Made by a program: the position numbers and the translations under genes
Notes under the pieces: generated by a model
Database searches by the model: none
Seen by the model: only the letters and a program-made list of their open reading frames with translations
Told to the model about the DNA's origin: nothing
In this document: positions 1-4,046 of the stretch, piece after piece
Position numbering within the stretch: the first letter of the stretch is position 1
How the letters are laid out: each line of letters opens with the position of its first letter
Source of the DNA: a virus
Lineage: Duplodnaviria > Heunggongvirae > Uroviricota > Caudoviricetes
DNA: 4,046 nucleotides
Strand: one strand, 5' to 3'
Virus record (IMG/VR): IMGVR_UViG_2698536339_000020

Positions 1-540
1 ATGAATCCGTTTAACGCCATTACTTTTGCTGCATTGTGCGGGCCTCTGGCTTGTCCTGCTGCTATGGCGCAGGAGTTCATCATCCAGCCAGCCCCTGTGA
101 TTGCTAAACCTTTTGAGTACTCTCCTTCTGTTGAGGAATTCTCACGCAAAATGGAAGAGGGTAAGGAGATCTTGCAAAAGTTAACAATTGCAGCAGATGA
201 CTACTATATCTGTTTGATTGATCTTAATAGCCAAGATGCTCGCGAGTTTGTTTCCAAAAACGGGACAGATACGACAGAGGCATGCGAAATGTTCCTGCGT
301 GCTTTTGAAGAAGAAGTGAAGCGTACAATTGAATCGCCTCTACCTGAATTTATCAGGTCAGAACTGAAGGTTTACTGGCGTCATATTGCTAAAGCTCGCT
401 CATCTGTCACTCGCCTTAACAATTACATAAAGAGCATATTTAAAGAAACTGTTACTTTTAGCGGGCGCGCGGATCTTGCTGGAATTGCAGCACTAGCTAG
501 TCACACATCAAATAAGCTAAAATCGATGCAATTTCACTAA
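1..540 (+). CDS. Hypothetical protein with hydrophobic, signal-peptide-like N-terminus; candidate partner of the downstream YafO-family toxin; may be 5'-truncated by the window edge
   Basis: Frame is open from nt 1 (ATG) to TAA at 538-540. The N-terminus MNPFNAITFAALCGPLACPAAMA is an uncharged hydrophobic stretch ending in an AxA-like AMA; no K/R n-region is visible, so the true start may lie upstream of the window. The remainder is charged and helix-like. No family recognised by eye. The stop is 16 nt before the next gene start, suggesting one operon. Confidence 0.6.
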   Translation: MNPFNAITFAALCGPLACPAAMAQEFIIQPAPVIAKPFEYSPSVEEFSRKMEEGKEILQKLTIAADDYYICLIDLNSQDAREFVSKNGTDTTEACEMFLRAFEEEVKRTIESPLPEFIRSELKVYWRHIAKARSSVTRLNNYIKSIFKETVTFSGRADLAGIAALASHTSNKLKSMQFH

Positions 541-556
541 CCGATAGCGGACGGCC

Positions 557-991
557 ATGCATCTAGAAGTCTCTATTAATCCAGAAACTAGAGCTGAATT
601 TTTTGATGAAGTTTTTCTCAAATTCCCGGAGCTAGAGTCTTCTATCATTGATGATTTCAAGAGATACAAAGCAACCGGTGAGCTTCCGCACTATTTCGGT
701 AGGGACGTTGCGTATACTCAGCCTTATGGTGCTTTTCGGGCTGGGTTGATGCATATCCATCTTTGTCTACCGCCAAACAAGTTTCCCGAGAAACTTCCAC
801 AACCGGATAGGGTCTGCAAGAAAGGTGATCCTGATAATGATGCTTGTCTTGTGTATGTCCAAGGTGAGCTTTATGAGAATAAATATTCACTCATTGCTAT
901 TATGTATCCCGATGCACATGAAAAAGCAAGAAAACATGATGTGATGAGCTATCTGGCGCGAATTGCCCAGAATTATAAAGATGAAAACTAA
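557..991 (+). CDS. Type II toxin, YafO family (ribosome-dependent mRNA interferase-like)
   Basis: The 144-aa translation carries the blocks I recall from E. coli YafO: YK(A/R)(T/D)GxLP..FGRD..Y, then HIHL followed by a proline-rich stretch (LCLPPNKFP), then D-A-x-LVY-x-QG, then LIAI..P(D/E)(A/P)H(E/K)(K/L)AR. ATG at 557 is the only start before residue 65; the upstream SD is weak (GGA). TAA at 989-991 is followed immediately by a terminator hairpin. Confidence 0.8.
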   Translation: MHLEVSINPETRAEFFDEVFLKFPELESSIIDDFKRYKATGELPHYFGRDVAYTQPYGAFRAGLMHIHLCLPPNKFPEKLPQPDRVCKKGDPDNDACLVYVQGELYENKYSLIAIMYPDAHEKARKHDVMSYLARIAQNYKDEN

Positions 992-1011
992 CCCGCCGAA
1001 GCGGGTTTTTT
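991..1011. terminator. Rho-independent terminator, probably bidirectional, between convergent genes
   Basis: Perfect 6-bp stem ACCCGC (991-996) / GCGGGT (1001-1006) with loop CGAA, followed by T-run 1006-1011 on the plus strand. An A-rich stretch AAAACTA (984-990) gives a partial U-tract for the minus-strand transcript. It sits in the 26-nt gap between the plus-strand stop (989-991) and the minus-strand stop (1018-1020). Confidence 0.75.
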
Positions 1012-1017
1012 GTGAGA

Positions 1018-1290
1018 TTAGTTATTTATTTTCCTATTTGTTCTTACCCTCTCCCATTCAATTCTGCCTTCTTCACGCCGTTTATCTATATATTCAGCAA
1101 GATCCTGAATGTTGATGCAGCGCTTTGCTTTCTGTGATGTACCAACACGATAAGTCGGGATCGGCAACTGGCATGCATTTGCTTTCGCTTCTGCTGTGTT
1201 AGGGCTCATACCGAAATACTTTTGGCATACAGCTGACAGCTCAATGTTTGGGGTATTGAATTCAGCCATCAGTAAAAACAAGGTGTTCAT
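1018..1290 (-). CDS. PrtN-family / excisionase-like (Xis-like) small DNA-binding protein
   Basis: Translation from ATG at 1290-1288, MNTLFLLMAEFNTP...VCQKYFGMSP...SQKAKRCINIQDLAEYIDKRREEG..., matches the PrtN/phage excisionase-like pattern (MNTxFLLMA ... VCxxYFG ... SQK ... DLAxYIDxRR). SD GGAG (1300-1297) lies 6 nt upstream of this ATG. The longest ORF extends to GTG at 1317 and there is another ATG at 1302, but neither has a comparable SD. Stop TAA at 1020-1018. Confidence 0.8.
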   Translation of the reverse strand: MNTLFLLMAEFNTPNIELSAVCQKYFGMSPNTAEAKANACQLPIPTYRVGTSQKAKRCINIQDLAEYIDKRREEGRIEWERVRTNRKINN

Positions 1291-1326
1291 AATTTTCTCC
1301 ATCAAAACCGGCTGCACCCGGGAAAA

Positions 1327-1899
1327 TCATAATTCTGTGCTGGTGGCAGGAATTAATTTCTGCCAGATAGCGGAAACATATTTTGCCTGATGACGGGCAT
1401 CAGCCAGGGCGTTGTGCCGTTCGCCATCGAAAGGCATGTCCATTTTGGGGTCGAATCCGATGGAACACCCAAGCGTAACGATCGTGCGTACATCGTGGTC
1501 ATTCCAGTATGCCCACGGGCAGATTTGTCCTGCTCGCTCATAAGCTCCACGTAAAATTACGTTGTCGAAGGTGGCTCCGTTACCCCAGACTTTTAAATAT
1601 TTCGTATTGTCTGCGTGCCGGTTAATGAAATGATTTAGTTCTGAGAGAGCATCGCTGATCGACAAAGTATCATCAATACAGATTGCAGCTCGTGCTTCAG
1701 GGCTTTGTTTCAACCACCACAGGATGGTATCGCCGTCAGGTGTAGCTCCTTGCCCCATAGCACTTTCCAGGCTAACAACCGTATAGAATTCTTGTCCGAT
1801 GTCTCCGGTTTCTGGAGTGAAGAACACCGCGCCAATGGAAACGATCGGTGCATCCTTATTTTTCCCCATCGTCTCAAGGTCGATCATTAAGTTATTCAT
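1327..1899 (-). CDS. DEDDh-family (DnaQ-like) 3'-5' exonuclease, phage-type
   Basis: 190-aa ORF with an N-terminal Exo I-like motif MIDLETMG...APIVSIGAVFF and a C-terminal Exo III-like motif HNALADARH (H-x4-D), typical of DEDDh exonucleases. Strong SD GAGGTG is 5 nt upstream of ATG 1899-1897. The start overlaps the upstream gene's stop (TAATG). Confidence 0.85.
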   Translation of the reverse strand: MNNLMIDLETMGKNKDAPIVSIGAVFFTPETGDIGQEFYTVVSLESAMGQGATPDGDTILWWLKQSPEARAAICIDDTLSISDALSELNHFINRHADNTKYLKVWGNGATFDNVILRGAYERAGQICPWAYWNDHDVRTIVTLGCSIGFDPKMDMPFDGERHNALADARHQAKYVSAIWQKLIPATSTEL

Positions 1900-2210
1900 T
1901 ACTTCACCTCCTGCGTTTCTTTGCTGCTGTGAATTCGCCAGTTACCGACGCCTTCCCATTCAAACTGGCGGTTACTAATTCGCGTCCAGCCCCTGCCGAA
2001 AAGCAAATCCAGATACCAGTATTTTAAAGTTCTGATAATTGCTCTTACAGTTGGTTTGCATCCAGAAGTCTTTGATGCGCAAATAAAGCACCGAGTTATG
2101 CTCATGGCCTCTACAAAAGGCCAGATAAACCAAACCCAGATGCAAAGAGCCACGAACAACATGAGCGCGATGTTAGCCACTAAGCCAGACCAGTACAGAT
2201 AATTACTCAC
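1899..2210 (-). CDS. Small hypothetical membrane protein (single N-terminal hydrophobic helix, Cys-containing C-terminal part)
   Basis: 103-aa ORF. The first possible start after the in-frame stop is GTG at 2210-2208, preceded by SD GAGG with a 6-nt spacer (AAAGAGGCAACCAGTG). Hydrophobic segment LVANIALMLFVALCIWVWFIWPFV, then CFICASKTSGC. Stop TAA overlaps the exonuclease ATG. No homolog recognised; the coding call rests on the RBS, the coupling and the operon context. Confidence 0.5.
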   Translation of the reverse strand: MSNYLYWSGLVANIALMLFVALCIWVWFIWPFVEAMSITRCFICASKTSGCKPTVRAIIRTLKYWYLDLLFGRGWTRISNRQFEWEGVGNWRIHSSKETQEVK

Positions 2211-2691
2211 TGGTTGCCTCTTTCATAAAAATAATCCAGTGGGTTTTATCGTTTTTTCCTGTTCGTTGACCGATAACAGGTTTTCTGTCTGTCAGTGCCA
2301 AAATCTGGCTTACCGGTATTTGCGTTTCATTCCATTTAAAAACCAGAACACCGTTTGGCCACAACACACGAAAGGCTTCTTTAAATCCCTGCCGCAAATC
2401 ATCACGCCAGGTATCTTTATTCAGCCGTCCATATTTCTTTCCCATCCAGGCGTTATCACCAACACGCTCAAGATGCGGAGGGTCGAATACAACAACCGGA
2501 AACGATGCGTCTGCAAATGGTAATGCACGAAAATCTGCTATCAGGTCAGGGCTAATTATCAGGCGTCGTCCATCACATAATGTGTGCTCTTCCTTTCTGA
2601 TGTCGCTAAATATCGCCCGGTCGTCATTCTTATCGAACCAGAACATGCGACTGCCACAGCACATGTCGAGGATTGCTGCATGTCCAGTCAC
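2203..2691 (-). CDS. Small SAM-dependent methyltransferase with (D/N)PP(Y/F/H) amino-methyltransferase motif; probable phage orphan DNA methyltransferase
   Basis: Motif I-like AAILDMCCGS near the N-terminus and motif IV-like VVVFDPPH about 55 residues later. The likely start is GTG at 2691-2689, preceded by a textbook SD AGGAGG (2703-2698) with a 6-nt spacer and overlapping the upstream stop (GTGA). The longest ORF runs to ATG at 2724, 37 nt inside the upstream gene, with a weaker RBS. Stop TAA at 2205-2203. Confidence 0.8.
   Translation of the reverse strand: MTGHAAILDMCCGSRMFWFDKNDDRAIFSDIRKEEHTLCDGRRLIISPDLIADFRALPFADASFPVVVFDPPHLERVGDNAWMGKKYGRLNKDTWRDDLRQGFKEAFRVLWPNGVLVFKWNETQIPVSQILALTDRKPVIGQRTGKNDKTHWIIFMKEATSE
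2207..2220 (-). promoter_or_regulatory. Second copy of the same 14-nt junction motif (GAGGCAACCAGTGA) serving as RBS + GTG start of the small membrane-protein gene
   Basis: Minus strand reads GAGGCAACCAGTGAGTAA: identical 14-mer to 2688-2701, with the GTG start at 2210-2208 and the methyltransferase stop TAA at 2205-2203. Confidence 0.5.
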
Positions 2692-2703
2692 TGGTTGCCT
2701 CCT
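2688..2703 (-). promoter_or_regulatory. Ribosome-binding site / translational-coupling junction (AGGAGG-N6-GTG overlapping upstream TGA)
   Basis: Minus strand reads AGGAGGCAACCAGTGA: SD, 6-nt spacer, GTG start of the methyltransferase, and the stop TGA of the upstream gene overlapping as GTGA. Confidence 0.55.
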
Positions 2704-3209
2704 TTGCGAATCTGCTCCGCCCATTCTTCAAGGGATTTCTCCGCATATTCACCGGACAGGCCATCAATCGGATGCGGTTCATTAGCTAACTCTTCTTTCG
2801 CTGACAGAATCATGCGCGTAACGTCGAAAACTTCACGTAAAGACTTATTGATAAATCCGTGGTTGAAAGCTGCAGCAAGACGACTTGCGGTATAGTTAAT
2901 TCCCTCGTTGCGAGCCTCCGCACGAATTTCAGCCAGAAAAGCATCGGTGGCTGGAATTTGCGGCATACCTCCGCCTGCTGCGCAGATATACGCATCAGAT
3001 ATTTCATCCTGCTCGCCATTAAACACATAGCAACTCTGTACGATAAATTTATTCAGCCGCGCATTCTCCGCCGCCAGCGTCTCGCATTTAGCTTCAAGCG
3101 CGTCGAACTTACGTACTAGGTACTCAGCATTTGTTTCGTTCACTTTCAGATCTCGCGGTACACATTTCCCGCGAAGAAACCCTTCCATTTCGAAAACATT
3201 CATGCGCAT
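2688..3209 (-). CDS. Hypothetical phage protein with a predicted N-terminal coiled-coil region; possibly Ead/Ea22-like (weak)
   Basis: 173-aa ORF. ATG at 3209-3207 has SD GGAG 8 nt upstream. Coiled-coil-like segment EYLVRKFDALEAKCETLAAENARLNKF, Gly-rich CAAGGGMPQIP, acidic C-terminus. The start overlaps the stop of the upstream HD gene, and the stop overlaps the methyltransferase GTG start. Family assignment is not secure. Confidence 0.7.
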   Translation of the reverse strand: MRMNVFEMEGFLRGKCVPRDLKVNETNAEYLVRKFDALEAKCETLAAENARLNKFIVQSCYVFNGEQDEISDAYICAAGGGMPQIPATDAFLAEIRAEARNEGINYTASRLAAAFNHGFINKSLREVFDVTRMILSAKEELANEPHPIDGLSGEYAEKSLEEWAEQIRKGGNQ

Positions 3210-3736
3210 TTGCGTAACTCCGATAACTCGTTAAAACGTTCCATAAACATCCCGTAGGCATGGCCTGGTGACAGTGGAATAACTTTGAACATCTCTGTTG
3301 CCGGGATGCCTTCCAGTACAGGCCAGAAAGAGCCATCATCAAGCCCGAGATCGCGGCGTTCGGTTGCCAGCATGATGAGATCGGCATATTTCACGGGTGT
3401 ACTCATAACTGGGGGTAACCCGTATTTCTCACGGATTACGGCGTCTATTTTTTCTTCCATCCGTTTATAGTCAGGAAGAAGGCGTTTCAGTGGTGCGGGA
3501 ATGTCCTGGCAATACGCTTCTGTTGCATCATGCATTAACGCTTCAAAAGCAAATTCCTGCGGCACCAGCTGGCTGCAAAGCACCGCATGTTGGGCGACGC
3601 TGTAGAAGTGTGAAAGATGACCGGCAAAGCGACAGATATTTGAAAGGGAAACCGCGATATCGTTAATATCGATGTTGTCTTTATTTATCCTGTCATAATA
3701 AAAATGCTTCCCGGAAAAAGTTTTAATAAATGACAT
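3200..3736 (-). CDS. HD-domain phosphohydrolase (YfbR-like 5'-deoxynucleotidase family)
   Basis: H..H...HD...D signature (GHLSHFYSVAQH ... LMHDATEAYCQDIPAPLKRL) resembling E. coli YfbR ([20 protein letters not shown]). The likely start is ATG at 3736-3734 with SD GGAGAA 5 nt upstream. The longest ORF starts at GTG 3766 with no RBS. Stop TGA at 3202-3200. Confidence 0.8.
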   Translation of the reverse strand: MSFIKTFSGKHFYYDRINKDNIDINDIAVSLSNICRFAGHLSHFYSVAQHAVLCSQLVPQEFAFEALMHDATEAYCQDIPAPLKRLLPDYKRMEEKIDAVIREKYGLPPVMSTPVKYADLIMLATERRDLGLDDGSFWPVLEGIPATEMFKVIPLSPGHAYGMFMERFNELSELRKCA

Positions 3737-3829
3737 TTTGTTCTCCACGTATATGTGCTGCACCACGCTGAATTCTGGTAAAAGGAAGCCCTCACCATCC
3801 GGTGATTATTGAGTTAATTACGTTTCCAT

Positions 3830-3851
3830 AAATGCCCCCGCAGGGGCATTT
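3830..3851. other. Perfect 9-bp inverted repeat (hairpin) in the intergenic region, not followed by a U-tract on either strand
   Basis: AAATGCCCC (3830-3838), loop CGCA, GGGGCATTT (3843-3851). Lies between the stop of the partial ORF (3864) and the HD-gene start (3736). The flanks are not T-rich, so it is not a canonical intrinsic terminator. Confidence 0.5.
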
Positions 3852-3863
3852 GCAGTAATGAAA

Positions 3864-4046
3864 TCAGGCGATGAAAGTACCAATGAAGGTTTCTACTTTG
3901 CTGTCTTTGAATTTCTCAACAAGCAGATCACGAAATTCGTTAGCCATTTCTTCCTGCACCGCTTCCAGCTGAATAATGCGCAGAACCAGTACAGGACGAT
4001 CGCCAGTGATAATGCTGAGGCGTAATTTAAACGGACGTTCTTTCAG
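3864..4046 (-). CDS. 3' end of an ORF entering from beyond the right window edge (hypothetical protein, C-terminal 60 aa)
   Basis: The minus-strand frame is open from 4046 to TGA at 3866-3864 and translates as ...[60 protein letters not shown]. The other two minus frames hit stops at once or within about 50 codons. Absent from the ORF track because no start lies in the window. No family recognised. Confidence 0.45.

Follow-up and report, generated by a model that had tools for sequence, protein, structure and literature searches.

The closest described system to the locus analyzed here is YafN-YafO of Escherichia coli K-12, which is encoded in a chromosomal SOS operon (dinB-yafNOP) with the partner gene first and the toxin gene second, closely spaced, and in which the partner, YafN, is of the Phd/YefM type. 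Elsewhere, prophage YafO toxins are routinely reported alone or with unknown partners (PMC10449497, PMC10790755, PMC3141249). YafO toxins have been paired with Phd-type antitoxins and also with 'guilt-by-association' partners lacking tests (Leplae et al. 2011, PMC3141249), an E. coli survey recorded 13 partner clusters for YafO_toxin with only 8% known (PMC10790755), and Pseudomonas prophage surveys list a 'YafO toxin' without an antitoxin (PMC10449497). A Photorhabdus toxin-antitoxin survey (PMC13617665) gave no usable detail on YafO partners.

Other described systems resemble the locus in layout or in concept. The pair PanA-PanT of phage PhiR47_1 occupies the slot between the prophage end and a PrtN-like xis gene. 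In toxin-antitoxin-chaperone (TAC) systems, the third gene encodes a SecB-like chaperone and the antitoxin is a cytoplasmic protein with a C-terminal aggregation-prone tail; to our knowledge, this is the only established link between the export machinery and antitoxin stability. Lambdoid phages also carry accessory genes of the HK97 gp15 type, which are self-contained cassettes in the tail region, and HK97 gp15 itself is a single membrane protein that blocks superinfection.

Here we analyze a two-gene cassette (ORF1-ORF2) at the start of a 4,046-nucleotide stretch of viral DNA (hereafter, the window). Compared to YafN-YafO, the gene order and close spacing are the same and the toxin belongs to the same Pfam family, with the shared invariant His, Arg, and Gly residues. 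In contrast, ORF1 is unrelated to YafN, twice as long, all-helical in its predicted structure, and provided with a signal-peptide-like N-terminus, and the pair lies in a mobile prophage cassette rather than in a chromosomal SOS operon. PanA-PanT shares the slot, the orientation, and the two-gene layout, whereas ORF1 has no SocA_Panacea domain and ORF2 is a putative RelE-fold RNase, not PanT. TAC is a conceptual parallel for an export-coupled antitoxin, by analogy only: it has three genes compared to two here, and the export-like signal here is on the partner itself. The HK97 gp15-type genes are likewise self-contained cassettes between tail genes, but encode a single membrane protein, whereas ORF1-ORF2 includes a predicted cytoplasmic RNase toxin. 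Known type II antitoxins are also unlike ORF1 (179 aa, predicted export signal, no DNA-binding domain). No description of the ORF1 partner family was found in the literature searched. The toxin belongs to a known type; neither the partner family nor its constant pairing with this toxin has been described.

Results

The window corresponds to the left end of a lambdoid prophage of E. coli. Its bases 1-1320 match two temperate phages, PhiR40_1 and PhiR55_1, at 99.8% identity, and at least 80% of this segment is present in 48 of 5426 complete E. coli genomes (99.7-99.9% identity among the best matches listed). The exact ORF1 and ORF2 proteins each occur in at least 1000 contigs, and the 90%-identity clusters of both include members from E. 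coli, Salmonella, Citrobacter, and E. albertii. About 200 bases separate the cassette from the prophage boundary in strain 23CRST032, where it adjoins a dusA fragment and is followed on the opposite strand by the early-left operon (PrtN/xis-like gene, exonuclease, yfdS, yfdR, yfdQ, yfdP, and repressor). The PrtN/excisionase-like gene, which has RefSeq coordinates 1018-1290 and a homologue annotated as excisionase in mEp460, is the end of this operon. Many viral contigs in IMG/VR begin exactly at the ATG of ORF1 or at that of ORF2, so the start of the window reflects a prophage-boundary call, not biology. Position 1 is a real gene start, because in the full prophage an in-frame TAA is found 39 bases 5' of the ORF1 ATG with no start codon between them.

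Both open reading frames proposed in a preliminary description of the window, made from its letters alone, were recovered with the same limits, on the + strand and 16 bases apart (Table 1). The convergent PrtN/Xis-like gene and the shared terminator that it had postulated were also identified, the former by its PF11112 and phrog_1300 matches on the - strand and the latter as a hairpin between the two stop codons. This hairpin, which is rich in G+C (RNA fold z = -3.0) and scored as a terminator on both strands, has TTTTTGTG behind it on the + strand and a weaker run of T on the - strand; it closes the cassette and probably also ends the transcript from the PrtN/xis side. An RNA antitoxin (type I or III) was considered and rejected: there were no tandem repeats and no Rfam match above threshold, the sole match (isrK, 19.6 bits against a cut-off of 50) falling over the terminator. 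The 16-base spacer leaves no room for such an RNA.

Table 1 Features of the ORF1-ORF2 cassette and its neighbor in the 4,046-nucleotide window (a slash marks the candidate cleavage point)
Feature	Position	Strand	Basis or detail
ORF1, partner gene in antitoxin position, 179 aa	1..540	+	ATG start; phrog_8416
Signal-peptide-like segment MNPFNAITFAALCGPLACPAAMA/QEF, ORF1 codons 1-23	1..69	+	Heuristic scans
Spacer between ORF1 and ORF2, 16 bases, bicistronic	541..556	+	No room for further gene or promoter
ORF2, YafO-family toxin gene, 144 aa, putative mRNA endoribonuclease, RelE/BECR fold	557..991	+	ATG start
Intrinsic-terminator hairpin AACCCGCCGAAGCGGGTT between convergent stop codons	990..1007	.	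7-pair stem, 5 G-C pairs, loop of 4
PrtN/excisionase-like neighbor, outside the cassette	1018..1317	-	PF11112 PyocinActivator/PrtN, E 4.4e-24; phrog_1300 'excisionase'

ORF2 matches the Pfam profile PF13957 (YafO_toxin) over positions 1-100 of 101 (E 1.9e-21; 76.5 bits, cut-off 25) and shares 36% identity with K-12 YafO. ORF2 retains all residues that do not vary among 28 family sequences, K-12 YafO among them (F34, P44, F47, G48, P56, H66-I67-H68, Q82, R85, L98-V99-Y100, G103, P118, and H121). Given these residues and the profile match, ORF2 looks intact and falls within the YafO branch of the RelE superfamily; the preliminary description had already recognized the YafO family from sequence blocks. 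Its structure model is very confident, and the structural matches are confined to RelE/HigB/YafQ-type toxins. Against NCBIfam NF007377, the equivalog model of K-12 YafO, ORF2 scores 75.8 bits, under the cut-off of 153, and is therefore a paralogue or family member rather than an orthologue of K-12 YafO. A PDB sequence search and the defense-system protein models of PADLOC-DB 2.0 returned no match for ORF2.

ORF1 matches nothing in Pfam or NCBIfam at E ≤ 0.1, and no RHH, HTH, AbrB, Phd, RelB, YafN, or Panacea domain was found in it with the profiles of these collections. It shows no similarity to K-12 YafN (BLASTP E 1.7), and profiles of the partner family give the YafN sequence no more than about 3 bits, in agreement with the earlier impression that ORF1 resembles neither YafN, RelB, nor Phd. 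Because ORF1 has no DNA-binding domain, the usual antitoxin autoregulation is not evident. The protein belongs only to phrog_8416, a group of unknown function (E 3.9e-86). A word-indexed search of 5.8 billion proteins yielded 22 homologues, and a profile search of 1.84 billion proteins yielded 23 representatives at E ≤ 0.001. The only PDB sequence match is weak (2jpu, E 0.029), and PADLOC-DB 2.0 gives a 13-bit match (E 0.017) and no meaningful defense model. In the AF2 model of ORF1 (pLDDT 76.5), an N-terminal helix (residues 6-24), which stands apart from the rest at low confidence, is followed by disorder (25-43) and a helical bundle (44-175). Searched against the PDB, this model gave thousands of generic helical-bundle matches, none of them specific, and against viral structures it gave nothing significant; as modeled, ORF1 is without a known antitoxin fold. 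Positions conserved across the family are R100, E103, R127, A130, R133, L165, and A166. The GenBank label 'YafM antitoxin' on the PhiR40_1 copy of ORF1 found no support, all other sources calling the protein hypothetical, and the paper that used PhiR40.1 and PhiR55.1 as test phages neither discusses the cassette nor mentions 'YafM'. ORF1 is the first example of an undescribed helical protein family.

The preliminary description had named conservation of the gene neighborhood beforehand as a test of its proposal, and the two genes were found together in all 108 usable loci. An ORF1-family gene lies directly upstream of the YafO gene, on the same strand, in 41/41 loci from genomes and phages and in 67/67 viral contigs with enough upstream sequence (80 IMG/VR loci from a pattern scan, of which 13 were cut at the toxin start and left out). 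Neighborhoods in genomes and phages were reached from several starting points: a pattern scan with one genome for each species (29 loci), ORF1 homologues (Phytobacter, Pantoea, and Serratia), ORF2 homologues in which ORF1 is too distant for sequence detection (Yersinia, Photorhabdus, and Gilliamella), and entries for phages (HK639 and two from Pseudomonas) and for a Klebsiella plasmid-prophage. The upstream ORFs of the 41-locus set encode 175-258 aa when the longest possible starts are taken, mostly 175-205 aa, and all match the ORF1 profile. Spacing across the 108 loci ranges from a 29-base overlap to a 35-base gap; among relatives, 1- and 4-base overlaps occur that are typical of translational coupling. 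ORF1-ORF2 thus has the generic type II layout of adjacent, co-directional, tightly spaced or overlapping, and co-inherited genes.

Pairing extends to diverged members and across hosts (E. coli, Pantoea, Serratia, Yersinia, Photorhabdus, Gilliamella, Pseudomonas, and Halomonas). The toxin of the Klebsiella plasmid-prophage has 31% identity to ORF2 and is nonetheless preceded by an ORF1-family protein of 205 aa, which is recognized by the family profile (E 1.4e-8, three sequences searched) and carries the same F-x-F-H motif at its C-terminus. K-12 YafO is as near to ORF2 as some of the sampled toxins, yet it is paired with YafN. Mean pairwise identity is 22% among the partners and 47% among the toxins, so that the partner diverges about twice as fast, which is the usual pattern of an antitoxin compared to its toxin. 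Pairwise identities of partners and toxins rise and fall together (Mantel r = 0.59, a value that none of 2000 permutations reached). In the Pseudomonas phages whose 'YafO toxin' was listed without an antitoxin (PMC10449497), an ORF1-family gene is found upstream of the toxin in those same phages. We conclude that a mobile YafO toxin clade across Gammaproteobacteria has one fixed, unnamed partner family.

The most unusual feature of ORF1, and an odd one for an antitoxin, is an N-terminus with the anatomy of a Sec signal peptide, which suggests export. Its hydrophobic character was already apparent in the preliminary description and agrees with the absence of any charged residue in residues 1-24; the signal-peptide anatomy had been missed. 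The candidate cleavage site AMA/QEF, after residue 23, shows Ala at both -3 and -1 and Pro at -5, with an acidic residue beyond it. An A-x-A-type site occurs at the same position in divergent members (AMA/Q, ALA/E, TLA/Q, VLA/R, and ALA/H), in which the sequence differs and a short, often positive start, a hydrophobic core, and the A-x-A-type site are kept; in some distant members the signal peptide is of the textbook type, as in MKTTLSICAAALSMALSSPNVLA/RE. A signal-peptide-like score was obtained for 31/41 partners compared to 0/41 toxins, using a crude home-made heuristic and no trained predictor.

Several members depart from this pattern. The n-region of the E. coli form lacks a positive charge. 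No signal-like N-terminus is present in the Halomonas/Vreelandella clade, HK639, or the Klebsiella plasmid-prophage, and only a degenerate one in the P. putida/brassicacearum clade, which implies that this feature is not essential to the core function. Among close relatives of ORF1, conservation is strongest in residues 1-32 (83% identity over residues 1-24 vs 37-68% elsewhere). Identity of synonymous codons over this conserved start is 0.63, compared to about 0.43 elsewhere. The Halomonas partner begins with MITATHNLLVQHLLDVAF; its in-frame W-E-V codons just before the Met would presumably spell a GGAGG-like ribosome-binding site. A lipoprotein signal was discarded, as there is no canonical lipobox at Cys13 or Cys18, the latter being Gln in most relatives, and a Tat signal was ruled out by the lack of arginine in the N-region of the E. 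coli form.

Upstream of ORF1, and so outside the window, a -35/-10-like promoter element (TTGACC/TTGCTC, 17 bases, then TAGACT/TAAACT within TATAGACT/TATTAGACT) is found 82-54 bases before the window start, and a GAGGTTG ribosome-binding site is found about 10 bases before that start. Both are conserved in E. coli, Phytobacter, Pantoea, and Enterobacter, and partly in Yersinia. The site of the cassette varies: it adjoins xis at the prophage end in E. coli and Phytobacter, and lies between tail-chaperone and tape-measure genes in Serratia, beside ParDE between tube and tape-measure genes in a Yersinia P2-like prophage, before baseplate genes in Photorhabdus, and between tail-fiber and lysis genes in Gilliamella. 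HK639 gp17-gp18 is an ORF1-ORF2 pair between tape-measure and minor-tail genes. At five Pseudomonas, Halomonas, and Carnimonas loci, most flanking genes have no Pfam match and a prophage context is not established. In the sister phage PhiR47_1, the slot of the cassette is occupied by PanA-PanT (Panacea domain PF13274, E 5.9e-18), and in Phytobacter a Gp49/HTH_37 pair stands alongside the cassette; the slot therefore behaves like a hotspot for toxin-antitoxin or defense cassettes. Judged by its sequence organization (promoter-like element, ORF1, ORF2, and terminator), the cassette is an autonomous, mobile prophage accessory element, or 'moron'. This term had been used in the preliminary description, and the conserved promoter-like element, the cassette's own terminator, the different prophage sites, and the exchange with PanA-PanT in PhiR47_1 all speak for it.

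Discussion

Taken as a whole, the cassette probably encodes a toxin-antitoxin-like pair in which ORF1 neutralizes ORF2, a reading that we hold with moderate confidence. The hedged proposal of the preliminary description stands, since none of the sequence findings that it had named as counter-evidence (no significant YafO match for ORF2, a canonical antitoxin fold in ORF1, or a lack of co-conservation) was obtained. It is suggested by gene position, coupling, faster divergence of the partner, absolute co-inheritance, and the toxin-antitoxin pairs found as neighbors. By homology with K-12 YafO, ORF2 would be toxic as a YafO-type RelE-fold endoribonuclease that arrests translation by cutting mRNA. 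ORF1 would be its obligate partner, most likely binding and silencing it in the cytoplasm through the helical domain. The pair is probably expressed by the prophage during lysogeny and may act against other phages, by abortive infection or exclusion, or may serve as a prophage addiction module; as no PADLOC model matches either protein, the defense role has no direct support. We prefer a scheme in which the signal-like N-terminus makes unbound ORF1 short-lived in the cytoplasm through export or membrane insertion, so that this loss of free ORF1 would take the role that Lon or Clp degradation has for ordinary antitoxins.

The N-terminus is also where other readings begin. ORF1 might truly be exported, periplasmic, or membrane-tethered and form no stable complex with ORF2, as part of a sensor-effector or export-coupled system in which the status of the envelope or of Sec (e.g., during infection by another phage) controls the RNase, or in which ORF1 acts in the envelope alone. 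The signal-peptide anatomy, a cleavage-type motif that divergent members share in position, the textbook signal peptides of distant ones, the difference between partners and toxins in the heuristic score (31/41 vs 0/41), and the detached, low-confidence helix of the model are all consistent with export. However, once truly outside the cytoplasm, ORF1 could not restrain a toxin inside it, and after cleavage none of it would be left there to contact ORF2; moreover, several clades without the signal keep the pairing, and the signal prediction is heuristic only. We regard an ORF1 that acts outside the cytoplasm as unlikely. It is quite unlikely, in turn, that the two genes form a standard type II pair acting in the cytoplasm, with a novel antitoxin fold and an N-terminus that serves as a toxin-binding or oligomerization helix rather than as an export signal. 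Such a role would fit the strong conservation of residues 1-32 among close relatives, which is rare for signal peptides, as well as the lack of positive charge in the E. coli N-region and the non-hydrophobic N-terminus of some clades. Distant members, however, change the sequence and keep the layout, as signal peptides do in evolution and binding helices do not, and an uncharged stretch of 20-27 residues is unusual for a soluble interface.

A reading without any toxin-antitoxin function is very improbable: ORF2 would be a regulated RNase that processes phage or host mRNA with ORF1 as cofactor, or would be restrained in trans, by host YafN for instance. The score of ORF2 below the equivalog cut-off (75.8 vs 153 bits) agrees with this to the extent that it is not an orthologue of K-12 YafO. 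Against it, the family-invariant residues are intact in ORF2, and genuine toxin-antitoxin pairs occur in the same slots as the cassette; reliance on a YafN of the E. coli type is implausible, since the cassette is also found in hosts as remote as Pseudomonas and Halomonas. Returning to the neutralizing pair, we put forward as a tentative and rather doubtful extension that the partner is a true Sec substrate, such that either export and not proteolysis sets the cytoplasmic lifetime of the neutralizer, a toxin-antitoxin logic of a new kind, or a failure of export or a disturbance of the envelope during phage attack switches the RNase.

For annotation, these results provide a new family of antitoxin candidates. 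For experimental work, they provide a compact cassette with which phage exclusion can be addressed, and PhiR40.1 and PhiR55.1 are already used in the laboratory. If the export signal is genuine, ORF1 would be the first case of which we are aware of a Sec-addressed neutralizing partner of a cytoplasmic RNase toxin. Should the partner prove to be a true Sec substrate, the state of the translocon or envelope would be coupled to an RNase toxin in the cytoplasm.

Conservation at the ends of ORF1 and upstream of it

Among close relatives, conservation within ORF1, the 179-aa partner of the YafO-family toxin, is highest in the first 24 codons (83% identity), where synonymous-codon identity reaches 0.63 vs about 0.43 in the rest of the gene. 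Conservation this strong is unusual for a signal peptide. In addition, the signal-peptide-like N-terminus is absent or degenerate in certain clades of the partner family (see table), in which tight pairing with YafO is retained. At the other end of the protein, the last residue, His179, is invariant within an F/L-H terminus across 22 close homologues. A C-terminal His is also present in HK639 gp17 and in the Klebsiella plasmid-prophage protein; it was not found in the Pseudomonas or Halomonas partner forms.

A small dyad separates the ribosome-binding site of ORF1 from a promoter-like -10 element. Its symmetry is kept with changed bases in relatives (e.g., GATAAC-ACAA-GTTATC in Pantoea), and the counterpart in Ca. 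Pantoea multigeneris reads TAAGC-GG-GCTTA. The dyad could serve as an operator or form a 5' UTR hairpin.

The label 'YafM antitoxin' is attached to ORF1 in the GenBank record of phage PhiR40_1 alone. The protein is listed as hypothetical in all other sources, nothing was found to back the name, and yafM of K-12 is an unrelated gene.

Features of the window and of compared loci
Feature	Location	Strand	Remarks
ORF1 first 24 codons	window 1-72	+
ORF1 His179	window 535-537	+
103-aa ORF	window 1899-2210	-	phrog_2531, unknown function
DUF551 pseudogene fragment	window 1899-2138		strain 23CRST032 annotation
Phage DNA methyltransferase	window 2203-2724	-	PHROGs phrog_954, E 7e-89
Dyad AATAGC-TAAG-GCTATT (E. 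coli)	L002 5956-5971		outside window, 29-44 bases before its first base
ORF1 labelled 'YafM antitoxin'	L001 (PhiR40_1) 222-761
PanA + PanT	L051 (phage PhiR47_1) 308-1352		same slot, adjoining PrtN-like xis gene
Partner, signal-like N-terminus absent or degenerate	L032-L034, L038, L041		Halomonas/Vreelandella
Partner, same	L043, L044, L047		Pseudomonas
Partner, same	L053 874-1491		Klebsiella phage pJN2-26
IMG/VR contigs starting at YafO start codon	L056-L058, L060, L063, L068, L074-L076, L080, L081, L092, L105

Boundaries, two further loci and neighboring genes

The YafO start codon is the exact first base of 13 viral contigs in IMG/VR, and many others begin exactly at the ORF1 start codon; therefore, automated prophage-boundary calls cut through or just before the two-gene cassette. 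The true prophage end lies about 200 bases further out.

The cassette of a MAG labelled Phycisphaerae (Planctomycetota; L037) resembles Pseudomonas forms and may originate from bin contamination. At the Halomonas olivaria locus (L042), the toxin match is limited to residues 26-144 and gene calling gave no intact toxin ORF, such that the gene may be disrupted.

Elsewhere in the window, the 103-aa ORF, whose stretch includes the annotated pseudogene fragment, carries 33 uncharged residues in a strongly hydrophobic N-terminus, whose hydropathy is the highest in the window. The gene assigned by PHROGs as a methyltransferase, which shares a few codons with each of its two neighbors, scores under the methyltransferase cut-offs of Pfam.

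The slot that holds the cassette is a variable hotspot: in the sister phage PhiR47_1 it carries PanT and a PanA with a SocA_Panacea domain (E 5.9e-18), and in phage mEp460 it is occupied by an integrase and two hypothetical genes.

Follow-up and report, generated by a model that had tools for sequence, protein, structure and literature searches.

The window analyzed here (the whole 4,046-nt stretch of IMG/VR virus record IMGVR_UViG_2698536339_000020, Caudoviricetes) begins with a gene, ORF1, that lies directly 5' of a YafO-like toxin gene and encodes a protein with an uncharged, signal-peptide-like N-terminus. Type II antitoxins are cytoplasmic, protease-labile and usually DNA-binding. The locus raises the question of whether ORF1 is a complete gene or a fragment cut by the window edge and, if complete, whether its product is an exported, membrane-anchored or cytoplasmic partner of the toxin.

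ORF1 is a full-length gene

The two genes of interest and the hairpin that follows them are located as follows.

1-540, plus strand: ORF1, partner gene at the window start, complete coding sequence of 179 aa plus stop codon (WP_001067896; phrog_8416; without a Pfam match)
557-991, plus strand: YafO-family toxin gene, 144 aa, 16 nt 3' of ORF1, with a RelE/HigB-type fold model
990-1007, no strand assigned: intrinsic-terminator-like hairpin, AACCCGCCGAAGCGGGTT followed by a T-run, 7-bp stem with 5 G-C pairs

Nucleotides 1-1010 of the window recur at 99.7-100% identity in 49 of 5,426 complete E. coli genomes, and NZ_AP045802, which matches this interval at 100%, supplies the sequence 5' of the window. 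Extending the sequence upstream, as the original prediction had proposed, revealed an in-frame TAA 13 codons 5' of the ORF1 ATG, no ATG, GTG or TTG among the 12 codons in between, and a Shine-Dalgarno GAGG 5 nt before the ATG. The PGAP annotation of NZ_AP045802 contains the identical 179-aa coding sequence (WP_001067896). All close homologs (Phytobacter, Enterobacter, Pantoea, Serratia) share an MNP(F/L)N start after a kept GAGGTTG, and the N-terminal extensions of the few longer database entries are not conserved. ORF1 is thus a full-length gene, and the suggestion that it is truncated at the window edge is refuted.

In the related proposal, the hydrophobic stretch would be an internal helix of a longer protein and ORF1 just the 3' portion of its gene; the sole support is that the ORF begins at nt 1. 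This proposal is refuted by the upstream stop, the lack of another start, the Shine-Dalgarno sequence, the PGAP call and the initiator Met shared by the homologs. The window edge itself coincides with a limit drawn in prophage calling: a large number of IMG/VR prophage contigs begin precisely at the ORF1 ATG, and the window begins there because they are cut at that point. Within the set L010-L039 from IMG/VR, many predicted-prophage contigs open with the ATG of ORF1 or, ORF1 being cut off, with that of the yafO-like gene; prophage-caller boundaries therefore split the cassette.

A rare family paired with a YafO-like toxin

The 144-aa product of the downstream gene matches Pfam YafO_toxin (PF13957) with 76.5 bits (gathering cut-off 25) over profile positions 1-100 of 101. 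It is not an equivalog of K-12 YafO, scoring 75.8 bits against NCBIfam PRK09885 vs. a cut-off of 153. The motifs FGRD, HIH and LVYxQG occur unchanged in 28 YafO-like homologs, and the structural model resembles solved toxins of the RelE superfamily, with HigB2 as the closest match. A clear Shine-Dalgarno sequence was not found in the 16-nt spacer before the yafO-like gene, and several orthologs have a GTG start or a 4-nt overlap with ORF1; together these features suggest that the toxin is translated at a low level relative to ORF1 or is coupled to it.

The ORF1 family is rare, with 22 clusters in a collection of 5.8 billion proteins and approximately 23 representatives (E-value <=0.001) among 1.84 billion proteins. 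A Pfam search with 21 diverse members gave zero hits at E <=1, including to PhdYeFM_antitox, and neither ORF1 nor the 21-member alignment had a meaningful match in Pfam, NCBIfam, PADLOC or the PDB, or any fold match. PHROGs returned only phrog_8416, 'unknown function', and a plasmid search gave no match. Every source names the family 'hypothetical' except the records of two induced phages of E. coli (PhiR40_1 and PhiR55_1), which call it 'YafM antitoxin', a label traceable to automatic annotation usage only. A literature search found no paper testing this YafO partner and turned up no exported type II antitoxin; to our knowledge, none has been described. By these comparisons, ORF1 matches no described antitoxin family, and it would be the first YafO partner bearing an export-type N-terminus.

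The pairing with the toxin gene is constant. An ORF1-family gene lies directly 5' of the yafO-like gene at all 49 fetched loci that have sequence upstream of yafO-like, and the six remote members of the ORF1 and YafO families that were inspected individually (from Photorhabdus, Gilliamella, Providencia and several metagenomic or run assemblies) have the same order with gaps of 3-20 nt. Over the intact cassettes examined, which come from several genera, the gap ranges from -4 to 20 nt. ORF1 thus displays the adjacency, co-orientation and conserved co-occurrence with a toxin gene that mark a type II antitoxin. The original prediction was correct in calling it atypical for a YafO partner, since it is unrelated to YafN/Phd and yet is the constant companion of this YafO subfamily.

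The cassette is distributed across prophages of Enterobacterales and Orbaceae, including the inducible phages PhiR40_1 and PhiR55_1. Its flanks vary from a lambdoid prophage att end to tail/baseplate modules, an Arc/Ant immunity region and one apparently non-phage chromosomal site; the ORF1-yafO-like pair is therefore a mobile two-gene moron. No third conserved gene was seen in the cassette at the loci examined. The only solo copy of the family that was found, P0029 (L067, 2001-2414), is an orphan, 5'-truncated homolog of 137 aa that lacks the hydrophobic N-terminus and has no yafO-like gene downstream; its locus looks like an eroded cassette.

Upstream of ORF1, a sigma-70-like promoter (TTGACC-17-TAGACT) lies 54-82 nt 5' of the ATG, and a perfect 6-4-6 palindrome, AATAGCtaagGCTATT (AATAGC-taag-GCTATT), lies just past the -10 element, 30-45 nt 5' of the ATG. 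Promoter and palindrome together occupy L001 5919-5971, corresponding to window positions -82 to -30. The -35, -10 and Shine-Dalgarno elements are conserved between loci, and the palindrome arms co-vary in orthologous loci (GATAAC/GTTATC, CTATAGC/GCTATAG, TAAGC/GCTTA). The palindrome could be a 5'-terminal mRNA hairpin or an operator, and in the latter case a DNA-binding partner in the cytoplasm would be required. Comparison with shuffles gave no support for a structured 5'UTR (z-score +1.37), with the small palindrome hairpin alone folding. At the other end, the hairpin at 990-1007 overlaps the yafO-like stop codon and is bidirectional, separating the cassette from a convergent prtN-like gene. 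Judged from these elements, ORF1 and the yafO-like gene are a self-contained prophage moron with its own predicted promoter and terminator.

The N-terminus of ORF1 resembles a weak Sec signal

The AlphaFold2 model of ORF1 (pLDDT 78.7) consists of a helix (residues 6-24) and a helical bundle (44-174) separated by a disordered stretch (25-43). Combined with the sequence comparisons, it gives the following layout.

1-69, plus strand: signal-peptide-like segment, codons 1-23, with n-region MNPFN, h-region AITFAALCG(PL) and c-region PLACPAAMA
70-99, plus strand: motif QEFIIQPAPV, codons 24-33, just past the putative cleavage site and conserved in the MNPFN clade (QEFIxQPAPV)
100-129, plus strand: linker, codons 34-43, variable, indel-prone and of low model confidence
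130-522, plus strand: all-alpha bundle, codons 44-174, with helices at 44-74, 77-87, 90-111, 116-146 and 159-174

No DNA-binding fold was detected in ORF1, and the modeled all-alpha bundle is unlike the Phd fold of the Phd/YefM domain. The residues conserved across the family (Y69, E96, R100, E103, R133, N140, L162 and L165) all lie in the helical domain.

Residues 1-24, MNPFNAITFAALCGPLACPAAMAQ, contain no D, E, K or R and run into A-M-A/Q-E (the slash marking the putative cut) with Pro at -5. The uncharged N-terminal segment that had been predicted is therefore confirmed, with the qualification that its hydrophobicity is weak. The putative signal peptidase I (SPase I) site falls after A23; the c-region (P19, then A21-M-A23/Q24-E25) combines a helix breaker with small residues at -3 and -1 and a +1 residue other than Pro. 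The c-region sequence AQPAAMA resembles the end of the PelB leader, AQPAMA. The h-region is uncharged but weak, with a hydrophobicity of about 1.88-1.99 (1.83-1.99 across its clade; the best 10-residue Kyte-Doolittle mean of the ORF1 N-terminus is 1.88), and the n-region MNPFN carries zero net charge, as in the whole MNPFN clade, rather than the positive charge of a typical signal.

Other targeting signals were considered and rejected. In a lipoprotein (SPase II) reading, C13 (A-A-L-C) and C18 (P-L-A-C) would be the candidate cysteines, and neither context is a lipobox ([LVI][ASTVI][GAS]C); some distant family members have a Cys soon past the hydrophobic stretch, also without a canonical lipobox. 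A Tat signal was rejected because residues 1-48 contain no Arg and the S/T-R-R-x-F-L-K motif is absent. A transmembrane anchor was rejected on the best 19-residue Kyte-Doolittle mean of 1.45, which is below the usual threshold of 1.6, and on the three Pro and one Gly within the segment.

Signal-peptide grammar is shared across the ORF1 family

A crude, home-made Sec/SPase-I rule was applied to the family. It calls for a non-acidic n-region, an h-region of >=9 uncharged residues whose mean hydrophobicity is >=1.6, and a c-region likewise free of charge; the -3 and -1 residues must be small, and the cut must fall at positions 15-35. The background of the rule is about 4%. The rule was passed by 38 of 46 family members, 12 of these 38 with K or R in the n-region. 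The controls were 83 ORFs of >=150 aa taken from the same loci; those that passed were 11 family members, four obviously exported proteins and three others. By these counts, the signal-like N-terminus of the family goes beyond chance. The eight failures were P0038, P0039 and P0041-P0044, from the 'GLLMQ' clade, together with P0023 and P0032; several of them have acidic residues ahead of the hydrophobic stretch, and P0040, another 'GLLMQ' clade member, passes.

The remote clades show the same grammar with little sequence likeness: an n-region often containing K/R, an uncharged h-region, a Pro/Ser c-region, and a small-x-small motif with an acidic residue after it. This layout is seen in MKTTLSICAAALSMALSSPNVLA followed by RE, MNLSLRSCLAVVLFGGVLSVPSFSA followed by GY, MANHSVINSAILAALFAFSSQA followed by DE, and MNTLNLKAIVAICGALFHPVTLA followed by QG. 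The c-region pattern is kept in diverged relatives (VLA/RE, SQA/DE, TLA/QG, ALA/HE), and h-region hydrophobicity reaches 2.83 in other clades. The four exported control proteins have values of 2.49-2.73, all above the ORF1 clade. At the N-terminus of the family it is thus the properties and not the sequence that are conserved, the positions conserved in sequence being those of the helical domain. By these measures, the signals of the distant clades appear strong and canonical, and that of the E. coli clade appears weak.

In the relatives, basic residues precede the N-terminal segment and acidic residues follow it, and these flanking charges predict an N-in/C-out orientation. The original prediction of an exported or membrane-anchored protein is supported in its first part, in that the family-wide grammar points to export-type targeting. 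Its second part fares poorly, as the 19-residue mean, the prolines and glycine and the predicted orientation disfavor a stable transmembrane anchor for ORF1.

The N-terminus is unusually constrained

Typical signal peptides evolve faster than the mature proteins to which they are attached. ORF1 does the opposite within the E. coli clade, where codons 1-24 have a Nei-Gojobori pN of 0.079, compared with 0.30 in the folded domain and 0.47 in the linker; non-synonymous change is thus about four times slower in codons 1-24 than in the folded domain. The slow N-terminus therefore argues for an added, sequence-specific constraint on the segment. In the E. coli/Pantoea/Serratia clade, no other part of the protein is as constrained as residues 1-33, and the conservation crosses the putative cleavage site. 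A motif of the G-x-L-x-Q type can be aligned between clades of the family.

A DNA-level constraint or overlapping element was rejected as the cause of this conservation, since pS in codons 1-24 is substantial (0.52) vs. a pN of 0.079. The pS of the rest of ORF1 is 0.81, and the lower value near the start may reflect a mild additional nucleotide-level constraint at window positions 1-72, for example from translation initiation or mRNA structure.

A proposed exported partner and its alternatives

Combined, these results best fit ORF1 as a Sec-targeted, probably exported YafO partner, a reading with a probability of roughly 0.5, and confidence in Sec targeting is higher for the strong-signal clades than for the window protein. 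The protein would be made as a precursor whose first 23 residues act as a Sec-type signal, probably cleaved after AMA, and the all-alpha mature protein, or at least its free pool, would go to the envelope instead of staying in the cytoplasm like a classical DNA-binding antitoxin. A RelE-fold toxin needs restraint in the cytoplasm and the cassette has no third conserved gene; the precursor is therefore the likely neutralizer of YafO. Sec export, instead of or besides proteolysis, may keep the free neutralizer short-lived, and the toxin would be freed once synthesis of the pair stops, for example upon host shut-off by an infecting phage. The weak, charge-less and unusually conserved signal of the E. 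coli/Pantoea clade would be consistent with export that is slow or with an additional task of the segment, for instance in contacting YafO. The pair appears to be a non-canonical, toxin-antitoxin-like and obligate partnership and, by analogy, would work like a type II toxin-antitoxin moron in which neutralization by ORF1 is putative. The stricter version of this mechanism, in which the precursor neutralizes YafO and Sec translocation, not Lon/Clp proteolysis, continuously removes the free neutralizer, is speculative and on balance doubtful. If it held, toxin release would depend on how fast new protein is made and on the condition of the Sec pathway, and the cassette would be an abortive-infection or addiction module of the prophage whose antitoxin is labile in a new way.

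The constraint on residues 1-33, running through the putative cleavage site, is also what a cytoplasmic type II antitoxin would display if the helix at 6-24 and the extended EFIIQPAPV folded onto YafO, with a flexible linker leading to a C-terminal helical domain that dimerizes, binds DNA and represses the promoter through the palindrome; the likeness to a signal would then be coincidental. This reading is the strongest competitor of export but a tentative one, held at distinctly less than even odds. It gains from the weak and charge-less signal of ORF1, the G-x-L-x-Q type motif alignable across clades, the perfect palindrome with co-varying arms just downstream of the -10 element, the requirement that a RelE-fold toxin be neutralized in the cytoplasm, and the 'YafM antitoxin' label of the phage records, which is annotation only. 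Additionally, the best structural match of the toxin is HigB2, whose antitoxin HigA2 reportedly neutralizes it through a disordered N-terminal helix-plus-strand segment. However, known toxin-binding segments of antitoxins are charged and disordered, and a charge-free extreme N-terminus of 24 residues is unlike them. A cytoplasmic role also leaves unexplained why diverse clades have K/R n-regions, Pro/Ser c-regions and a small-x-small motif plus acidic residue at positions 20-24, and why the N-terminus is conserved in properties only although the YafO partners are at least 49% identical; moreover, the DNA-binding fold that it calls for was not detected.

Export itself would equally suit an envelope protein with a role of its own, such as superinfection exclusion or lysogenic conversion, with YafO kept harmless by low expression or another factor. 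The signal-peptide grammar, the location of the cassette at moron positions typical of exported lysogenic-conversion genes and the lack of an obvious Shine-Dalgarno sequence for yafO-like in the 16-nt spacer all agree with such a role. We nevertheless consider it quite unlikely: all intact cassettes examined, from several genera and with varied flanks, keep the two genes strictly adjacent (-4 to 20 nt), which argues for a functional unit, the cassette has no other conserved ORF fit to be the antitoxin, and the only solo copy is a 5'-truncated remnant. Less likely again is that the N-terminus stays uncleaved and anchors the partner, together with YafO, in the inner membrane. The uncharged N-terminal helix of 24 residues and the conservation past the putative cleavage site are compatible with tethering, but the hydrophobicity and the three Pro and one Gly of the segment are not those of an anchor, and the N-in/C-out orientation predicted from the relatives would place the domain in the periplasm, away from YafO.

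Comparison with known systems and significance

One close parallel is E. coli yafN-yafO, which is likewise a compact two-gene unit with a Pfam YafO_toxin gene downstream and its partner directly upstream in the same orientation. The partners differ, with ORF1 being a 179-aa, all-alpha protein that has a signal-like N-terminus and no match to Phd/YefM (YafN) or another Pfam family. The settings differ as well, with yafN-yafO belonging to the SOS-regulated dinB operon and the ORF1 pair, whose toxin is no K-12 equivalog, being a prophage moron. In Vibrio cholerae HigB2-HigA2, the toxin gene comes first, whereas the partner comes first in the ORF1 cassette; HigA2 has an HTH and a polar disordered N-terminus, whereas in ORF1 no HTH was detected and the N-terminus is uncharged and signal-like.

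Antitoxins of the TAC systems carry a C-terminal aggregation-prone or hydrophobic extension and are encoded with a dedicated SecB-like chaperone gene (PMC5105189). ORF1 too carries a hydrophobic extension that links it to the world of export chaperones, and TAC may offer a precedent for Sec/SecB-coupled toxin control; the ORF1 segment is, however, N-terminal and resembles a cleavable signal, and the cassette lacks a third gene. Periplasmic immunity proteins (T6SS Tsi, colicin M Cmi) are also partners with a signal peptide or lipobox encoded beside a toxin gene, but their toxins act in the periplasm, whereas the YafO-like protein has the fold of a cytoplasmic, ribosome-dependent mRNase and no export signal. 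The PelB leader shares with ORF1 a length of about 23 residues, small residues at -3 and -1, Pro at -5 and a similar end (AQPAAMA/Q in ORF1, AQPAMA/ in PelB). It differs in that ORF1 lacks K/R in the n-region and has a far weaker h-region and an unusually strong sequence conservation.

A RelE-fold toxin that is always paired with a secreted-protein-like partner would imply either a new form of toxin control, with export as turnover and a link to Sec status, or the use of a signal-like segment as a toxin-binding element, and the latter would call for caution with automated localization calls. The evidence on this small family is all in silico, and the feature appears both conserved and surprising. 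Because the cassette is present in the inducible phages PhiR40_1 and PhiR55_1, these possibilities are directly testable.

Prophage setting and other genes of the window

The prophage of NZ_AP045802 that carries this region at one of its ends has dusA as its insertion site. Approximately 200 nt 5' of ORF1 (L001 5694-5798 and flanks), a 5' piece of dusA is left, so that transcription from the host gene would head toward the cassette. The integrase is absent from this prophage end, where the first phage genes are ORF1, yafO-like and prtN-like (L001). Past the cassette, the minus strand of the window encodes a PrtN-like protein, an Rv2179c-like 3'-5' exonuclease, a methyltransferase-like ORF and a YfdR-like HD hydrolase, which is typical of a lambdoid early region. 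Near its N-terminus, a 103-aa ORF on the same strand (1899-2210) is strongly hydrophobic (LVANIALMLFVALCIWVWFIWPF); the matching E. coli record has a DUF551 pseudogene at this position. The window diverges from that record beyond approximately nt 2140 and contains an extra methyltransferase-like ORF at 2203-2724.

Follow-up and report, generated by a model that had tools for sequence, protein, structure and literature searches.

The analysed stretch of 4,046 nucleotides, hereafter the window, was 100% identical to the early-left ("ea") region of a prophage in E. coli elppa4. The features around the junctions considered here are all located on the minus strand and are listed below from high to low coordinates.

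2688 to 3209, minus strand: upstream Eae-family gene, 173 aa, ending ...EEWAEQIRKGGNQ*, with linker copy 1 as its last codons

2702 to 2714, minus strand: upstream linker extension (CAGATTCGCAAAG), encoding ...QIRK

2688 to 2701, minus strand: linker copy 1 (GAGGCAACCAGTGA), with the SD GGAGG (AAAGGAGG with flank), a 6-nt spacer, GTG 2691..2689 and TGA 2690..2688

2203 to 2691, minus strand: putative methyltransferase gene, 162 aa from GTG 2691, with a DPPH motif; PGAP CDS WP_021563902.1 has exactly this span

2207 to 2220, minus strand: linker copy 2 (GAGGCAACCAGTGA), with the SD GAGG, a 6-nt spacer and GTG 2210..2208 of the 103-aa membrane ORF

1899 to 2210, minus strand: membrane ORF, 103 aa, starting with the GTG of copy 2

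1897 to 1915, minus strand: a second, different boundary sequence (…GCAGGAGGTGAAGTAATG) at the join of membrane ORF and exonuclease gene, with a TAATG stop/start overlap

The product of the gene between the two linker copies matched phrog_954 'DNA methyltransferase' with residues 3-161 (E=1.7e-88) and is named a class I SAM-dependent methyltransferase by PGAP. Pfam matches were weak and below threshold, and a PDB sequence search with the protein matched nothing meaningful. A start downstream of GTG 2691 would remove motif I (…ILDMCCGS…). The protein is regarded as a putative class I SAM-dependent (DNA) methyltransferase. The 173-aa upstream protein gave a full-length match to phrog_614 (E=3e-78), and its last 54 residues were matched by phrog_28257; PGAP annotated only a 5' fragment of this gene and called it a pseudogene. 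For the membrane ORF, the RefSeq annotation of the identical genome contains no CDS across 1899..2210. A tblastn search with the ORF matched 620 phage records, 612 of which covered at least 80% of the query, and among the matches listed the alignments mostly began at residue 1. Residues 1-97 aligned with positions 2-98 of the 100-position profile phrog_2531. The 103-aa membrane ORF is a real gene that was missed by RefSeq in the source genome. The boundary sequence at its 3' end was found behind at least three unrelated upstream genes, each time before the same exonuclease gene, and the homology of relatives resumes at window position 1915 (n=21, among the matches listed).

The first-pass annotation had reported a 14-mer that occurs twice on the minus strand. 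The sequence GAGGCAACCAGTGA was indeed present exactly twice, at 2701..2688 and 2220..2207, and no third copy was found elsewhere in the window, even with two mismatches allowed. No longer exact direct repeat exists in the window; with the flanks included, the match covers 17 nt at 94% identity. Each copy can be read, as had been proposed, as GAGG followed by a 6-nt spacer (CAACCA) and GTG; the complete junctions are AAAGGAGGCAACCAGTGACTGG for copy 1 and GAAAGAGGCAACCAGTGAGTAA for copy 2. The claim that the preceding genes use the two copies in different frames was equally correct. Copy 1 is read as KGGNQ* by the 173-aa ORF, which ends ...GGC AAC CAG TGA with the TGA overlapping GTG 2691 as GTGA. 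Copy 2 is read as EATSE* by the methyltransferase gene, which ends ...GAG GCA ACC AGT GAG TAA (KEATSE*) with its stop TAA at 2205..2203. The upstream stop overlaps the start at copy 1, and is located 4 nt beyond the motif at copy 2. The junctions possess the architecture of coupled genes, with the SD within the upstream gene and the stop at or near the start. Extension and copy 1 together form a patch of ~27 nt that is shared in the frame-a class (...[A/E]Q[L/I]RKGGNQ*), and a conserved ...CAGCTTCGCAAAG tail was seen in the upstream extension of relatives. The linker consensus is AAAGGAGGCAACCA-GTG-A and reaches ~27-60 nt in many contexts. Of 1000 dinucleotide shuffles, 4.8% contained an exact direct repeat of 14 nt or longer, and the 14-nt repeat taken alone is only marginally unusual.

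The methyltransferase had been proposed to start at GTG 2691 and not at ATG 2724, the start of the longest ORF. This was assessed in methyltransferase loci that were anchored on the gene body and not on the motif (63 listed, 62 scored). The motif was present at the GTG in 62/62 scored loci, in agreement with the proposal. ATG 2724 lies within codons of the upstream gene (GAA GAA TGG GCG) and was present only together with that gene, in 40/62 loci. No in-frame start codon existed 5' of the methyltransferase GTG in 21/62 loci, and in one further locus of the 62 the sole upstream in-frame start was a GTG 21 nt 5'. In the 100%-identical genome, PGAP began the 162-aa product at GTG 2691. The GTG-start protein is covered by the profiles phrog_11564 and phrog_7811 from residues 2-3 onwards, and its residues 2-93 align to positions 2-93 of phrog_11564. 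In another prophage context the methyltransferase again begins at a GTG within a GTGA overlap. The comparison of loci and profiles argues for GTG 2691 as the start of the methyltransferase. In this way the start of the methyltransferase would be set at GTG 2691 and that of the membrane protein at GTG 2210, and longest-ORF start calling appears misleading at these junctions.

Conservation of the 14-mer in relatives had been suggested as a check, and the motif was found to recur at many ORF/ORF junctions. Among the copies listed, 101 of 135 exact copies had an open frame of at least 35 codons on either side; the set of 135 was drawn from viral contigs, from the window and from a few annotated relatives. 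As the viral contigs include many near-identical prophages, this sample is redundant; the counts given are of the matches listed and do not represent frequencies. At least ~15 upstream and at least ~21 downstream protein clusters were joined by the motif in at least 32 combinations. All four pairings were seen for the upstream clusters U0/U2 with the downstream clusters D0/D1, and again for U0/U2 with D0/D7, a four-gamete signal that points to exchange at the junction. The motif occurred 5' of the start codon in at least 21 downstream families, which upholds the suggestion of a reused coupling cassette. In RefSeq annotation, linker junctions appear as 4-nt GTGA overlaps. At the 5' junction of the methyltransferase, GGAGGCA[A/G][C/T]CAGTGA was present in every locus that had this junction on the contig, and at least nine different upstream sequences preceded the linker.

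A sample of Ea22-like genes was likewise chosen independently of the motif. Among those listed, ~64% of 125 had the motif family directly 5', the exact 14-mer being the commonest form (42 of 125 listed), and the start codon at motif positions 11-13 alternated between GTG and ATG only. About a third of the Ea22-like genes had unrelated junctions, hence the linker is not obligatory. The extended linker of 61 nt matched 361 phage records, of which 250 covered at least 80% and 138 had a best match of at least 99% identity; this length is adequate for ordinary homologous recombination. Phage HK620 carries the linker at hkaH/hkaG. A search of species-representative genomes with the 18-mer yielded 23 matches, approximately the chance estimate, and only two matches, both in Escherichia, were relevant. 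These results suggest a narrow taxonomic range, and the linker is probably an element of the early-left 'ea' operon in lambdoid and P22-like prophages of Escherichia/Shigella. A poly-T tract (T7-T9) located 5' of the linker in mEp460 gp30-like genes was considered as a frameshift site and rejected, as T8 with an 80-codon frame predominated (6/9) and no consistent pattern emerged.

The first-pass annotation had alternatively viewed the repeat as a footprint of modular recombination. Homology to relatives does break at the edges of the motif, and the methyltransferase is present or absent as one exact unit. Among the alignments listed, ends were located at 2688 (n=10) and at 2206-2203 (n=38), and starts were located 7-13 nt 5' of copy 1, at window positions 2714 (n=14) and 2708 (n=2); the alignments starting at 2714/2708 belong to loci with other upstream genes. 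Matches in E. coli genomes ended at query positions 93 and 577-580 or started at 79/88, and some spanned query positions 79/88-580 only, which corresponds to the cassette alone. The methyltransferase gene is a single-gene cassette between two linker copies, with 481 nt from copy to copy. Empty sites were observed in the loci L002 and L062, which equal L003 minus 481 nt, with the alignments of the two flanks sharing 17 nt at the lone linker copy of the empty site. Bracketed cassettes numbered 63 in 21 families among those listed, and individual operons contained 1-3 near-identical initiation regions. No promoter-like or terminator-like site was found on the minus strand within or flanking 2203-2724. 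Transposase and integron integrase domains were absent from the window ORFs, and the annotated genes around this region in the source genome included no integrase. The co-location of breakpoints and motif does not establish the mechanism of crossover.

We consider it likely that a short conserved linker at gene boundaries has the 14-mer as its core and combines an initiation region with a patch of homology for cassette exchange. The last codons of the upstream gene contain a complete initiation region with a strong SD, a 6-nt spacer and GTG. As the upstream stop overlaps the start (GTGA) or sits 4-10 nt past it, ribosomes ending one ea gene could restart on the next by translational coupling. 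As the same sequence recurs at the ends of dozens of unrelated genes, homologous or relaxed recombination, mediated by host RecA or phage annealases, could use this shared identity to swap, delete or insert entire genes in register, and a working start signal would pass to each new neighbour. The methyltransferase is one such cassette, and the membrane gene a cassette joined at copy 2. Both the coupling at linker junctions and crossovers within the linker itself are predicted from sequence. The linker is located at a gene boundary, with non-homologous flanks and with edges of homology at the motif, and can be classed with linker-type boundary sequences on these three properties. Coupling cassette and recombination footprint, which the first-pass annotation had offered as alternatives, are both supported, as one and the same thing.

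RecA and Red recombination normally require roughly 25-50 nt of homology. For a deletion between copy 1 and copy 2 in the window only 14-17 nt are available, and such a deletion would be inefficient because this length is below the requirement. A more speculative extension, possible though rather doubtful, is that the linker is not just a passive footprint but a selected 'universal adaptor'. The early-left operon would then resemble an integron as an array of cassettes, yet need no dedicated site-specific recombinase. Genes with the 14-18-nt initiation region at both ends could be swapped in register by phage annealases (Red, RecT, Erf, Sak4) that act on very short homology, and would be expressed at once via coupling. 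If true, this would account for the extreme turnover of accessory genes in the ea region.

A chance origin of the copies, their formation as target-site duplication by a mobile element and a role as integron-like attC sites are together extremely unlikely. Repeats of this length do arise in the shuffled windows at the frequency given above, and direct repeats around a gene look superficially like an insertion, but the motif is found at ~100 junctions in other phages (copies listed) without the methyltransferase. Chance is excluded by the same register of the copies at two consecutive start codons, together with the recurrence of the motif at the junctions of relatives. Target duplication and attC are further contradicted by the lack of a transposase, an integron integrase and an inverted repeat or hairpin at either copy, and the cassette lacks its own promoter and terminator. 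Conservation at the level of protein, namely of a homologous C-terminal peptide (…RKGGNQ) in paralogous upstream proteins, would be in line with the homologous C-terminal region (…AAQLRKGGNQ) of many Eae-family upstream proteins and with the match of phrog_28257 to the last 54 residues. We nevertheless hold it to be very improbable, as the copies of the window are read in different frames (KGGNQ* vs EATSE*). Upstream genes in general use two motif frames, …KGGNQ* and …EATSE…*, and the second is used by at least seven unrelated upstream families. A +1 G variant (GGAGGGCAACCAGTGA) at the 3' end of the methyltransferase gene of relatives shifts the frame to …EGNQ*, yet the nucleotides of the motif are kept. 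The common variant, AAC to AGC, is non-synonymous, whereas synonymous KGGNQ sites barely vary, with one AAC-to-AAT change in 63 junctions. The motif appears to be conserved as nucleotides, not as protein. In orthologous contexts it mutates at about the rate of its flanks, for example to GAGGCAGCCAGTGA in O157, hence unusually strong purifying selection is not indicated.

A shared cis-regulatory operator, i.e. a target for a translational repressor or a small RNA that co-regulates the ea genes, would be compatible with the linker reading. Regulons of RBS-binding repressors exist, e.g. T4 RegA, and the presence of 1-3 near-identical initiation regions per operon is circumstantial evidence in this direction. 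Little probability is nonetheless assigned to an operator: no sequence complementary to the motif was found on either strand of the window, no conserved RNA structure was detected around the copies (folding z-scores of the two copies +1.07 and -0.28), no candidate regulator was identified, and a third of comparable junctions lack the linker. According to the prevailing model of phage mosaicism, modules are joined by illegitimate recombination and then selected (Juhala 2000, Hendrix; summarised in PMC3029335 and PMC2327257). Applied to the ea junctions, the likeness between them would result from convergence on SD, spacer and start, and the motif would serve translation alone and take no part in recombination. 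The third of Ea22-like genes with unrelated junctions agrees with illegitimate joining, an identity of 14-17 nt is short, and selection for viable joints at gene boundaries would produce breakpoints at the motif too. However, convergence would account for GGAGG and for the start codon; it would leave the spacer CAACCA, the AAAG of the flank and the trailing A free to vary, yet the same 14-18 nt are found between ~15 x 21 unrelated partner families (among the copies listed). A filled site exceeds an empty one by precisely one repeat unit, and the patch extends to ~27-60 nt in many contexts, all of which makes illegitimate joining an improbable explanation for these junctions.

The idea of boundary sequences or linkers between the modules of lambdoid phages reportedly goes back to Susskind and Botstein in 1978, and conserved boundary sequences in HK620 are said to have been described by Clark, Inwood, Cloutier and Dhillon in 2001. 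Phage mosaicism is debated as either random illegitimate joining with selection or homologous exchange at short linkers. The boundary-sequence concept is discussed in PMC3029335 and PMC2327257, both citing Clark et al. 2001. Linkers are hard to find at most mosaic joints (PMC3029335), and Red-mediated recombination of diverged sequences is experimentally efficient (PMC2327257). The exact motif was not found in the literature text searched, a body of text from which Clark et al. 2001 was absent. Lambdoid boundary sequences and the ea linker are both short and conserved, are located at a boundary with non-homologous flanks and are proposed sites of homologous exchange. The ea linker differs by its many partners on both sides (~15 x 21 families, among those listed) and by single-gene cassettes in series. 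It is a clear instance of the known boundary-sequence idea and not a new kind of element. With 14-18 nt at dozens of unrelated genes and about 20 bracketed cassette families, the ea junction offers an unusually clean and abundant case, which renders the linker hypothesis of 1978 directly testable in E. coli prophages. The linker may further serve as an anchor for cataloguing the accessory genes of the ea region in Stx and other lambdoid prophages.

Coupled stop/start overlaps of the types ATGA, GTGA and TAATG occur in gene pairs of the trp operon and in genes of the lambda nin region. Translationally coupled genes and the ea junctions have in common an SD in the upstream 3' end 6 nt from the start, a stop that overlaps the start or is no more than 10 nt away, and a long polycistronic operon. 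Ordinary coupled junctions are specific to a gene pair, whereas the ea linker shares 14-18 nt among many unrelated pairs in two frames, and its coupling is predicted. Like integron cassettes, the ea cassettes are serial promoter-less single genes with a recurring short boundary and an upstream promoter. In contrast to attC, the ea linker has no imperfect palindrome or hairpin and no integron integrase; the recurring sequence is an initiation region, and exchange is proposed to proceed by homologous recombination, general or annealase-mediated. The methyltransferase resembles morons (Juhala et al. 2000) in being a single accessory gene that is exactly absent in some relatives. Morons are inserted between genes with their own promoter and terminator, whereas the methyltransferase cassette has neither and is fused to both neighbours by start/stop overlaps, and classification as a moron was ruled out. 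In the mycobacteriophages Island3 and Brujita, general recombination at ~50-bp repeats was likened to boundary-sequence exchange (PMC3029335). Here, too, a segment is present or absent between short direct repeats; the mycobacteriophages possess a single pair of ~50-bp repeats, whereas the ea linker of 14-17 nt (up to ~60 nt with flanks) is reused across the phage population.

Two minus-strand sites had been claimed for the 14-mer GAGGCAACCAGTGA in the first-pass annotation, and exact copies are present at 2701..2688 and 2220..2207. With up to two mismatches allowed, no third copy was found elsewhere in the window. The features of the region are as follows.

Features of the window (coordinates, strand, description)
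Minus: HD-family 5'-deoxynucleotidase (yfdR-like)
2688-3209, minus: Eae-family protein, 173 aa, the ORF upstream of copy 1 (3209..2688), 3' end GGC AAC CAG TGA (…KGGNQ*)
2701..2688, minus: copy 1, AAAGGAGGCAACCAGTGACTGG
Between copies 1 and 2, minus: methyltransferase
2220..2207, minus: copy 2, GAAAGAGGCAACCAGTGAGTAA
1899-2210, minus: 103-aa membrane ORF
Minus: Rv2179c-like 3'-5' exonuclease
Minus: PrtN/Xis-like protein
1-991, plus: convergent YafO-toxin pair

As had been proposed, both copies read as a Shine-Dalgarno element, a 6-nt spacer and a GTG, and they are entered in different upstream frames. At copy 1 the TGA of the 173-aa ORF (…KGGNQ*) overlaps GTG 2691, and at copy 2 the methyltransferase ORF ends with GAG GCA ACC AGT GAG TAA (…KEATSE*) and GTG 2210 is the start of the next ORF (103 aa). 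The 14-mer is the longest exact direct repeat of the window; flanks included, it spans 17 nt with 94% identity. Among 1000 dinucleotide-shuffled versions of the window, 4.8% contained some exact direct repeat of 14 nt or more; taken alone, the repeat is only marginally unusual. It is significant because it lies in the same register at two consecutive start codons and because of the comparative evidence. RNA folding is not significantly stable at either copy (z = +1.07 and -0.28), and a repeat search of the window found no inverted repeat associated with either.

Across the 631 nt compared, a prophage of E. coli strain elppa4 (NZ_CP083512) matches the window at 100% identity, and the window shows mosaic relatedness to many lambdoid, Stx-converting and P22-like phages. 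The region is the early-left 'ea' (exo-xis-equivalent) operon; its HK620 counterparts are found downstream of pL, with the recombination genes on one side and xis/int on the other. The ORF of the 173-aa Eae-family protein is intact and matches phrog_614 from end to end (E=3e-78); PGAP records a pseudogene there and calls a 135-nt 5' fragment only. Compared with the 116-aa Eae of Stx phages, the ORF holds 171 additional nt in frame (window 3102..2932) with coiled-coil character (weak HALZ match), and the Eae protein family is internally mosaic too.

The proposed methyltransferase start at GTG 2691, rather than at ATG 2724, was borne out by related loci, PGAP and PHROG profiles. ATG 2724 lies within the codons GAA GAA TGG GCG (…EEWA…) of the upstream gene and occurs only where that gene is present (40 of 62 loci). 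At 21 of the 62 loci the methyltransferase frame is closed 5-28 codons before the GTG and the open stretch lacks any in-frame ATG, GTG or TTG, and at one further locus the sole in-frame upstream start is a GTG 21 nt away. The 162-aa product from the GTG is the PGAP call in the identical genome, both junctions in strain RM9088 are 4-nt GTGA overlaps according to PGAP, and the profiles phrog_11564 and phrog_7811 begin at residues 2-3 of the protein. In its DUF977 context the methyltransferase gene likewise starts with GTG within GTGA and has a diverged N-terminus (MSAPATILD…). Given the class I methyltransferase architecture, initiation at codon 10, the nearest in-frame ATG after the GTG, would delete the AILD strand of motif I. 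The 103-aa ORF carries no PGAP or RefSeq annotation in the source genome, where it occupies the gap between the methyltransferase and exonuclease CDSs. Its homologues show that it is a real gene: tblastn retrieved 620 phage records with 35-42% identity from phages of Salmonella, Escherichia, Klebsiella and others, 612 of them with a query coverage of 80% or more, and most of the alignments listed start at residue 1. Its residues 1-97 match positions 2-98 of the 100 in phrog_2531. The finding corrects start-site and gene calls in the region.

An exact-match scan of viral contigs yielded at least 120 loci; once four annotated relatives and the window are added, the set contains at least 135 exact copies. 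Among the 135 listed, 101 lie between an upstream open frame and an ORF starting at the motif GTG, each of at least 35 codons. After trimming of shared ends, the flanking proteins formed, among the matches listed, about 15 upstream and about 21 downstream families in 32 combinations, in line with the suggestion of a reused coupling-type junction. All four pairings of upstream clusters U0 and U2 with downstream clusters D0 and D1 were seen, and the same holds for U0/U2 with D0/D7, a four-gamete pattern that signals exchange at the junction. These clusters are approximate, and the longest-open-frame rule put at least one upstream cluster (U1, mEp460 gp30) in the wrong frame; RefSeq places this gene in the KGGNQ frame.

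Two further samples were chosen independently of the motif. A 23-mer inside the methyltransferase gene retrieved 59 loci, giving with the earlier loci and the window 63 junctions (62 scored); GGAGGCA[A/G][C/T]CAGTGA stands at the 5' junction in all 63 listed, preceded by at least nine different upstream sequences. Codons 4-11 of Ea22-like genes anchored 125 junctions, of which 42 carry the exact 14-mer, about 38 more carry variants with up to two mismatches and the remainder are unrelated. In view of both samples the motif is the dominant, not the obligatory, junction of the region. A 61-nt extended linker (upstream tail, motif and Ea22-like 5' end) was found in 361 phage records, with at least 80% coverage in 250 and a best match at least 99% identical in 138. 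Matches of an 18-mer in one-genome-per-species bacterial references were at about the estimated chance level and only those in Escherichia were relevant, which limits the linker to lambdoid phages of enterobacteria.

The motif is conserved as nucleotides. Its upstream frames read …(R)KGGNQ*, ending in the TGA of GTGA, or …EATSE* / …EATSEQD*; the second is used by at least seven unrelated upstream families and by the methyltransferase of the window. In many relatives one extra G (GGAGGGCAACCAGTGA) shifts the methyltransferase to …KEGNQ*, which is the first frame, and leaves the rest of the motif unchanged. Read in the KGGNQ frame, the most frequent variant (AAC to AGC) changes the amino acid, and synonymous third positions are near-invariant (one AAC to AAT in 63 junctions). 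At Ea22-like junctions positions 11-13 are GTG or ATG only, as expected of a start codon. The single-G insertion (GAGGCAACC to GAGGGCAACC) at the methyltransferase 3' end was seen in loci L129, L183 and about 20 others; it changes the C-terminus from …KEATSE* to …KEGNQ* and the overlap from 8 nt to the 4-nt GTGA. In O157:H7-type prophages the 3' motif has decayed (ATAGGCATCCAGTGAGTAG), and the methyltransferase often has an internal stop and is a PGAP pseudogene. About 30 nt upstream of the linker, mEp460 gp30-like genes carry a T7-T9 tract, most commonly T8, at which a second long open frame overlaps (locus L004 ~3580-3600 and similar loci); no consistent frameshift pattern was found there.

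The idea of a recombination footprint gained support when homologous loci were aligned. When the window was compared with all fetched loci, alignments stopped at 2688 (n=10) and 2206-2203 (n=38) and started at 2714/2708 (n=16), positions that coincide with the edges of both copies and of an upstream extension of 13 nt. Among complete E. coli genomes many matches are limited to query 1-93 (the upstream gene to the end of copy 1), others span 1-577, and others cover 79/88-580 only, the methyltransferase cassette alone, which there stands behind a DUF977 gene and belongs to another type of prophage. One such cassette (E. coli 13P484A, L181) lies in a cro/ydaT-type early region directly after the DUF977 gene, starts with GTG within a GTGA overlap and ends in GAGGCATCCAGTGAGTAG followed by non-coding DNA. 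A filled site exists in Stx2c phage EH0430 (L003; upstream gene, motif, methyltransferase, motif, Ea22-like gene), and the same flanking genes are joined via a single motif in Stx2a phage WGPS2 (L002) and in L062. The difference is exactly 481 nt, and the flanking alignments share 17 nt on the single copy. Among the fetched loci, 63 segments of 21 families have the motif at both ends, including ~80-aa small ORFs, Ea22-like genes and a PAPS-reductase-like gene.

These data show that the linker is a complete initiation region inside the 3' end of the upstream gene, whose stop overlaps the linker start or lies within 10 nt of it, that it is common by descent to many otherwise unrelated gene pairs, and that genes are gained, lost and replaced exactly there. 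Termination on the upstream gene would allow ribosomes to reinitiate at the GTG by translational coupling, and the linker may provide the homology used by RecA or phage annealases for crossovers. Random joints followed by selection would also give breakpoints at the motif, and 14-17 nt, the minimum linker length, is short for efficient homologous recombination. The linker reaches ~27 nt with a …CAG(C/A)TTCGCAAAG tail and ~60 nt at Eae/Ea22-type junctions, and lambda Red efficiently recombines sequences diverged by 22% (PMC2327257). For exchange at 'flanking, short and conserved sequences', two papers (PMC2327257, PMC3029335) refer to Clark et al. (2001).

What is seen here fits the concept of a 'linker' or 'boundary sequence' (Susskind & Botstein 1978; Clark et al. 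2001), and HK620, the phage of Clark et al. (2001), carries the motif linker at hkaH/hkaG. The motif sequence itself does not occur in the searchable literature text. An integron attC site was ruled out (no hairpin, no integron integrase), as was a moron, the cassette having neither its own promoter nor its own terminator. An ordinary coupled junction differs in that the motif linker has many partners on both sides. The neighbouring exonuclease junction …GCAGGAGGTGAAGTRATG likewise keeps its sequence after three or more unrelated upstream genes, but its downstream gene is always the same. This boundary sequence (1897-1915, minus, …GCAGGAGGTGAAGT(A/G)ATG) contains a TAATG/TGATG stop/start overlap (38 loci), its upstream partners include the membrane ORF and DUF551/EaA-like genes among others, and from window 1915 onwards relatives are homologous again. 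The motif linker is a well-documented case of an already known principle that will not surprise a phage-genomics specialist; its abundance, exactness and two-sided partner variety make it a good experimental handle on a long-standing question.

At the other end of the window, the YafO-family toxin gene (557-991, plus) is preceded by a 179-aa partner (1-540, plus) with no Pfam match, which PGAP leaves as hypothetical and which is labelled 'YafM antitoxin' in phage PhiR40_1. The pair is convergent at the prophage end and adjoins a partial tRNA-dihydrouridine synthase fragment (L180 6483-6587); in the source genome no integrase stands between this end and the Xis-like gene. The PrtN/Xis-like gene and the convergent YafO gene are separated at 990-1007 by a strong terminator-like hairpin (AACCCGCCGAAGCGGGTT) that is bidirectional, with T-runs on both strands. 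At the right end of the window (~3838-3851) the truncated upstream gene is followed by a second, GC-rich hairpin (GCCCCTGCGGGGGC).

Follow-up and report, generated by a model that had tools for sequence, protein, structure and literature searches.

A 162-residue methyltransferase of a lambdoid Escherichia coli prophage as a probable stand-alone DNA N6-adenine or N4-cytosine methyltransferase

Among described enzymes, the beta-class DNA amino-methyltransferases, such as YhdJ and M.EcoGI/M.EcoGII, resemble the protein examined here over motifs IV–VIII together with the strand that precedes motif IV, a segment that is homologous and contains a D-P-P-aromatic motif. Like M.EcoGII, which is silent in lysogens (PMC5778455), it is borne by a prophage. 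The beta-class order (motifs IV–VIII, a recognition domain, and then motifs X-I-II-III) is not found in the protein encoded in our window, the whole 4,046-nucleotide stretch of viral DNA that was analyzed: SAM motif I lies upstream of the catalytic motifs rather than downstream, the protein is half the size (162 versus 294–352 residues), His replaces Tyr/Phe in motif IV, a recognition domain is lacking, and similarity falls below the Pfam threshold. M.EcoGI, M.EcoGII, and M.EcoGIX were considered as members of the family and rejected, being 349-residue beta-class or plasmid single-strand-specific enzymes, and the "N6-adenine methylase with no detectable activity" of pneumococcal phage SpSL1 was set aside as a beta-class enzyme lying outside the family.

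The order of motifs agrees with that of the gamma class (M.TaqI and HsdM type), but the recognition domain and profile similarity to HsdM (0.1%) are missing. A further comparison is with M.NgoMXV, an N4-cytosine enzyme of Neisseria gonorrhoeae, to which the family is linked by the name that its source gave to a 160-residue protein (P0302, Klebsiella variicola) belonging to a related 90%-identity cluster ("DNA N-4 cytosine methyltransferase M.NgoMXV") and by legacy "cytosine" annotations, including that of ORF50 of Listeria phage A118 ("methylates cytosine residues in DNA"). M.NgoMXV was reportedly described by Radlinska, Bujnicki, and Piekarowicz in 1999 and 2001 as an atypical m4C enzyme with Asp in motif IV and relaxed specificity, and in their work it is said to have no discrete recognition domain, a description that would fit the present family. 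The RNA and protein methyltransferases RsmD, Trm11/UPF0020, TrmN6, and PrmC differ in that the window protein has no RNA- or substrate-binding extension, shows no significant profile similarity to RsmD, TrmN6, or PrmC, and belongs, unlike this group, to a family with an exclusively phage setting. YfdM, the "putative methyltransferase" of E. coli K-12 prophage CPS-53, comes from a prophage sharing yfdP-yfdQ-yfdR with the one studied here; homology was rejected, as its sequence has no visible similarity and on visual inspection looks like the N-terminal part of a different, Dam-like methyltransferase. Because YfdM is not homologous, its published phenotype (bioRxiv 10.1101/413146), from a paper on phage SW1 self-recognition, is inapplicable.

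The gene occupies positions 2203–2691 on the minus strand and consists of 162 codons and a TAA stop, encoding a protein of 18.8 kDa. As read from the sequence, the GTG start lies at 2691–2689 and the stop at 2205–2203, with a Shine-Dalgarno sequence (AGGAGG, 2698–2703, minus strand) 6 nt 5' of the GTG. The start shares bases with the TGA stop of the Ea22-like gene lying upstream (GTGA), and at its 3' end the open reading frame is in turn overlapped by the next gene, whose GTG lies at 2210; through these overlaps the gene is predicted to be translationally coupled to both neighbors. A 100% identical E. coli chromosome contains the same coding sequence, annotated by PGAP as WP_021563902.1, a "class I SAM-dependent methyltransferase," and scans of the window for Rfam families, tRNAs, and promoters returned no feature overlapping the gene. 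The reading frame is an intact, real gene and not due to chance, because it matches phrog_954 ("DNA methyltransferase") over residues 3–161 with E 1.7e-88, has 5,868 homologues at E≤1e-3, and shows a low dN/dS (~0.2 within E. coli). Across genera of the Enterobacterales, synonymous sites are saturated and dN is 0.12–0.22.

The motifs of the protein were located by alignment and profile comparison and on an AlphaFold2 model (pLDDT 95.1), in which it forms one compact Rossmann-type domain. The features of class I methyltransferases are present: a sheet of seven strands in which strand 7 is antiparallel, motif I (ILDMCCGS, residues 7–14; 2650–2673, minus strand) as the glycine loop that follows strand 1 and binds SAM, and an acidic residue, D30 (motif II; 2602–2604, minus strand), at the end of strand 2. 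Residues L8, D9, C12, and G13 of motif I are conserved in at least 90% of 94 diverse homologues, and D30, which by analogy with class I methyltransferases generally we take to be a SAM-ribose ligand, is invariant among them, as are P48, D70, P71, P72, H73, and R108. The motif III region (P48-D49...D53-F54) lies at 2530–2550 on the minus strand, and similarity to the beta-class N terminus sets in just ahead of it (residue 41 against YhdJ and residue 46 against an M.EcoGII-like enzyme). Motif IV (D70-P71-P72-H73; 2473–2484, minus strand) directly follows the strand formed by residues 64–69 (strand 4), as in exocyclic amino methyltransferases, and is predicted to form the active-site pocket that receives an exocyclic amino group. 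Motif I thus precedes DPPH. The model terminates right after strand 7, and the predicted fold is without helices A–C; no target-recognition domain is present in it, nor is there room for one, and no recognizable DNA-binding domain was found, the protein core being only mildly basic (pI 8.5). An earlier sequence-only reading had described a methyltransferase of about 160 aa at this position with motif I, a DPPH motif, and no space for target recognition; the 162-codon frame and its motifs were confirmed, and the single-domain model bears out the last point.

The host element is a lambdoid E. coli prophage inserted at dusA. Within its early-left operon, the methyltransferase fills a slot of variable content that has the Ea22-like gene on one side and the exonuclease gene on the other and lies leftward of the repressor. 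A 17-nt junction repeat is found at the boundary with the next gene (TCACTGGTTGCCTCTTT, 2207–2223) and, as a copy with 16 of 17 positions identical, at the boundary with the Ea22-like gene (TCACTGGTTGCCTCCTT, 2688–2704), and BLAST matches to phages stop by these repeats, at 2203 and 2688. The prophage looks defective: it lacks an integrase next to the dusA junction, and frameshifts are annotated in several of its genes. Pseudogene copies are also known elsewhere in E. coli, one interrupted by a stop codon, in an O157-type strain, and one reduced to a 118-residue open reading frame in a second defective-prophage locus (ydfW/ydfA flanks). Both observations would suit an inactive, decaying remnant of a larger methyltransferase, but the present copy is intact, with none of the invariant residues lost, its dN/dS is well below 1, its model is a complete and confident fold, and about 155–165 residues is the normal length in thousands of homologues, including those of active phages; such a remnant is therefore considered extremely improbable. 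The enzyme is probably active, given the invariance of DPPH, D30, and R108 and the strong purifying selection.

At 90% identity the family falls into more than 8,000 clusters; it is matched in 945 of 5,426 complete E. coli genomes, and it occurs in phages of most bacterial phyla as well as in one virus of archaea. Besides phrog_954, the protein matched PADLOC models PDLC03288 (MTase_II, "Type II methyltransferase"; E 5.4e-74) and PDLC03730 (oMTase, "orphan methyltransferase"; E 5.3e-49); these three full-length HMM matches represent the gene's own family, and their labels are bioinformatic annotations. In this lambdoid prophage the gene is thus an accessory gene of an ordinary kind, from a family already labelled DNA methyltransferase. 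Pfam holds no family dedicated to these proteins, and there is no solved structure. Open-access literature searches covering "DPPH motif," phrog_954, and orphan or recognition-domain-less phage methyltransferases found no functional study of any member. N-terminal extensions of relatives were rejected as recognition domains, since they are heterogeneous, one being an ASCH domain and one an apparent gene-call fusion to a membrane protein.

Profile comparisons place the catalytic half of the protein (residues 41–153, motifs III/IV–VIII; 2233–2571, minus strand) with the N-terminal catalytic region of beta-class enzymes. With hhalign, the family profile aligned with YhdJ at 92.3% probability (E 5.5e-7, 102 columns), with the M.EcoGII-like enzyme of phage 1720a-02 at 91.6%, and with a seven-member beta-class profile at 96.5% (E 8.2e-10), the last rising to 96.9% (E 1.4e-10) with the C-terminal sub-profile, and one family member matched the M.EcoGII-like enzyme by BLASTP with E 8e-7. 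Control comparisons with PrmC (0.6%), RsmD (1.6%), TrmN6 (0.9%), Dam (0.4%), and HsdM were at noise. The DNA-methyltransferase signal is confined to the catalytic half; when the N-terminal SAM-binding half was compared with the C-terminal SAM motif of the beta class, allowing for circular permutation, the match was positional only (E 0.16). The window protein had no match to Pfam PF01555 (N6_N4_Mtase) at E≤0.1 and none to N6_Mtase or Eco57I, and 15 of the 94 family members gave sub-threshold matches to N6_N4_Mtase (best E 1.3e-4). Together, these profile data suggest that the catalytic half shares ancestry with the beta-class DNA amino-methyltransferases.

Structural comparisons gave a different ranking. 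The leading Foldseek and fold-search matches were PH0226, a phosphatidylethanolamine N-methyltransferase, Trm11, TrmN, RsmC, and Bud23, with Trm14 also among them and M.TaqI at Foldseek rank 26 (TM 0.50); fold searches are thus non-discriminating between DNA, RNA, and small-molecule enzymes. Sequence and profile searches of the PDB returned insignificant matches only, at the motif IV region, with Trm11 (E 0.1) ahead of a beta-class DNA methyltransferase (E 1.5). Several of these matches would be consistent with an RNA methyltransferase forming m2G or m6A on rRNA or tRNA, like RsmD, Trm11, or TrmN6, and thereby altering host translation or guarding RNA from a host nuclease. The size of the protein, its topology with motif I before motif IV, and the (D/N)PP(aromatic) motif are as in RsmD/Trm11-type enzymes, Trm11 is the best PDB sequence match that contains motif IV, PGAP names some family copies "TRM11 family," and the RlmKL profile reached 61% probability. 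Identity of 57–68% across phyla within the family fits a universal target, and a few members are fused to or adjoin ASCH domains, which are predicted RNA binders. RsmD, TrmN6, and PrmC reach at most 1.6%, however, against 92–97% for beta-class DNA methyltransferases; the RlmKL match lies within the C-terminal m7G domain and not in the UPF0020 (Trm11-like) domain, no THUMP or other RNA-binding domain is present, and genes of the family are confined to early or replication modules of phages, where other DNA methyltransferases are frequent neighbors. On this balance, action on RNA was judged unlikely.

Methylation of a protein, or of a small molecule or nucleotide by a Methyltransf_11-type N-methyltransferase, was considered less probable still. 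The invariant DPPH after strand 4 is a signature of N-methylation of exocyclic amines or glutamine and not of Methyltransf_11, and PrmC, which is the protein glutamine enzyme, was at the noise level given above. The specific profile homology to DNA methyltransferases also stands against such substrates, as does the lack of conserved linkage to YfdR and exonuclease genes, each of which was found near a family gene in only 3 of 58 related loci.

These 58 loci, drawn from many phyla, contained no restriction enzyme and no conserved partner gene. Integrase was the commonest neighbor (11 loci), and others encoded repressors, DnaB/DnaC/O-like proteins, C5-methyltransferases, and ASCH proteins; in Listeria phage A118 the family gene adjoins recombinase and SSB genes, and in a metagenomic phage it adjoins an N6_N4_Mtase gene. 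In every case the family gene lies in an early or replication module of a phage. Around the gene studied here, the annotation shows no restriction endonuclease in the 12 kb to each side, and PADLOC gave no relevant match among the neighboring proteins. The same prophage also carries a Dam-like methyltransferase and a second, frameshifted DNA methyltransferase, and the presence of these enzymes is a point against reading the gene as a stand-alone phage DNA methyltransferase. The sequence-only reading had noted the lack of a nearby restriction endonuclease, which the annotation upholds, and had called the gene an orphan of a phage early operon, with which both the prophage annotation and the 58 loci agree. 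Its broader proposal of a small orphan DNA methyltransferase, made with the caution that rRNA and protein methyltransferases also have the (D/N)PP(Y/F) motif, is supported by homology and context; of the searches it suggested for separating DNA from RNA enzymes, the profiles favored the former and the fold comparisons left the matter as it was.

The lack of a target-recognition domain and the predicted coupling to both neighboring genes also bear on whether the protein could be a catalytic subunit dependent on a separate specificity or DNA-binding partner, supplied by the phage or the host. In many relatives ~85 further residues follow at the C terminus (248-residue variants). This module is common to the Dam-like phage methyltransferase family phrog_111, which speaks for a DNA methyltransferase, and its recurrence in another phage methyltransferase family would also be compatible with a partner-dependent arrangement. 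No neighboring gene family is conserved in the 58 loci, however, and the genes flanking the methyltransferase vary between E. coli phages. The downstream gene product, of 103 residues, has a hydrophobic stretch and by eye seems membrane-spanning, and its PHROG is of unknown function. A partner-dependent subunit was accordingly rated quite improbable, on a par with a protein or small-molecule substrate. The C-terminal module itself was rejected as a recognition domain, being common to phrog_111.

Published methylomes were consulted for a motif attributable to the gene. E. coli RM13514, which carries a 99.8% identical copy, showed only GATC and CTGCAG motifs by SMRT sequencing (PMC3893438). Repression of the prophage gene, which is probably not expressed, would account for the absence of an additional motif, and that absence therefore lends no positive support. 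Across the methylome literature surveyed (O145 RM13514, ST131, O111, and group A streptococci), no motif was assigned to the gene, and prophage genes were silent.

Taken with its homology and setting, the gene product is probably a stand-alone phage DNA methyltransferase acting on adenine N6 or cytosine N4, with short or relaxed specificity and a use in anti-restriction; we infer the DNA substrate, the methylated base, the low specificity, and the anti-restriction benefit. The enzyme would move a methyl group from SAM to the exocyclic amino group of the base as a minimal, single Rossmann-type domain of ~155 residues, in which motifs I–III are followed by DPPH and then by motifs V–VIII, and it would need no partner subunit. 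Because it has no recognition domain, its sequence specificity is expected to be short, degenerate, or absent, and candidate DNA contacts are the hairpin of residues 34–46 and the conserved loop of residues 74–94 with KKYGxL. The gene would be transcribed with the delayed-early leftward operon upon induction or infection, and its product would mark replicating phage DNA, shielding it from restriction in the current or the next host.

A bolder proposal, which we hold as tentative and on balance doubtful, is that the family may constitute the smallest free-standing DNA methyltransferases, in a class of their own with a beta-type catalytic half placed after the SAM motifs, no recognition domain, and a Rossmann fold predicted to be without helices A–C, and may act on adenine or cytosine nearly or fully nonspecifically as an M.EcoGII-like shield across phyla. 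Under the smallest-methyltransferase proposal, the ~155-residue core would possibly act on replication intermediates. If the family is active on DNA, it would show the minimal protein needed for base flipping and methylation, and a 19-kDa enzyme of relaxed specificity, if such it is, might serve for footprinting or labelling, as M.EcoGII already does. Because the family is very common and has neither a Pfam family nor a structure, assignment of its substrate would correct or confirm thousands of annotations. If near-nonspecific methylation proves true, temperate phages of many phyla would gain a broad shield against restriction.

The methyltransferase gene was confirmed as an ORF of 162 codons on the minus strand (window 2691 to 2203), exactly where the sequence-only reading had placed it, with motif I (ILDMCCGS) at residues 7-14 and DPPH at residues 70-73. 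Its start codon is GTG, with AGGAGG 6 nt ahead; this GTG shares bases with the TGA that closes the Ea22-like gene upstream, and the following gene likewise begins, with GTG, before the 3' end of the ORF. In an E. coli chromosome with 100% identity, the NCBI pipeline labels the identical CDS "class I SAM-dependent methyltransferase". Across an alignment of 94 homologues with identity down to ~41%, D30, P48, D70, P71, P72, H73, and R108 are invariant. The AlphaFold2 model (pLDDT 95.1, pTM 0.90) consists of one Rossmann-type domain whose chain ends directly after strand 7, so a recognition domain is impossible, as had been suspected from the size of the protein. Helices A, B, and C of the canonical Rossmann fold are absent from the model between strands 1 and 4 (residues 10-63), being replaced by a beta-hairpin (residues 34-46) and loops; no solved methyltransferase reduced in this way was found.

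The placement among DNA, RNA, and protein enzymes proposed in the sequence-only reading was carried out with an identical hhalign procedure for every comparison against the 94-member family profile, and these comparisons discriminated between the candidates. A profile of seven beta-class DNA N6A/N4C enzymes matched at 96.5% (E 8.2e-10), and two beta-class DNA adenine enzymes, E. coli YhdJ and the M.EcoGII-like enzyme of phage 1720a-02, matched at 92.3% (E 5.5e-7, 102 columns, residues 41-153) and 91.6% (E 8.1e-7), respectively, whereas RsmD (rRNA m2G), TrmN6 (tRNA m6A), and PrmC (protein glutamine) reached only 1.6, 0.9, and 0.6%. The DNA adenine enzymes Dam (alpha class) and HsdM (gamma class) gave 0.4 and 0.1%. 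The protein methyltransferase PrmA matched at 16.5% through motif I only. From these scores, together with weak Pfam N6_N4_Mtase matches in 15 of the 94 family members, the catalytic half has a specific relationship to beta-class DNA amino-methyltransferases. The positions of the N-terminal SAM-binding half line up with the beta-class C-terminal SAM motif, although not significantly (E 0.16). Because the motif order is reversed relative to the beta-class enzymes and their recognition domain is missing, the methyltransferase cannot be classified as a member of that class. Some evidence points instead to an RNA target: the rRNA enzyme RlmKL matched at 61%, through its C-terminal m7G domain and not its Trm11-like domain, the structural neighbours of the methyltransferase point to RNA enzymes, and "TRM11 family" occurs among the database names of its copies. 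An RNA substrate is nevertheless considered unlikely, and a protein or small-molecule substrate distinctly improbable.

Several apparent relatives were set aside. K-12 YfdM is an unrelated fragment, Dam-like in appearance as judged by eye, so its published phenotype is not applicable; M.EcoGI/II/IX and the SpSL1 adenine methylase belong to other families.

Homologues are numerous, with 5,868 at E<=1e-3 in a 90%-clustered collection, at least 8,000 by profile query, and 2,039 cluster representatives at 50% identity; most are 150-175 residues long. Among deposited phage genomes, 256 encode a member; Streptococcus, Listeria (A118 ORF50), Enterococcus, Lactobacillus, Staphylococcus, Vibrio, Acinetobacter, Porphyromonas, Gordonia, and Corynebacterium are among the hosts, and a haloarchaeal virus also has one. 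Copies with 57-68% identity are found in genomes of Proteobacteria, Actinobacteria, Bacillota, Verrucomicrobia, Spirochaetes, and a candidate-phyla-radiation bacterium. Among labels already in use, phrog_954 gives "DNA methyltransferase" (E 1.7e-88) and PADLOC "Type II" or "orphan" methyltransferase; Pfam has no corresponding family, its only matches (Methyltransf_11/25) being sub-threshold. Approximately 30 other 248-residue relatives share with P0013 a C-terminal module of ~85 residues that also ends long members of phrog_111, a Dam-like phage methyltransferase family, and this provides a further tie to DNA methylation. The relatives P0219 and P0148 have N-terminal ASCH-like domains, and P0330 (294 residues, 453 bits) may be a tandem duplication.

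Within E. coli, 945 of 5,426 complete genomes contain a match. Many of these copies are decaying: an O157-type copy at the same dusA prophage site has an internal stop (L091 3015-3488), and a second defective-prophage locus, between ydfW and ydfA, retains only a truncated 118-residue ORF (L092/L093 3133-3489). The window copy is intact, and selection is purifying, with dN/dS ~0.2 within E. coli and dN of 0.12-0.22 across Enterobacterales genera, where synonymous sites are saturated. That the enzyme is an inactive remnant is thus hardly credible.

Genes were called in 80 related genomic loci and their neighbours clustered, with the ORF recovered in 58. Integrase was the commonest neighbour (11 of 58); the others included repressors, DnaB/DnaC/O-like replication proteins, C5-cytosine methyltransferase, YfdR, exonuclease, and ASCH-like proteins, the last present in 5 loci either as a fusion or as an adjacent gene. 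With neither a conserved neighbour family nor a restriction enzyme in these 58 loci, the methyltransferase appears to work alone, and dependence on an unseen partner is given little probability.

E. coli strain elppa4 has a lambdoid prophage inserted at dusA, a segment of which shows 100% identity to the window. The minus strand encodes, in order, YfdQ, YfdR (an HD 5'-deoxynucleotidase), the Ea22-like protein, the methyltransferase, a 103-residue protein, a Rv2179c-type 3'-5' exonuclease, and a PrtN/excisionase-like protein. The block is situated to the left of the repressor/cro pair, and the part of the window upstream of the methyltransferase contains no promoter-like site on the minus strand. 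A strong hairpin resembling a bidirectional intrinsic terminator (AACCCGCCGAAGCGGGTT with a T run) at 990-1007 ends the block and separates it from the convergent YafO gene. These features make the block a leftward delayed-early operon, in agreement with the early-operon assignment of the sequence-only reading. In line with that reading, the annotation of the identical chromosome lists no restriction enzyme inside 12 kb on either side.

The same prophage (L001 9492-9596, 19058-19711, and 23591-24489) has no integrase adjoining the dusA junction and also carries a Dam-like "phage N-6-adenine-methyltransferase" and a second, frameshifted DNA methyltransferase, so the element once encoded three methyltransferases. 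The Ea22/ead-like ORF (173 residues, 2688-3209, minus) is intact and matches phrog_614 over its full length; the identical RefSeq chromosome has only a short partial pseudogene call there (L001 12873-13007). The 103-residue ORF (1899-2210, minus) is translationally coupled to the methyltransferase; it has a hydrophobic stretch that probably spans the membrane and a match to phrog_2531 (function unknown, E 4e-27). The same RefSeq chromosome leaves it unannotated, so that L001 shows a gap where it lies, between exonuclease and methyltransferase. On the plus strand, a 179-residue protein gene (1-540) precedes the YafO-family toxin gene (557-991). Its product has a signal-peptide-like N terminus, matches phrog_8416 (function unknown), and is not recognisable as a YafN-type antitoxin; one phage record labels it "YafM antitoxin".

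The methyltransferase slot is variable, phage PhiR40_1 carrying Ea22 and EaE instead of the methyltransferase block. BLAST matches to other phages stop at 2203 and 2688, coinciding with a 17-nt direct repeat (TCACTGGTTGCCTC[T/C]TT, 16/17 identical) at the gene junctions on either side of the methyltransferase (2207-2223 and 2688-2704), which looks like a conserved junction for exchange of gene cassettes. On the coding strand the repeat reads (A/G)GAGGCAACCAGTGA, comprising a ribosome-binding site and a GTG start overlapping the preceding stop.

In the proposed mechanism, motif I, D30, and D53 would bind SAM, while the D70-P-P-H73 pocket would take up a flipped base whose exocyclic nitrogen receives the methyl group. 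DNA would be read only by the 34-46 hairpin and the conserved KKYGxL loop (74-94), and, in the absence of a recognition domain, specificity should be short, relaxed, or absent. Expression would occur early after induction or infection, and progeny DNA would be modified against restriction. An Asp in motif IV usually speaks for N6-adenine. On the other side, "cytosine" appears in several old annotations, and the name of one member derives from M.NgoMXV, a gonococcal N4-cytosine enzyme that is atypical for m4C, contains the Asp, is relaxed in specificity, and lacks a discrete recognition domain. As a separate observation, PacBio methylomes of gonococci include a partial m4C motif with no assignment, AAANCGGTTNNC, ~20% methylated in >14 of 25 strains (PMC6789123).

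E. coli RM13514 carries a 99.8% identical copy, and its SMRT methylome contains GATC and CTGCAG only (PMC3893438). A repressed prophage gene would be expected to give this result, and the methylome gives no positive support. This result, the RNA-directed structural neighbours and names, the only mildly basic core (pI 8.5), and the finding of no experiment on any family member in the literature searched leave the rival explanations some weight. Homology and context favour the orphan DNA methyltransferase reading, placing the enzyme in a known, annotated family of putative minimal orphan methyltransferases of phages. A gene of this kind is unremarkable in a prophage accessory region, and the remaining interest lies in the unusually small architecture of the family, devoid of a recognition domain, and in its specificity.

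Follow-up and report, generated by a model that had tools for sequence, protein, structure and literature searches.

A predicted HD-domain phosphohydrolase gene of a lambdoid early-left operon identified by sequence as an allele of yfdR

Results and Discussion

Gene content of the window

The window, meaning the whole stretch of 4,046 nucleotides that was analysed, carries on its minus strand a leftward string of genes that ends at a hairpin and converges with two genes of the plus strand. The features to which the analysis refers are the following, in the direction of reading of the leftward string:

3864..4046, minus strand: 3'-terminal 60 codons of yfdQ (DUF2303 family), a gene cut by the edge of the window (translation; PGAP in the nearest genome)
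3831..3850, minus strand: GC-rich hairpin (8-bp stem, 4-nt loop) directly following the stop codon of yfdQ (RNA fold)
3743..3746, minus strand: Shine-Dalgarno GGAG of yfdR (read directly from the sequence)
3200..3736, minus strand: yfdR coding sequence, 178 aa, HD-domain phosphohydrolase
2688..3209, minus strand: 173-aa mosaic gene, YfdS N-terminus joined to an ead/Ea22-associated PHROG
2203..2691, minus strand: orphan-type class I SAM-dependent DNA methyltransferase (PADLOC, PHROG, PGAP start)
1899..2210, minus strand: 103-aa ORF with a hydrophobic N-terminus (phrog_2531, E = 4e-27)
1327..1899, minus strand: DEDDh 3'-5' exonuclease, Rv2179c-like (Pfam PF16473, E = 1.9e-74; PHROG 255)
1018..1290, minus strand: PrtN-family/excisionase-like gene, last of the leftward string (Pfam PF11112, phrog_1300, PGAP coordinates)
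990..1007, both strands: hairpin resembling an intrinsic terminator in both directions, where the leftward string and a yafO-like gene converge (terminator scan)

The gene under study is read from 3736 to 3200 in the ORF list of the window, its ATG occupying positions 3736-3734 and the GGAG at 3746-3743 being separated from it by a spacer of 6 nt. A longer version of 188 aa starting at GTG 3766, present in the program-made ORF list, was rejected: the homologues all begin at MSFIK, and for this reason the real product is taken to be the 178-aa protein. Its coding status, as judged from the sequence, is beyond doubt and far above chance, and the match to PHROG 318 covers residues 1-178 (E = 1e-109). 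The coordinates proposed in the initial annotation, which gave no strand, proved to be exact.

The 60 C-terminal residues of YfdQ encoded in the window are identical to those of the Escherichia coli K-12 protein at 58 of 60 positions (translations compared by reading). In the 173-aa gene, 43 of the first 45 residues are identical to K-12 YfdS and the rest matches the ead/Ea22-associated PHROG 614/368 (phrog_614, E = 3e-78); the PGAP annotation of the nearest genome is limited to the YfdS-like N-terminal piece (window positions 3075-3209), called a truncated pseudogene, whereas in the window the frame is open for 173 aa. The methyltransferase is matched by the PADLOC models MTase_II (E = 7e-74) and oMTase (E = 7e-49) and by PHROG 954 (E = 7e-89). 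No restriction gene adjoins it in the early-left string, an arrangement that is typical of phage methylases with an anti-restriction or epigenetic role. The 103-aa ORF, which PGAP leaves unannotated in the nearest genome, was considered as a YfdT homologue and discarded, there being no similarity; no YfdT homologue was found in the window. The last gene of the string matches Pfam PF11112 (E = 4e-24) and phrog_1300, labelled 'excisionase' (E = 2.5e-40).

On the plus strand, a YafO-family toxin gene (557..991; Pfam, E = 1.9e-21) is preceded at a distance of 16 nt by a 179-aa ORF (1..540). The latter is unrelated to the canonical antitoxin YafN and matches only phrog_8416, with no Pfam or NCBIfam match and no PDB relative; in the deposited record of phage PhiR40_1 it bears the name 'YafM antitoxin', for which no basis is evident. 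It may be a moron at the end of the prophage that encodes an antitoxin of an uncharacterised type.

Operon context of yfdR

The corresponding element of the nearest genome, a prophage, adjoins a dusA fragment and has, in leftward order, an XRE repressor, yfdP, yfdQ, yfdR, the partial gene, the methyltransferase, the exonuclease and the PrtN-like gene. Salmonella phage ST64B shares the layout repressor-yfdP-DUF2303-HD-...-Ea22-...-exonuclease-xis-int, and a yfdP-yfdQ-yfdR cluster is reported to be common in lambdoid early-left operons (PMC12315714). The assignment of the gene to an early accessory region is thereby confirmed, the region being the early-left part of a lambdoid prophage that runs from the repressor through yfdP, yfdQ and yfdR to the exonuclease and the xis-like gene. 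What could not be maintained is its placement at the head of the operon: the stretch 3864..4046 (minus) encodes the last 60 residues of YfdQ, hence yfdR is not the first gene, being preceded by yfdP and by yfdQ, which ends 127 nt upstream on the same strand.

We also considered yfdR as the head of a transcription unit of its own and rejected this, as a promoter scan of the window found no sigma-70-like site upstream of yfdR on the minus strand and the hairpin in the spacer has no U-tract. The terminator scan does not call this hairpin (3831..3850), which, lacking a U-tract, falls outside the canonical intrinsic terminators. Situated between yfdQ and yfdR, it could serve in the stability or processing of the RNA or act as a factor-dependent pause site. 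Taken over its full length, the 127-nt spacer gives no better fold than shuffled versions of it (z = -0.8).

Downstream the genes are closely packed. As read from the ORF coordinates of the window and from the PGAP starts in the nearest genome, the end of yfdR overlaps the 173-aa gene by 10 nt, the latter overlaps the methyltransferase in an ATGA, the methyltransferase overlaps the 103-aa ORF by 8 nt and this ORF overlaps the exonuclease by 1 nt. The coupling to a methyltransferase and an exonuclease that had been described for this locus is thus evident, with the yfdR stop overlapping the next start and the following genes overlapping in turn. By its gene arrangement yfdR is the beginning of a run of overlapping genes, to which it is translationally coupled, and is co-directional with yfdQ. 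The terminator at 990-1007 closes the leftward gene string; the sole match in an Rfam scan of the window, a chance-level isrK (E = 0.42), overlaps that same hairpin.

Identity and distribution of the gene

The protein encoded at 3200..3736 is identical at 172 of 178 positions (97%) to E. coli K-12 YfdR, with equal length, and at 174 of 178 positions to the YfdR that RefSeq annotates in the nearest genome. In the complete E. coli genomes matched by the window in a megablast search, the gene bears the RefSeq (PGAP) name "yfdR: 5'-deoxynucleotidase". On these comparisons the window carries an allele of yfdR, which in the yfdP-yfdQ-yfdR module of many lambdoid phages and prophages is the gene for the HD-domain protein. 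The gene is already known: it has a name and a RefSeq annotation, and its enzymatic activity and its binding to DnaA have been described in part, a fact that had escaped the initial annotation.

The distribution of yfdR is very wide. At the DNA level, 2971 of 5426 complete E. coli genomes carry it, with as many as four copies in one genome and an identity that is mostly 95-99%; it is also present in 160 phage records, mostly of Stx-converting and other lambdoid phages. Among the carriers is the complete genome of PhiR40_1, which is a plaque-forming phage. Protein relatives number 4735 in a collection of 5.8 billion proteins, and among representatives of clusters at 50% identity there are 22,848 at E <= 1e-3 and 15,453 at E <= 1e-10. 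Members are also encoded by phages of Bacillus, Caulobacter and Vibrio, there without yfdQ, and the same holds for Mu-like, large lytic and Queuovirinae phages. In metagenomic data, several representatives of 350-410 aa contain two such stretches, as tandem-duplicated YfdR-like HD domains.

This distribution weighs decisively against the possibility that yfdR is a decaying prophage remnant devoid of function. The gene was indeed first described in the cryptic prophage CPS-53, and truncated and IS-interrupted copies exist; however, the frame in the window is full-length with its catalytic residues intact (see below), thousands of genomes carry the gene mostly at 95-99% identity, and it is present in complete phage genomes. 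Since yfdR is conserved, the remnant reading is effectively refuted, and we give it hardly any credence.

Active site, fold and kinship

The H...HD...D metal motif on an all-helical core, which defines the HD superfamily, is found in YfdR. In order to evaluate its conservation, residues were counted in an alignment of 78 diverse relatives: H50, K84 and E126 are kept in 78/78, H69, D70 and R36 in 77/78, E73, D78 and D119 in 76/78, and position 37 (F37) is aromatic, F or Y, in 78/78. The reading of the gene as an HD phosphohydrolase is therefore well founded, as the loss of catalytic residues that might have emerged from a careful alignment is not seen, H50...H69-D70...D119 together with E73 and D78 being retained. 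From these patterns we propose that H50, H69, D70 and D119 are the metal ligands.

In YfbR the ligands are H33, H68, D69 and D137, and R18, W19 and D77 confer deoxyribose specificity (PMC8177086). Alignments place H69, D70, E73, D78, K84 and D119 of YfdR on H68, D69, E72, D77, K83 and D137 of YfbR, and the chain of 2PAR, the E72A mutant of YfbR, departs from that of 2PAQ exactly at the column of YfdR E73. The situation is less direct in the N-terminal segment, where HMMER, hhalign and MAFFT all mis-register the R-aromatic...His stretch against YfbR R18/W19/H33. Nevertheless, H50, the one invariant histidine preceding the HD pair, falls on the equivalent histidine of Lin2634 and Atu1052 in the alignments, from which we infer that it corresponds to YfbR H33. 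R36-F37 lies 13-14 residues before H50, and R18-W19 of YfbR lies 14-15 residues before H33, although no alignment paired them. Polynuclear HD phosphodiesterases carry the extended motif H...HD...H...HH...D (PMC8177086). There is no histidine between D70 and D119 of YfdR, in which this extended motif of HD and HD-GYP phosphodiesterases is accordingly absent; the motif of YfdR is therefore of the mononuclear phosphatase type.

An AlphaFold2 model of YfdR, computed from an alignment of 85 sequences, was obtained with high scores (pLDDT 97.6, pTM 0.92). The structure-based homology search that the initial annotation had recommended, carried out with Foldseek against the PDB, returned 2GZ4 as the best match at TM 0.78, a whole-chain match to a solved fold, and next OxsA, YfbR and HDDC2 at TM about 0.45. 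The modelled fold favours a hydrolase of nucleoside mono- or triphosphates over a cyclic-nucleotide phosphodiesterase.

Sequence searches likewise point to Atu1052 (2GZ4) as the one clear relative of solved structure, with E = 2e-13 for the single sequence and E = 3e-30 for the profile, the next ones being Lin2634 (8e-6) and YfbR (7e-5). Given in addition its full-length similarity to K-12 YfdR, a member of the YfdR/Atu1052 family (PHROG 318; 'COG1896' in a depositor note), the protein of the window is by sequence and modelled fold placed among the small nucleotide-phosphohydrolase HD proteins, in their Atu1052/YfdR branch. The earlier description as YfbR-like consequently holds at the level of the superfamily but not as close kinship. 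Indeed, the score against Pfam PF12917 (YfbR-like) is 24.4 bits, below the cut-off of 25.9, that against the YfbR equivalog PRK03826 of NCBIfam is 19.9 with a cut-off of 122, and BLASTP against K-12 YfbR aligns only a 40-residue stretch around the HD motif, with 13/40 identities. A profile-sequence comparison gives 95% probability over 68 columns for this real but distant link.

Known function of YfdR and its proposed role

Noguchi and Katayama (PMC4776307) isolated yfdQ-yfdR-yfdS-yfdT as a multicopy suppressor of hda-185 and found that oversupply of yfdQRT or yfdQRS inhibits initiation at oriC. Binding of purified K-12 YfdR to domain I of DnaA is direct, depends on Phe46 and is in competition with DiaA and DnaB (PMC4776307). 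In the same study deletion of yfdQRST was without effect on initiation, the phenotype appearing only on multicopy oversupply, and the authors themselves caution that it may be an overexpression artefact (PMC4776307). In later work YfdR figures as an inhibitor of prophage origin, in competition with DnaB for DnaA (PMC12122000). As for catalysis, the K-12 protein is known as a weak enzyme: the passage of PMC4776307 that cites Zimmerman 2008 describes K-12 YfdR as a metal-dependent 5'-deoxynucleotidase whose nucleotide affinity is far below that of YfbR; in an engineered strain, knock-out of yfdR left the yield of CMP unraised (PMC10870394). A role in host takeover, which had been suggested for the gene, thus finds some published support in the binding to DnaA domain I and the inhibition of oriC, but the replication phenotype comes from overexpression only and deletion has no effect.

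Taken together, the reading that we consider likely is that the locus carries an allele of yfdR with an intact mononuclear HD site, whose product would combine nucleotide dephosphorylation with a damping of host initiation. On prophage induction or after infection, early-left transcription would yield YfdR, which would dephosphorylate (deoxy)nucleoside monophosphates or a related nucleotide and would damp initiation on the host chromosome; this in turn could free DnaB for the phage replisome. It should be noted that the published gene set is by sequence incomplete in the window, where yfdQ is present, because YfdS is represented by its first 45 residues only, fused to another segment, and a YfdT homologue is absent.

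The relative weight of the two activities is a matter on which a simpler account competes. According to it, YfdR is purely a nucleotide-pool or house-cleaning enzyme, acting on (deoxy)NMPs or on a non-canonical or damaged nucleotide, and DnaA binding is a by-product of overexpression. The near-invariance of the catalytic residues across a large family (the 22,848 clusters above) speaks for it, as do the presence of the family in DNA-metabolism and early modules of unrelated phages without yfdQ, the fact that the nearest functional folds are dNMP and dNTP hydrolases, including the phage dATPase DatZ, and the unaffected replication of the yfdQRST deletion. The occurrence without yfdQ in Bacillus, Caulobacter and Vibrio phages implies that the conserved function is probably enzymatic rather than directed at DnaA and, together with the near-invariant residues, it argues for catalysis as the conserved core function, in which case DnaA binding would be a lineage-specific addition or a by-product. 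However, the direct, Phe46-dependent and competitive binding of the purified protein to DnaA speaks against it, and the low dNMP affinity, as far as the cited passage of PMC4776307 goes, argues against bulk remodelling of the pool. This account is possible but to our judgement rather doubtful.

The same low affinity hints at a physiological substrate other than a canonical dNMP and, within the limits of that passage, leaves room for the idea, already raised when the gene was first noted, that YfdR is a counter-defence enzyme. It would then hydrolyse a nucleotide derived from a defence system, either a signal or a toxic analogue, for instance a chain-terminating one, and protect phage replication. 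The location in the early accessory region, near the orphan DNA methyltransferase, is consistent with such a role. Interplay between nucleotide-pool enzymes of phages and defences based on nucleotides does exist, and there is a parallel in the escape mutants affecting Dmp and NrdAB that T5 acquires against the Clover dNTPase (PMC12265719), which may serve as an analogy only, Dmp being non-homologous to YfdR. On the other hand, no family of the PADLOC-DB defence models was obtained for YfdR at E <= 0.01, and literature searches returned nothing relevant on an anti-defence role of the YfdR HD family or of yfdQ/DUF2303. We regard protection of this kind as quite unlikely, and as slightly less likely still the specific proposal that the substrate of the YfdR family is a defence-related or non-canonical nucleotide, making it an unrecognised counter-defence enzyme, possibly alongside its binding to DnaA.

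As a discovery the locus carries little weight, given that yfdR is found in over half of the complete E. coli genomes, is named by PGAP and is partly characterised. The remaining interest lies in the role of the yfdP-yfdQ-yfdR module in lambdoid phages, for which the replication phenotype comes from overexpression only. Were the counter-defence proposal true, a very common lambdoid early gene would turn out to encode an unrecognised counter-defence enzyme.

Comparison with known systems

Atu1052 of Agrobacterium tumefaciens (PDB 2GZ4), a structural-genomics protein, is about 25% identical to YfdR, from which it differs by insertions of about 20 residues. YfbR (PDB 2PAQ) discriminates against ribose through W19, a position that would be F or Y in YfdR if R36-F37 is the equivalent pair; moreover, YfbR is encoded by a chromosomal housekeeping gene and not by a phage gene. 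A distant phage counterpart is DatZ of cyanophage S-2L (PDB 6ZPA), an HD dATP triphosphohydrolase with about 21% identity to YfdR over 121 residues, but DatZ acts on dATP in the Z-genome pathway, of which the window contains no genes.

A different case is Dmp, the classical deoxynucleoside-5'-monophosphatase of phage T5, also the product of an early phage gene, which shares with the label of YfdR the nominal reaction (dNMP to deoxynucleoside and phosphate). It was examined as a homologue on account of the PHROG label and rejected, with an hhalign probability of 0.08% and with Dmp belonging to PHROG 415 and not 318; it is at most a functional analogue. In PHROG, family 415, which includes T5 Dmp (124..858, minus strand, of the T5 locus), is labelled 'polynucleotide kinase', and family 318, that of YfdR, 'deoxyribonucleoside 5' monophosphate phosphatase'. 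As the two proteins are not homologous, these labels can mislead.

The closest known system is K-12 YfdR itself (b2361, cryptic prophage CPS-53/KpLE1), whose gene has the same upstream yfdQ and the same PGAP name, and in which yfdR and yfdS overlap by 10 nt, the same junction as between yfdR and the downstream gene in the window. The six substitutions between the two proteins (R16K, N21D, D23V, K151N, S155A and E169D) leave all the conserved catalytic positions unchanged. Further differences concern the surroundings: in CPS-53 the order is yfdP-yfdQ-yfdR-yfdS-yfdT-torI, adjoining dsdC, whereas in the window yfdR is followed not by yfdS-yfdT-torI but by the YfdS-N/Ea22-type mosaic gene, the DNA methyltransferase, the small membrane ORF and the exonuclease. 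The host element of the window looks like a fuller lambdoid prophage at dusA, in contrast to the decayed CPS-53 of K-12.
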